A stretch of 64,000 nt of DNA from contig NZ_JAAIYO010000008.1 in assembly GCF_014930455.1 (NCBI RefSeq), forward strand, positions 32,367 to 96,366, in the 5' to 3' direction. The position numbers and the translations under genes are program-made. Shown in pieces: positions 1-64,000 of this stretch; the first letter of the stretch is position 1; each line of letters begins with the position of its first letter. Below the pieces are notes generated by a model that saw nothing but the letters and a program-made list of their open reading frames with translations, made no database searches and was not told where the DNA came from. The DNA comes from Corallococcus soli (lineage in GTDB: Bacteria > Myxococcota > Myxococcia > Myxococcales > Myxococcaceae).

Positions 1-1286
1 CCATCGCCGAGGTGAAGACGCTGGGCACCGGGCAGCTGCTCGTCACCGGCCAGACGGAAGGCAAGACGACGCTGCTCGTCTGGAAGTCGTCGGGCCAGCG
101 CATCAGCTACCTGGTGACGGTCCGCAAGCAGGACCCCAACGAGGTCATCTCCGAGATCAAGCGCCTGCTGGGCGAAATCGAAGGCGTCTCCGTCCGCATG
201 GTGGGTGATCGCATCTACCTGGACGGTCAGGCCTACACCACGCAGGACGCGGACCGCATCGAGCAGGTGGTGAGCCTCTACCCGAACGTGAAGTCGTTCG
301 TGAAGATCGCCCCCAACGCCAAGAAGCTGGTCGCGCAGAACCTGAACGCGGCCTTCCAGAAGGCGGGCCTGAAGAACGTGCAGGCCAACGTGGTGGGCGC
401 GACCATCTTCCTGGAGGGCTCCGTGGAGAGCCAGCAGGACCTGCAGAAGGCGGAGCTCATCACCAAGGCCATTGGCGAGAAGGTGGAGAACCTGCTCGTC
501 GTCGGCATCAAGCGGATGATCCTCTCCGAGGTGCAGTTCGTCGAAATCCGCCGCAACAGCCGCGATCGCTACGGCATCAAGTACCCCACCGACATCACCG
601 GCACGCTCAGCGCGACGGCGAACCTCACCAAGGCGCTCATCCCGTCGGGTGACGCGGCCTCCAACCTCATCCTGGGCGCGACGGGCGGGTCGGACCTGTC
701 CATCGGCTTCCAGGCCAACGACGGCTACGGCCGCCTGCTGGCGCAGCCCAAGCTGGTGTGCGCGAGCGGTGAGAAGGCGGAGTTCCTGGCCGGCGGCGAG
801 GTGCCCATCCCGCTCATCACCAACACGCAGTTCACGGTGGAGTACAAGCCCTACGGCGTCATCCTGAACATCCGCCCCACCGCGGACCGCAACGGCAACA
901 TCCAGACGGAGGTGGAGGCGGAGGCCTCTGAAATCGACACGTCCGTGTCGGTGTCCTTCGGTGGTTCGTCCGCCATCCCCGGCTTCCGCACCCGCAAGGT
1001 GAAGACGAACGTCACCGTGCGCCACGGTGAGACCATCGTGCTGTCGGGCGTGTTCAGCCACGACGAGCAGAAGGCCGTCGCGAAGCTGCCGGGCCTGGGC
1101 AACATCCCCATCGTGGGCGAGCTGTTCAAGAACCGCGCGTTCGACTCCACCAAGCGCGAGCTGGTGATCTTCGTCACCCCGCGCATCGTGAACCCGGACT
1201 CCGACAAGGTCCGCAGCATCATCGAGGACGTGAAGACCCGCTACAAGCAGGCCCGCTCCGAGGTGAACTTCAACATCTTCGACTGA
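1..1286 (+). CDS. Tad/Flp-pilus type secretin (CpaC/RcpA-like), 5'-truncated at window edge
   Basis: Reading frame is open from base 3 (IAEVKTLGTGQLLVTGQ...). The N-terminal periplasmic beta domains and the C-terminal secretin signature GLGNIPIVGELFKNRAFDSTKRELVIFVTPRIV are present. It sits immediately upstream of a CpaF-type ATPase. Confidence 0.8.
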   Translation, partial: IAEVKTLGTGQLLVTGQTEGKTTLLVWKSSGQRISYLVTVRKQDPNEVISEIKRLLGEIEGVSVRMVGDRIYLDGQAYTTQDADRIEQVVSLYPNVKSFVKIAPNAKKLVAQNLNAAFQKAGLKNVQANVVGATIFLEGSVESQQDLQKAELITKAIGEKVENLLVVGIKRMILSEVQFVEIRRNSRDRYGIKYPTDITGTLSATANLTKALIPSGDAASNLILGATGGSDLSIGFQANDGYGRLLAQPKLVCASGEKAEFLAGGEVPIPLITNTQFTVEYKPYGVILNIRPTADRNGNIQTEVEAEASEIDTSVSVSFGGSSAIPGFRTRKVKTNVTVRHGETIVLSGVFSHDEQKAVAKLPGLGNIPIVGELFKNRAFDSTKRELVIFVTPRIVNPDSDKVRSIIEDVKTRYKQARSEVNFNIFD

Positions 1287-1451
1287 CGCGGGCGCCCGTC
1301 ACGGGCCCCGACAGCGACTGGCGCGTGTCCTCCGGGCCGGCCCCGCTCCCCTCCAGAAGGGGGGAGGGTGCCGGCCCGAGAGCTTGCGGGCAGGCGAGCG
1401 CGTGCGCAGGAGTCTTTGAGGTGGCAGGAGGGCTTGGTAGCATCCCGACCC

Positions 1452-3215
1452 ATGTTTCTCATCACCCTGGCGGAGAAGGGCGGCGGGACGGAGCAGCGGG
1501 AATACCCCAAGAACGAGGTCACCATTGGCCGGCTCGCCGGCAATGACATCGTTCTGGCGAAGGGGAATGTCTCCAAGTACCACTCCCGCATCGTCGAGAA
1601 GGACGGTCGCTTCATCATCGTGGACATGAAGTCCACGAATGGCACCTTCGTGAACGGCAAGAAGATTGCCGGGCCCATGGTGCTGAAGCCCACGGACCAG
1701 GTCTCCATTGGAGACTACATCCTCAACGTCGAAGCGCTGGAGGACGCGCCTCAGGACGACGCGCAGGGCGAAGAGGCCTACGACGAGGAGCAGGGCGAGG
1801 AGCCCTACGAGGAGGAAGAGGCCTACGAGGAGGAGGAGCCCTACGAGGAGGAGGCTCCGGCCCCCGCCGCGCCCAGCCGCATGCCCGCGTCCATGGCCGC
1901 GGCCATGGCGAAGAACAAGAAGAAGGTGGACCCCCGGCTGGAGCGCTACTCGCGCCTCCAGAAGGAGATCCACGACCGGCTCATCGAGTACCTGGACCTG
2001 CGTCGCATGGACATGGACCGGCTCGGGGACGAGGAGCTGTGGCGCCGCACCGAGAAGGCCATCCGCGACATCATCGACCAGATGGAAGCGGACGGAGAGC
2101 TTCCCACGGACGTGGACCGCGAGGAGCTGCTCACCGACGTCATCAACGAGGCGCTGGGCCTGGGGCCCCTCGAAGCGTTCCTCGCGTCGGAGGAGATCAG
2201 CGAGATCATGGTGAACCACGCCAACCAGATCTACATCGAGCGGCGGGGCAAGCTGACGCTGTCGGAGAAGACCTTCTCCTCCAACCAGGCGGTGCTCGGC
2301 GTCATCGAGCGCATCGTGGCGCCCATTGGCCGGCGCATCGACGAGTCCAGCCCGCTGGTGGACGCGCGCTTGAAGGACGGCAGCCGCGTCAACGCCATCA
2401 TCCCGCCGCTGGCCCTCAAGGGCCCCTGCATCACCATCCGCAAGTTCAAGAAGGACGCGCTGAAGATCCAGGATCTCATCAAGTACAAGACCGTCACCGC
2501 GCAGATGGCGGAGTTCCTGGAGATGTGCGTGACGGCGCGTCGCAACATCGTCATCTCCGGCGGCACCGGCTCCGGCAAGACGACGACGCTGAACATCATC
2601 AGCTCCTTCATCCCGGAGGGCGAGCGCATCATCACGGTGGAGGACGCCGCGGAGCTGCAGCTTCCGCAGGACCACTGGGTGCAGTTGGAGAGCCGCCCGC
2701 CCAACCTGGAAGGCAAGGGCGCCATCACCATCCGCGAGCTGGTGAAGAACTGCCTGCGCATGCGGCCCGACCGCATCGTCGTGGGCGAGTGCCGCTCCGG
2801 CGAGACGCTGGACATGCTCCAGGCGATGAACACCGGCCACGACGGTTCGCTCACCACGCTGCACGCGAACACGCCGCGTGACGCCATCGCGCGGCTGGAG
2901 ACGATGGTGCTCATGTCCGGCATGGAGCTGCCGGTGAAGGCCATCCGCGAGCAGATTGCCAGCGCCGTGCACCTCATCGTGCAGCAGACGCGCTTCTCCG
3001 ACGGCTCTCGCAAGATTTGCTACATCACGGAGGTGTCCGGCATGGAGGTCGACATCGTGACCCTGCAGGACATCTTCTATTACAAGCAGGATGGCTTCAC
3101 CGAAGACCACAAGGTGCGCGGGCGCTACGTGGCTTCGGGCTTCGTGCCGAAGTTCTATGACGAACTTCAGCGCAAGGGCCTTCCGGTGAACATGAGCATC
3201 TTCCGCGAGGACTGA
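1452..3215 (+). CDS. FHA-domain-fused CpaF/TadA-family type II/IV secretion ATPase
   Basis: ATG at 1452 gives MFLITLAEKGG. FHA motifs are present (TIGRLAGNDIVL, KYHSRIV, STNGTFVNG). An acidic EEAYEEEEPYEEE linker follows. The ATPase core has Walker A GGTGSGKTTTLN, ITVEDAAEL, and the His box TGHDGSLTTLHAN. Confidence 0.85.
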   Translation: MFLITLAEKGGGTEQREYPKNEVTIGRLAGNDIVLAKGNVSKYHSRIVEKDGRFIIVDMKSTNGTFVNGKKIAGPMVLKPTDQVSIGDYILNVEALEDAPQDDAQGEEAYDEEQGEEPYEEEEAYEEEEPYEEEAPAPAAPSRMPASMAAAMAKNKKKVDPRLERYSRLQKEIHDRLIEYLDLRRMDMDRLGDEELWRRTEKAIRDIIDQMEADGELPTDVDREELLTDVINEALGLGPLEAFLASEEISEIMVNHANQIYIERRGKLTLSEKTFSSNQAVLGVIERIVAPIGRRIDESSPLVDARLKDGSRVNAIIPPLALKGPCITIRKFKKDALKIQDLIKYKTVTAQMAEFLEMCVTARRNIVISGGTGSGKTTTLNIISSFIPEGERIITVEDAAELQLPQDHWVQLESRPPNLEGKGAITIRELVKNCLRMRPDRIVVGECRSGETLDMLQAMNTGHDGSLTTLHANTPRDAIARLETMVLMSGMELPVKAIREQIASAVHLIVQQTRFSDGSRKICYITEVSGMEVDIVTLQDIFYYKQDGFTEDHKVRGRYVASGFVPKFYDELQRKGLPVNMSIFRED

Positions 3216-3222
3216 CGCGCCC

Positions 3223-5427
3223 ATGGCAATCCTGGTCGTCCGTCACCCCGACGGCACTGAGCACGAGCACGAAATCGCTGGCGAGCTGAAGATTGGCCGC
3301 CAGCAGGGCAATGACCTCGTCCTCACGGAGGGCGGCGTGTCGCGGCAGCACGCGCGCATCTACGTGGAGGGCGGCACGGTCTACGTCGAGGATGGTGGCA
3401 GCCAGAACGGCACCTTCATCGACGGGCAGCGCATTGAGGGCCCCACGGCGCTGCTGCCCGGCTCGCAGGTGCTGCTGGGCGACTACGAGCTGAAGCTCAA
3501 GGGCGGCGCGAAGCGCTCCAGCGGGCGCAAGGCCGCGGTGGACACCGCGGTGGACGAGGAGCCTCCGGCGCTCGCGGACGTCCCCGTGCGGGGCACGCGC
3601 GCCATGCCCAGCATCCGGGCCAGGGCCACCGCGAACGGGGCCGCGAAGCCCCCTGGCGCGGCGCTGGCGAAGCGGCCCTCGCGGGCCCTCAGCACGCCCG
3701 CGGGGCCGGGTTCGGGGCCGGTGCTCAAGGGCATGACGGGGCCGTGGGCCGGCCGGTCCTACCCCCTCAACGGGGTGGTGCTGGTGGGCCGGGCGCCGCC
3801 GGCGGTGGTGCTGCTCGACGACGACTCGGTGAGCCGCAAGCACGCGGAGGTCGAACTCGCGGGCAACGTCGCGCGCGCCCGCGACCTGGGCAGCGCGAAC
3901 GGCACGCTGCTCAACGGCGAGCTGCTGGGGCAGGAGTTCGTCGAACTCCAGGCGGGCGACGTCCTCCAGTTCGGCGTGGTGGAGATGGCCTACGAGGCCT
4001 CCGACACGCCCTCGCGGCGTCCGGGCTCGGGCATCCCCGCGCGGCGCGGAGGAGGCCGGGGCCAGCCGGAGGTGAGCAACAACCGGCGCACGATGCTGGT
4101 GGTGGCCGGAGGCGCGATGGCGCTCCTGGCGGTGGTGGCGGTCGTGAAGGGGACCCTCGTGGCGCCCCCGCCGCCGCCCACCCAGGCCGCGGTGAATGAT
4201 CCCGCGCAGCAGGTGCAGGAGCTGCTCAGCGAGTGTCGCACCTACGCGTCCAACGAGATGGGGCAGCCGGACTGGGCCCGGGCCGAGACGGCCTGTGAGA
4301 AGGCGCTGGACCAGGACCCCATCAACGCGGAGGCGAACACCCTCATCCGGCGCATCAAGCTGGAGCGGGAGGCCTTCGAGAACCTGGAGTTCGCGAAGAA
4401 GTCCGTGGAGCTGAACCGCGAGAAGGACGCCCTCATCGCGCTGCGCAAGATTCCGAAGGAGAGCGAGTACTTCCGCCGCGCCCGCGCGAAGGCGCGCGAG
4501 TCCGCGGACCGCTTCGTGTCGCGCGCGAAGGACGACTGCAAGCGCTACCTGGGCAACTCGCAGTGGAGCGCCGCGGTGCCCCGCTGCCAGGACTACATGG
4601 AAGTGTGGTGCCAGAAGCAGAACCGGGAGGAGCTGTCGCCGCCGCTGGGCCAGACGCTGCGCCTGGAGGGCGCGCTGCGGCGCAACGAGTGGCGCCCCAA
4701 GGACGCCATGTTCGTGAAGTTCCTGGTGGCCCGCCTCAAGCTGGATCGCAACGCGGCGCCGTGGACGTGCCCGGTGTCGGACATCCTGGCGGAGGACGAG
4801 TCCGGGCCGGATCAGGCCAGCCAGGTGCGCAACATGATGAACAGCCGCTACAGCGCGAAGCTGATGCAGGCGGCGATGATGGACTACTGGGCGGGGCGCG
4901 GCAGCGAGTCGCTGGCGACGTTGCAGAAGCTGCGCTCGAAGGTGGACTCCGCGCAGTACCACGCCCCGGCGGACGAGCTGATGCGGGACGTGTCCAACGT
5001 GGACCAGCTCTTCAAGGCGGGCGAGAGCGCGCTCACGCGCGAGGACCCGGAGCGCGCGGTGGAGCCCTTCAAGGAAGCGCTGGCGACGGACAAGCGCCTG
5101 ATGGGCGAGCTGGCGGAGACGCACCTGTCGTTCTACCGGAAGAACATCCTCCAGGACATGGCGGCGGCGTCGTACCTGCGCGGCAAGCACTTCGCGGATC
5201 GCGACGACAAGCGCCGCGGCTGCCGCATCTGGAAGCTGGGCTTCGACTTCTACAAGGGCAACACGGACCTCAACCGCACGGTGGCCTACTGTTCGACGCT
5301 CGCGCAGCAGGTGCTCAACAACGCGGCGGGCTGCCCGGACCTGGGCGCGGTGGAGGACTACGCGGTGCCGGGTGACGGCATCGCGGAGCTGGTGGCGGCG
5401 AAGAAGCAGGAGCTGAAGTGCCGTTGA
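3223..5427 (+). CDS. tandem FHA-domain membrane protein with C-terminal helical domain
   Basis: There are two FHA units (KIGRQQGNDLVL...SRQHARI...SQNGTFIDG and LVGRAPPAVVLLDDDSVSRKHAEV...SANGTLLNG). One TM helix follows (MLVVAGGAMALLAVVAVV), then a 400 aa helical C-terminal domain. The start is 8 nt after the ATPase stop. Confidence 0.7.
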   Translation: MAILVVRHPDGTEHEHEIAGELKIGRQQGNDLVLTEGGVSRQHARIYVEGGTVYVEDGGSQNGTFIDGQRIEGPTALLPGSQVLLGDYELKLKGGAKRSSGRKAAVDTAVDEEPPALADVPVRGTRAMPSIRARATANGAAKPPGAALAKRPSRALSTPAGPGSGPVLKGMTGPWAGRSYPLNGVVLVGRAPPAVVLLDDDSVSRKHAEVELAGNVARARDLGSANGTLLNGELLGQEFVELQAGDVLQFGVVEMAYEASDTPSRRPGSGIPARRGGGRGQPEVSNNRRTMLVVAGGAMALLAVVAVVKGTLVAPPPPPTQAAVNDPAQQVQELLSECRTYASNEMGQPDWARAETACEKALDQDPINAEANTLIRRIKLEREAFENLEFAKKSVELNREKDALIALRKIPKESEYFRRARAKARESADRFVSRAKDDCKRYLGNSQWSAAVPRCQDYMEVWCQKQNREELSPPLGQTLRLEGALRRNEWRPKDAMFVKFLVARLKLDRNAAPWTCPVSDILAEDESGPDQASQVRNMMNSRYSAKLMQAAMMDYWAGRGSESLATLQKLRSKVDSAQYHAPADELMRDVSNVDQLFKAGESALTREDPERAVEPFKEALATDKRLMGELAETHLSFYRKNILQDMAAASYLRGKHFADRDDKRRGCRIWKLGFDFYKGNTDLNRTVAYCSTLAQQVLNNAAGCPDLGAVEDYAVPGDGIAELVAAKKQELKCR

Positions 5428-5486
5428 GCGGAGCCCCCGCGTGGGGCTTCGTGGACAGGGAGCGGGAGGCGCGCTAGGCACGGGGG

Positions 5487-8189
5487 ATGGCCGACACCAG
5501 CCCCCCGCGCACCGAGCGCCGCCTGGCCCTCTTCGACGCCTCTGGCTTCATCTTCCGCGCCTACCACGCCATCCCCCCGCTCACGACGAGCAAGGGGGTG
5601 CCCACCAACGCGGTGCTGGGCTTCACCCGCATGGTGCTCAAGGCCCTGCAGGAGCTGAAGCCCACGCACGTGGCCCTGGCATTCGACAAGTCAGGGCGCG
5701 TGGAGCGCCAGAAGATCGACCCGCAGTACAAGGCGAACCGCAAGGCGCCGCCGGAGGATTTGACGCCCCAGTTCCCGCTCATCCGCAAGGTGGGCGACGT
5801 GCTCAACCTCCCGTCCCTGGACGCGGAGGGCTGGGAGGCGGACGACGTCATCGGCACGCTGGCGATGCAGGCCAAGGCCGAGGGCTTCCAGGTCCTCGTC
5901 GTCACCAGCGACAAGGACTTCATGCAGATCGTCGACGAGGACATCACCCTCTTCGATCCGCAGAAGAACAAGCGGATGGCCGTCGCGGACGTGCAGGAGA
6001 AGATGGGCATCCTGCCCCGGCAGGTGCGCGACTTCCTGGCCCTGGTGGGCGACGCGGTGGACAACGTCGCCAAGGTGCCCGGCGTGGGCGACAAGACGGC
6101 GGTGGAACTGCTGCACCAGTTTGGCGACGTGGAGACGCTGCTGTCGCGGCTGGAGGAAGTGAAGAAGCCGAAGATCCGCGCCGCGCTGGAGTCCCACCGC
6201 GACAGCCTGGTGCGCGCCAAGCAGCTGGTGACGTTCAACACCACGCTGCCCCTGGGCGTGAAGCTGGACGACCTGGTGCGCAAGGCGCCGGACGGCACGC
6301 GCGCGCGCGACCTGTTCACGGAGCTGGAGTTCTTCGCGCTGCTGCGCGACCTGCCGGCGGAGGAGACGCCGCGTCCGGACGTGGCGCCGCTCGTCGCCAC
6401 CACCACGGTGGTCACCACGGAGGCGGAGCTCCAGTCGCTGGTGGACGCGGCGCGCGCCGCCCAGGCCGTCACGCTGGTGCCCGCCTTCGAGGGCATGCCC
6501 TTCGCTGCGCCCCTGGTGGGCCTGGGCGTGGCGCTGCCGGACGGCACCACGCGCTACGTGCCCCTGCGGCACCAGCAGCTGGGCGCGTCCCAGGTGCCGG
6601 TGCCCGCGTTCGTGGCGGCCATGAAGGACCTGCTGGCGGACGCGGGCGTGAAGAAGGGCGGGCATGACCTCAAGGCGCTCACGCTGGTGCTGGCCAACGA
6701 CGGGCTGACGCTGGAGGGCGCGCACGACGACGTGGAGCTGCTGAGCTACCTGCTCAACCCGTCGCGCCGTGAGCACGCGCTGGCGGACCTGGCGCGGGAG
6801 CGGCTGCGCTCGGAGCTGCCCGCGCTGCCGGCGTCGGTGGAGGGCAAGAAGGGGCGGGCGCTGTCGGACCACGGGCCGGAGGAGGTGGCCGCGGCGTACG
6901 CGGTGCGCGCGGACGCGGCGCGCCGGCTGGCGCCGGAGCTGTGGCGGGAGCTGGAGCTGGGCGGGCTCGCGGAGCTGGCGCGCACGCTGGAATTGCCGCT
7001 GCTGCCCATCCTGGCGCGCATGGAGCGCGAGGGCGTCAAGCTGGACGTGAAGGAGCTGGGCCGCATCTCCGAGCGCGTGGACGTGGAGGTGAAGGCGAAG
7101 GAGGCCGAGTGCCACACGGCCGCGGGCCACGTCTTCAACCTGGGCTCCAACCCGCAGCTGGCGCAGGTGCTCTACGAAGAGCAGAAGCTGCCCATCCTCA
7201 AGCGCGGCAAGACGGGCCCGTCCACGGATCAGGAGGTGCTGGAGAAGCTGGCCGAGGAGCACGGCAGCGTCCTGGCGCGGGCCCTCATCGAGTACCGGGG
7301 CCTGTCCAAGCTCAAGAGCACGTACCTGGACACGCTGCCGTCGCTGGTGGCGAAGGACGGGCGCATCCATACGACGTACCACCAGGCGGCCACCGCCACC
7401 GGCCGGCTGTCGTCGTCCGACCCGAACCTCCAGAACATCCCCATCCGCACGGAGCTGGGCCGGGAGATCCGCCGCGCCTTCGTGGCGGACGCGGGGCACC
7501 AGCTGGTGAGCGCGGACTACTCGCAGGTGGAGCTGCGCCTCCTGGCCCACATCGCGGAGGACCCGGTCCTCATCCAGGCGTTCCTGGACGACGAGGACAT
7601 CCACAGCCGCACGGCGGCGGAGATCTTCGGCGTGGATCCGAAGACCGTGGACCGCGAGCAGCGCCGCGTGGCGAAGACGGTGAACTTCGGCATCGCGTAC
7701 GGCCTGTCCGCGCACGGCCTGTCCACGCGGCTGGGCATCTCCCAGGAGAGCGCCCGCGACGTCATCGAGCGGTACTTCACCCGGTACGCGGGCATCCGCC
7801 AGTACCTGGAGGACACCGTGGAGAAGGCGCGCAAGGTGGGCTACGTGGAGACGCTCTACGGCCGCCGCCGCCTGATGGGCGACCTGCTCTCCAAGAACCG
7901 GGGCGTGGCCCAGGCCGCCGAGCGCGCCGCCATCAACATGCCCATCCAGGGCACCGCCGCGGACCTGATGAAGAAGGCGATGCTGTCCGTGGACGCGGCG
8001 CTGCGGGAGCAGAAGCTGAAGGCCCGCGTGCTGTTGCAGGTGCACGACGAACTGCTCATTGAAGCGCCGGACGCGGAGGTGGAGGCGGTGAAGGCCCTGG
8101 CCGTGCGGTGCATGGCCTCCGTCGCGGAGCTGAAGGTGCCGCTCAAGGTGGACGTGGGCGCCGGCACGAGCTGGGCGGACGCGCACTAG
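5487..8189 (+). CDS. polA: DNA polymerase I
   Basis: The 5'-3' exonuclease N-terminus is present (LFDASGFIFRAYHAIPPLTTSKG). Klenow-like polymerase motifs follow: DYSQVELRLLAH (motif A), RRVAKTVNFGIAYG (motif B), and LQVHDELLIE (motif C). Length is 900 aa. Confidence 0.95.
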   Translation: MADTSPPRTERRLALFDASGFIFRAYHAIPPLTTSKGVPTNAVLGFTRMVLKALQELKPTHVALAFDKSGRVERQKIDPQYKANRKAPPEDLTPQFPLIRKVGDVLNLPSLDAEGWEADDVIGTLAMQAKAEGFQVLVVTSDKDFMQIVDEDITLFDPQKNKRMAVADVQEKMGILPRQVRDFLALVGDAVDNVAKVPGVGDKTAVELLHQFGDVETLLSRLEEVKKPKIRAALESHRDSLVRAKQLVTFNTTLPLGVKLDDLVRKAPDGTRARDLFTELEFFALLRDLPAEETPRPDVAPLVATTTVVTTEAELQSLVDAARAAQAVTLVPAFEGMPFAAPLVGLGVALPDGTTRYVPLRHQQLGASQVPVPAFVAAMKDLLADAGVKKGGHDLKALTLVLANDGLTLEGAHDDVELLSYLLNPSRREHALADLARERLRSELPALPASVEGKKGRALSDHGPEEVAAAYAVRADAARRLAPELWRELELGGLAELARTLELPLLPILARMEREGVKLDVKELGRISERVDVEVKAKEAECHTAAGHVFNLGSNPQLAQVLYEEQKLPILKRGKTGPSTDQEVLEKLAEEHGSVLARALIEYRGLSKLKSTYLDTLPSLVAKDGRIHTTYHQAATATGRLSSSDPNLQNIPIRTELGREIRRAFVADAGHQLVSADYSQVELRLLAHIAEDPVLIQAFLDDEDIHSRTAAEIFGVDPKTVDREQRRVAKTVNFGIAYGLSAHGLSTRLGISQESARDVIERYFTRYAGIRQYLEDTVEKARKVGYVETLYGRRRLMGDLLSKNRGVAQAAERAAINMPIQGTAADLMKKAMLSVDAALREQKLKARVLLQVHDELLIEAPDAEVEAVKALAVRCMASVAELKVPLKVDVGAGTSWADAH

Positions 8190-8198
8190 GGCTTCCGG

Positions 8199-8243
8199 AA
8201 AAAAAATGCGGGAGAGCGCCCACCCCCGTAGGCGCCCTCCCGC
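8199..8243 (-). terminator. putative intrinsic terminator (GC hairpin followed by U-tract on minus strand)
   Basis: GGGAGAGCGCC-N10-GGCGCCCTCCC is an 11-bp stem with one mismatch. The A8 run at 8199-8206 is a U8 tract on the minus strand. It lies downstream of the minus-strand gene ending at 8513 and 10 nt after the polA stop. Confidence 0.35.
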
Positions 8244-8302
8244 GTCTGCCCCGTCCCACTCCCCCCGACAAAACATGCCGATCCGTCCGACCGGCGGAGC
8301 GC

Positions 8303-8407
8303 GCGGACCCCCATCCACGCGTTCCGGCGTTCGAACCTGTGTGCGCGCTCACCGCTCCCCCGAGCAGGAACACGCTCCCCAAGGCGCGTCGCGGACCCCC
8401 ATCCACG
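8303..8407. repeat. two copies of a 17-bp direct repeat GCGGACCCCCATCCACG in the polA-downstream intergenic region
   Basis: Exact copies are at 8303-8319 and 8391-8407, spaced 88 bp apart, in a 320-bp non-coding stretch. Confidence 0.6.
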
Positions 8408-8512
8408 ACAGCGCACCCTCCCGCCAGCCCCCGGACCCTCCCTTGTGGGGAGAAGCGTCAAGCCGGACGGATCGGCAAACCGTTGCTGCGAAAAGTCAGA
8501 GCCCGCTTCGGC

Positions 8513-9124
8513 TCAGTGCATGGCGGACCGCTCGTCGCGACGGCCCACCGGGGCCCGCTTCGCGTGGGACGGCCGCTCGAAGTACTCCACCACCAACCCA
8601 CCGAAGGGCACCCGCGGACCGTCCGCCTTGGGGTCCGCCAGCCGCTGCAGCAGCGCCACCGCGCTGTCCACGGCCTCGTCCAGGGCGCGGTTGATGCGCT
8701 GGCGCTCCGCGTCGCCACCGCCCAGGACTTCCAGGGCATCCACCAGGCACCGCCGCAGCAGTGCGAACTCGTCGTGCAGGGCCCGCGCGCCGCGCTCCGG
8801 CGCCAGGCGCAGCACCGCGCGGGTGCGACTCCAGGGGCTCGTCTCCGCGCCCTCCAGCGTCAGCCCCAGCTCCCGGACGAAGGGCTCCACCAGTCCGTCC
8901 AGCAGGCTGGGGCCCGGAACGCCCTGGCCCTCGTGCGCCGCCAGCCGCATCCGGCGCCACAACGCCGCGATGCGCTCCGGCTGCCTGCTGAAGACCCGGG
9001 CTGCTCCGGCCTTCTTCCGTCCCCGCTCCGCCGCCATGTCCGTTGTCGTCCGCATCGCGAACGGAGACATAGCAAGCGCTTTGCCAACGCCAGACGTGGG
9101 CCAGTGGCCAATGAATCCAGCCAC
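8513..9124 (-). CDS. hypothetical protein
   Basis: A 203-codon ORF with uniformly G/C third positions and a protein-like sequence (ALDEAVDSAVALLQRLADPKADG). The exact start is uncertain because several in-frame Met codons exist. Confidence 0.5.
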   Translation of the reverse strand: MAGFIGHWPTSGVGKALAMSPFAMRTTTDMAAERGRKKAGAARVFSRQPERIAALWRRMRLAAHEGQGVPGPSLLDGLVEPFVRELGLTLEGAETSPWSRTRAVLRLAPERGARALHDEFALLRRCLVDALEVLGGGDAERQRINRALDEAVDSAVALLQRLADPKADGPRVPFGGLVVEYFERPSHAKRAPVGRRDERSAMH

Positions 9125-9239
9125 TTGGGCAATGCCCCTGCCCTGAAGGGAGGCCCGAGGGCGTAAATCCTACGGGGCGGGTGTTGAAAGCAGGGGGGCC
9201 AGGGGAAGTTCCTTCCCAGCCTGGGCAGGGGGACGCCCG

Positions 9240-10514
9240 TCAGTGGAGCGTCGGCTTGGGGGGACGGCCTGCCAGGTGCTCGGCGTCCACTTCCTGCTCG
9301 CCGCTGGCGGACTCCGGCTCCTCGTCGCCCGGCTCGAAGGACTCGGACACCTCCGGCGCGCCGGTGCTGGACTCCAGCGCCTCCGGGGCACCTTCCAGGG
9401 CTTCCGGGCGCGAGGAGGGAGCGGCCGGGTTGGGCGTGGCGCCGGGCCACTCCGGCCAGGTGAGAGCGGAGGGGGAGCCGGGCTCGCTGCCGTCCGGGGA
9501 CACCGGCCCGGCGGCGCGGGCGGCGGCGAGCAGGCGCAGCGCGGCGTCCTCGGCGGCGTCCTCCGCGGCCAGCTCCGTCATCCGCGCGGACTTCTGCCAC
9601 ATCCGGCGCGCGAAGGCGGCCACGCACAGGGCGGAGGCGGCCAGCCACAGGAGCGCGGAGCTGGTGGTGAGCGGCAGCCAGCCGTACCGGGCCGCCAGGC
9701 CTTCACGCCAGTCCTGCTCCTCCAGCAGCAGCGACGTGCGGAAGGCCTTGCCGAAGGCCTGCTCGAAGGGCTCACCCGCGCGCACGCCGTCCACCAGCAG
9801 GCCCATGGCCTGGGGGCCGTGCTTCCCGGTGAGATAGGCCACGAAGGCGGCGCTCTGCGCGTAGGCGATCTCCACGTCCGCGGGCACGTCCGGCCAGTCC
9901 TCGGCCAGGTCCTCGAAGTGGAAGACGCGCTCCTGCGTCACGGCGCGGAAGAGGGCGGTGTAGTGGGCGACGGAGTAGCGCTCGTCGGTGAGGTTCTGCG
10001 CCACGCCCTCCTGGAACCAGCGGGGCCACTCCTTCGCCAGCTGCCCCAGCGCCACGTGCGCCAGCTCGTGCCGCAGCGTGGTGGGGCCCTGCGTGTCGCT
10101 CAGGCTGAGCGCGTCCAGGAGGATGATTTGGTGGCCAGGGTAGGCGAGCGCCACCGCCCAGCCCGGGGGCTTTCCGCCGGGGAGGGCCAGGGCCTCGAAC
10201 TCCTGGCGGCCCACGCCCAGGCGGATCTCCGTGGTGCCCGGCCAGTCGCGCCCGAGCATCGCGCCGAAGCCGTCCCGCACGCCCTCAATCTGCTGGGCCA
10301 GCGCCCGGGCCGCGCCCGCCGCCTTCTCCGTGTGCACGATGACGAAGCGCTTCGTGCGCAGCTCCCCGGTGGCCAGCGCGGGCCGGGCATGGGGCACGAG
10401 CGCGGCGTCGGTGACGACGGCCTCCTGGGTGTGGATTCCACGCGGACCCTCTCCTTGCGCGAACGCCTGGGGCGAGGCCAGCAGCATCATCAGGACAGCG
10501 AACAGGCGGAGCAT
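9240..10514 (-). CDS. secreted peptidase MA-like zinc-metalloprotease-fold protein with C-terminal TM anchor and acidic tail
   Basis: Signal peptide MLRLFAVLMMLLASPQAFAQ is present. HExxH appears as TLRHELAHVALG with a downstream Glu. A hydrophobic helix (SSALLWLAASALCVAAFA) is followed by an acidic, Pro-rich C-terminus. The ATG at 10514 is preferred over the GTG at 10526. Confidence 0.6.
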   Translation of the reverse strand: MLRLFAVLMMLLASPQAFAQGEGPRGIHTQEAVVTDAALVPHARPALATGELRTKRFVIVHTEKAAGAARALAQQIEGVRDGFGAMLGRDWPGTTEIRLGVGRQEFEALALPGGKPPGWAVALAYPGHQIILLDALSLSDTQGPTTLRHELAHVALGQLAKEWPRWFQEGVAQNLTDERYSVAHYTALFRAVTQERVFHFEDLAEDWPDVPADVEIAYAQSAAFVAYLTGKHGPQAMGLLVDGVRAGEPFEQAFGKAFRTSLLLEEQDWREGLAARYGWLPLTTSSALLWLAASALCVAAFARRMWQKSARMTELAAEDAAEDAALRLLAAARAAGPVSPDGSEPGSPSALTWPEWPGATPNPAAPSSRPEALEGAPEALESSTGAPEVSESFEPGDEEPESASGEQEVDAEHLAGRPPKPTLH

Positions 10515-10522
10515 GCGTGGCC

Positions 10523-10822
10523 TCACGGTCCACCAGAGATAACAGCCTCCACCGCCGGCGCATCAACCCCCTGCACCTTCAATCGCTTACGGCGCGACGT
10601 GTCACCCGCCGTGAGGGTCACCTGCCGCTTGGGCACACCCAGCTTCTTGGCGATGAATTCCAACAGGGCGGCATTTGCTTCGCCATCCACCGGGGGGGCC
10701 GCGAGCTGGATCTTCAACTGGCCGTCGTGTTCGCCCACCACCTTCGTGCGCGATGCACGGGGTTGGACGAGCACCGTCAGCTCCACGCCCTCCGGTATGG
10801 TTTTCAACCAGGGGGCGGTCAC
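10523..10822 (-). CDS. DUF167 / YggU family protein
   Basis: The 99 aa protein contains LKIQLAAPPVDGEANAALLEFIAKKLGVPKRQVTL, typical of UPF0235/YggU. Its stop overlaps the start of the downstream gene. Confidence 0.8.
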   Translation of the reverse strand: MTAPWLKTIPEGVELTVLVQPRASRTKVVGEHDGQLKIQLAAPPVDGEANAALLEFIAKKLGVPKRQVTLTAGDTSRRKRLKVQGVDAPAVEAVISGGP

Positions 10823-10828
10823 GGAGGG

Positions 10829-11356
10829 CTAGTCGTTGGAGGTGGCCTTCTTCTGGGTCAGGAACGCGACATTGTCCTCGACGCGCGCGTAGTCGCGGTC
10901 CGCGAAGGAGGGCGCGGCGAACGTCTCCAGCAGCTTGCGGTGGGCCTCCACCACGGAGCGCACCTGGGATTCGAACTGGGTGCGCTGGCGCTTGAGCTCG
11001 TTGATGTCCTCCACCACCTGCACCAGCCGCTGGTGGGCACCGTGGACGATCTTCTCCGCCTGGTGCTCCGCGTCCGCGATGACGATCTCCGCTTCCTTCT
11101 TCGCGGCGTCCTTCAGGTCCTCGCTGATGCGCTGCGCGGTGACCATCGTCTCCTGGAGGGTGCGCTCGCGCTCCTGGTGTTGCTCGAGCTTGTGTTGCGT
11201 GCGCTTCAGCTCCTCCTTGAGCGCGATGTTCTCCTTCACCACCTCCTCGAACTCACCGGCAATCAATTCCAGGTACGCGCTCACTTCGGGACGCGCGAAG
11301 CCGCGCATCACCGTCTCGAAGCGCTTCTGCCGGATGTCGAGCGGGGTGATCTTCAT
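10829..11356 (-). CDS. divIVA: DivIVA domain cell-division protein
   Basis: The N-terminus MKITPLDIRQKRFETVMRGFARPEV is the canonical DivIVA lipid-binding domain. A coiled-coil fills the rest. Confidence 0.85.
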   Translation of the reverse strand: MKITPLDIRQKRFETVMRGFARPEVSAYLELIAGEFEEVVKENIALKEELKRTQHKLEQHQERERTLQETMVTAQRISEDLKDAAKKEAEIVIADAEHQAEKIVHGAHQRLVQVVEDINELKRQRTQFESQVRSVVEAHRKLLETFAAPSFADRDYARVEDNVAFLTQKKATSND

Positions 11357-11437
11357 GCGCGCCAGTCTAACCCATACACGCGCGCACTCCAGGAATCGGC
11401 CCGCCCGTGGGAGGGCAGGCGAGCAGGCAGGCGTGTC

Positions 11438-12022
11438 TCAGGGCGTCGCGGCCGCGGGGGCTTCCCACTGCGACGCCACGGAGCGCGCGGCGTTCTGCAC
11501 CGCGTAGCCCACGCGGCTGTCGGCGGCCACGTCCTGCACGGCGCGCCGGGCGGTGGGGGTGCGCTGGTAGAGCAGTCCCCCCAGCGCCTGGATCTTCAGC
11601 GCATCCGGCAGGCGCGGGTGGCGCACGACGTTGCCCAGAATCTCCTCCGCGCGGCGGTGCTGGAAGAGCGCCACCGCGCGCAGCGCCGCCTGCTGGATGC
11701 GGGGGTTGGGGTCCCAGATGAGCGCGGCCAGCGGATCCAGGGCGCGCGCATCTCCCAGGAGCGCCAGGTCCTCGATGGCGAGCGTCCTGAGCTCCTCCGG
11801 CGCCGGCTCCGCGGCCCACAGCAGTCCCCGCAGGAGGGCGGCGTCGGCGGGGCTCGCGTTCGCGGACGCCGGAGCGGGCCGGGCGGACGCGGGCTTCTCC
11901 ACGCCCTGCTTCTCCGAGCCTTGCTTCTCCGAGCCCTGTTTCAGGGGCGCCCGGGACGGGGCCTGGGCATGCGCGACGGGGGGCAGCAGCAGCAGGGCGG
12001 CGGCGGCGAGGAGCGGACGCAT
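11438..12022 (-). CDS. secreted HEAT-repeat protein
   Basis: Signal peptide MRPLLAAAALLLLPPVAHA is present. A short KQGSEKQGSEKQGVEK repeat is followed by HEAT/PBS-type repeats (DPNPRIQQAALRAVAL). Confidence 0.6.
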   Translation of the reverse strand: MRPLLAAAALLLLPPVAHAQAPSRAPLKQGSEKQGSEKQGVEKPASARPAPASANASPADAALLRGLLWAAEPAPEELRTLAIEDLALLGDARALDPLAALIWDPNPRIQQAALRAVALFQHRRAEEILGNVVRHPRLPDALKIQALGGLLYQRTPTARRAVQDVAADSRVGYAVQNAARSVASQWEAPAAATP

Positions 12023-12168
12023 GGCCCGTGTTCTACCCGAATCCCGACATCCCGGCAGCGCGGCGGCGCACCCCCCTGGGTCGGCGGCGACATTTTCTTG
12101 ACGGGATCGCCGGACGTGGGAGGTTGCCGCTGCTACAGGCGTGTTGCGAAACGGAGAGCGAAGACATC

Positions 12169-12684
12169 ATGGGTGCGGCGGTCGCGAGCTGGCAGACGCT
12201 GGAGAATGTCGAAGTGGAGTGCACCCACTGCGGCGTCATGATGACCCTTCAGCCGGGCAACCGGGTGAAGTACTTCCGGTGCGGCTCATGCCACCGCTGG
12301 GTGTCCAGCACCTACAGCGAGGTGTTCCGCGCGGACGCGAAGATGCGCACGCACCCGGTGAAGGACACCGCGGACGCGGACGCGCGCTTCGTGGAGGTGA
12401 AGGACCGCCTGGACAAGTGGCTCAGCGCCGTCCAGGAGCAGTGCCCGTACCAGACGATGGGCGTCTCGCCGTTGGATCCGCCGGACGTGGTGCGCGCGCG
12501 CTTCCACGCGCTGGCCCTGGAGCGGCACCCGGACCGGGGCGGCTCCGCGGAGCAGATGCGGGAGCTCAACGCGGCCTACGAGCGCATCCTCAAGCACCGT
12601 CAGCGCAAGCGGCTGGAGGCGCTGTCGTCGGGCACGTCCACGCGCGCGGCCCCCACGTCCGTCCTGCCCGCGCGCAGCAGGTAG
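12169..12684 (+). CDS. J-domain (DnaJ-like) protein with N-terminal CxxC zinc ribbon
   Basis: The ribbon is CTHCG...CGSCH. The J-domain follows (YQTMGVSPLDPPDVVRARFHALALERHPDRGG with the HPD motif). ATG is at 12169. Confidence 0.65.
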   Translation: MGAAVASWQTLENVEVECTHCGVMMTLQPGNRVKYFRCGSCHRWVSSTYSEVFRADAKMRTHPVKDTADADARFVEVKDRLDKWLSAVQEQCPYQTMGVSPLDPPDVVRARFHALALERHPDRGGSAEQMRELNAAYERILKHRQRKRLEALSSGTSTRAAPTSVLPARSR

Positions 12685-13610
12685 AGCCAGAAGAGCGCCC
12701 CCAGTGAGAGGCCCAGCCCCACCTTGGCCCAGGTGGGGAAGAAGTCGCCCGGGGAGATGAAGCCCTCCACCACGCCGATGCCGGCGAGGAAGGGCGCGCA
12801 GCCCACCACCAGCTTCACCGCCTCGCGCCCCCGCATCTGGAGCGCCTGCGTGCGCGGCAGCTCCCCCGGGTCGATGAGCGCCTGGCCCACCATCAGGCCC
12901 GCTCCGCCGGAGATGACGATGATGGACAGCTCCACGGGCCCGTGCGCGGCGATGAAGTCCAGGAAGCCCACCGCCATGCCCTCGCGGAAGCACAGCGCGC
13001 CCACCGCGCCAATGAGCACCCCGTTGTTCACGAGCGTGAAGACGGGCCCCACGCCCAGCAGGATGCCGGACGCGAACGCGAACAGCGTGACGGTGAGGTT
13101 GTTGGTCGCGATGCCGGAGGCCACCGCGTTGGGCGGCGCCACCGACAACAGGTCGTCCGTCCACATGCGCCCCTGCGCCACGTAGCGCCGCACGCCCTCC
13201 GGCACCAGCAGCTCCGCGCCGCGCGGCTCCAGCAGCACCACCAGCGCGCCCAGCACCAGCCCCAGCACCAGCAGCCCCGCGCTCACCCCCACGAAGCGCG
13301 CCTCCCTGCGCAGGGTGGCCGGGAAGTCGCGCCGGAAGAAGTCGCGCGTGGAGGCCCAGCGCTCGCGGGGCGGCTGGTAGATGGCGCCGTAGGCCTGCCC
13401 GCAGAGCTGGTTGAGGAAGCGGTGCGCGTCCGTGCCCGGGTAGAACGTCTGCGCCTGCGCCAGGTCCGACGCCGCGCGCCGGTACAGCGTGTCCAACCGC
13501 CGCAGTTCCTCCAGCCGCAGCCGGCCCGAGCGCTGGCGCGTCAGCAGGGCCTGGAGCGCGTCCCAGTCCGGACGGCGGCGGGAGACGAAGGCGGGCAGGG
13601 GGCTGGCCAT
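12600..13610 (-). CDS. SpoIIM-like / DUF95 family integral membrane protein
   Basis: Multiple TM helices are present with the conserved NNLTVTLFAFASGILLG...HGPVELSIIVISGGAGL pattern of the stage II sporulation protein M family. The ATG at 13610 sits 1 nt after the stop of the upstream RDD gene. Confidence 0.7.
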   Translation of the reverse strand: MASPLPAFVSRRRPDWDALQALLTRQRSGRLRLEELRRLDTLYRRAASDLAQAQTFYPGTDAHRFLNQLCGQAYGAIYQPPRERWASTRDFFRRDFPATLRREARFVGVSAGLLVLGLVLGALVVLLEPRGAELLVPEGVRRYVAQGRMWTDDLLSVAPPNAVASGIATNNLTVTLFAFASGILLGVGPVFTLVNNGVLIGAVGALCFREGMAVGFLDFIAAHGPVELSIIVISGGAGLMVGQALIDPGELPRTQALQMRGREAVKLVVGCAPFLAGIGVVEGFISPGDFFPTWAKVGLGLSLGALFWLYLLRAGRTDVGAARVDVPDDSASSRLR

Positions 13611-13611
13611 G

Positions 13612-14385
13612 TCAGTGGGCCGCCTGGGCGCGGTGGCGCAGGAAGGCCTCCGTGGCCTCGGGGGACTCAAGCACCCGCGCGCGCTCCTCCTCCGTCAGCG
13701 CGGCGCCCACCCGGTCCACCAGCCGCGCCCCCAGCCGCTGGCGCACGTCCTTCTCCAGCCCGGGCGCGCGCGCCAGGAAGGCCAGCACCAGCTCCACGTC
13801 CTCCGCGCCCAGCGGGCGCTGCACGGAGGCGGGCTCCCGCGCGGGTCCGGCGGGCCCGGGGCCCTGCGTGTACTTGTCCAGGTCGATGGCCTCCTCGCGC
13901 ACCAGCACGGTGCCCGCGAGCAGGTCCCCCAGCCGGCGGTGCCGCGCGTCCAGCAGCATGGTGATGCACCCGGTCGCATACATCACCGGCAGGAAGTCCA
14001 CGGCCCGGCACAGGTTGCGCACGGCGCTTTCAAAGAAGCCCACCGGCGAGCCATCCTCGCGCACCACGCGGATCCGCAGCGCGCGTTTGCCCGGTGTCTG
14101 TCCATGGAAGAAGACCTCCGCCAGCGTCCAATACAGCCATTGCGTGGCGAAGAGGCCCACCGCCAGCAGCGTCTGCACCAGCCCCGACAGGGCCTGGAAC
14201 GCGCCCAGCACGTCGGAGACGAGCAGCGTGACGACGAAGTAGAGCGCCACCCAGAAGAAGAACAGCAGACTGGCATCCACCGCCCACGCCAGGCAGCGGT
14301 AGCCGATGCCGGCCACGGGCAGGGAGAGGGCCACCCGTTCAGGCGTGGCGACGTCGACATGGGGTGCGGGAGCGGAGGGAGTCAT
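13612..14385 (-). CDS. RDD family membrane protein
   Basis: The RDD-type core is RCLAWAVDASLLFFFWV...LRIRVVREDG...RRLGDLLAGT. The TGA-C-ATG junction with the SpoIIM-like gene indicates an operon. Confidence 0.75.
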   Translation of the reverse strand: MTPSAPAPHVDVATPERVALSLPVAGIGYRCLAWAVDASLLFFFWVALYFVVTLLVSDVLGAFQALSGLVQTLLAVGLFATQWLYWTLAEVFFHGQTPGKRALRIRVVREDGSPVGFFESAVRNLCRAVDFLPVMYATGCITMLLDARHRRLGDLLAGTVLVREEAIDLDKYTQGPGPAGPAREPASVQRPLGAEDVELVLAFLARAPGLEKDVRQRLGARLVDRVGAALTEEERARVLESPEATEAFLRHRAQAAH

Positions 14386-14866
14386 GCGCGTGGGACGCAC
14401 AGCATACGCGCATCTGCGTCCAGGTCGTGTCCTCGTCGCGATGTGTTCCGCCAACGCCCCGGAGCCAAAACAGCGCGCGAAACATCAAATGGTGGACGCA
14501 AGGGCCTGTCCCGGAGAGGACAGCGATCACGACCTGACGGACGAGGCCCTGGATTTCGGTTCAACTCGTGCGCAATTGACAGTCCCGACAAAGCCGGTTC
14601 GCATGTGACGGCGGATGGTGTTAGGGTCTTGGTTGGCTGGAATTGCCTGAAGTGAAAAAGGAGGAACGGCCCCACGGGGCCCGTTCGACAGTCGCAAGCG
14701 CAGTCCGCAGTGCAGCACGGACAAGACCCCCGGATGGAGTTGAAGCGCGGTTCTCGCACGCTCAGCACTGGCGGAAGTTCCGCCGCGGTTCCACCGACTC
14801 CGGGGCAGGTTGCAGTCGACAGGTAGTCTTGAAAGCAATTCGCCACGACGGCTGGGGGGCCATCGC

Positions 14867-15553
14867 ATGGCAGCGAATCAATCCGCAGTTCGTATTTCGA
14901 TTCTCGAAGGACCTTGGGCGGCCTGGCAGGGCCTTTCCGATGGGCTTCGAGGTGAGGGTCATTCCACTTCGGTGACGCGCGACGTGCGCGGCTTCCTGGA
15001 CGGGCTTGGTACGGATCCGCCGCAGGTGGCCATTCTGGACGTGGAGAGTGATGGCGAAGCCGCCATCGGCTGCTCCGTGACGGAAGGGCTCAACCTGCTG
15101 CGCGAAGCCCGCAAGCGCAGACTGGAAGTCCGCATGCTGCTCCTGTCCGCGGTGAGCACGCCGGAGGTCATCTCCCAGTGCTTCGACGAGGGGGCCTCGG
15201 GCTACCTCTTCCGCGCGGGTCTGGGCGTCAATGCCGTCTCTTCCGCGGTCCAGTCGCTGGTGAGGGGCGAGCGCCTCTTCCCCGTGCAACTGCTGCGCAA
15301 TGACTTCGAGCATCCGCCGGTGACTTCACCCACGGCGAGCGTGCTGCTGCTGCTCACGCAGCGGGAGCGCGAGGTGCTCGCGTACGTGGCGGGAGGCGCG
15401 GACAACCTGAAGATCGCCGCGCACCTGCAGATCGCCGAACGCACCGTGAAGTCACACGTCACGCAGCTCTACCGCAAACTCGGGGCGGAGAATCGCACCC
15501 AGCTTGCCCTGCGCGCCTGCCACCTGGGCGTCAGGCCTCCGCCGGACCTCTAG
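14867..15553 (+). CDS. LuxR/FixJ-family response regulator (atypical receiver + LuxR HTH)
   Basis: The C-terminal LuxR HTH is LTQREREVLAYVAGGADNLKIAAHLQIAERTVKSHVTQLYRKLG. The N-terminus has a receiver-like fold. ATG is at 14867. Confidence 0.75.
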   Translation: MAANQSAVRISILEGPWAAWQGLSDGLRGEGHSTSVTRDVRGFLDGLGTDPPQVAILDVESDGEAAIGCSVTEGLNLLREARKRRLEVRMLLLSAVSTPEVISQCFDEGASGYLFRAGLGVNAVSSAVQSLVRGERLFPVQLLRNDFEHPPVTSPTASVLLLLTQREREVLAYVAGGADNLKIAAHLQIAERTVKSHVTQLYRKLGAENRTQLALRACHLGVRPPPDL

Positions 15554-15627
15554 GCTTCAGACAGAGGGACGGCCCACCCTCCCCGACACAACGGGGAGGG
15601 AGTACGGCGGTCGGACAGGGGCGGCCT

Positions 15628-15849
15628 TCAGTTCTTGCGGGCCGCTTCTTCCATCTTCTTGCGGAGGCTCAGCGGACGCATGTCCGTCCAGACCTCCTTG
15701 ATGTACTCCAGGCACTCGGCCTTGAGGCCCTGCTTGCCGGCGTCCTTCCAGCCCAGCGCGTTCTCGCGGTCGGCCGGCCAGATGGAGTACTGCTCTTCGT
15801 GGTTCACGACGACCTTGTAAACGGTCGTGTCTTCGCGCTCGTCGCTCAT
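15628..15849 (-). CDS. MbtH-like protein
   Basis: The 73 aa protein has the MbtH signature [26 protein letters not shown] (conserved SxWP and Trp residues). Confidence 0.8.
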
Positions 15850-16028
15850 GGGGTGACTCCTCCAGGGGACCCCTTTCGTCGCACACCCGGGGAAAAGCGG
15901 TCAAGGTCGGGCGAGGTCATGTTTCACACGACCTCCCGGGGAGGGGGGCGTGCCCGCCCGCCCGCCGGGGGCCCGCCCGGAATCCGGGGCCGTGACACAT
16001 GGGGTGGGTGGCACGGATACTCGGCCGC

Positions 16029-17036
16029 ATGCGCTTCATGAAGAACGGTATCGCCGGTGTCCTGCTCCTCGTCGGAGGCGCCTGGGCCGCGCTGGCGCTG
16101 GCCCTCACGGGGGCGGGACCGGAAGGGGCCCACCCGCTCCGGGCCCTCCTGGCCGTGGCCCTGGTGGGCGCTGGGGTGGCCGCCTGGTGGTGGCGTTCGC
16201 GGCGCTGGGGCGTGGCGGTGGTGCTGGCGGGCTGCGCGGCCGTGTATGGCTGGGTGCGCATGGAGCAGCCCTCCAACACGCGGGACTGGGCCCCGGACCT
16301 GGCGCGGGCGCCGTGGGCGGAAATCGCGGGCTCGCGGGTGACGCTCCACGAGGTGCGCGACTTCCGCTACCGCAGCACCACGGACTGGGACCCCGCCTGG
16401 TACACGGCCACCTACGACACGGAGGCGCTCACGGGGGCGTCGTTCATCGTGGAGCCCTTCTCCGGGTTCTACGGCGCGGCGCACACCATGGTGTCCTTCA
16501 GCTTCCAGGACGGCCGCCACGTGGTGTTCTCCGTGGAGGTGCGCCGGGAGAAGGGGGAGACGTTCTCCGCGGTGGGTGGCCTGTTCCGCCGCTTCGAGCT
16601 GGCCTACGTCGTGGGCGACGAGCGGGACCTCATCCAGCTGCGCTCCAACTTCCGCCACGACGACGTGTACCTGTACCCGGTGCAGGCGTCGAAGGAGCGC
16701 ATCACCGCGTTCTTCCTGGACATGGTGCAGCGGATGAACGGGCTGCACGCGGCGCCGGAGTTCTACGACACGCTCACCAGCAACTGCACCACCAACCTGG
16801 TGCGCCACTTCGAGAAGGTGGCCACGAAGGACGTGCCGTATGATCACCGCACGCTGATGCCCGCGTTCGCGGACGCGCTCGCATACGAGCTGGGCATCAT
16901 CGACACGGACGTGCCGCTGGAGCAGGTCCGCGCGCGCTACCACATCAACGCGCGCGCCCTGGCGGCGCAGGGGCAGGACGACTTCTCCCAGCGCATCCGC
17001 GCGCCCCTGGCCACCGCCACCGCCCCGGCGCCGTGA
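16029..17036 (+). CDS. membrane-anchored DUF4105-like protein
   Basis: An N-terminal TM region is followed by a conserved domain (NTRDWAPDLA...FRYRS...LTSNCTTNLV). The assignment to DUF4105 is from memory. An alternative upstream start lies at 15999. Confidence 0.5.
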   Translation: MRFMKNGIAGVLLLVGGAWAALALALTGAGPEGAHPLRALLAVALVGAGVAAWWWRSRRWGVAVVLAGCAAVYGWVRMEQPSNTRDWAPDLARAPWAEIAGSRVTLHEVRDFRYRSTTDWDPAWYTATYDTEALTGASFIVEPFSGFYGAAHTMVSFSFQDGRHVVFSVEVRREKGETFSAVGGLFRRFELAYVVGDERDLIQLRSNFRHDDVYLYPVQASKERITAFFLDMVQRMNGLHAAPEFYDTLTSNCTTNLVRHFEKVATKDVPYDHRTLMPAFADALAYELGIIDTDVPLEQVRARYHINARALAAQGQDDFSQRIRAPLATATAPAP

Positions 17037-17054
17037 GGGCGCGGGCCCGCCGTC

Positions 17055-17801
17055 TCAGGTGCCGGTGGTCTTCAGGTTGCTCTGGAGGAAGCGCTCGTAG
17101 TGGCCCTCCAGCGCGGTGAAGTAGCCGCGCTCCTCCCACAGCTCCTGGAGGAGCCGGTCGGTGAGGGACTTCACCTCCGCGCTCTCGCCCTCGCGGTCGG
17201 GCACGCGGGGGCCCTTCTTCGGATCCAGCAGGGCGCGGGTGGCCTCGGCCATCAGCAGCCGGCTGCTGCGGAAGAGGCGGCGCAGGGCCTGGTTGATGGG
17301 GCGGGCATCCACCTGCTGGCAGGCGGCGAGGATGGCGGCCTGCACCTTCCGGGGCGCGTCCCCCTGGAGGGAGGTGGCGTCCAGGTCGCCGCGCTCCAGG
17401 GCGTGGTGCAGCAGGTAGCCGTGGTGCAGGCACGCGGAGGTGAGGTCCACGCAGTCCTTCACCCAGAGGACGAAGAAGACCTTGCGGAACACCTTGCGCA
17501 CCGGGAACAGGGCCACGGCCTTCAGATAGGACATGAGCCGTCCGCCCAGGCTGCGGGCCTCGTTGGAGCCGGCCAGCAGCTCCACGGCCTTGTCCGGGGC
17601 CTTGAGGCCCCGCTCCTTGAGCTGGTCGCGCACGGCCTGCTCGCGCACCTGGCGCAGGGCGTAGTCGTCCAGGAAGGGCACGGGGATGAGCGGCGTGAGG
17701 CCGGCCGCCACGGCGTGGAAGGCCACGCGGGCGAGCGAGGGCGGCACGGCGTTCGGCGGGGGCGGGGCACGGGAGGTGGAGTCGGCCATGGCGCTGTTCA
17801 T
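17055..17801 (-). CDS. hypothetical protein
   Basis: A 248-codon ORF starting MNSAMADSTSR with GC3-rich codons. It is divergent from the YdeI-like gene. Confidence 0.45.
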   Translation of the reverse strand: MNSAMADSTSRAPPPPNAVPPSLARVAFHAVAAGLTPLIPVPFLDDYALRQVREQAVRDQLKERGLKAPDKAVELLAGSNEARSLGGRLMSYLKAVALFPVRKVFRKVFFVLWVKDCVDLTSACLHHGYLLHHALERGDLDATSLQGDAPRKVQAAILAACQQVDARPINQALRRLFRSSRLLMAEATRALLDPKKGPRVPDREGESAEVKSLTDRLLQELWEERGYFTALEGHYERFLQSNLKTTGT

Positions 17802-17898
17802 AACCGCTTCCGCTCCGGCTGCCTTCCGCCGGTAGAGTGCCGGGCAGGCTTTTGTCGGCGGGAGTGTCCTGAACCCCGCCCCGTGGAGGGATGGCCGG

Positions 17899-18480
17899 AT
17901 GAAGGCGAAGCAGGAGCTGCCCGTCGTACCGTTCGCGTCGCAGCAGGCGTGGGAGACGTGGCTGGAGAAGCACCACACTGACGCGCCCGGGCTGTGGATG
18001 AAGCTCGCGAAGGTGGACTCGGGCATCGCGTCCGTGACGTATGCCCAGGCCCTGGACGTGGCGCTCTGCTACGGCTGGATCGACGGGCAGAAGGACGCGT
18101 TCGACGCGCAGTACTGGCTCCAGCGCTTCACGCCCCGGGGTCCCCGGAGCCGGTGGTCGAAGATCAACTGCGGCAAGGTGGACGTGCTCGTCGCCGCCGG
18201 GCGGATGCGGTCCGCGGGCCTGCGCGAGGTGGAGGCGGCCCGGGCGGATGGCCGGTGGGAGGCGGCGTACGCGGGGGCGAAGGACATCGTCGTCCCGGAG
18301 GACCTCCTGCGCGCGCTGGACGCGAACCCCAAGGCGAAGGCGTTCTTCGCCACGCTCAAGAGCGCCAACCGCTACGCCATCCTGTACCGGCTCCACGACG
18401 CGAAGAAGCCGGAGACCCGCGTGCGCCGGCTGGAGAAGTTCGTCGCCATGCTCGAAGCCGGCGAGACGCTCCACGGCTGA
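17899..18480 (+). CDS. YdeI/OmpD-associated (bacteriocin-protection) family protein
   Basis: The C-terminus ANRYAILYRLHDAKKPETRVRRLEKFVAML is typical of the PF13376 family. The N-terminus has a DUF1905-like region. Confidence 0.65.
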   Translation: MKAKQELPVVPFASQQAWETWLEKHHTDAPGLWMKLAKVDSGIASVTYAQALDVALCYGWIDGQKDAFDAQYWLQRFTPRGPRSRWSKINCGKVDVLVAAGRMRSAGLREVEAARADGRWEAAYAGAKDIVVPEDLLRALDANPKAKAFFATLKSANRYAILYRLHDAKKPETRVRRLEKFVAMLEAGETLHG

Positions 18481-19374
18481 CTACTTCGCGTCGCCCATGA
18501 CCTCGATGGTGTTCTTGAGCCGCTCCAGGCCCAGGCGCACCAGGGCGCCCCGCAGGTCGGGCTGGCCCAGGAACGCCTTGCGGAACACCTCGCGCTCCAG
18601 CTTGAGCAGCGTGCACGGCGTCACCGTGCGCACGGTGGCGGTGGCCAGCCGGCTGCGCAGCAGGGAGATCTCCCCGAAGAGGGCGCCTTCCTCCAGCAGC
18701 GGGTAGGGCGACTGGCGTCCATCACCGTGCGTGTGGAAGACCTCGCACTTGCCCCGCAGCAGGACGTAGAGCGCGTCGCCCGGCTGGCCCCGGGTGAGCA
18801 GGGTCGTGCCCGCGGGGACGGTGCAGGGCACGAAGGCATCCCCCAGCTCGTGCTGCACTTCCTGGGGCAGGGCGGCGATGAGCGGGTTGCTGCGCAGGGT
18901 GTCCGCGAGCAGGCGCTCCTTCGCGGCCAGCTGCATCTCGTCGCCCTTCACGCCGTAGTCCTTGCCCAGCTCCCGGACGCCGGCCTGGGTCAGCTCCAGC
19001 AGCACCACGTCCTCCACCGTCACCACCGTGGCGGTGCGCTTGGTGCCGGTGAGCAGCGCCAGCTCCCCGAAGAACTCCCCCGCGCCCAGGCGGCCCACCT
19101 CCGTGTTCGCGGCGCCGTCGTTGCCGCGCAGCACGGCGACGCGGCCCTCCAGCACGACGAACATCGAATGGCCGGGGTCGCCCTCGCGCACCACCACCTG
19201 GCCCGCCTGGAGGTAGCGCGTGCAGACGGGGGGCGCGGGGTTCGCCGCTTCCGGCTCCGTCGCCGCCGTGGGGGCGGAGGGTGAGGCGGCGGTCGCGGGC
19301 GCCTGTCCGGCGCGAGCTTCCGGGGCGGCGGGGTGGGCGGACAGCAGGGCCTGGAGGCGCGCGAACAGGGACAT
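18481..19374 (-). CDS. protein with two cyclic-nucleotide-binding (cNMP) domains
   Basis: Two CAP-type cNMP cassettes carry GEFFGELALL and GALFGEISLL glycine motifs, each followed by a conserved RTATV/RLATATVR. Confidence 0.75.
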   Translation of the reverse strand: MSLFARLQALLSAHPAAPEARAGQAPATAASPSAPTAATEPEAANPAPPVCTRYLQAGQVVVREGDPGHSMFVVLEGRVAVLRGNDGAANTEVGRLGAGEFFGELALLTGTKRTATVVTVEDVVLLELTQAGVRELGKDYGVKGDEMQLAAKERLLADTLRSNPLIAALPQEVQHELGDAFVPCTVPAGTTLLTRGQPGDALYVLLRGKCEVFHTHGDGRQSPYPLLEEGALFGEISLLRSRLATATVRTVTPCTLLKLEREVFRKAFLGQPDLRGALVRLGLERLKNTIEVMGDAK

Positions 19375-19623
19375 GGTGCCGCGACGCTAGCGACTGGGTC
19401 AGGTGGAAACTGTGAAATGGTTCACACCCATCGGGCGGGGGGCCGAAAAGCCTGCCGGGCGGGTGGGCAGGTTCCTGCAAAGCCTTGCGGAAATCTTGCG
19501 CGTCGTGTCGGGCTCCGAAGCCTGAAAGGCATTGCGGAGCTGTTTCCAGGGGGTGGCTGCGGCCAGGAGAACGCATCCCCGCGGCTGGAGCCGGACGGGC
19601 TGACTGACTACAGTTGCGTCCCC

Positions 19624-20619
19624 ATGGGAGACACGCTGGACGTCGTCGTGGACCTGGGGGACGTGGGTGAGACGGCTGCGGACGCCGTGCTGCTGAAGTA
19701 CGCGCAGGGCTTCCACGGGGCGGACGGCGCGGTGGCCCGGCGGCTGGAGGGGGTGGGCATCGCCACGGACACCCTCACGGTGCTCCCCGGCGACCACCGC
19801 CTCATCGAGACCCGGGGGGGCCTGGGTTCGCCCTGGGTGCTCTTCCTGGGCACGGTGCGCCTGCGCCAGTTCGGCTACCACGAGATCCGCCAGTTCTCCG
19901 TCCGCGCGCTCCAGCTCCTGGAGCCCCGACCAACCCTCCGCCACCTCGCGTGCACGGTGCACGGCCCCAACTACGGGCTCGACGAGGACGAGGCCGTGCT
20001 GGCCCTGGTGGGCGGCTTCGTGGAGGCCTTCCAGCGTGGGGTGGGGCCGCGCGACCTGGAGCGCATCACGGTGGTGGAGCTCAACCCCAAGCGCATGGAG
20101 CGGATGCGCAAGGCCCTGGCGACAGGCCTGGGCGCCACCGCGGGGGTGGAGCCACTGCCCGGCGGCATGGGGTTCCGCGTCCGGCGCACGCCCCGGTTCG
20201 TCGCGGCGGCCCCCATGGCCAGCGCGGGCGCGAACTCCAACGAGAAGCCCCATGCCTTCGTGGCCATGCCCTTCGCCCAGGAGCTGGAGGACACGTACCA
20301 CTACGGCATCCTGGGGCCGGTGAAGGCCGCCGGGCTGCTCTGCGAGCGGGTGGATCAGGCCACCTTCGACGGCCCCATCATCCAGCGCATCCGGGACCGC
20401 ATCGACACCGCGAAGGTCGTCATCGCGGACCTGTCCCTGGCGAACCCCAACGTGTATCTGGAAGTGGGGTACGCCTGGGGGCGGGGCAAGCCCACGCTCC
20501 TGCTGGTGCGGGACGTGCGGGAGCTGCGCTTCGACGTGTCCAGCTACCGCTGCCTCGTCTATCGCAACATCCGGCACCTGGAAGAGGTGCTCACCCTGGA
20601 ACTTCAGCGGCTCCTCTGA
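19624..20619 (+). CDS. two-domain protein: N-terminal macro-like domain fused to C-terminal nucleoside 2-deoxyribosyltransferase-like (NDT/SLOG-like) domain
   Basis: The N-terminus resembles a macro domain (GDVGETAADAVLLKYAQGFHGADGAVARRL, PGDHRLIETRGGLGSPWVLFLGTV). The C-terminus has the NDT fold hallmarks FVAMPF and VIADLSLANPNVYLEVGYAWGRGKPTLLLV. No signal peptide is present. Confidence 0.5.
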   Translation: MGDTLDVVVDLGDVGETAADAVLLKYAQGFHGADGAVARRLEGVGIATDTLTVLPGDHRLIETRGGLGSPWVLFLGTVRLRQFGYHEIRQFSVRALQLLEPRPTLRHLACTVHGPNYGLDEDEAVLALVGGFVEAFQRGVGPRDLERITVVELNPKRMERMRKALATGLGATAGVEPLPGGMGFRVRRTPRFVAAAPMASAGANSNEKPHAFVAMPFAQELEDTYHYGILGPVKAAGLLCERVDQATFDGPIIQRIRDRIDTAKVVIADLSLANPNVYLEVGYAWGRGKPTLLLVRDVRELRFDVSSYRCLVYRNIRHLEEVLTLELQRLL

Positions 20620-20745
20620 CACCCGTCCACGGGAACGCTCCGGTGGACGCAAGGCCTGAAGCCTCCTCGCGGCCTTGTTGTCGCAGGGGCCGTCTCCACC
20701 TTTCCCTTTGGGACGAGTGCCCCAGGGACGGGTGGAGGAGGAGCC

Positions 20746-21762
20746 ATGAGTGACGCAGAGAAATACCGTGAAGCCTTGCTACGGATTGCCGACGTGGTCC
20801 GCAAGGCGACACAGGAAGACAGTCCGACAGCGCATGAGCACGGGAATGGTCACGGACGCGCGCAGCTCACGCCCGCGAGCCAGGGCGGTTGCACGCTGAA
20901 GCTCCTTCCCAGCCGCCTGCTGGTGAAGGCGGCGGAGGTGGCCAGGAGGATCAACCCGGTCAATGCGCCGCTGCCGGGCCCCATGGCCGCCGTGGGCGCG
21001 GAGTTCCCGTTGGATCCGATGCGCATCGCGCTCCTGACGTCGAAGTACTGGGGGCCGGCCACCCGCCAGTTGACCGTCAGCTTCATGGAGTCCGCACCCT
21101 CCGACCTCCGCGCCCGCATCGTGGAGCACCTGAACGCCTGGGCGATGAGCTCCGGTGTCTCCTTCGTCGAAACGAGCGGGACGGGCGTGGTGAGGATCTC
21201 CCGCGAGCCGGGGGGCTACTGGTCCTACCTGGGGACGGACGTCAAGCTCATCCCCACCGACGAGCCGACGATGAACCTGGAAGGGTTTACGATGCGCACC
21301 CCGGAGTCCGAATACAGCCGCGTCATCCGCCATGAGGCAGGGCACACGCTCGGCTTCCCGCACGAGCACATGCGGCGCGAGCTGGTGGCGCGAATCGACC
21401 CCGACAAGGCCTACGCGTACTTCCTCGCGACGCAGGGCTGGGACAAGACCACGGTGGATCAGCAGGTGCTCACGCCGCTGGATGACCAGTCCATCTTCGC
21501 CACCCCGGCCGACCAGACGTCCATCATGTGCTACCAACTGCCCAGCTCCATCACCCGCGATGGTCACCCCATCCTGGGAGGCCTGGACATCAACGTGACG
21601 GACTACGTGTTCGCGGGCCTCATCTACCCGAAGCTCGACTTCGAGGACATCAAGGCCGTCCGCAAGACGAAGCCGAAGCTCGCGGAGGAGCTCGCCTCCG
21701 CGATGGCACAGGTGGGCGTGAAGGACTGGGGCGAGGCGAGGGATCCGCGGCTGAGCATGTAG
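20746..21762 (+). CDS. cytoplasmic metzincin-like zinc metalloprotease
   Basis: The extended zinc motif HEAGHTLGFPHEH (HExxHxxGxxH) is present with a downstream Met-turn candidate (SIMCY). There is no signal peptide. Confidence 0.6.
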   Translation: MSDAEKYREALLRIADVVRKATQEDSPTAHEHGNGHGRAQLTPASQGGCTLKLLPSRLLVKAAEVARRINPVNAPLPGPMAAVGAEFPLDPMRIALLTSKYWGPATRQLTVSFMESAPSDLRARIVEHLNAWAMSSGVSFVETSGTGVVRISREPGGYWSYLGTDVKLIPTDEPTMNLEGFTMRTPESEYSRVIRHEAGHTLGFPHEHMRRELVARIDPDKAYAYFLATQGWDKTTVDQQVLTPLDDQSIFATPADQTSIMCYQLPSSITRDGHPILGGLDINVTDYVFAGLIYPKLDFEDIKAVRKTKPKLAEELASAMAQVGVKDWGEARDPRLSM

Positions 21763-21764
21763 CC

Positions 21765-22844
21765 CTACCAGCCGCGCGCCGTGACCTCCCAGGTGGCCAC
21801 GCCCTGAACACCACGGACGACGTGCAGGCGCGGGTGCAGGGGGACGGAAACACAGACATGGTTCGGCACCACGCGCACCCGGTCTCCGATGCGCGGTCGC
21901 CACGTCGTCGCGGACACGTCCAGCAGGCCGTGCTCCTCCGACAGGTTCTTCACCACGATCTCCGGCCGGTCCAGGAGGACGCCGTACCCCGGGGCCAGCC
22001 CCTCCTCCTTGGCGAGCGCCTTGGCCCCCGCGTCGATGACCACCTGCCCGGCCACGGCGGTGCTCACCACGGTGGCCAGGACCGAATAGGCGCACTCCGT
22101 CCAGTCGTTGGCGCCGATGACGGTGCTGTTGCGATCATTCAGCGCGTTGAGGCCCGGGCGGATCTCCGTGAGCCCTTGCACCGTGTGGGATTGCCAGAGG
22201 GTGGGGGTGGAGCCGCCGCTCACGACCTCGGGAGGCAGGCCCGCGCCGCGCAGGGCGTCCACGAACGACGCCAGTGTCTGGGATTGCGCCTGCATCGCGG
22301 CGGGCAGCTCCGCCTGGGGCATCCGGAGGTGGCCGGAATAGAACGTCACCCCGCGAAAGGACACGCCGGGCGTGGAGGCCGCCACGCGGGCCAGGGCGAC
22401 GGCCTCGTCAGGCGTCTTCAGCCCCACCCGGCGCATGCCCAGGTCCAGCTCCACCAGCACGCCCACGGTGCGCCCCGCGTCCCGGGCCGCACGCGCCAGT
22501 CCGTCCAGCACCTCCACGGCGTCGAGCGCCACGGTGATGCGCACATGGGAGGGGAGGGCCAGCAACCGCGCGAGGCGGCGGGCCCCCACGGGCGGGTACG
22601 CGAGCAGCACGTCGTCGGACACCGCCGCCATGACCTCGGCTTCCAGGACCGTGGACACCGTGACGCCCGATGCTCCGGCCGCCACCTGGAGCGCGCCCAG
22701 CTCCGCCGTCTTGTGGGTCTTCGTGTGGGGCCGCCAGCGCAGTCCGTGCTCGCGCGCATAGGTCGCGACGCGCTGGAGGTTCCGCTCGACGCGGTCCAGG
22801 TCGACGAGGGCGGCGGGCGTGTCGAGCGAGTCGAAGGAGGGCAT
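21765..22844 (-). CDS. PLP-dependent D-serine deaminase / D-threonine aldolase-like enzyme (alanine racemase N-domain family)
   Basis: The PLP-lysine region is WRPHTKTHKTAELG. The fold-type III barrel is followed by the C-terminal D-Ser dehydratase-like domain (NHVCVSVPLH). The start at MPSFDSL (22844) is preferred. Confidence 0.7.
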   Translation of the reverse strand: MPSFDSLDTPAALVDLDRVERNLQRVATYAREHGLRWRPHTKTHKTAELGALQVAAGASGVTVSTVLEAEVMAAVSDDVLLAYPPVGARRLARLLALPSHVRITVALDAVEVLDGLARAARDAGRTVGVLVELDLGMRRVGLKTPDEAVALARVAASTPGVSFRGVTFYSGHLRMPQAELPAAMQAQSQTLASFVDALRGAGLPPEVVSGGSTPTLWQSHTVQGLTEIRPGLNALNDRNSTVIGANDWTECAYSVLATVVSTAVAGQVVIDAGAKALAKEEGLAPGYGVLLDRPEIVVKNLSEEHGLLDVSATTWRPRIGDRVRVVPNHVCVSVPLHPRLHVVRGVQGVATWEVTARGW

Positions 22845-22982
22845 GCGGCCCATGCTGGCACCGGGCGCTCAAGCCCTCCAGAACTACCGTCGAGGATGTT
22901 CGAACCGACGTGCGGCGGCAACGTCACCTGATCCACGCACAGCCCGGACCTTCTTCGGATGCTGTTAGTGTCCGGCCCTCCC

Positions 22983-23852
22983 ATGCACGAACACCTCCTC
23001 GACCGCGATGGCGTCCGCATCTCCTATCAGGTGGCCGGGCCCCTCCAGGCGGCACCCGTGCTCCTGCTCGCCGGCAACGGGTGCGGTGCCAGCTACTGGC
23101 CCGATGCGTTCTGCGCGCCGCTGCTCCAGGCCGGCCTGGGCGTCATCCGCTTCGACTACCGCGACACGGGGGCCTCCACGCACCGTGCCTTCGAGGCGCA
23201 CCCCTATGACCTCGACGACCTCTCTGGCGATGTCCTCGCGATCCTCGATGCACTGAACTTGGAGCGAGCGCATCTGGTGGGGCTGTCGATGGGAGGCTTC
23301 CTGGCACAGCGGATCGCCCTCCGCACACCGCGTCGCGTGGCCTCGCTGACGAGCATGCTGTCCACGCCGGACTATGGGGTGCTGCTCCACACGTTCTGCG
23401 GAAGTGAGGCCCCTACGTCGGGGCTGCCGCCTCCTTCGGCGGAATGGCTCGCGGAGCTTGGACGTCTGCCGCCGAACCTGTCCCCGTCCGAGCTGCTCAC
23501 CGAGAGCTGGCGGCTCGCGAACGGCCCGCGCGCACCCTTCGATGCGGTCTATTGGCAGGACCTGGTGGCGACCGCCGCCGCGCGGGGTGAAGACGCGGCG
23601 GCCGGGGATTTCCACCGCCAGGCCTGCCTGCGCAGCTCACAGAAGGATCAACTCCAGGCCTTGCGCCGCCTCACGGTACCGGCCCTGTTCATTGGCGGGT
23701 CCGAGGATCCCATCTTCCCGCCAGGGCACGCGGCCGCGGCGGCCGACGTCTCCGGTGGGAAGGCCTTGCTCATCGACGGAATGGGACATGCCCTGAATCC
23801 CGCCTGCTTCGACGCCGTCACGGCCGCGATCCTCGCGCACGTCCAGGCCTGA
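22983..23852 (+). CDS. alpha/beta hydrolase
   Basis: The nucleophile elbow is HLVGLSMGG. The acid/His region is IGGSEDPIF...GMGHAL. Confidence 0.75.
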   Translation: MHEHLLDRDGVRISYQVAGPLQAAPVLLLAGNGCGASYWPDAFCAPLLQAGLGVIRFDYRDTGASTHRAFEAHPYDLDDLSGDVLAILDALNLERAHLVGLSMGGFLAQRIALRTPRRVASLTSMLSTPDYGVLLHTFCGSEAPTSGLPPPSAEWLAELGRLPPNLSPSELLTESWRLANGPRAPFDAVYWQDLVATAAARGEDAAAGDFHRQACLRSSQKDQLQALRRLTVPALFIGGSEDPIFPPGHAAAAADVSGGKALLIDGMGHALNPACFDAVTAAILAHVQA

Positions 23853-23929
23853 GCGCCGGTCGGCGTCTTGCCCTGAAGGGCCGCCCACGCCGTCATGCTG
23901 GGGGGCTGTTCGAGGCCCGCCGGTGGGCG

Positions 23930-24358
23930 CTACGCCGACGCCGCCGGCTCGAAGCTGATGCGCGGGCGCTGCCATGCCCAGCCGCCCGCCTTCAGCGTGG
24001 CCATCGCCTGCGCATCCAGCTCCCGCAGCGCCGCCAGCACCGCCGCCGGGGGACGGGGCGCACCCGGCGCGCTCTCCACCTCGAAGCGGGCCGGAATGGA
24101 GCTGGCTTCCTGGCCGCCCATCACCACGCGGACCTGACAGTTCTGCGGCGACAGCTCCGTCTCCCCGGACCAGGACACGTCCTGGACGAACAGGTCCACC
24201 GCGCCCAGCACCTTCTGCCCGCGCAGCTTCGCCACCACCGCGTCCAGCGACCCCTTCGCGCGTTCATTCCGCCGCTTCCCCAGGCGGGTGAGCGTGAACC
24301 AGGCGAGGCCGCCCGCGAGGATGGGCGAGAGGATGAGGAAGGGGATGAGCTGGTTCAT
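23930..24358 (-). CDS. hypothetical membrane protein
   Basis: The N-terminal TM helix is MNQLIPFLILSPILAGGLAWFTL. A 120 aa soluble domain follows. Confidence 0.4.
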   Translation of the reverse strand: MNQLIPFLILSPILAGGLAWFTLTRLGKRRNERAKGSLDAVVAKLRGQKVLGAVDLFVQDVSWSGETELSPQNCQVRVVMGGQEASSIPARFEVESAPGAPRPPAAVLAALRELDAQAMATLKAGGWAWQRPRISFEPAASA

Positions 24359-24437
24359 GGGGCGGCAGGGTGCCACGAAAAGCAGGAAAGAAGATGCCCG
24401 TCCTTCCACTCGGGGAAGGACGGGCGGATGAATCCGA

Positions 24438-26618
24438 CTACTGCGGCGCGGGCGCGGTGGGCTTCTTCGTCGCGTTGGGCTTGTACGTCATGCCCAGCTC
24501 GTTGAAGACGAAGGAGTAGACGTCCACCTCCTCCTCGATGCGCGCGTTCAGCGGCGTGCCGGCGCCGTGGCCCGTCTCCGCGTTGGCGCGCAGGAGGATG
24601 GGCTTCGGGGCGCTGGTGGCCGCCTGCATCCGGGCCACCATCTTGCGCGAGTGGAACGGATCCACGCGCGGGTCATTGGCCCCGGAGGTGAAGAGCACGG
24701 ACGGATACTTCGTGCCGTCCTTCACCTGGTGCACCGGCGAATAGGCATACAGCGCCTTGAACTGCTCCGGGTCCTTCACGCTGCCGTACTCCGTCACGTT
24801 GAACTGGCCGTTGGGCGTCAGCTCCGTGCGCAGCATGTCGTAGATGCCCACGCGCGCCACCACCGCGCCGTACTGCTCCGGGTGCTGCGTCACGGCCGCG
24901 CCCATCAGCAGGCCGCCGTTGCTGCCGCCCTGGATGGCCAGCTTCTTCGGCTGCGTGTACTTCTGGTCCACCAGCAGCTTCGCGCACGCGTAGAAGTCGT
25001 CGAACACGTTCTGCTTCTTCGTGAGCGAGCCGGCCTGGTGCCAGGCCTCACCGAACTCCGAGCCGCCGCGCAGGTTCGCCACCGCGTACACGCCGCCCTG
25101 TTCCAGCCACAGCCCCGCCATGGGGTTGTAGCCGGGCGTGATGGAGATGTTGAAGCCGCCGTAGCCCGTGAGCCACGCCGGGTTCTTCCCGTTCAGCTTC
25201 GTGCCCTTCTTCTTCAGGATGGTCAGCGGCACCTTGGTGCCGTCCTTGGACGTGGCCTCCGTGCGCACCACCTCCACGTCGCTCATGTCGATGGCCGCCG
25301 TGCGCGCCAGCGCCGTCTTCGTCACCTTGCCGTCCGCCGCGGAATAGCGGTACCACGCGGCCGGCGTCGTGAAGCTGCTGTTGGCGAACAGCACGTCGTC
25401 CGCGCCCTGGCGCACCGCGCCGCCCACCGACGACACCGGCAGCGTGGGCACCAGCCCCAGCGGCTTGCCCGCCAGATCCACGATGCGCATCTGCGACGGC
25501 CCGCCCAACTGCTCCATCAGGTACAGCCGGCTCTTCGTGGGGAGGATGGACTGCACCGTGGCCTCGCCCTCCGGGACGATGACCGTCGCCTTGTCCAGCG
25601 TCGGCGTGGCCAGCGGCAGGCGCAGCACCTTGCCCCGGGAGGCGTCCTTGCGGCTGAGCAGGTACGCCGCGCCGTCGCTGCCGAAGCGCGCCGACACCAC
25701 CTTGTCCGTGAACTTCGCCACCTGCGCCCACTTGCCGGTGGGGCCGTGCAGGTACAGCTCGAACTCGCCGCCGTCCCCGTTGGCCACGCGCGCGAACGTG
25801 TACTTGCCGTCGTCGCTGGCCTCCAGGTCCGTCATCGCGATGCGCGGGAAATCCTTGCCCAGCGCGTACGTGTCCTTCTCCGTGGGCGTGCCCAGCGCGT
25901 GGAAGTACACCTGCTGGTACACCTCGCGGTCGATGGCGGGACGCTCCTCGCCGCGCGGATAGCGCGTGTAGAAGAAGCCCGTGCCCTGCGCGTTCCACGC
26001 GAGGCTGCCGCCCGCCGTGCCGCCGTTGACGCGCGGGACGACGTCGTTGCCCAGCGCCTTCGCCGTGGCCACGTCGTACACCGACACGTCACCGCTCTCC
26101 GTGCCGCTCTTGGACAGCGACACCGCCACCTTCTTGCCGTCGTGCGTGAGCTGGAACCAGTCGATGGTCGTCTTGCCGGACGGGTCCACCTGCGTGGGAT
26201 CCAACAGCACGCGCTCCTTCGACGTGTCGTCCAGCGAGCCCAGGACGACGAGCGTCGGCTGCTGCTTCGGCGGCTGGAACTTCATCGCCAGGATGACGCC
26301 GCCCTTCTCCTCCAGGCCCCCGTACGCGGGGGACTTCCACGACAGCAGCTCGGTGATGCGCTGGCGCAGGCCCTCGCGTCCCGGCAGCTTGTCCAGCGTC
26401 GCGCGGGTGTACGCGTTCTGGGTGTCGGTCCACTGCTGCACCTTGGGGTCGGTGGCGGACTCCATCCACTGGTACGGATCCGCCACCGTGGTGCCGTGGT
26501 AGGTGTTCTCCACGGGCTGCTTCTGCGTGGCGGCGGGCTTCGGGGGCGGCTTGCCCGCGGCTCCGGACACGAGCGGCAGGAGCAGCGCGGCGGTGGCGAC
26601 TGCGGTCTTCAGCTTCAC
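24438..26618 (-). CDS. prolyl oligopeptidase (S9A family)
   Basis: The signal peptide is followed by a beta-propeller and a peptidase domain with the catalytic Ser motif GGSNGGLLMG. The C-terminal Asp/His region is present. GTG start at 26618 with an AGGTGA Shine-Dalgarno. Confidence 0.85.
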   Translation of the reverse strand: MKLKTAVATAALLLPLVSGAAGKPPPKPAATQKQPVENTYHGTTVADPYQWMESATDPKVQQWTDTQNAYTRATLDKLPGREGLRQRITELLSWKSPAYGGLEEKGGVILAMKFQPPKQQPTLVVLGSLDDTSKERVLLDPTQVDPSGKTTIDWFQLTHDGKKVAVSLSKSGTESGDVSVYDVATAKALGNDVVPRVNGGTAGGSLAWNAQGTGFFYTRYPRGEERPAIDREVYQQVYFHALGTPTEKDTYALGKDFPRIAMTDLEASDDGKYTFARVANGDGGEFELYLHGPTGKWAQVAKFTDKVVSARFGSDGAAYLLSRKDASRGKVLRLPLATPTLDKATVIVPEGEATVQSILPTKSRLYLMEQLGGPSQMRIVDLAGKPLGLVPTLPVSSVGGAVRQGADDVLFANSSFTTPAAWYRYSAADGKVTKTALARTAAIDMSDVEVVRTEATSKDGTKVPLTILKKKGTKLNGKNPAWLTGYGGFNISITPGYNPMAGLWLEQGGVYAVANLRGGSEFGEAWHQAGSLTKKQNVFDDFYACAKLLVDQKYTQPKKLAIQGGSNGGLLMGAAVTQHPEQYGAVVARVGIYDMLRTELTPNGQFNVTEYGSVKDPEQFKALYAYSPVHQVKDGTKYPSVLFTSGANDPRVDPFHSRKMVARMQAATSAPKPILLRANAETGHGAGTPLNARIEEEVDVYSFVFNELGMTYKPNATKKPTAPAPQ

Positions 26619-26661
26619 GGTTCACCTCGCATGTTGTGCCCTGGCACAGCGCCCTGCCGGC

Positions 26662-28155
26662 TCATCGCAGGGGCAGCTCCACCAGGGCGGTGGAGAAGAC
26701 GTCGAAGGTCTCGTTGGCGTTGGGCTTCGTGCCCTCGTCCATGTTGCCGAGCATCAGCGCGAAGACGACGCGCGGGTGCTCCACGTCATTGGGGCGCTCG
26801 GCCACGCCCACGAAGCACTTCTGGCCCGTCAGCGTGCCCGTCTTCGCGCGGACGCGGCCCGCGGTGGCCGGCGTGGTGGGCCGTCCCGCCAGCGTCCCGT
26901 CCACGCCCAGCACCGGCAGGCTGTCCACCAGCGCCGGGCCATACGGCTCCTGGAGGCTGGTGAGGATGACGCGCGCCATGCCCCGGGGCGTGGCCAGGTT
27001 GTAGCGGGACAGGCCGCTGCCATCCACCGGCCGCAGGTCCTTGGAGGGCACGCCCCGGCGCACCAGCTCCGCGGCCAGGGCCGTGCGCAGCGCGGCGAAG
27101 CCCTCCTGGCCGGTGCGCTCGCGCGCGAAGCGCATGCCCAGCCGCTCCGCGTACAGGTTGAGGCTCTCCTTGTTCGTCACGCGCACCAGCTCCGACAGGG
27201 GCGGGCTCGTCAGCTCCACCAGGGGCAGCGGCACGGGCGGCATGGGGGAGGTGGGGGCCTCCAGCGTGAGCGGCAGGCGCGTGACGCCCTTGCGGGCCAG
27301 CGCGTCGTCCACGCACGCGGCGAAGAGCTCCTGCGGCGCGTCCACGGACAGCCTCACGCCGGCGGACTGGGGGCAGGGGCCGCCCCGGGGCGAGCGCCAG
27401 GTGCAGCGCACCTCGCCGCCTCCGCGCATGCAGGAGAGGTTCGTGCGCTCCGCGTTGGCGTCCACGCGCACCACCGCGGCCAGCGTGGCGAAGGTGGGGG
27501 TGAGCTGCACGGTGGGCGCGTCCGCGCAGGCGGCGCCGGGCGCGCGCGTGAGGGCCAGGTCCACCACGTTCTCACGGAAGACGAAGGGGGTGGGCGCCGC
27601 GCTGTAGGCATACGCGGCGTCGTCCCACGCCCACCCGGGCCCCATCAGGCCGTCCACGCCGTCCGTGCCGGCGATGCGCACGCTGCCGCGCCACTGGTGG
27701 ATGCCGCGCGCCTGGAAGGCCTCCGCGATGCGGTCGCACGCGAGCGCCGTCTCCGGGAAGCGCCAGGAGCCCAGGGACGGGTCGCCGGACGCCTGCGCCA
27801 CCACGTCCCCCAGGAACAGGCCCCCCACCTGCGAGCCCTCCAGGAACACCGGCGTCACGAAGCGGAAGTCCGCCCCCAGCGCGGACAGCACCGCGGACGT
27901 GGACACCACCTTCATCGTGGACGCGGGCAAGAGCCGCACGTTCTCCCGGTGCGTGAAGAGCGGCTCGCCGGTGCGCGCGTCCACCACATACGCGCCCGCG
28001 AGCGCCCCGTCGGCCTCCAGGGTCTGGAGCAGGGCCTTCGTCACCCCGCCCAGGGTGTTGCCCGGGGAGGCCTCCGGCGTGGGCGGCCCGTGGGCGCAGG
28101 CGGACAGGAGGACGGAGGCGGTGGAGACGCTGGCGAACAGGAGGGCGCGGCGCAT
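26662..28155 (-). CDS. dacB: D-alanyl-D-alanine carboxypeptidase/endopeptidase PBP4 (S13 family)
   Basis: The signal peptide is MRRALLFASVSTASVLLSAC. The active-site SxxK is ASTMKV. The PBP4 three-domain layout is present. Confidence 0.8.
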   Translation of the reverse strand: MRRALLFASVSTASVLLSACAHGPPTPEASPGNTLGGVTKALLQTLEADGALAGAYVVDARTGEPLFTHRENVRLLPASTMKVVSTSAVLSALGADFRFVTPVFLEGSQVGGLFLGDVVAQASGDPSLGSWRFPETALACDRIAEAFQARGIHQWRGSVRIAGTDGVDGLMGPGWAWDDAAYAYSAAPTPFVFRENVVDLALTRAPGAACADAPTVQLTPTFATLAAVVRVDANAERTNLSCMRGGGEVRCTWRSPRGGPCPQSAGVRLSVDAPQELFAACVDDALARKGVTRLPLTLEAPTSPMPPVPLPLVELTSPPLSELVRVTNKESLNLYAERLGMRFARERTGQEGFAALRTALAAELVRRGVPSKDLRPVDGSGLSRYNLATPRGMARVILTSLQEPYGPALVDSLPVLGVDGTLAGRPTTPATAGRVRAKTGTLTGQKCFVGVAERPNDVEHPRVVFALMLGNMDEGTKPNANETFDVFSTALVELPLR

Positions 28156-28359
28156 GGGGGCGGCCACCGTATGTCGCGCTCCTGGGAGTGTCATCGTTTC
28201 CGGCCGGCGGGGAAGGGCCGAGGCGTGCACGGGTGGACGCCCGGCAGGGGAGCCCGGGGCGCGCAACGGCCGGGGGGACCGGCTATTCCCGGCGCGCTTC
28301 GTCCAGCCACGCCGAGTGCCTTGACGCCACGGCACCGGACGCCCATCCTGCCGCGCCCC

Positions 28360-36631: not shown

Positions 36632-37087
36632 TCAGAACAACTGCGGAGTTCCTCCGTCGATCGTCACCTCGCCTGCGTCATTCACGCTGATGACGCTTGA
36701 TGCGGACGCAGTGTCGAGATCCACCTGGACGCGTGTTTGGGTATCCGCTGGGATCTGCAGATCTACCGGCCCTTCAAAGGAGCCATCGCCAAGATGCGCC
36801 AGCCAGAGCGTCGTCGGTGTTGCAGGGGTCCCTCCAGCGAAGCGGCCGGCCGTGGTGGTGGCGTTCACCTGGACACTGCCGCGCAAGCAATTCGCCTGCA
36901 GTCGCACCGCTAGGGGAACCCCCCAGGTTCCACCATCAGCATCCGTCAGCGTAGCGTCGCCGCGCTGGCTGATCCCGAGGTCGGAGATGAAAGTCGGACT
37001 GACCGGATCACACTGCTCGGACGGCGCATCGGGCACGCAGGCCATGGCCAGGACGACTGGGAAGAGGGTTGCGAGCTTCGCTCTCAT
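36632..37087 (-). CDS. small secreted (lipo)protein, island cargo
   Basis: A strong AGGAGG RBS lies 7 nt upstream of ATG 37087. The signal peptide is MRAKLATLFPVVLAMAC. The start is 2 nt after the stop of the upstream 665-aa gene. GC is lower than the flanking chromosome. Confidence 0.55.
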   Translation of the reverse strand: MRAKLATLFPVVLAMACVPDAPSEQCDPVSPTFISDLGISQRGDATLTDADGGTWGVPLAVRLQANCLRGSVQVNATTTAGRFAGGTPATPTTLWLAHLGDGSFEGPVDLQIPADTQTRVQVDLDTASASSVISVNDAGEVTIDGGTPQLF

Positions 37088-37089
37088 AA

Positions 37090-39087
37090 TTAACCTCCTG
37101 AAACAATTCCAGTGGTGGGCGCAGATCTAGCTCCGGTGAACGTGTCTCCAACGCTCTTCACCGCCTCTCCGACCACGCCGAGATCGATACCGAAGCCGAG
37201 CGAGAACGCCGGGAGCCAAGTGATACGGCCGTTGTAGGCGGGCGAAGAACCAGATGATGGCACGGCTATGAGCGTTCCGGGTGCGATCCCGACAGGCACG
37301 GAGACGGAGCGCCAGGAGACTCCCGTGGAGATGAAGAGCCCACGAGCTCCCGGGAACTCGTAGATGACACGGCCTCCCCACTGCGAGAGAAATGCTGGCT
37401 GGCCACCCCGGAACAGCCCCCCCTCAAGAGCTAGGCCGACGCCTCGGATCCAAGGAGAATCCTTCCCCGCCAGCGGATATCCGATGAGCAGGGCCGAGAT
37501 GGTAACCTGCCGTGAGAAGTCCTCGGAGGGCTGCAGTTCATAAATCTTGTTCGGCCCGAGTCCGCCAGAGACCTGAACGAATTGATATCCCCCGTATGCG
37601 GCCTTGTCTGGATACAGCGGAACATCTACGGTCACCTCGGTACCCAGGCTGACATACGAATGGGTAAGAGCGCGAACGCGCAGGTCTGCAGTGATGGATT
37701 GAACGTCGGTCTTCTCGTCGCAGGCCGCGACATTCTGACATACCGCGAAGCGGTACTGCTTGTTTTCGCCCGCATCGTGAAGGAGCAACACCGTGCTGGT
37801 GTAGTCAAGCAGCGCAAACTTCGAGCTGATCTCCAGCGAAGAGACGACCACCTGTTTTGCCTCTGGGCTCAACGCATGAGGGTGGAGCGGAAGAGCAGGT
37901 GGCGCTGCGGGTGCTGGCAAGAACTCCGAGTGGTCCGCGAATTTCAAATGGAGCAATTCTCCTTGGAGCCCACGAAACGCGAGCGGTTCAAGCTCCGACA
38001 GTCCAGGGATTCCAAACGCGGTCGCAAGCTTGAGCCCGCCGGCAAGAGCCTGGGTCGCCGGGTTGAGCTTGATCGCGATGTCCTGGGTCGGTAGCGCGGA
38101 GAGTTTGTCTCCGGTGGCCGCTGCCGCCTTCGTAGCCTTCAGGTTGTGGCCATACACCACGAGGAGGTCCTTGCCGCTCGCGATGTCTTCCTTCATGACG
38201 CCAGTGTTCGTGGAGATCGCGATGACCTCCGAGTTGGCCGGAAGCGTGCCAATGAAGAGTGGTTGAGCGACTATCGTCGAGTAATGGCTCGCGAGGGCCT
38301 GCGCCATCTCAAGCTGGGGCGGTAAGAGAGCATCAATGGTGGCGGCGAGGGTGGGTGCCTGCTCGTCATTTCCGACAAGCAAGAGGTTCCACTCGGGCTC
38401 AGTCAATTCCGCATTAGGGAGTGTACGCTCGAAGGCCTCCCGCAGCTTCACATTGGAAAACTTCAAGCGTTGCGGAGAGCTTAGCCAAGACTTCAGCGGG
38501 TTCTTGTTGCTCGTGTATGTCGCCGCAGCGAGCCACTCGCGGACTATTCGGTGGGCCTCCGAACTCGCTTTGAAGTGCTCCGCGCTTTTCGCTGCATTGC
38601 CTGGTTTCTTGATGAATGTGCCCCACACTTGTAACTCGAAGAGGGCCGCTCCAGCCAAAGCAGCCTTCGCAGGGGGCGTCTTGTTGAGCTGCTTATTTAT
38701 CGAATGAATCGAGTATGCGGAGCCGGGCCTCAGTGACTTTAGACAAAGAGTCTGGCCTTTCGCCGCAACTTGGCCATGCAAGTCAATGTATTGGTTGTTC
38801 CAATCCTCATGGAGGCAGAAGGAGCCCTTTAAATGATCTGGTTTCACTATCGAGCTACCGTTGACTAGAAGAACAATCTGGGCTTCATCGCACGAAATTT
38901 TTTCTTTAGTCGGCTCGGGTTCAGCACAGGTGCCTCTTTTGAAGTCTGCAGCATCGGCAGGCTCAGGTTTTTCCATGAGCAGCTTGATTGTCAGGTCGAT
39001 GAACGATTCCTGCGCTAATGCGGATGCCGAGATCAAACATCCGGCAACGAACATCGCCGGCCATCCTCCGTGGGTATGCAGTCCCAT
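37090..39087 (-). CDS. large secreted hypothetical protein (665 aa) with Gly-rich beta-rich C-terminal region, island cargo
   Basis: An AGGAGGGAG RBS precedes ATG 39087. A signal-peptide-like N-terminus (AMFVAGCLISASALAQE) is present. A 110 aa Gly/Ser-rich C-terminus follows (GGLFRGGQPAFLSQWGGRVIYEFPGARGLFISTGVSWRSVSVPVGIAPG). TAA stop. Codon usage differs from neighbours. Confidence 0.6.
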   Translation of the reverse strand: MGLHTHGGWPAMFVAGCLISASALAQESFIDLTIKLLMEKPEPADAADFKRGTCAEPEPTKEKISCDEAQIVLLVNGSSIVKPDHLKGSFCLHEDWNNQYIDLHGQVAAKGQTLCLKSLRPGSAYSIHSINKQLNKTPPAKAALAGAALFELQVWGTFIKKPGNAAKSAEHFKASSEAHRIVREWLAAATYTSNKNPLKSWLSSPQRLKFSNVKLREAFERTLPNAELTEPEWNLLLVGNDEQAPTLAATIDALLPPQLEMAQALASHYSTIVAQPLFIGTLPANSEVIAISTNTGVMKEDIASGKDLLVVYGHNLKATKAAAATGDKLSALPTQDIAIKLNPATQALAGGLKLATAFGIPGLSELEPLAFRGLQGELLHLKFADHSEFLPAPAAPPALPLHPHALSPEAKQVVVSSLEISSKFALLDYTSTVLLLHDAGENKQYRFAVCQNVAACDEKTDVQSITADLRVRALTHSYVSLGTEVTVDVPLYPDKAAYGGYQFVQVSGGLGPNKIYELQPSEDFSRQVTISALLIGYPLAGKDSPWIRGVGLALEGGLFRGGQPAFLSQWGGRVIYEFPGARGLFISTGVSWRSVSVPVGIAPGTLIAVPSSGSSPAYNGRITWLPAFSLGFGIDLGVVGEAVKSVGDTFTGARSAPTTGIVSGG

Positions 39088-39329
39088 GGTGCTCCCTCCT
39101 GGGTAGGACTTTGAGGGAGGTCGGCGACTGGCGCAAGTGTTTGAGAAGTGTTCCCGACTTTGGGGCCCATCCAGGAGTATCGCGTCGCAGGTTCAACGGT
39201 GCGCAGGGTGCAGAGTGTTTCGACATCGTGGACGGAATCCGCCAGAAACGCATTCCATGCCTTCAGCCTGGACTGCTGCGACCGCGAGGCCATCGCCTTC
39301 CAAACTGCCGCCCAGCCACCTGACGCGCT

Positions 39330-39690
39330 CACCATTCATCGAGACGCTTGAGGCCCGCTTTGGACCGGGCACCGCCAAGGCGCCACACCCGGTGGAGTGG
39401 CTGTCGGACAACGGCCCCGTCTACACCGCCAAGGACACCCGCGACTTCGGCTTGGCTCTCGGCCGGCGGGAGTGCACCACGCCCTCCTACTCCCCCCAGA
39501 GCAACGGCATGGCCGAGACCTTCGCGAAGACTTTCAAGCGCAACTACGTATACGTCAACGAGCTGCGCTCGGCCGCCCATGTCCTGACGCAGCTGCCCGC
39601 CTAGTTCGACGACTGCAACCGCTGCCACCCTCACCGGGACCTCAAAATGAAGTCACCCCGCGAGTTCCGTACTGCTAACTCCAACCTTGA
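39330..39690 (+). pseudogene. IS3-family transposase OrfB (DDE integrase core) C-terminal fragment with internal stop
   Basis: PHPVEWLSDNGPVYTAKDTRDFGLALGRRECTTPSYSPQSNGMAETFAKTFKRNYVY...ELRSAAHVLTQLPA*FDDCNRCHPHRDLKMKSPREF matches the IS3 OrfB pattern HSDRGSQYTS...GIxxSMSRxGNxxDNAxxESFFxTLK...YNxxRPHSALGYxSPxEF. An in-frame TAG lies at 39601. Confidence 0.7.
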
Positions 39691-39835
39691 CCTGTCCGAT
39701 TTGACGAGGGCAGCTCCGGGCGAGGTGAACGCCTACCTGAGAGCTCGGAACGCTCAGGCCACTTTCAAGCCACTGCTGCGCGCCGTCACCACGCTGCGCG
39801 CAGCATGAGCCCCATCAAGAATCGCGAGCGATTGT

Positions 39836-41431
39836 TTAGGCGTGTGCCGTGTCTCTCTTCGCGGGGACTTCCCCGCGCAGCTCCGCCACCTCCGCGCGCA
39901 GGAGCCAGTCCGACGGGAAGTCGGAGGACGCGCGAGCAATCTGCTCCAGCCGCTCCGCCGCGAGCTGCCCCGTCTCACGGAGGCGGCGCACCTCCGTGTA
40001 GAGCGCCGCCAGGGAGGGATGCAGCGCCTGCGCCTTGCGCTCGCGGGCCTGCGCCTCGCCGTCGCCCGCGGTGAAGGCGTTCATCTCCCCGAACCACTTG
40101 TCCCACGCGCCCGGATCCGCGGGGCCGCCCGCCACCGACGGCAGCCGCTCCGTCAGGTACAGCCGCGCCATCGACGGCAGCTCCAGCGGCTGGCCCGCGA
40201 GCGTCCCGCTCAGGGCAATCACCTCGCCGCCGCCCACCGCGAAGCCCTCCAGCACCAGCCCGCTGTCCAGGGCCAGCCGGAAGTTCCCGCGCTCCGGCAG
40301 GGCGCCCTTCCCAAAGGCCACCAGCGCCGCGCCGCTGAACGGCTTGTCCAGCGCCTGCCCGTCACGCGACGTGAGGATGGGGCCCTCCAGCCGCGCCATC
40401 GCGGTGGACAGGCCCTGGGCCACCTCACCGGCGGCCGGCAGCAGCTCCACCACCTTGCCCGTCACCTCGCGACCGTCCGCGAGCACCAGGTGGTTCACCG
40501 TGCGCGCTCGCAGCGCCTCGTTCAGTCCCAGGTCCCCACCGCGCTTCCACGCGAGCGTGGACTCGAACTCCGCCAGCACCTCGAACAGGTGCTCGAAGTC
40601 GCGCGCCACGAAGAGCTGCGGCTGCATGCGGGTGATGTCGTAGTCCATGTCCGCGCACGCCACGCCCAGGGGCAGCTTGTGCACCGCGGACGTCAGACAG
40701 TGCTTCGCCTCGCCGATGCTGGACAGCAGGCCCGCGCCGTAGATGCGCGGACGCTCCAGGTCGCCCACGAGCCCGTACTCCGCCGTCCACCAGTACAGGC
40801 GGCTCGCGCGGGTGCTCTCGCTGATGTAGCGGTGGCTCTCATTGGCGGCCTCCAGGCGGGCCTGGGCGTGCGCGATCTCCTCCTCGCTCGCCGTGGGGTC
40901 CTCCTTCACCACCGACAGGTTGCGGATGGCCTCGAAGACGGCCTGGTCCTCCACGCTCGCGATGGCCTTGAACCCCACCAGCCCCACCGCCTTGAGGTAC
41001 TCCGCGTACCGGCGGTTCGCGATGATGGGCGCGTGCCCCGCGCTCTCATGGACGATGTCCGGCGCGGGCGTGTACTGGATGTGCTCGTGCGTGCGGATGT
41101 CCGCCGCGATGGCCAGCACGCCCAGCGCCTGCAGCTCCGTGAAGACCGCCGGGGGGATGAAGCCGCGCACCGCCACGCAGGACCAGCCCAGCTTCGACAG
41201 CTTCTCGTTCATCTCATCCAGGCTGGGGATGGCCTCCGCGCCAATGCCCGTGGCCTCCAGGCCCTCCAGGTAGACGGGGTGCGCCTTGTCCCGCAGGTGG
41301 TCCCGGAGCTGCCCCAGGATGTGCCGCCACACCGCCTGGTCGCGGGGCGTGTAGGCCGCGTAGTCCTGCGACACCACGTAGCGGCGCAGGTGGGCGGGCA
41401 GGCGGGCAATCGTCCGTTCCGTGGGGGTCAT
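39836..41431 (-). CDS. phhA: phenylalanine-4-hydroxylase-like aromatic amino acid hydroxylase with about 240 aa C-terminal extension
   Basis: The catalytic core carries YTPAPDIVHESAGHAPII (consensus YTPEPDxxHEllGHvPll) and the second iron His region. An AAGGAG RBS is 8 nt upstream of ATG 41431. The C-terminal 240 aa have no recognised domain. Confidence 0.8.
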   Translation of the reverse strand: MTPTERTIARLPAHLRRYVVSQDYAAYTPRDQAVWRHILGQLRDHLRDKAHPVYLEGLEATGIGAEAIPSLDEMNEKLSKLGWSCVAVRGFIPPAVFTELQALGVLAIAADIRTHEHIQYTPAPDIVHESAGHAPIIANRRYAEYLKAVGLVGFKAIASVEDQAVFEAIRNLSVVKEDPTASEEEIAHAQARLEAANESHRYISESTRASRLYWWTAEYGLVGDLERPRIYGAGLLSSIGEAKHCLTSAVHKLPLGVACADMDYDITRMQPQLFVARDFEHLFEVLAEFESTLAWKRGGDLGLNEALRARTVNHLVLADGREVTGKVVELLPAAGEVAQGLSTAMARLEGPILTSRDGQALDKPFSGAALVAFGKGALPERGNFRLALDSGLVLEGFAVGGGEVIALSGTLAGQPLELPSMARLYLTERLPSVAGGPADPGAWDKWFGEMNAFTAGDGEAQARERKAQALHPSLAALYTEVRRLRETGQLAAERLEQIARASSDFPSDWLLRAEVAELRGEVPAKRDTAHA

Positions 41432-41523
41432 CTCGGAGGCTCCTTCAAGAGAAACAGGACGCCTGGAAGATACCCACCTCAGCGGCGGACGGAAATCCGG
41501 CAGAAATCGACGTCTTCGACGGA

Positions 41524-42444
41524 TTATCGCCGTTTGCGGAGGCGACGTCGCAGGCCGTCCAGGACGGCGTGGGCGCCGGGGCTGAGGCCGCCGGAGGGCC
41601 ACAGGGCGACCACCTCCACGACCTGGGGTTCCGCCTCGCGCAGGGGCCAGACGTGGATGTCGGAGGGGAACGGCTGGGTGGGGCGCACGTCGGGGGCGAT
41701 GGCGCAGGCGCGGTAGGCGCGCAGCAGCTCGTAGAGGTGGAGGAAGCTCTCCACGCGGCCCACCTCGTCCACCTTGACCCCCTGGGCTGCGAAGCGCGCG
41801 CTGTTGGCGCCGCCGTACGGGTCGTCTCGCAACCAGTCCACGAAGCGTTGACCCTGCAGGTCCTTCACATCCAGCGCGCGCCGGGACGCCTGTTCGCGCA
41901 CCAGCGCGGAGTCCGGTCCGGCGAGCACCACGAAGGACATGCGCAGCAGGGATTCAGAGTCCACGCCGTCGTGCGGGGGCAGGGGGGTGAAGTCCAGCAC
42001 CAGGTCCTGCTGCCGCGTCTGCACCTGCCGCACCAGCTCGTGCGAGCCGCCGAAGCCCACCACCAGCTTGAGGTCGGTGGCGGCCGCGTCCTGCGCGATG
42101 CCGCCCAGCAGCGACATGGACAGGGTGGGGTTGAGCCCCAGGCGCAGGGTGGGCTCCACGCGGGCCAGGTCCATGAGCCGCTTCATGTCCAACTGGTGCA
42201 GCGGCGTCTGGGTGCCCGCGTAGAGGCGCTCGCCGCGCGCGGACAGTTGCAGCCTGCGGCCCGGGCCGCGCTCCAGCAGGGCGGCGCCATCCGCCAGGGC
42301 CTCCTCCAGGGCGCGGATGTGTTCGCTCACCACGGAGCGGGCGACGCCCAGGTGCTCCGCGGCGGCGTCGATGCTGCCCGCCTCCACGGCGGCGGTGAAG
42401 GACTCCAGCCAGACCAGGTGTCGCAGCAGCTTGCGCGGGGGCAT
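41524..42444 (-). CDS. LysR-family transcriptional regulator
   Basis: The N-terminal HTH is LRHLVWLESFTAAVEAGSIDAAAEHLGVARSVVSEHIRALEEAL. A LysR substrate-binding domain follows. It lies immediately upstream of phhA in the same orientation. Confidence 0.8.
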   Translation of the reverse strand: MPPRKLLRHLVWLESFTAAVEAGSIDAAAEHLGVARSVVSEHIRALEEALADGAALLERGPGRRLQLSARGERLYAGTQTPLHQLDMKRLMDLARVEPTLRLGLNPTLSMSLLGGIAQDAAATDLKLVVGFGGSHELVRQVQTRQQDLVLDFTPLPPHDGVDSESLLRMSFVVLAGPDSALVREQASRRALDVKDLQGQRFVDWLRDDPYGGANSARFAAQGVKVDEVGRVESFLHLYELLRAYRACAIAPDVRPTQPFPSDIHVWPLREAEPQVVEVVALWPSGGLSPGAHAVLDGLRRRLRKRR

Positions 42445-42493
42445 GAGGGCCTTGTTCCTGGCGCACCCATGCGCCCCGGGGTGGGTCCGACGG

Positions 42494-43315
42494 TCAGATG
42501 AAGTAGTCGGGGAACAGCTCCGCGCCGGGCACGGACTGGTACTTGTCGAAGTTCGTGACGCCCACGCCGCGCAGCACGTCCTCGTCGATGCAGAAGTTGC
42601 CGGTGAAGGAGCGGCTGGGCTTGGTGAGGATGGCGTGGGCCGCGTCCGCCATGATCTCCGGCGAGCGGCTGCCCTTGATGGTCTCATCGCCGCCCAGCAG
42701 GTTCTGCACGGCGGCGGTGGCGATGACGGTGCGGGGCCAGAGGGCGTTGACGGCGATGCCCTCGTCCTTGAACTCCTCCGCCATGCCGAGCACGCACATG
42801 CTCATGCCGAACTTCGCCATGGTGTAGGCGACGTGGGGGCCGAACCAGCGCGCCTCCATGTTGAGCGGCGGCGAGTTGTTGAGGATGTGCGGGTTGGAGG
42901 ACTTCTTGAGGTACGGCAGGCACGCCTGCGAGCACGCGAAGGTGCCGCGCGTGTTGATGCCGTGCATCAGGTCGAAGCGCTTGAGCGGCGTCTCCAGCGT
43001 GCCGGTGAGGCTGATGGCGCTGGCGTTGTTCACCAGGATGTCGATGCCGCCGAAGGTCTCCACCGCCTTGGCCACGGCCGCGTGGATCTGCGCCTCGTCG
43101 CGGATGTCCACCACGCAGGGCAGCGCCTTGCCGCCGGCCGCTTCAATCTCCTTCGCGGCCGTGTAGATGGTGCCGGGCAGCTTGGGGTGCGGGTCGGTGG
43201 TCTTCGCCGCGATGATGATGTTGGCGCCGTCCCGGGCCGCGCGCAGCGCGATGGCCAGGCCGATGCCACGGCTGGCGCCGGTGATGAAGAGGGTCTTGCC
43301 TTGGAGGGTGGACAT
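42494..43315 (-). CDS. short-chain dehydrogenase/reductase (SDR)
   Basis: TGASRGIG is present as LFITGASRGIGLAIA. The active-site YxxxK is YTMAK. NNAS is present. Confidence 0.8.
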   Translation of the reverse strand: MSTLQGKTLFITGASRGIGLAIALRAARDGANIIIAAKTTDPHPKLPGTIYTAAKEIEAAGGKALPCVVDIRDEAQIHAAVAKAVETFGGIDILVNNASAISLTGTLETPLKRFDLMHGINTRGTFACSQACLPYLKKSSNPHILNNSPPLNMEARWFGPHVAYTMAKFGMSMCVLGMAEEFKDEGIAVNALWPRTVIATAAVQNLLGGDETIKGSRSPEIMADAAHAILTKPSRSFTGNFCIDEDVLRGVGVTNFDKYQSVPGAELFPDYFI

Positions 43316-43427
43316 GGGCCGCATCCTCGCTGATTCGAGGCAGGCCGCAATGCCCGTCGTCGCTGGCGTGGGACCACCGGACAACCACGTCCGCGCGCAA
43401 GGCTGGCGCGCGGACGTGGTGCTGCCA

Positions 43428-45758
43428 TCAGGGCGTGTAGAGGAGCGCCGCGTTCAGATAGACGCCCCTGTCGCGGTCATACCCGGCGGCGAAGAGGACC
43501 TTGCCTGAAGCCAGGACGCTGGCGGCCATCAGGTATCGCGAGGTGGGCATGCTGGTCGTGAAGGCGGTCTTTCCGGTGGCGGGGTCGAAGAGCTCGGCGG
43601 TCAGGCTGATGCTCGTCGTGCCACCCGTCGCCATGAGCTTGCCGGAGGCGAGCTGGACCAGGGTCCCGTGGCTGCGCGCATGGGTGAAGGAGCCCAGCGG
43701 GGCCTGCACATTGAGCGCCGGGTCATAGACGGCGATGAGCGTCCCCGCGACCATCATCACCTTGCCTGACGGGAGCAGGAAGGCGTGCGTCCAGCCCGTG
43801 CCGGTGACGCCGGTGGCGGGGGTCCAGGTGTTCGCGCTGGGATCGTAGAGCTCCGCGGCCAGGCCACCGCCCACGATGAGGACCTTTCCGGAGGGCAGCA
43901 GCACCGCGGCGTGTCCCTCGCGGCTGCCCGGAGCCGCGTTGGCCATGGGCGTCCAGGTGTTGGCCGCGGGGTCGTAGAGTTCCGGGATGCGGACGCTCGT
44001 CGCGTCCCCGGTGAGGTTCCCACCGACGACCAGGACCTTGCCGGAGGGCAGCAGGGTCGCGGTATGGGTGGTGCGGACGAACGTCATGGAGGCCGCCGCC
44101 GTCCAGGTGTTGGTCGCGGGATCGTAGAGGTCCACGCTCTTGAGGGGAACGTTGGTGTTGGTGGCCGCCCATCCGCCCGTCACCAGCACCTTGCCCGAGG
44201 GCAGCACCGTCATGGCCGGCGCTACGCGGCCCACGCTCATGTTTCCAGCCGAGGTCCAGCTCGCCGTGTCGGGAGAATAGAGCTCCGCCGACGCGAAGCC
44301 GGCGCTCCCGGTGCTTCCTCCCACCACCAGGACCTTCCCGGAAGGAAGGGTGACCGAGCTTGCATGGTAGCGGGGCGTCAACAGGTTGCCCGTGCCCTCC
44401 CACTGTCCCGAGTTCTCCGGCGCGCAGTCCGGAGCGCCCAGGACCGCGACGCTGAACGTCGTCGACGCGGAGAAGCCCTTCGCGTTGGTGACGGTGGCGG
44501 TGACGGACGGCGCCGCGCCCGACGGGGCGCACGCGGGCGCCTTCCAGGAGTTCTCGCTGGAGGTGAACCCGGACGTGGCGGTGCCCAGCGTGCCGGTGCT
44601 CGCGGCCCACGCGAAGGTGAGCGCGCTGCCATCCCCGTCCTCCGCCAGGACGCGGAACGTCACCGTGCCGCCGCCGTTCACGGAGGAGGCGCTCTGGTTG
44701 GCGAGCACGATGCGCGGAGGCACGCTGGCCCCCGTGCCCGGCCCCACGCAGACGCGCAGCGTGCCCTGTGACTGGCCACCCTTCGGATCCTTCGCGGTGA
44801 CGGTGAGCGCACAGCTTCCGCAGTCCCCGGTGGGCACGGCGCTCGGCGTGAACGTCGCGACGCTGGAGGTGGCCTGGGTCCAGGTTCCCGGGCAGGACGC
44901 AGACCACTGGTAGGAGAGCGTGTCACCGTCGCCGTCCGAGGCCTGGGCGGTGACGACCGTGCCCTGGCCCACGGGGACCGGCGAGCGCGAGGCCGTGATG
45001 CGCTGGACCGAGGGCGACGTGTTGAAGGAGACCGTCACCGCCGCCGCGCCGGAGCCCGCGCCGCCATCCGTGGAGACGACCGTGATGTCCACGCGGAGGG
45101 TGGACGCGGCGCCGCGCGAATCCGTGACGATCAACGTCAGCGCGTAGCTGCCCGCGGTGGTGGGGGCCGTCCACGTCGTCGAGCCCGAGCCCGGCGAGCC
45201 GAACGTGCCGTCCGTCGTCGTCCAGGCGAAGGCGATCGTGTCGGACGCGTCCGGATCATGCGCGGTGGCCTGCAGGGAGAGCGTGCCTCCGGGCAGCACG
45301 GAGCTGGAGGACGCCACCAGGGAGTCGATGATGGGCGCGGTGTTGTCGAAGGTGCCTCCGCTCTGGAGCGACTGGAGCGTGATGGCGACCATCGCCGTGC
45401 TCCCCGACGTGATGGCGACGCCCGTGGCCTGCCCGCGATAGCGCAGCGAACCATCCGAGGCGAAGGCCTCCGCCGTGAACGTCCGGTTCGTGCCCACGGG
45501 GATCTGGTAGATCGCCCCGCTCCACGCCCCTTCCGCGCGTGTCAGCACCGTGGTGGAGGTGGGGACGCCACTGGCGGTCAACGTGACGGTCACCCGGCTC
45601 ACTTCGTCGCCAGCCAGGGCCTGGGGGACTGAAGCGAGGAAGGTCACGTCGCCGGTCTCAAGGGACTCCGCTCCGGGGGAGCCACAGCCGGAAAGCGTCA
45701 CTGCCGCCGCGAGCACAAGGCACACGAGTGCCCTGGACACACTGTCTTGTCTTTGCAT
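43428..45758 (-). CDS. lipoprotein with Ig-like/PKD-like domains and C-terminal Kelch-type beta-propeller
   Basis: The lipobox is VTLSGC. Repeated about 90-aa beta-sandwich units carry conserved W...A.D.DGD motifs. Six Kelch blades follow with LPSGKVLVVGG / ELYDPATNTWT signatures. Confidence 0.7.
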   Translation of the reverse strand: MQRQDSVSRALVCLVLAAAVTLSGCGSPGAESLETGDVTFLASVPQALAGDEVSRVTVTLTASGVPTSTTVLTRAEGAWSGAIYQIPVGTNRTFTAEAFASDGSLRYRGQATGVAITSGSTAMVAITLQSLQSGGTFDNTAPIIDSLVASSSSVLPGGTLSLQATAHDPDASDTIAFAWTTTDGTFGSPGSGSTTWTAPTTAGSYALTLIVTDSRGAASTLRVDITVVSTDGGAGSGAAAVTVSFNTSPSVQRITASRSPVPVGQGTVVTAQASDGDGDTLSYQWSASCPGTWTQATSSVATFTPSAVPTGDCGSCALTVTAKDPKGGQSQGTLRVCVGPGTGASVPPRIVLANQSASSVNGGGTVTFRVLAEDGDGSALTFAWAASTGTLGTATSGFTSSENSWKAPACAPSGAAPSVTATVTNAKGFSASTTFSVAVLGAPDCAPENSGQWEGTGNLLTPRYHASSVTLPSGKVLVVGGSTGSAGFASAELYSPDTASWTSAGNMSVGRVAPAMTVLPSGKVLVTGGWAATNTNVPLKSVDLYDPATNTWTAAASMTFVRTTHTATLLPSGKVLVVGGNLTGDATSVRIPELYDPAANTWTPMANAAPGSREGHAAVLLPSGKVLIVGGGLAAELYDPSANTWTPATGVTGTGWTHAFLLPSGKVMMVAGTLIAVYDPALNVQAPLGSFTHARSHGTLVQLASGKLMATGGTTSISLTAELFDPATGKTAFTTSMPTSRYLMAASVLASGKVLFAAGYDRDRGVYLNAALLYTP

Positions 45759-45918
45759 GAAATTCTTTCAGGGAAGGGGTTGGGAGTGGATGATTGGTTT
45801 ATCAGAATGCTGAGATGTTTGTAGATGGGTCCTCCAGCTCTCGGAGTCTGTCCAAACCCTTTCAGGGGTCGGTGATTACCCTGGACGTCGGGTGGGGGGG
45901 CGCTACGCTCCAGCACCC

Positions 45919-48603
45919 ATGAACCGCCTCCTCCTGTTGCTCGTCATCGCGGTGACCGTCCGCTGTGCCCATTCGCCGGAGGTCGCGACGCAGGCCGTCG
46001 CGCCCGCCGCCGTCGCGTGGCCGGAGCCCCAGCCGCCCGCGCTGCGGCTGCCGGACACGGTGCGTCCGCTCCGCTATGCGTTGGACCTGAAGCTGCTGCC
46101 CACGGAGGCCACCTATCCAGGCAGCGTCAGCATCGACGTGGAGGTGCTCAAGCCGGTGCGTCAGGTGTGGCTGCATGGCCAGGACCTGGAGGTGAAGCGC
46201 GCCACGGTGACGGTGGGAGGCCGCACCTTCGACGCGAAGCCTGTCTCCGAAAGCGAGGGGCGCCTGGGATTGCTGCTGCCGGAGGAGCTGCCCGTGGGCA
46301 CGGCGACGCTCACCCTGGACTTCAACGGCAAGGTGGACCGCGAGCGCAGCCAGGGCCTCTATGGACAGGCGGAGGGCGGCGAGTCCTACCTCTACACGTT
46401 CTTCGAGCCCATCGACGCGCGGCGCGCCTTCCCGTGCTTCGACGAGCCGACCTTCAAGGTGCCCTGGCGGCTGCGCTTGACGGTGAAGGCGGGGCACGTG
46501 GCCCTGGCCAACCACCCGGAGGTCTCGCGGGAGCCCCTGGCGGACGGGCTGGAGCGCGTCACGTTCGCGCAGAGCAAGCCCATGCCCAGCTACCTCGTGG
46601 CCTTCATCGTGGGGCCGTTCGACGTGGTGGAGGCGGGCACCGTGGGCCGCGCCAGCGTGCCCCTGCGCTTCATCGTGCCGAAGGGGCGGGGAGGGGAGAC
46701 GCGCTACGCCGCCAGCGTCACGCCGCGCATCGTGAAGGGCCTGGAGGACTTCTTCGACCAGACGTATCCCTACGAGAAGCTGGATGTGGCGGTGGTGCCC
46801 CGCTACTGGGGCACGATGGAGCACCCGGGGCTCGTGGCGCTCGGGCAGCCGCTGACCCTCATCCCCCCGGCAGAGGAGACGCTGGCCCGGCGCAAGCACT
46901 ATGCGGTCATCGCCAATCACGAGCTGGGGCACTACTGGTTCAGCGCCGTCGTCACCAACGCCTGGTGGAATGACATCTGGCTGAACGAGTCCTTCACGGC
47001 GTGGCTGGACCGGCAGACGGTGGAGCGGCTGGAGCCGTCGTGGGACTACCAGCAGGAGCGGGCCATGTATGCGACGCGCTCGGCGCTGTCGTCGGATGCG
47101 TTGGAGGCCGCGTTGCCGGTGCGCAAGCCGGTGGCGAGCAACGACGACATCGTGGGCTCGTTCGACAATGGGACGACGTATGACAAGGGCTCCTCCGTCA
47201 TCGCCATGTTCGAGGCGTGGCTGGGCGCGGAGCGCTTCCGCGATGTGATGCGAGGCTATGTCCGCAAGCACGCGTGGGGCGTGGCGACGACGGAGGACTT
47301 CCTGGCGGAGGTGTCCCAGGCGGCGGGGCCGGAGGTGGCGAACTCCTTCAAGGGCTTCCTCGAAAAGGGCGGGGCGCCCCGGGTGTCCGCGCGGGTGACG
47401 TGCCCGGCGGGGGGCGCGCCGACGGTGAAGCTGTCGCAGGAGCGCTACCTGCCCGCGGGCTCCCGGGCGAACGCGCGGCAGGAGTGGCAGGTGCCTGTCT
47501 GTCTTCTCGCGGGGACGGGGACGAAGTCGTCCCGGGTGTGCTCGATGCTGAAGGGCCCCACGGCGGAGGTGGCGCTGCCCACGAAGCAGTGCCCGGCGTG
47601 GGTGCTGCTCAACGCGGGGGGCACGGGCTACTACCGTGGCGGCTACACGCGCGAACAGCTCACGGCGCTGCTGGCGACTCCGCCTTCGGCCTTCACGACG
47701 GGGGAGCAGGTGGCCCTCTGGGCGGACGTGGACGCGGCGGTGGAGCGCGGGGACCTGCCGCTCGGGGAGGCCTTGAAGGCCGTTCCGGCCTCGGCGCGTT
47801 CACCGGAGCGGCTGGTGGTGGAGAGCGGGGCCGCGCTGCTCTCGCAGGTGCGGTTGGACAGGCTCTCCACGGAGGAGCGCAAGCGCTTTCGCGCCTGGGT
47901 GGCGTCGCTCTACGCACCGCGCGCGCGGGCCCTGGGCTGGGTGTCGAAGGCCGGCGATGACGATGGCGTGAAGCAATCCCGGTCGCTGTTCCTGCGGCTC
48001 GCCGCCGGGCTGGGCGAGGACCCGGCGCTGGTGAAGGACGCCGGGCCGCTGGTGCGCGCGTGGCTCGCGGACCGCAAGTCCGTGGACCCGGAGGCGCTGA
48101 GCAGCGCACTGCCCCGCGCGGCGGCGCATGGCGACGCGGACCTGTTCAACGCGTTGCTGGAGGCGGCGAAGAAGGAGCAGGACCGCAACGAACGTGCCCG
48201 GCTGTTGTCGGCGCTGGGCTACTTCCGGACGCCGGAGCTGACGCGGCGGGCGCTGGAACTGGTGGTGGGGCCGGACTTCGACACGCGGGATGCGCTGATC
48301 ATCCTCAAGACGTCGCTGAACATGCCGGAGACGCAGGCCCTGGCCTGGGAGTTCTACCGCGCGCGGTTCGACGTGCTCACCCAGCGCCTGCGCTCGGATG
48401 AGCAGGGCGGGCTCATCAACCAGGTGGGCAATCTCTGTGATGAGCGCCAGCTCGCGGAGGCGGAGTCCTTCCTCACGCCCCGGGTGACGCGCGTGGAGGG
48501 AGGACCGCGCGCGCTGGCCCGGGCGGTGGAGTCCATCCGGCTGTGCATCGAATCCGCGAAGCTCCAGCAGCAGAGCGTCCGGGACTTCCTCCGGGCCCGG
48601 TGA
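45919..48603 (+). CDS. pepN: aminopeptidase N (M1 family), secreted
   Basis: The signal peptide is MNRLLLLLVIAVTVRCAHS. The exopeptidase motif is WGTMEHPG (GxMEN variant). The zinc motif is HELGHYWF...WLNESF (HExxH-x18-E). The ERAP/M1 C-terminal helical domain is present. Confidence 0.85.
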   Translation: MNRLLLLLVIAVTVRCAHSPEVATQAVAPAAVAWPEPQPPALRLPDTVRPLRYALDLKLLPTEATYPGSVSIDVEVLKPVRQVWLHGQDLEVKRATVTVGGRTFDAKPVSESEGRLGLLLPEELPVGTATLTLDFNGKVDRERSQGLYGQAEGGESYLYTFFEPIDARRAFPCFDEPTFKVPWRLRLTVKAGHVALANHPEVSREPLADGLERVTFAQSKPMPSYLVAFIVGPFDVVEAGTVGRASVPLRFIVPKGRGGETRYAASVTPRIVKGLEDFFDQTYPYEKLDVAVVPRYWGTMEHPGLVALGQPLTLIPPAEETLARRKHYAVIANHELGHYWFSAVVTNAWWNDIWLNESFTAWLDRQTVERLEPSWDYQQERAMYATRSALSSDALEAALPVRKPVASNDDIVGSFDNGTTYDKGSSVIAMFEAWLGAERFRDVMRGYVRKHAWGVATTEDFLAEVSQAAGPEVANSFKGFLEKGGAPRVSARVTCPAGGAPTVKLSQERYLPAGSRANARQEWQVPVCLLAGTGTKSSRVCSMLKGPTAEVALPTKQCPAWVLLNAGGTGYYRGGYTREQLTALLATPPSAFTTGEQVALWADVDAAVERGDLPLGEALKAVPASARSPERLVVESGAALLSQVRLDRLSTEERKRFRAWVASLYAPRARALGWVSKAGDDDGVKQSRSLFLRLAAGLGEDPALVKDAGPLVRAWLADRKSVDPEALSSALPRAAAHGDADLFNALLEAAKKEQDRNERARLLSALGYFRTPELTRRALELVVGPDFDTRDALIILKTSLNMPETQALAWEFYRARFDVLTQRLRSDEQGGLINQVGNLCDERQLAEAESFLTPRVTRVEGGPRALARAVESIRLCIESAKLQQQSVRDFLRAR

Positions 48604-48739
48604 GACAGATCAACCCAGGGCCCTCACGTTGACAGGTTCCGCGGACGGTGAGGCAGTTACGTGCGGCCACTCCGCTCGCGAAGCTCGCGGCCTGGTTCCG
48701 CCACTGCCTCTCCTTCCTTCAACTCAACTGATCCCGGCG

Positions 48740-49243
48740 TTAGACGCCCAAGGCCACGAGTAGCTCGTCCAACTGATCGAGCGTCTCGCCCATCCCACAG
48801 GTGCTCCCGGAGGCGATGGCGCCGTCGAGAGCTTCCTTCGAGGGATAGAGGTCGTGCACGACGACCCGCGTCTTGCCGCCATTCTCTTCGAAGGTCACCG
48901 TGGTGATGGCCCCCTCAGCACTTTCCTCATTCGTCCAAGCGAGGCGCGAGTGCGGCGTCACTTGGATGTACCTACCGAAGAACGCCATCGGCTGCTCCGA
49001 GGCAGGGTGGCCGAACACGAAGCGGTACGTGCCCCCGACACGAACATCGGCCTCGCAGGAGATGAAGGAAATCCCAAACGACTTCGGTGCCCACCACCGC
49101 TTGAGCAGCTCGGGCTTGGTCCACGCCTCGAAAATGATGCGCGCCGGGCCGTTGACGGCTCGCGTGACGACGAACTCGCGCTCGGATTTCCGTTCCGTCG
49201 TTGTGGCGTTCTTCACGGGTTCACTCTCTCTTCTTGCGTCCAT
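48740..49243 (-). CDS. SRPBCC / AHSA1 (activator of Hsp90 ATPase homologue) domain protein
   Basis: The 167 aa protein has an AHSA1-like fold (EWTKPELLKRWWAP...GGTYRF). It overlaps the upstream ArsR gene by 23 nt, a common ArsR-AHSA1 operon. Confidence 0.75.
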   Translation of the reverse strand: MDARRESEPVKNATTTERKSEREFVVTRAVNGPARIIFEAWTKPELLKRWWAPKSFGISFISCEADVRVGGTYRFVFGHPASEQPMAFFGRYIQVTPHSRLAWTNEESAEGAITTVTFEENGGKTRVVVHDLYPSKEALDGAIASGSTCGMGETLDQLDELLVALGV

Positions 49244-49586
49244 TGACCTTCTCCTTTTGTTTCAGTTCCTCGACAATTTTGTCCAACTCATCGAAGCGTG
49301 AGGCCCAGAGCTGGCGGTACCTCTCGAGCCACGCCGTCTCTTCTTCCAGTTGGAGTGGCCCGAGCTTGCAGGTCCGCACGCGCCCGACCTTCTTGGTGAC
49401 GACGAGCCCGGCCTGCTCCAAGACGCCGACGTGCTTCTTCATGCCCGTGAGGGTCATGTGGAACTTCTCGGCGAGGTCCGTGATCGAAGCGTCTGAACGC
49501 CCGAGCTGCTCCAGGATGCCGCGTCGGGTCGCGTCCGAGAGCGCGGCGAACGAGGCATTGAGGCGGGCCCCTGAATGCTGAACCAT
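49221..49586 (-). CDS. ArsR/SmtB-family transcriptional regulator
   Basis: The HTH is LSDATRRGILEQLGRSDASITDLAEKFHMTLTGMKKHVGVLEQAGLV. Confidence 0.75.
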   Translation of the reverse strand: MVQHSGARLNASFAALSDATRRGILEQLGRSDASITDLAEKFHMTLTGMKKHVGVLEQAGLVVTKKVGRVRTCKLGPLQLEEETAWLERYRQLWASRFDELDKIVEELKQKEKVNGRKKRE

Positions 49587-49844
49587 GTGGTGCAGTATTG
49601 TCGCGCGATTTGGCGCGATCGTCGAGGCTTGATCTTCTCTGGGGACAGGAGACGTCGTGCCGTGGCCCCAAGGCGGCGGCGCCTTCTCGCCCATTCGGGG
49701 CAAGGTGGCCCCCGTGCTCAAGCGGCTGGTGGCTCAGAAGCCGGACGCGACGGTACGCGAGCTTCCAACAAGGTTCGACGGCGCATGGAATTCCTTCCAG
49801 CCGGCTGGCCTTGGATCACTCAGCTTCCGTGACCCGTGGGCGAA

Positions 49845-50273
49845 TCAGGGCCCGTAGGGACACATCTTCAGCATCTCCGCGATGGGCGGACGGCAAAGCT
49901 GGACGAGCTGTGACTCATCCAGGAATGAGGACGTCCGTGCCTTGAGAAAGCATGACGCGGGATCATCCGACGGCATGGCGTACTGACAGAGCTGGAGCGC
50001 CTGGGGATCCGACAGGAAGCCTCCGGCCTGGACGCGGCGGAAACATTGCGCCGGTGCGTCGGAGCGGGCGCCCTGGCAGAGCTGGGCCGCCAGGGTTTCG
50101 CTCACCGCGCCGCCTCCCGCGCGGGTCGCCTCGAAGCAGGAATACTGCGGCGACCCTTCGAGGGGCTCCCTTGTCTGTCCCCGTGCGGGAAATCCAAGCA
50201 ACAGGGCAGCCAGCCCCAAGGCTCCTGTTCCCTGCAATAGGAGCCGTGCATTCCAGAACCCACTCTTCATCAT
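49845..50273 (-). CDS. secreted protein with three about 30-aa Cys-pair repeats
   Basis: A signal peptide is present. The repeats are ETLAAQLCQGARSDAPAQCF, DPQALQLCQYAMPSDDPASCF and DESQLVQLCRPPIAEMLKMC. Confidence 0.5.
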   Translation of the reverse strand: MMKSGFWNARLLLQGTGALGLAALLLGFPARGQTREPLEGSPQYSCFEATRAGGGAVSETLAAQLCQGARSDAPAQCFRRVQAGGFLSDPQALQLCQYAMPSDDPASCFLKARTSSFLDESQLVQLCRPPIAEMLKMCPYGP

Positions 50274-50385
50274 GCACCCCTGAAAGAAGGTGGGGAGTCA
50301 TTGCCGGCATGTGACTGGAGGGGCGGTCACACGCGGGGACGTTCGGGAGAAGGGGCTTTCGGGAGCCTGGCGTCCGCGCCCCGGC

Positions 50386-50730
50386 TCAGCCGTGCACGGT
50401 GCGACTGTCGGCGGGCACGGCTGCCCGGTCCTTCATGCCGTAGTCCCTCACGACCTGGGCCACTCGCAGGCGGTAGTCGCAGAACACGCGCTCTCTCCCT
50501 TCGTCCTGGGCGCCCCGGTGGGCTTCCTGGCGTCGCCATTCCGCCACGGCGGCCTCGTCGCGCCAGTACGACAGCGACAGCAACTTGCCCGGCTCCGCGA
50601 GGCTCTGGAACCGCTCGATGGAGATGAAACCATCGATGTCCGCCAAGAGGGGCCGCAACGTCGCGGCGAGATCCAGATACCGCTGACGGTGCTCTTCGTG
50701 GGGCTGGACTTCGAAGATGACGGCGATCAT
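50386..50730 (-). CDS. antibiotic biosynthesis monooxygenase (ABM) domain protein
   Basis: The 114 aa protein has the ferredoxin-like ABM fold (MIAVIFEVQP...FISIERFQS...LSYWRDEAA). Its ATG overlaps the P450 stop (ATGA). Confidence 0.7.
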   Translation of the reverse strand: MIAVIFEVQPHEEHRQRYLDLAATLRPLLADIDGFISIERFQSLAEPGKLLSLSYWRDEAAVAEWRRQEAHRGAQDEGRERVFCDYRLRVAQVVRDYGMKDRAAVPADSRTVHG

Positions 50731-51872
50731 GAAAAACCTCCCAGGATGCGAGCGTTGGTGGACGGACGCCAGGTGACGGAGCGTGACAGCGGGGTGAGGT
50801 CCAGGTCGCTCGCGAGCACCTGCTCCACCGCCGCGGTGGCCATCGTCACCGCGAGCGTCTGCCCCGGACATGCATGGGCTCCCGCTCCGAAGGTGAAGGT
50901 CCGTCGGTCGTGGCGATGCGGGAGGAAGCGCTCGGGCTGGGGGTTCACCCGGGGATCGCGGTTCGCGGCCGCGAGCACGACGACCACGGTCGCGCCCGCC
51001 TCCAGCTCCTGCTCCCCCAGCGTCGCGCGCGCATGCAGGAAGCGTCGGGTGTTCTGGACCGGAGCGTCGTGACGGGCGGCCTCGCGGATGATGTCCTCCA
51101 GGGTGCATTCGCCCCGGGCCACCTCCTCCCGCAACTGGGGCATCCGCGCGATGGCGAGCAGTGACGCGCCGACAAGGCCCGCGGTGGCCTCGTATGCTTG
51201 TGTGAGCAGCCCCACGGTGTTGGGAATCAGCGCCTCCTCGGGCGCTCCGCCGTGTCGCAGCCTCGCCGCGAAGGCCGCCAACACGTCGGGGAGGCGAGGG
51301 CTTGAGTGGAGGCGCGCGGTCATGCGTTCGACCAGACGTGCGGCCCCCGCGGCGCCTTCCGGGCTTGATGCCGGATGGGCAACGGAGCGGACATAGGCCT
51401 CCACGTCCCGCACGCTCTCCTCCAGGGACGTCTCGGGAAGGCCGAGGAGGGACCCGAGCACGAACACGGGGAACTGGAGCGCCGTCTCTGGCAGGCGTGA
51501 CAGCCGAAGCCCTGAAAAGAGCCGTGCCGCCTGGAGGCGGCTTGCCACGTGCACTGTCTTCACCAGCAAGGGGAGCGTGTCGGACAGCGCCTGCTTCACG
51601 AGGGGGTAGGGCGCCGCATCGTTCATCCGCACGAGCCGCCCGAAGAGCGCCCCCGCGGCGGAGCCCACCAGGTGCGATGGGACGGGCTCCGCCTGGGGCC
51701 GCACCCGAAGCTGCCCATGGGCGAGGACGGCCTGCACCGTGGCGGCATCCGCCGCCACCCACGGCTCGAACCCCGGGATGCGTTGCAGGCCTCCCCGCGC
51801 GCACAGGCCGGCGTAGTACGGGTAGGGGTCCGGGTGGGTGACGGCCTGATACGGGTCGGTGGGCGGTGTCAT
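50727..51872 (-). CDS. cytochrome P450
   Basis: The heme-binding loop is FGAGAHACPG. The K-helix ExxR is ARHDAPVQNTRR. The I-helix has a conserved Thr region. Confidence 0.85.
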   Translation of the reverse strand: MTPPTDPYQAVTHPDPYPYYAGLCARGGLQRIPGFEPWVAADAATVQAVLAHGQLRVRPQAEPVPSHLVGSAAGALFGRLVRMNDAAPYPLVKQALSDTLPLLVKTVHVASRLQAARLFSGLRLSRLPETALQFPVFVLGSLLGLPETSLEESVRDVEAYVRSVAHPASSPEGAAGAARLVERMTARLHSSPRLPDVLAAFAARLRHGGAPEEALIPNTVGLLTQAYEATAGLVGASLLAIARMPQLREEVARGECTLEDIIREAARHDAPVQNTRRFLHARATLGEQELEAGATVVVVLAAANRDPRVNPQPERFLPHRHDRRTFTFGAGAHACPGQTLAVTMATAAVEQVLASDLDLTPLSRSVTWRPSTNARILGGFS

Positions 51873-51934
51873 CGTTCCTCGCTCCGGGCACTCTCCTCCT
51901 CCAGGCCCCCGCCTGTGCTAGGAAATGGTTCGTC

Positions 51935-52621
51935 ATGGAGCGAACGGTGGATGCAGGACCGGACCTCGCCACACTGGCGGGCGCGGTGGGGGATGCCACG
52001 CGGATCCGCATGCTGGAGTTGCTCATGGAGGGCCGGTCGCTCGTCGCCAAGGAGCTGGCCTTCGGCACGGGCGTCAGCCCCGCGACGGCCACGGTGCACC
52101 TCAAGCGCCTGGAGCAGGCCCGGTTGATCCGCTCCACCCGCCAGGGACGCAACAAGGTGTTCCGGCTCGCCACGCCCACCGTCGCGCGCATGGTGGAGGC
52201 GCTGATGACGGTGGCGGTGCGGGGACCCCGCGCCTCGGCCACACCCGAGCCCCTCCGGGCCGCCCGCTACTGCTACGACCACCTGGCGGGAAGGCTTGGC
52301 ATGGGCATCACCGATGCGCTCGTGCGCGACGGGCACCTCGCCCTCCGGCGCCGTGCCTTCGCGCTGACGCCGAGCGGTGAGGGTTGGTTCGAGGCCTTCG
52401 GCATCGAGCTGGCCCCCTTGCGGGACCAGCGTCGCCAGTTCGCGCACCGCTGCCTCGACTGGAGCGAGCGGCGCGACCACCTCGCCGGAGCGCTGGGGGC
52501 CGCGCTCGCCTCACGCGTGTTCTCGCTGGGCTGGGTCGAACGTCAACCCGACTCGCGCGGGCTCCGGGTCACGCCCTCGGGCCAGCGCGGCCTGCGCCGT
52601 CACTTCGGCATCACGCCCTAG
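51935..52621 (+). CDS. ArsR-type winged-helix regulator with C-terminal extension
   Basis: The HTH is DATRIRMLELLMEGRSLVAKELAFGTGVSPATATVHLKRLEQARLI. It is divergent from the P450-ABM operon. Confidence 0.65.
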   Translation: MERTVDAGPDLATLAGAVGDATRIRMLELLMEGRSLVAKELAFGTGVSPATATVHLKRLEQARLIRSTRQGRNKVFRLATPTVARMVEALMTVAVRGPRASATPEPLRAARYCYDHLAGRLGMGITDALVRDGHLALRRRAFALTPSGEGWFEAFGIELAPLRDQRRQFAHRCLDWSERRDHLAGALGAALASRVFSLGWVERQPDSRGLRVTPSGQRGLRRHFGITP

Positions 52622-53394
52622 AGCTTCACGCCCACGGTGGTGCGCAGCTGCGTGTCCAGGGCCGGCACCGTCGCGGGCGGCGCGCTGTCGTAGGTGATGT
52701 TGAAGCCGATGCCCACCGTGACGCGGGGGTTGGGCGTCACCGCGAACAGGGTCTCGTTGAGCACGCGCAGGTCGGACGGGCGGGTGACGCGCGGCTGGAA
52801 GTACACCGTCTCCACGAGCTGGATGTTCTCCATCAGCTTCACCCGGCCCAGCAGGTAGCTGGACATGCGCGGATCCGTGTAGCGGTCTCCCGCGTCCGCC
52901 TCGCCGTCCTTGCGCAGCCGCTCGTGCTCCACCATCAGCGCGACGCCGAACGTGAGCCCCGTGGCGTCCTCGTTGAACAGCACGAAGCGTGGGCCGGCGC
53001 CCAGGAGGGCTCGCAGCTGGAGCCGACGGAACTCGTTGTACTCGTGCTGGAGGAACACCTCGCCGGACACGCGGTCGGTGAAGCGCCGGCGGTAGCGGAC
53101 GTGCTCCAGCACCTGGCTCACGATGCGCTCGCCGCTGGCGAACGAGTACTCACCCCGGATGACCCCCAGCCACAGGTTGCGCTCGGAGCGCAGCTGCCCC
53201 ACCAGCGAGCCGCGCACGGAGAAGAGCTCCGTGCTGCCCGTGCGCCAGTCCCCCCCCAGCTCGATCGCGGCGGCGGGCCCCGGCTCCGCCTTCTCGTCGA
53301 AGAGCGCCTGCACATTGACGATCTGCGCTGACGCGCTGCCCGCCTGGAGCAACACCGCCAGCACCACCCACCCGTAGCGTTTCGAAGAACCCAT
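52618..53394 (-). CDS. DUF481-like outer-membrane beta-barrel protein
   Basis: A signal peptide is followed by alternating amphipathic beta strands, ending in an aromatic/hydrophobic TVGVKL C-terminus. The assignment to DUF481 is from memory. Confidence 0.55.
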   Translation of the reverse strand: MGSSKRYGWVVLAVLLQAGSASAQIVNVQALFDEKAEPGPAAAIELGGDWRTGSTELFSVRGSLVGQLRSERNLWLGVIRGEYSFASGERIVSQVLEHVRYRRRFTDRVSGEVFLQHEYNEFRRLQLRALLGAGPRFVLFNEDATGLTFGVALMVEHERLRKDGEADAGDRYTDPRMSSYLLGRVKLMENIQLVETVYFQPRVTRPSDLRVLNETLFAVTPNPRVTVGIGFNITYDSAPPATVPALDTQLRTTVGVKL

Positions 53395-53653
53395 GCCCTC
53401 CTGCTGTGCCTGCTCGGGCGCTCCTGTTCAACCCCGTTGTGCATGAGCGTGCGAGGGACCTTCAGTGCCCGACGGTGAAGGTCCCTGGGACAGCACGTCC
53501 GTGCCCACGCCGGGCCGGTGTGCCAGCGACAGTCACTTGATGGGGCCGGTGCCCACCGCCAGCTTTCCCATTGGGACGGCTTCGTCCCGCTTCGACTTGA
53601 GGGGGCTGCCCGACAGGCCATGCGCCAGCCGGACAGCCCCCAGGGAGGACGTC

Positions 53654-54352
53654 ATGGCAACCGAGAAAGTGAACGCAGGGGGACTGGGAGCCTCATCCAC
53701 CACACCGGCGGTGAACAAGGAGCCGGAGTCGTCCAGGCAGGGGGAGAGCCAGAAGGACGTGACCACACGTCAGGAGACCTCCAGGGGTTCGGGCATCTCG
53801 CGCCGTGAAAGCCAGGTTCCAGCCTTCCAGCGCGGCGGGGCCATCCAGAGCCCGTTCGGTCTGATGCGCCGCATGATGGAGGACATGGATCAGCTCTTCA
53901 TGGACTTCGGTCCGGGACGCGGCTTCCCCTCCATGGGGGGCCTGCTCCGGAGCGGCGGAGACGTTGAAGCCGTGCCCTGGTCGCCGCAGGTGGACGTGCT
54001 GGAGCAGGACGGCAACCTCGTGGTGCGGGCCGACCTGCCGGGAATGAAGCAGGAGGACATCCGCGTCGAGGTGCTGGAGGACCTGCTCATCCTCGAAGGC
54101 GAGCGGAACTTCGAGCACGAGGAGGAGCGCGGCGGCATCTGGCGGCTGGAGCGCGGCTCCGGCTCATTCCAGCGAGCCATTCCGCTCCCGGAAGGCATCG
54201 ACACGGACAACGCCCAGGCCCGGTTCGAGAACGGCGTCCTGGAGGTCACCATGAAGCTGCCGCAAACGAAGTCCCAGGGCCGCCGCATCGAGGTGAAGGG
54301 CGGCGCCGGTGAGAAGGCCGCCACGGGCACCCCGAAGAAGCCCATCCACTGA
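53654..54352 (+). CDS. Hsp20/alpha-crystallin small heat-shock protein with long N-terminal extension
   Basis: The ACD core is PQVDVLEQDGNLVVRADLPGMKQEDIRVEV...GSFQRAIPLPEGIDTDNAQARFENGVLEVTM. A GGAGG RBS precedes ATG 53654. Confidence 0.8.
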   Translation: MATEKVNAGGLGASSTTPAVNKEPESSRQGESQKDVTTRQETSRGSGISRRESQVPAFQRGGAIQSPFGLMRRMMEDMDQLFMDFGPGRGFPSMGGLLRSGGDVEAVPWSPQVDVLEQDGNLVVRADLPGMKQEDIRVEVLEDLLILEGERNFEHEEERGGIWRLERGSGSFQRAIPLPEGIDTDNAQARFENGVLEVTMKLPQTKSQGRRIEVKGGAGEKAATGTPKKPIH

Positions 54353-54456
54353 CGGACCTCTCGCTCGCTGTTCAAAGGCAGACTCCGGTGCTTGACGGTG
54401 GCTGAAGGGCGGAGCATGGCTGTGCCCTTCAGCCACCCCTTTGTCCGGAGTCCTCC

Positions 54457-55344
54457 ATGCAGGTTCGGATCATCGACGCGTTCACCCGGAGCCCCGGCGC
54501 GGGCAACCGGGCGGGCGTGATGCTCGACGCGTCCTCGCTCGATGCGCCCACGATGCAGCGGATCGCCGCGGTGGTGGGCGCCTCCGAGACCGCCTTCGTC
54601 CTGTCCCGGCCGGAGGCCCCGGCGGTGCGCCTGCGCTACTTCACGCCCGTGGATGAGATTCCCTTCTGTGGCCACGCCACCGTCGCCACCTTCCACCTGC
54701 TCGCGGAGAAGGGACTCCTGCGAAGCCCGGGCACCTACCGCCTGGAGTGCCCCGCCGGCACGTTCGACGTCGAGCTGGAGTCGCGGGGCGCGCAGGGGAC
54801 GCAGGTCTGGATCGCCACGCCCCAACCGGAGACGCAGCAAAGCCCCGTGACGCTGGACGCGCTGATGCCCACGCTGGGCGGCAGGGTGGAGCAGGTGGAT
54901 CCGGCGCTGCCGGTGATCCGCCAGGGGCATCGCCTGGTGGTTCCCTTGAAGCGGCGGGAGGACCTGGAGTCGCTGGCCCCGCGAGGCGCGGTGATGAATG
55001 CCCTGCTGATGCCGCACGGTGTGCGGGGCGTGTACCTCTTCACGCTGGACGCGAAGGAGCAGGGCAGCGTGGCGCAGGCGCGCTACTTCGTCCCGGGCTT
55101 CGGCATCCTGGAGGATCCGGTGACGGGCTCCGCCGCGGGCCCGCTCGCGGCCTGGCTCGCCGAGCATGGCGTCCTGCGCCTGCCGGAGCAGGGCGGCACG
55201 GTGAGCGGTCGCATCGAACAGGGAGACACCCTGGGCAAGCCGGGCCGCATCGACATCGAAGTCACCGGCAGGCCGGGCCACATCGAGCGGGCCCGTGTCG
55301 GCGGCGTGGCCCTCACCGTGATGGACGCCACGATCGTCGCGTAG
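54457..55344 (+). CDS. PhzF-family isomerase
   Basis: The N-terminus is VRIIDAFT...GNRAGV. The family-typical ETAFV and FCGHATVA segments are present. The C-terminal half is duplicated. Confidence 0.8.
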   Translation: MQVRIIDAFTRSPGAGNRAGVMLDASSLDAPTMQRIAAVVGASETAFVLSRPEAPAVRLRYFTPVDEIPFCGHATVATFHLLAEKGLLRSPGTYRLECPAGTFDVELESRGAQGTQVWIATPQPETQQSPVTLDALMPTLGGRVEQVDPALPVIRQGHRLVVPLKRREDLESLAPRGAVMNALLMPHGVRGVYLFTLDAKEQGSVAQARYFVPGFGILEDPVTGSAAGPLAAWLAEHGVLRLPEQGGTVSGRIEQGDTLGKPGRIDIEVTGRPGHIERARVGGVALTVMDATIVA

Positions 55345-55524
55345 GGCGGAGGTCGGGCGCGCCAGCAAGCCATCGCTGGCATCCTGTCAGGGGTGAAGGC
55401 GACACGGGCCGATCCACGCCGGTCCAGGTGAAGGGATTGGGGAACTGACGTACCGCCGGGCGCCTGTGGAAGACAGGCGCCCGGCCTGTCGAAGGCTTCA
55501 ATCAGCCATCACACGAGCCCAGGG

Positions 55525-56931
55525 TCAGTTCTCAGCCAGGCTGAACGCGGACACGCGGCCATCCGGCACGAATGCCACCGTGTAGCGCCAGGTCGCGGAA
55601 CCGAACGGCACCAGGTACGTGTAGTAGCGGTCATCGCCTCGCGTCTCCCGCTTCGCCAGCACCAGCGGTCCCGCCGGTCCCAGGCTTTGCAGGATGCCCT
55701 GGTAGTACGGTCCGGCCTCCGCCACGAACCACCAGGGGACGTACGCGAACATGGTCGGATCCCATGCTCCGGCCCGGGTCTGCTCGAGCAGCGTCGTCAG
55801 CCGCGCGGTGACCTGCGGCTCCAGGTCCGGAATGGGCTTCAGCGGCGGCACGGCGAGCGCGGGATTGACGATCTTCGCGATGCCTTCCACGACGGCCCCG
55901 GGGCTTGCCTGGCTCAGGTTGGCCAGCACGATGATGGACAGCTCATCGCCCAGGAACCGGGAGTAGGCCGACTTGAAGCCCTGCCACGCTCCCGTGTGCG
56001 CATGCATCGGCTTGCCGTTCCGCTCCTTCACCTCCCACCCGAAGCCATAGGGGTACGAGGCCCCGCTGTTGAGCTTCGCGGGTGACAGCATCTCCCTCCA
56101 GCTCGCTCGCGTCAGGATGGCTCGCTCATCCACGACCTCCTCCCAGGCCAGCAGGTCCTTCACGGAGAAATAGAGCGACCCGTCCCCCGTCGTGTTGAGC
56201 GAAGGCGAAACCCACGACTGGTTCTTCACCACGCCGCCGATCATCTGGTAGCCGGCCGCGCGGTTCGGGATGACGTCCTCCTCGCTGATACCACGCGCCG
56301 TCTTCATGCCCGCGGGCTTGAACACCTGACGGCCCAGGACCTCCTGATACGTGGAGTGGGTGACACGGTTCGTCAGGATGCCCAGCAGCACGTAGCCGGA
56401 GTTGCTGTAGCTGAACCGCAGGCCCGCGGGGAAATCCAGCGGCAGGCCGTAGATGAGCTTCGCGAAATCGTCGTCCGAGTAGTCCTTCCGGTTGTCGATC
56501 TGTCCTTCCAGATCCTGGATGCCCGACGTGTGCGTCAGCAGGTGGCGCACCGTGATGGGAGCCCAGGTGGCGGGCGCGTCGGGGAAGTACTTCGTGATGC
56601 TGTCGGACAGCGACACACGGCCCGCCTCCACCTGGAGCATCACCGCCGTCGCGGTGAACATCTTCCCCAGGGAGCCCGCCTGGAAGAGGGTGTCCGTCCC
56701 GGCAGGGACCTGGTGCTCCAGGTTCGCGGAGCCGTACCCCTTCACCAGCACGACCCGGCCGCGGTGCACGACGCCCACGGCGAGACCGGGCACGCCCTGC
56801 CGCTTCTGCTCCGCGCGGACGTAGGCGTCGATCCGGTCTCGGAGCGAGTCGTGCGCCACGGCGGGGCGACCCGTGAGCAGGCCCAGGATGAAGACCGCCA
56901 GCAATGAAAAGGATTGCAGGGAACCGCGCAT
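55525..56931 (-). CDS. secreted serine hydrolase of the beta-lactamase/PBP (class C-like) family
   Basis: A signal peptide is present. SxxK appears as FQAGSLGKMFTA. YxN and a downstream KTG-like region are present. Confidence 0.8.
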   Translation of the reverse strand: MRGSLQSFSLLAVFILGLLTGRPAVAHDSLRDRIDAYVRAEQKRQGVPGLAVGVVHRGRVVLVKGYGSANLEHQVPAGTDTLFQAGSLGKMFTATAVMLQVEAGRVSLSDSITKYFPDAPATWAPITVRHLLTHTSGIQDLEGQIDNRKDYSDDDFAKLIYGLPLDFPAGLRFSYSNSGYVLLGILTNRVTHSTYQEVLGRQVFKPAGMKTARGISEEDVIPNRAAGYQMIGGVVKNQSWVSPSLNTTGDGSLYFSVKDLLAWEEVVDERAILTRASWREMLSPAKLNSGASYPYGFGWEVKERNGKPMHAHTGAWQGFKSAYSRFLGDELSIIVLANLSQASPGAVVEGIAKIVNPALAVPPLKPIPDLEPQVTARLTTLLEQTRAGAWDPTMFAYVPWWFVAEAGPYYQGILQSLGPAGPLVLAKRETRGDDRYYTYLVPFGSATWRYTVAFVPDGRVSAFSLAEN

Positions 56932-57180
56932 GAGCACTCCTAGCGCCTGGACAGCCATTGTCCACGGCGCCCCCAGGAGAGCACCCTGGTCCCCACCGCG
57001 TGAAGGCAATACGAGACAATCCGTCCGTTCTTCGTTCTCGGGCTGAGGTCAAACGGCGGTGCTGAAGCAAGCGGTTCGAACACGACCCATCTGGGGGCTC
57101 GACAATCCGGTGCGGTACACCTGCCGCACGGTCTGGTCGGAGGATTGACGCGTCGACATCCGGGGCGCTAGGCCGGGGCG

Positions 57181-58311
57181 ATGGGCCTCTTTCTCTTCCT
57201 TGCGGTCTCAGTCGTCGTGTCAGCGCCGGACGCGGGAGCAACAGCCGGGGCCGAAGCTCGCGCGGCGGTGGCCTCGTGCACGCTGCCTTCCTTCCTGGAG
57301 GAGGCCTCTGGGACGACGGCGGAGCTCGTGGAGACCCCAGCCGGCCGGGCCGTCCGCCTCCGCGAGACGCATGGTCCCTCGGGCTCCGGCAAGTACGTGA
57401 CGCAGCGGCTGTGGCTCATCTTCCCGAAGACGTGTCGGACCGTGGCGCTCCAGATGGAGTGCGCGGGGGGCAACCCGGATTGCTCGGCCATGTTCATCCA
57501 CCGTCCGGGCCAGCCGCCCACGAACCCGGAGCGCGAACTGCTGCTGTCATGGCTGGGCGGGGCCCGACTCGATCCGAAGAAGCCTGAGCATCAGTCCGCC
57601 AGCGCTCCAGCACTCGCGCCCCTTCCTTCCATGCCGGAAGAGGACTTTGACGAAGAGCCCCCCGCGCGCACCCGGGGGGCAAAGACGCTCCCTGCCTCCT
57701 TCAGCGTGCGGGCCGTGACGCAGCCGCCTCCGCGATGGTCGCGGGGGCTCCCCGTGGCGCAATCCCTCTCATGGGCCGACTCGGACATCTTCGCCGAGGA
57801 GGAAGACGCCTCCTCCAGCGCGCCACGGGGATTCGTGACCTCCGGCCGCTTCCATTCCGTCCACCGGGGCGACTGCTGCATTCGTGAGGACGCGGTGCGG
57901 GAGGTCGGCGCCCAACGCCTGCGCTTCTTCTCCAGCCCGAGCCGCCCCATCCAGAAGATGACGTACGTGGTGCTGGAGCAGCCGAAGCGCCACCGCTCGG
58001 CATGGCTCGCGGCGTCCGGGAGTGGCCTGAAGCTGCTGGGGATGCACCGGGGCCGGGCCTGGCTGAATGTGCCCGTCTTCATGGACCCGGGCTTCTCCCT
58101 GTTGGCCGTCGACCTGGAGTCGGGGGCCGCGTGGCATCTGGGCCTGGAACGCACGGACACGTTCGACCCTGATGCGTACCTGCCGCGCGAGGTGACGCGG
58201 GAGGGCCTGCTGCTCGAACCCGTCGACGGGGAAGAGGCTGGCCCCCGGAAGACGGTGCCCTGGGCGCTGCTGGAGCGTGCCCTTCGTGACGCCCGCCCCC
58301 CCGCGAAGTGA
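57181..58311 (+). CDS. hypothetical secreted protein
   Basis: Signal peptide MGLFLFLAVSVVVSAP is present. No recognised domain. Confidence 0.45.
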   Translation: MGLFLFLAVSVVVSAPDAGATAGAEARAAVASCTLPSFLEEASGTTAELVETPAGRAVRLRETHGPSGSGKYVTQRLWLIFPKTCRTVALQMECAGGNPDCSAMFIHRPGQPPTNPERELLLSWLGGARLDPKKPEHQSASAPALAPLPSMPEEDFDEEPPARTRGAKTLPASFSVRAVTQPPPRWSRGLPVAQSLSWADSDIFAEEEDASSSAPRGFVTSGRFHSVHRGDCCIREDAVREVGAQRLRFFSSPSRPIQKMTYVVLEQPKRHRSAWLAASGSGLKLLGMHRGRAWLNVPVFMDPGFSLLAVDLESGAAWHLGLERTDTFDPDAYLPREVTREGLLLEPVDGEEAGPRKTVPWALLERALRDARPPAK

Positions 58312-58382
58312 TGCAGGCCGGCGCCCCCGGGCGTTCTTCTTGGCGGACCGCTATCCTGCTTCGCCATCCCACAGGAGCCCCC

Positions 58383-59189
58383 ATGCCCAAGAGCATCTTC
58401 CGAGCCGGTTCGGGTCCTTCGCTTCCGCCCAAGCGCAAGGACGACAGCATCACCCCTTCCACGCCGGGCCCCGTGCAGGAGGGGCCCGCGCAAAAGAAGC
58501 AGCGCACCCAGGGGCCCGCCGCCGGGCCGCAGCCCACCGTGCAGAAGCCGCCCACGGACCCCTCGATGCATGCCGCCTACGACAAGATGGCGCACGAGGA
58601 GATGCTGAAGAATCCCAAGTACAAGCAGCTGGCGGATGATGCGGCCACGGCCCAGGACAAGCCCGTCAACATCAGCACGATGACCCAGGTCCAGGGCGGC
58701 ATGTTCTATCCAGGGAAGGGGCAGGTCGGATTGCGGCCAGACTTCACGGGCCCCAAGCGCGCCAGCGTCATGGCCTTCGAGCTGACCAACGTCGCCCAGC
58801 AGAGCAAGTTCAAGAAGGTGAGGGAGGATGCCTTCCAGACGGAGATCAACGCGGCGCTGGGAAAGAACGTCGTGGGCGGTGACCTGAACGCCCGGCGGGA
58901 GAACTTCGCCAAGAGCATGGAGCGCATTGAATACAACGGCATCCAGCGCCACCACGAGGTGATGAAGGACGGCATCCAGAACCAGGGCTGGCCCAAGGAG
59001 ATGGACCGGTTCGGCAAGCGGCTGGAGGGCGCGGACCCCAGCTTCGACAGCTACTGGAAGCGCCAGAACGACAAGGATACCAAGACGGGCAAGAGCCACT
59101 CGGACGTGTATCGCGCCCAGTTCGACAACATTCACGCCAAGGCCGCGGAGCTGGTGGAGAAGAGCAAGCAGCAGCAGGGCGTGAAGTAG
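58383..59189 (+). CDS. hypothetical Lys-rich cytoplasmic protein
   Basis: A 268 aa ORF from ATG 58383. Composition is unusually Lys/Gln/Asn-rich for this genome, with a basic PKRK...KKQR N-terminus. No signal peptide. Confidence 0.45.
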   Translation: MPKSIFRAGSGPSLPPKRKDDSITPSTPGPVQEGPAQKKQRTQGPAAGPQPTVQKPPTDPSMHAAYDKMAHEEMLKNPKYKQLADDAATAQDKPVNISTMTQVQGGMFYPGKGQVGLRPDFTGPKRASVMAFELTNVAQQSKFKKVREDAFQTEINAALGKNVVGGDLNARRENFAKSMERIEYNGIQRHHEVMKDGIQNQGWPKEMDRFGKRLEGADPSFDSYWKRQNDKDTKTGKSHSDVYRAQFDNIHAKAAELVEKSKQQQGVK

Positions 59190-59456
59190 CCCGGGCCGGC
59201 TTTCAGCGGCATGTGGGGGACCGCGCCTCGGTTTGTAGATGGAGGAGGGGCCTTCACGTCCTCCAGGACCACGCTCCAGTCGAGCGTGCCTTCATGGGGC
59301 GTGGTCTTGCTGTACTGACGTTGTAGGCGTCCAGGTGGAGTTGCCCGGAGCCTGCGTCGTTTTTGGTGAAAAGTGTGCAGGGAGAGTGACAGTTTCTGGT
59401 GGCAGGGGTGTTCGTCCTTCCGATAAGGCCCCGCGGGCGACCGTCGTCACTCCGCC

Positions 59457-60011
59457 ATGAAAGTGCGATCCCCCATGTCTCCTCAATCCGGGCTCGGCAG
59501 CCTCGCTGCCGTCGCGCTGACGACCGTCGCGACCCTGGCCTCCGCGGCCGGGGCGCCCCTCCCATCGCAGTCCGCCTTCTTCCTGTCCCGCAGCGAGAAC
59601 CGGAACCAGGTCCACTACGCCCTGCGCCTGGACGAGGACTGCCGCCCCGTGGGGACGCGTCCCGTGCAGGTGTACTGGCGGATGTTGGAGCGCGGGACGT
59701 CGGAGGTGGAGGAGCTGCTGGGGGTCGAGCAACCCGTGTATGGGCTGGAGGACCCGCAGCCGGTCGAAGCCACCGCGGAGGGCTGGCGGGTGCGGGTGCG
59801 CCTGCGGGCCTTTCCCTCGCGCCCCATCGACATCACCACCGCGCGTGTCGGCGGCATTTGTCAGGTCCAGGCGTGGACGAAGCTGGGCAACAGCGTCTGC
59901 CGACTGGAGCACGTCTTCGTGAAGACGTCCTGGCCCTTCTCGGTCGATTTCGTGCGGTTGGATGGTGTGGGACCGGAAGGGCAGCCAGTCCATGAACTGA
60001 TTCGCGAGTGA
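59457..60011 (+). CDS. hypothetical secreted protein
   Basis: A signal peptide is followed by a 160 aa domain. No recognised motif. Confidence 0.45.
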   Translation: MKVRSPMSPQSGLGSLAAVALTTVATLASAAGAPLPSQSAFFLSRSENRNQVHYALRLDEDCRPVGTRPVQVYWRMLERGTSEVEELLGVEQPVYGLEDPQPVEATAEGWRVRVRLRAFPSRPIDITTARVGGICQVQAWTKLGNSVCRLEHVFVKTSWPFSVDFVRLDGVGPEGQPVHELIRE

Positions 60012-60089
60012 GGTGAGGTTCCCCGCCCATGGCGAACCGAGCCCGTCTTGTGATTCGATGCCGCTCAACTCCTCAAGGAGAGACACGTC

Positions 60090-60470
60090 ATGAAGAGCTT
60101 CCTGGGTGTGCTGACGGTGCTCGTGGTCCCGGTGCTGGTGGCCTGTGGTGGATTGGAGCCTGTCGAGGCGCCGGAGCTGGAGCAGCAGTCGAGCGCCCTC
60201 GTCACGTGCTCACAGACCTGTCCGAATGGCTCGACCGTGTCTTGTGAGGGGAACACCTGTTCGGTGCAGTCGAACTCCGTCGAGTGCGATGGCTTCTACA
60301 GGATCTGTCTCCCATCCACCCCCATCTGTGGGCTGAACAATCGCTGCAGCAAGATCGCGGGGACCCCGTGTTCGCCCGTTGGCGCGACGCGGAGTTGCTG
60401 TCTGACGGGCCACCCCAATCCCAATTGCTTCTGTACACCCCTTGGCACCTGGGCCTGCAGCGCGTTGTGA
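60090..60470 (+). CDS. small Cys-rich secreted lipoprotein (18 Cys in 126 aa)
   Basis: The lipobox is PVLVAC. The mature 100 aa carry 17 Cys in CxxC/CxC spacing (CSQTCPNGSTVSCEGNTCSVQ...CFCTPLGTWAC). Confidence 0.55.
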   Translation: MKSFLGVLTVLVVPVLVACGGLEPVEAPELEQQSSALVTCSQTCPNGSTVSCEGNTCSVQSNSVECDGFYRICLPSTPICGLNNRCSKIAGTPCSPVGATRSCCLTGHPNPNCFCTPLGTWACSAL

Positions 60471-60519
60471 TGCCCAGGGGACGTAACGCGCGTCACGCGG
60501 CCCGCGATGTCCCTGCCGC

Positions 60520-61392
60520 GTGAGCACCCCCCTCCTCACCCTGCTGGCCCTCCTGGGCTTCGCCGCGAACTCGCTGCTGTGCCGCGCGGCCCTCTCGGGT
60601 GGCGCGGCGCGCAGCATCGACGCGGGTTCGTTCACGCTGGTGCGGCTTGCGTCGGGAGCGCTGGTGCTCGCGCTGCTGCTGCGGCTCCGGCGGGGAGGCC
60701 GCGGGGCGACGGGGCACGGGAGCTGGGCCTCGGCGCTCGCGCTCTTCGCGTATGCGGCCGGCTTCAGCTTCGCGTACGTGCGCATCGGGGCGGGCGTGGG
60801 CGCCCTGCTGCTCTTCGGTTGCGTGCAGCTCACCATGCTCGCGGCAGGGCTCGCGCGCGGTGAGCGGCCGAGCACGCTCGAGTGGGTGGGGCTCGCGGTG
60901 GCGCTCGTGGGACTCACGGGGCTCACGCTTCCTGGGGCGAGCGCGCCGGATGCGCTCGGCGCGGGGCTCATGGCCGTGGCGGGCGTGGCGTGGGGCATCT
61001 ACAGCCTGCGGGGGCGTGGGAGCACGGACCCCCTCGCGGCGACGGCCGGCAACTTCGTGCGCAGCGTTCCGCTGGCCCTGGCGCTCGTGATGTTGGCCCG
61101 CGCTCTGGACGTGGCCCCACACCCGTCGTCGAAGGGGCTGCTGCTCGCGGTTGCGTCAGGCGCGCTCGCCTCGGGCGTGGGCTACAGCCTCTGGTACGCA
61201 GCGCTGCCCCACCTGAGCAGCGCGCGCGCGGCGGTGGTGCAGCTGTGCGTCCCGGTCATCGCGGCGGTGGGCGCGGTGCTGCTGCTCGGAGAGCCCCTCA
61301 CCCAGCGGTTGCTCCTGGGGGGCGCCGCGCTGCTCGCGGGCGTTCTGCTGAGCCTGCGTGCGAAGCAGCGTCCTGCTCCGGCGAAACGCTGA
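60520..61392 (+). CDS. EamA/DMT-family transporter
   Basis: Ten predicted TM helices form two EamA repeats (FAANSLLCRAAL... and ...WGIYSLRGRG). Confidence 0.8.
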   Translation: MSTPLLTLLALLGFAANSLLCRAALSGGAARSIDAGSFTLVRLASGALVLALLLRLRRGGRGATGHGSWASALALFAYAAGFSFAYVRIGAGVGALLLFGCVQLTMLAAGLARGERPSTLEWVGLAVALVGLTGLTLPGASAPDALGAGLMAVAGVAWGIYSLRGRGSTDPLAATAGNFVRSVPLALALVMLARALDVAPHPSSKGLLLAVASGALASGVGYSLWYAALPHLSSARAAVVQLCVPVIAAVGAVLLLGEPLTQRLLLGGAALLAGVLLSLRAKQRPAPAKR

Positions 61393-61555
61393 CGGGCACG
61401 CCAGCCTTGGCTGGGCCCGGCAGTGGCCCTGATCTCAAACGCTGAGACCGCTCCGCGCGGAGATTTTCAGTGACATCGCGGTTTCCCAGGTAAGCCTTGA
61501 CCGGCACCCTCGTCCGCTGTTGCATCAGCGCCTCACCAGCGAAAAGGAGTGTCAT

Positions 61556-61816
61556 ATGTCTCTTCGTGGGATCGCGATGTTCGCCGTCGTCTCTGTCTTT
61601 GGAATGGGCTGTGGTGGCGCTGAAGTGACGGACGGTGCCGAGAGCGGTGTGCAGCCCGGTCAGGTTTCCGCGGAGCTCGCCAACAGCTGTGAGACGCTCC
61701 AGACGCGCCGCTGTAGCCCGGGGGCGGAGACGGGCTGCCAGTGGGCCAATGGCACCTATGGCGAGTGCTTCTGCCAGGAGATCCCCGCCAACAAGTGGGT
61801 CTGCTTGAGCAACTGA
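61556..61816 (+). CDS. small Cys-rich secreted lipoprotein (8 Cys in mature 65 aa)
   Basis: The RBS AAAAGGAG lies 7 nt before ATG 61556. The lipobox is VFGMGC. Cysteine spacing is CETLQTRRCSPGAETGCQWANGTYGECFCQEIPANKWVC. Confidence 0.55.
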   Translation: MSLRGIAMFAVVSVFGMGCGGAEVTDGAESGVQPGQVSAELANSCETLQTRRCSPGAETGCQWANGTYGECFCQEIPANKWVCLSN

Positions 61817-61920
61817 GGTCCCCGCGGCAACCGCCCCTGGCTGGGAATGCCCTGTGAGGGGCGGCGTGTCGCCGCCTCCTTGCAGCAGTGCCACCGGAGG
61901 GTGGTGGGCATCCGCGGGGC

Positions 61921-62442
61921 CTACGGGTCCGGCGGCAGCAGCGCACGGGCAACGTCCAGGACGTGCTGGAGCTGCGTCTCCGTCATCTTCAGGTGCACGG
62001 CCGCGACGGCGACGTCCTCGGGCGGAAAGGCGCGCATGGAGCGCGGGGTGAACCAGTTGAAGAGGGTGACGATGCCGCGCACCAGGGCCGAGCGGGTGAA
62101 CACGGCCGTGGGCGGAATGGCGAAGCCCTTGGGCACCTTGTTGAGCGCCTGCTGGCGCTGGGCGGCATTGGGGCCGGGCCCCTCCGCCAGCACGAGCTGC
62201 GCGGTGCCGGTGCCCTGGAAGGCGTCGATGAGCGCGCAGTAGTGCTCCCACTCGTCCTGGGCGGGCGGCTGCGAGTTGTGCGCCACCACCAGCACGGTGC
62301 CCACCATGGCTGTGCCCATCGTGCGGCCCTTGAACGCGCCCTGCACATCCGGCGCGCGGAGCGCCGCCACGGAGTCACCCGGCCCAGGAGATGGGGTCAT
62401 GCGGGGAATGCTCACCTGGAAGCCGCGAGTGTCACCACTCAC
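61921..62442 (-). CDS. hypothetical protein
   Basis: An ORF with GC3-rich codons downstream of and co-oriented with the 390-aa Gly/Ala-rich gene. The start is uncertain. Confidence 0.35.
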   Translation of the reverse strand: MSGDTRGFQVSIPRMTPSPGPGDSVAALRAPDVQGAFKGRTMGTAMVGTVLVVAHNSQPPAQDEWEHYCALIDAFQGTGTAQLVLAEGPGPNAAQRQQALNKVPKGFAIPPTAVFTRSALVRGIVTLFNWFTPRSMRAFPPEDVAVAAVHLKMTETQLQHVLDVARALLPPDP

Positions 62443-62510
62443 CGCCAGTGCGCCTCCGCGTCAGTGAATGCGCGAGCGGCGGGAATTGAACCCGCCGCCG
62501 CCCGGGCACG

Positions 62511-63683
62511 TCACGACCTGTGGAAGGCCTTGGCGAAGAACTTCTCGACGCCTGACTTCTCGGGCTCGATGGCGAGCGACGGTGCGGGCGCGCCCATGGC
62601 GCCGGAGAGGGCGGGACGCAGCCCCGACGCGATGCCCGGCTTGACGTGGTGACGCAGGTCGAGCGCCACGTCGGACTTCACGTGGGTGCCCACGCCCAGG
62701 GCGGTGTTCACGTCCGCGGAGTGCTTGAGGAAGCCGTTCTCCAGGCCCACCTTGCCGCCCGCCTGGGCCGCCGCGCCCGCCACCGCGCCCGCGGTGACCG
62801 AGCCGTGCAGCCGGCCCACGTGCCCGCCCGCCGTGGCGTAAGCCCCCGCCGTGGCGCCCGCGCCCACCTGCCCTGAGAGCATCGCCGTGGCCGTCTTCGG
62901 GTCCAGGGTGGCGACGCCCTCGGCGAAGGCGGAGGCGGAGGCCTTCGCTTCACCCTTCACGTAGCCGCCCACGTGCCGGTTGAAGTCATGGTTCGCGCTC
63001 GCCGTGACGCCCACGCCCGTCTCCGCCTTGGCCGTCAACGCGGCGGTGTATGCGTGCTCGTTCCTGTCGAGCGACACCCCGGCCTGGGCCTGGCCCTTGA
63101 AGGTGTTGGCCTCGCCGGTGAGCTGGGCGCTGGACACGCCGAAGCGGCCCGCGTGCGTCTTCTGCAGCTCGTAGGAGGCGTGGGGCCCCTGCACCTCGGC
63201 CTGGGCCGAGTAGTGGTGCACGCCATTGCCGTTGTGGCTGGTGGTGGAGGCCTGCATCGAGCCCACGTTGCCGCTCAGCCGGCCACCGCCGAAGGTGTCC
63301 TTCTGGAAGGGGCGACCCGGCTTGTCGACGAACATGTTCTGCTTCGCGGTCGGGGGCGCCGTGAGCTTGTTGTCACCACCGCTCACCGCCACGTCCGAAG
63401 CCTGGCCCGTGGTCCGCTCCCAGGGGCTGTAGGAAGGCGCCCCCTCCGGCGCGCCCGCGTGCTTCACCGGCTTGGGCTCCACGGCCGTGGGCGTGCTCGC
63501 GGCGGGCAATGTCGTGGCCGTGGGCTTGTGGGCCGTCGCGGCGGGCGTCGTCACCGCGGGCTTCGCGGCCGGCGTCGCGGCGGGCAGCGTCGATGCGCGC
63601 GCCGGCGGCCTGGGCTGGGACACCGTGGAGGTCGGCAGGGTGGAGGAGCGGGGAAGGGTCGAACCAACGCGGCGAACAGGCAT
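62511..63683 (-). CDS. hypothetical Pro/Thr-rich then Gly/Ala-rich protein
   Basis: A 390 aa protein. The N-terminal 80 aa are Pro/Thr/Ala-rich (TLPAATPAAKPAVTTPAATAHKPTATTLPAAS). The rest is a Gly/Ala/His-rich low-complexity domain. No signal peptide is detected. Confidence 0.45.
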   Translation of the reverse strand: MPVRRVGSTLPRSSTLPTSTVSQPRPPARASTLPAATPAAKPAVTTPAATAHKPTATTLPAASTPTAVEPKPVKHAGAPEGAPSYSPWERTTGQASDVAVSGGDNKLTAPPTAKQNMFVDKPGRPFQKDTFGGGRLSGNVGSMQASTTSHNGNGVHHYSAQAEVQGPHASYELQKTHAGRFGVSSAQLTGEANTFKGQAQAGVSLDRNEHAYTAALTAKAETGVGVTASANHDFNRHVGGYVKGEAKASASAFAEGVATLDPKTATAMLSGQVGAGATAGAYATAGGHVGRLHGSVTAGAVAGAAAQAGGKVGLENGFLKHSADVNTALGVGTHVKSDVALDLRHHVKPGIASGLRPALSGAMGAPAPSLAIEPEKSGVEKFFAKAFHRS

Positions 63684-63943
63684 GGGAGGCGCCTCAGGAG
63701 GTACAGCGAAGGGGACTGAACAGCGATGTCCCCTCCGATTGCATCCGACATGCCATGCCCATGTGGCGCGGTGTGGCCAATGCCCGCCTGTGGTTTCAGG
63801 CGGTTGGCGGGAGGGGGCTCGTGGGGGCGGTGAGGGGGGCTGATGACCGCGGTCACCAGGAGGATGGCGCCAGTCACCATGGCGCCCGCGCCGGTTGTCC
63901 TCCGGGGGCTGACGTCTCTCGGCCAGCCCGCCCCGGTCGCCGG

Positions 63944-64000
63944 TCAGTAGAGGACGTAGGCGGCCGTACCGCTGCAGCTCGTGTTGCTGAAGCAGCCGAC
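63944..64000 (-). CDS. C-terminal fragment of a minus-strand gene continuing beyond the window (Cys-containing ...CFSNTSCSGTAAYVLY*)
   Basis: Open frame from the window edge to TGA at 63944-63946. Confidence 0.3.
   Translation of the reverse strand, partial: VGCFSNTSCSGTAAYVLY

Follow-up and report, generated by a model that had tools for sequence, protein, structure and literature searches.

The question raised by this locus is whether a two-domain protein and the protease gene that follows it form part of a NAD/ADP-ribose-based conflict or signalling system, as was suggested in an initial annotation of the 64-kb window (the whole stretch of DNA analysed, 64,000 nucleotides). The first gene, here gene A (19624-20619, forward strand), lies within an open reading frame spanning 19333-20619 of the same strand, and its start was set by orthologue alignments to the ATG at 19624, giving a protein of 331 amino acids in which a macro (ADP-ribose-type) domain is joined to a nucleotide N-glycosidase-like (NDT-like, DrHyd) domain. 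The macro-fold domain comprises residues 1-190 (19624-20193) and the NDT/DNPH1/MilB-like Rossmannoid domain residues 206-331 (20239-20616), both on the forward strand. The linker between them (residues 191-205; 20194-20238, forward strand) is of low confidence in the predicted structure (pLDDT <50 at residues 194-205) and variable in length in the family alignment, and the mutual placement of the two domains is uncertain (pTM 0.59). Gene A is the orthologue of M. xanthus MXAN_3123 and has full-length orthologues of 56–98% identity across Myxococcota; no second copy is present within the window. The family is uncharacterised: a literature search turned up no biochemical data on any member and no characterisation of MXAN_3123, of macro+NDT effectors or of new TIR systems.

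Residues 1-190 are predicted to adopt a three-layer α/β/α macro fold, an assignment owed to comparison of folds, profile searches having given no macro match. Pfam PF01661 (Macro) gives no match to the gene A protein at E<=0.1, and the Macro profile none to 57 family members at E<=1; a macro match is likewise absent in NCBIfam and when the family alignment is used as a profile against the PDB, the sole macro-fold Pfam signal among the 57 being six weak matches to Peptidase_M17_N. MacroD-type hydrolases are among the macro structures nearest to it. Conserved positions in the domain are D13, D20, K25, A27, T111, H113, G114, G118-L119-D120-E121 and E123, with K25 and D120 invariant in the 57 divergent members. 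Compared by eye rather than by superposition with the ADP-ribose-site pattern (an adenine-contacting Asp, an N-x6-GG[VLI] loop and a G-[VIA]-[YF]-G loop), the conserved segments GDV (11-13), KYAQ (25-28), G-A-D-G (32-35) and TVHGPNYGLD (111-120) fall at the corresponding positions. In the same comparison the canonical GGG phosphate loop is swapped for G-A-D-G, so that ADP-ribose binding by this domain is not assured.

The C-terminal domain has a Rossmannoid NDT fold whose nearest solved structures are the metabolic N-glycosidases MilB, NDT and DNPH1. Its motifs are FVAMPF on strand 1, CERxD (240-244) and NPNVYLEVGYAWG, which contains E280 (20461-20463). E280, the putative catalytic nucleophile, aligns in profile alignment with the Glu of the MilB motif HVEIGW, the residue mutated in the E103A variant named in PDB entry 4ohb, and is nearly invariant among the 57 members, while the invariant F212 apparently occupies, as judged by eye, the site of the Glu-assisting Tyr of classical NDTs. 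Pfam PF05014 scores 26.2 bits against gene A, under its gathering score of 28.8 and over profile positions 51-103 only; across the family it matches 56 of 57 members at E<=1 (best 5.4e-6). The signals for a TIR domain are mixed: the PADLOC ‘Effector TIR’ model PDLC00733 matches gene A residues 250-320 (E 4.7e-13) and all 57 family members tested (best E 2.8e-18). Pfam TIR_2 matches only two of the 57, at 0.023, PF10137 (Cap12/Pycsar TIR) gives weak matches in seven, and TIR structures score below NDT-family structures against the domain, which sits between the related NDT and TIR superfamilies, nearer NDT. The two-domain reading of the initial annotation is therefore upheld in its macro half, by fold though by no profile, and in the NDT part of its ‘NDT/SLOG’ half (fold and E280, with PF05014 below its gathering score); the SLOG part (LOG/YpsA/DprA-like) falls away, the best matches being NDT/DrHyd. 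Its claim that gene A encodes no signal peptide agrees with the sequence, which when read by eye has no hydrophobic signal-peptide-like stretch at the N-terminus.

What such a protein does can be proposed only tentatively. The most likely function of gene A is that of a self-contained, ligand-regulated nucleotide/NAD+ N-glycosidase, in which the macro domain would bind an ADP-ribose-containing small molecule and the NDT/DNPH1/MilB-like domain, via Glu280, would cleave the N-glycosidic bond of NAD+ or of a nucleotide. We infer the ligand, the substrate and the direction of regulation, together with any part the protein may play in immunity or cell death. The logic would be that of a sensor coupled to an output, much like that of CBASS effectors or Thoeris ThsA. 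Elsewhere among the phyla the macro-NDT module is joined to TIR, EAD, Death-like or caspase domains and would there supply the active output of conflict systems built on NTPases or TIRs; in Myxococcota it has become a fixed, solitary chromosomal gene, present in single copy and inherited vertically. Against an N-glycosidase effector stands the gene A protein itself, which carries neither EAD nor TIR and has neither a TIR nor an NTPase gene nearby; the missing Macro profile match, the altered phosphate loop, the apparent Phe at F212, the uncertain placement of the two domains and the housekeeping-like conservation also weigh against it.

The wider family, 579 clusters at 50% identity (E<=1e-30), holds the fusions to which this proposal appeals. 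Added domains occur in 42 of the best 150 representatives: TIR_2 (21), EAD7 (5), EAD1 (2), EAD11 (1), the bacterial Death-like domain bDLD1 (1), CHAT (2), DUF4062 (1) and HD (1). Further partners are a Metallophos (calcineurin-like) domain, a caspase-like HG..DCC N-terminus in a Methanosarcina relative and a TIR in a Ktedonobacteraceae relative, and some TIR-bearing relatives match ThsB_TIR or ThcB4 models; the fusion proteins looked up for taxonomy are all metagenomic sequences. Some apparent long ‘fusions’ proved on reading the sequences to be upstream over-extensions by the ORF caller. Relatives are also found near integrase and toxin-antitoxin genes.

These architectures bear on whether the module consumes a signal or makes one. 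As a signal generator, the NDT-like domain of gene A would base-exchange or cyclise NAD+ to an ADPR conjugate that the macro domain holds or trims. The chemistry has precedents, in that NDTs act by transglycosylation and His-ADPR/IAD is the product of ThsB proteins whose active sites are NDT-like (PMC11204291), while passages of PMC9503650 propose the DrHyd superfamily as a source of ADPr derivatives; the presence of both domains in one chain would also suit such a role. It is nevertheless improbable, as the EAD and Death-like fusions put the module at the effector position and not upstream (according to passages of PMC7159879), a TIR that could act as the generator is already present in 21 of the 42 extended members, and the Myxococcota loci show no linked gene for a downstream effector.

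Within Myxococcota, gene A is a solitary, single-copy, vertically inherited chromosomal core gene. An orthologue is present in most of the best ~60 genomes, and across Myxococcaceae its identity tracks that of the syntenic D-Ser-dehydratase-like, S9 peptidase and Lnb_N neighbours. Among 7 orthologous loci and 80 genome loci, and in tblastn searches with the window neighbours, it has no conserved operon partner beyond clade-level synteny, and all-against-all clustering of 73 neighbourhoods, made with a crude GC3-based gene caller, yields no recurrent neighbour. The five flanking annotated genes and the 7 orthologous loci contain no TIR or NTPase gene and no CD-NTase/cyclase gene. Gene A lies outside any defence island, and its orthologues are always found in housekeeping-type, clade-specific synteny with no common partner.

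The strong conservation and vertical inheritance of gene A are closer to what is seen in housekeeping enzymes than in typical defence genes, and the protein could be an enzyme of nucleotide/ADP-ribose metabolism (salvage or detoxification) with no conflict role, a reading that deserves weight though it appears rather unlikely. The macro domain might then hydrolyse or bind an ADP-ribose derivative such as O-acetyl-ADPR or ADPR-1''-phosphate, and the NDT-like domain act, like DNPH1 and MilB, as a hydrolase of a (deoxy)nucleoside monophosphate, both suggestions sharing the doubt that attaches to the whole. It accords with the single copy, the synteny in step with the Myxococcaceae neighbours, the breadth of occurrence in the phylum, the lack of a conserved partner, and the metabolic N-glycosidases and MacroD-type hydrolases among the nearest structures. 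However, the family occurs in only 369 of 185,579 species genomes and is rare outside Myxococcota and patchy across phyla, a distribution poorly suited to a general housekeeping role; TIR, EAD, Death-like and caspase domains occur on relatives, some of which lie near integrase and toxin-antitoxin genes, and every member tested matches the CBASS effector model.

The neighbouring gene (20746-21762, forward strand) encodes a leaderless myroilysin-like metzincin of 338 amino acids. As annotated, it is a metzincin, with astacin-like M12 features: it scores 24.4 bits against Pfam Astacin PF01400 (cut-off 22.5), matches myroilysin (PDB 5gwd/5czw) at E 3e-25 over residues 91-296, and contains the zinc site HEAGHTLGFPHEH at residues 196-208 (21331-21369) and a SIMCY Met-turn at residue 259 (21520-21534), together with a conserved Cys49 and an acidic C-tail. 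Its N-terminus, read by eye, has no hydrophobic signal-peptide-like stretch, again as annotated, and the protein is 100% identical to one from Corallococcus sp. BB11-1. The spacer separating it from gene A (20620-20745, forward strand) carries two tandem hairpins (GTCCAC..GTGGAC at 20625-20648 and CAAGGCC..GGCCTTG at 20650-20677) and, ahead of the metzincin ATG, a GGAGGAGGAG ribosome-binding site. The fold of the spacer is not significant (-35.7 kcal/mol, z -1.62), and a promoter/terminator consensus scan returned nothing significant and no consensus terminator.

Spacer and metzincin together constitute a 1.15-kb lineage-specific insertion (20620-21766) between gene A and the convergent D-Ser-dehydratase-like gene. 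The stop codon of gene A in C. llansteffanensis and C. sicarius is just 6 bp away from the counterpart of window position 21767, and C. coralloides has ~1.3 kb of unlike DNA at the same site. The metzincin adjoins gene A in 3 of 80 species-level loci, each with a macro-NDT protein at least 96% identical, and is missing beside it in the other 77, including those of 8 other Corallococcus species; the insertion is confined to a narrow Corallococcus subclade. It has diverged faster than its surroundings (82–85% identity versus 92–98% for the flanks), in C. llansteffanensis both genes are present but unlinked on separate contigs, and elsewhere metzincin homologues stand in unrelated contexts with no macro-NDT gene next to them. 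The metzincin is a recently inserted, unrelated cargo gene and not a conserved partner, and therefore should not serve to infer the function of gene A.

A two-gene system, in which for example a nucleotide signal controls an intracellular protease, is thus largely refuted by phylogenetic distribution, and we regard it as highly improbable even though the two genes lie side by side on one strand, both in the window and in three close relatives. A small clade of macro-NDT proteins (6 clusters) is fused to a myroilysin-like domain homologous to the window metzincin (28% identity, E 3e-15), which might speak for such a pairing; in that clade, however, a conserved HQFGRAIGLxPEH takes the place of the zinc motif, so that no protease activity is expected. 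The clean insertion at a site where C. coralloides holds other cargo, and the hairpins and separate ribosome-binding site between the genes, also count against it. Of the conflict-system likeness drawn in the initial annotation, the affinity to NAD/ADP-ribose systems has support (the TIR, EAD1/7/11, bDLD1, CHAT/caspase, HD and Metallophos fusions and the PDLC00733 match in all 57 members tested), the layout of macro-NDT plus protease has none, and neighbourhood comparison, put forward there to look for a defence-island setting, instead found for the Myxococcota orthologues the housekeeping-type contexts that the annotation had set against its own proposal.

The ligand-regulated N-glycosidase remains the preferred reading of gene A, and a bolder form of it can be sketched, albeit as a doubtful one. 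Gene A may be a ThsA-like, messenger-gated effector that destroys NAD+ or nucleotides, domesticated as a core gene in Myxococcota and answering in trans the ADPR-derived signals of dispersed TIR proteins, from where it could feed abortive infection, kin conflict or the developmental lysis of fruiting bodies; the TIR-Macro-NDT fusions elsewhere would then be single-chain generator-sensor-effector immune proteins. If the macro domain does gate an NDT-like N-glycosidase, the pairing of sensor and output would be new among the nucleotide-signalling immune effectors of the TIR, Thoeris and CBASS type, and gene A would be an unusual case of an immune-type module fixed as a vertically inherited core gene in a multicellular bacterial phylum. 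MXAN_3123, in the genetically tractable M. xanthus, allows ADPR-type signalling to be probed outside mobile defence islands, for instance in development and predation.

Among known systems, the metzincin is closest to myroilysin, a secreted protease activated by a cysteine switch, with which it shares the catalytic domain, HExxHxxGxxH, the Met-turn and a conserved upstream Cys, and from which it differs in having no signal peptide. The initial annotation took this lack to be odd; for the family it is not, since homologues across phyla have a leaderless N-terminus in common, and a distant, leaderless, intracellular metzincin-like relative of the MMP-like_3 group, S. coelicolor SCO6992/AbsR1, has been studied (PMC9705864). 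The window metzincin is not an AbsR1 equivalent because it scores 39.8 against the NCBIfam AbsR1 cut-off of 650.

Compared with NDT, DNPH1 (RCL) and MilB-BcmB (PF05014), gene A scores under the gathering threshold and aligns with the second half of the profile only, its FVAMPF carries, by eye, a Phe in place of the Tyr of classical NDTs, and its fusion to a macro domain is a feature not described for any of the solved NDT-family matches listed. Its similarity to the CBASS TIR-type effector model PDLC00733, its sole PADLOC match, is limited to ~70 residues of the C-terminal catalytic region, the first 290 positions of the model finding no counterpart in the macro domain. DRHyd, Macro and TIR are listed, in passages of PMC7159879 and PMC8195603, as effector domains that comparative genomics finds joined to EADs, and the same EAD- and Death-like-linked architectures, as described in parts of Kaur, Burroughs, Iyer & Aravind 2020 and 2021, occur on distant relatives of gene A. 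Gene A itself starts at the macro domain and lacks a linked gene of the NTPase, vWA-MoxR or STAND type, and the passages of PMC7159879, PMC9503650 and PMC8195603 covered here make no mention of the Macro+DRHyd dyad.

Gene A matches none of the PADLOC Thoeris models, lacks an adjacent TIR (ThsB) gene and a TM or SIR2 output, its output being NDT-like, and in Myxococcota is a solitary syntenic core gene and not a defence-island operon. In type II Thoeris, however, macro domains sense ADPR conjugates made by TIR proteins, the ThsB enzymes having NDT-like active sites (PMC11204291), and ThsA (SIR2-SLOG in type I, TM-macro in type II) resembles gene A in uniting nucleotide-sensing and output domains in one polypeptide, a likeness extended by the many gene A relatives that carry an N-terminal TIR.

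The macro-NDT gene (gene A; open reading frame 19333-20619) begins at an ATG at 19624, a start set from 34 orthologues, and encodes a 331-residue protein; the metzincin gene (gene B; 20746-21762, 338 aa) follows in the same orientation. The initial annotation had described a macro plus NDT-type gene beside a metzincin without a signal peptide, and this observation is confirmed. At the profile level only one of the two domains it named was recovered: PF05014 matches 56 of 57 divergent family members (gene A itself scores 26.2 bits, under the 28.8 cut-off), and Pfam Macro matches none of the 57, even at E≤1. Residues 1-200 of gene A have no profile match in Pfam, NCBIfam or PADLOC, and the macro-fold N-domain of leucyl aminopeptidase is matched weakly by 6/57 members. 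In structure the domain reading was right for both halves. An AlphaFold2 model built from the 34 orthologues (mean pLDDT 85.9, blocks within residues 1-190 mostly >85) superposes over residues 1-190 on macrodomains by two methods, including Foldseek (probability 1.0, target-normalised TM ~0.7 for Af1521, YmdB, macroH2A1.1, PARP14 and TTHA0132). Four conserved stretches, GDV (11-13), KYAQ (25-28), G-A-D-G (32-35) and TVHGPNYGLD (111-120), by eye occupy the positions of the macrodomain GDIT, NAAN, glycine-loop and GxYG-loop, respectively, and across the 57 sequences (~40% identity) K25 and D120 are invariant and H113 and G114 nearly so. Because the model superposes in this way and these stretches and residues are conserved, the N-terminal half is shown to have a macro fold in the predicted structure; it may bind ADP-ribose.

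The C-terminal half (residues 203-331), modelled separately (pLDDT 87.5, pTM 0.84), lies closest to the CMP/hmCMP N-glycosidase MilB (query-normalised TM 0.81), followed by a cyanobacterial nucleoside 2'-deoxyribosyltransferase, BcmB and DNPH1/RCL, with the SARM1 TIR domain only after these. The family profile pairs NPNVYLEVGYAWGRGRP of gene A with PGTHVEIGWASGMGKP of MilB, placing E280 on the MilB glutamate that is mutated in entry 4ohb ('MilB E103A'). In PADLOC, residues 250-320 also align with the C-terminal part of the CBASS 'Effector TIR' model PDLC00733 (E 4.7e-13), which 57/57 family members match (best E 2.8e-18).

The macro-NDT architecture is widespread. A word-indexed search returned 1658 relatives, the best 120 of which are 56-98% identical, with only six aligning over less than 96% of the query; the organism-named ones among these 120 are all Myxococcota, including M. 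xanthus MXAN_3123, Corallococcus, Archangium, Hyalangium, Vitiosangium and Kofleriaceae. An exhaustive profile search yielded 579 clusters at 50% identity (E≤1e-30), nearly all matching both domains, and a relative is encoded in 369 of 185,579 genomes (one genome per species). The top ~60 of the 369 are Myxococcota, followed by scattered occurrences in Acidobacteriota, Chloroflexota (Caldilineaceae, Ktedonobacteraceae, Chloroflexia), Gemmatimonadota, Binatia, Bacteroidota, Armatimonadota, one alphaproteobacterium and one Methanosarcina. We found no paper on any member of the family. Records labelled 'Comamonas sp. KCTC 72670' (L036, BNCN01000010.1; a 70%-identical macro-NDT in a Myxococcus-type syntenic setting) and 'uncultured Enterobacterales bacterium' (L058, L059 and L067; copies 49-52% identical) have ~70-72% G+C and are probably mislabelled or contaminated assemblies.

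A Pfam scan covered the 42 members longer than the basic module among the top 150 representatives. Matches were to TIR_2 (21 members), TIR (11), CAP12/Pycsar TIR (6), EAD7 (5), ThsB_TIR (3), EAD1 and CHAT (2 each) and EAD11, bDLD1, DUF4062, HTH, HD and Astacin (1 each); NCBIfam further identified an FxsC-type TIR in 9 members and a Thoeris type III ThcB4-type TIR in 5. Other fusions involve Metallophos, a caspase-like HG...DCC N-terminus (Methanosarcina) and a TIR N-terminus (Ktedonobacteraceae). Kaur, Burroughs, Iyer and Aravind describe the use of the same adaptor and effector domains by NTP-dependent conflict systems of multicellular prokaryotes, with nucleotide-directed effectors that include DRHyd, Macro and TIR (PMC7159879, PMC8195603, PMC9503650). 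The affinity to conflict systems proposed in the initial annotation is therefore supported at the family level, by the TIR, EAD, CHAT and bDLD1 fusions. In a clade of six clusters (P0275 and P0389-P0393, 59-66% identical to P0275) the macro-NDT module carries a C-terminal, myroilysin-like domain homologous to gene B (28% identity over 207 aa, E 3e-15). A conserved HQFGRAIGLxPEH stands in place of the zinc motif, thus this domain is expected to be a pseudo-protease devoid of protease activity. One such gene (L091, 8001-9785) has toxin-antitoxin-like genes and a fragment of a phage-type integrase in its vicinity. These fusions are the one observation in favour of a link between genes A and B; we take them as a sign that the module combines with many partners, not as evidence that the pair in the window is a system.

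Four lines of evidence argue against a meaningful adjacency of genes A and B. Firstly, a metzincin adjoins macro-NDT in 3/80 species-level loci (MAG PMG_225, C. terminator CA054A and C. praedator, all with macro-NDT at least 96% identical), and 8 other Corallococcus species have none at this locus. Secondly, 20620-21766 is a clean insertion, since nucleotide alignment in C. llansteffanensis and C. sicarius leaves 6 bp between the stop codon of gene A and the counterpart of window position 21767. The short gap between gene A and a convergent D-Ser-dehydratase-like gene is a cargo slot, carrying the metzincin in the terminator/praedator/BB11-1 clade and ~1.3 kb of other DNA in C. coralloides (L013, 8996-10319), which by eye encodes a ~389-aa secreted beta-helix-like protein. 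Thirdly, the metzincin diverges faster (82-85% identical among carrier genomes) than the flanking genes (92-98%). Finally, metzincins occur elsewhere in unrelated contexts, in Hymenobacter and one more genome, and in C. llansteffanensis a 73%-identical copy sits on a different contig beside an amidase. The proposed macro-NDT/metzincin system is accordingly not upheld. The intergenic spacer contains two hairpins and a strong ribosome-binding site; its fold is statistically ordinary (z -1.62), and a terminator consensus scan of it gave no match.

Gene B scores above the Pfam Astacin cut-off (24.4 versus 22.5), aligns over residues 91-296 with myroilysin (E 3e-25), contains HEAGHTLGFPHEH and a SIMCY Met-turn, and is 100% identical to a protein of Corallococcus sp. 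BB11-1. Homologues of ~320 aa (P0122-P0205) from Acidobacteriota, Methylocaldum and Hymenobacter are 58-68% identical, which makes this leaderless family unusually conserved between phyla. All begin without a leader, end in an acidic tail that includes a D-W motif and have an invariant cysteine in C-[TSV]-[LI]-K-x-[LV]-P-x-R-L (Cys49 in gene B), possibly a cysteine switch. The missing signal peptide, which had seemed odd, thus appears from these sequences to be a property of the family. At two non-myxobacterial metzincin loci a small ~100-aa ORF without a Pfam match lies next downstream. S. coelicolor SCO6992/AbsR1, an intracellular protein that affects antibiotic production and proved inactive as a protease in vitro, is a distant member of this MMP-like group (PMC9705864); gene B was rejected as its equivalent (39.8 bits against a cut-off of 650).

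The window, ~70% G+C, holds no further macro-NDT copy. The gene divergent from gene A (18481-19374, minus strand) has a product bearing two cyclic-nucleotide-binding domains (PF00027, E 5.9e-46); it is syntenic in Corallococcus and missing from that position in M. xanthus. Upstream of gene A (19436-19605) close relatives have ~780-830 bp extra (L011, 7177-7960; L019, 7155-7984; L046, 1724-2501), which in L006 and L007 (on the contigs of L019 and L011, respectively) contains a DLH/alpha-beta hydrolase gene (244-293 aa) directly upstream of gene A; its absence from the window therefore appears to reflect a local deletion. A stretch at 36600-39600 of lower G+C (0.60-0.61) looks like a horizontally acquired insert. 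It contains a 151-aa ORF and a 665-aa ORF with a signal-peptide-like start (37090-39087, minus strand), adjoined by a fragment (39137-39604) that by eye resembles the C-terminus of a DDE transposase; an Rfam search of the stretch gave no match.

Within Myxococcota gene A behaves like a core gene. It is solitary among unrelated metabolic and regulatory genes in M. xanthus, Archangium, a Myxococcales MAG, a Kofleriaceae MAG and several Corallococcus, and clustering of neighbors at 73 loci revealed clade-level synteny only (in Myxococcus/Corallococcus, for example, the D-Ser-dehydratase-like gene and an S9 peptidase), with no neighbor family common to several clades. Its identity follows that of these syntenic neighbors: macro-NDT, D-Ser-dehydratase-like and S9 proteins are 87%, 86% and 87% identical to those of C. 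coralloides and 70%, 69% and 82% to those of M. xanthus. A single clade of uncultured Myxococcaceae/Archangiaceae MAGs (L049, L051-L054, L057, L068) has two genes in the same orientation downstream of macro-NDT, whose products of 136 aa and ~360-390 aa look by eye like a CBS-domain protein and a cytochrome c peroxidase-like one; this is probably clade synteny and not a sign of joint function. Because gene A is conserved, solitary and vertically inherited here, a housekeeping role in nucleotide or ADPR processing is a serious rival to a signalling function.

The best-supported reading is that gene A is a sensor-output protein: its macro domain would recognise a ligand containing ADP-ribose, and its NDT-like domain would use Glu280 to split NAD+ or a nucleotide at the N-glycosidic bond. 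Folds, conserved residues, fusions and distribution are what the analysis shows; ligand, substrate and physiological role go beyond these and are inferred. A macro sensor with an NDT-like output would be a new architectural variant of known nucleotide-signalling effector proteins, and one notable as a core myxobacterial gene. The closest worked example of the proposed logic is Thoeris, where ThsA couples a SLOG or macro sensor to a SIR2 or membrane output, and the macro domain of type II systems senses His-ADPR/IAD from ThsB enzymes with NDT-resembling active sites (PMC11204291; 10.64898/2025.12.03.692087).
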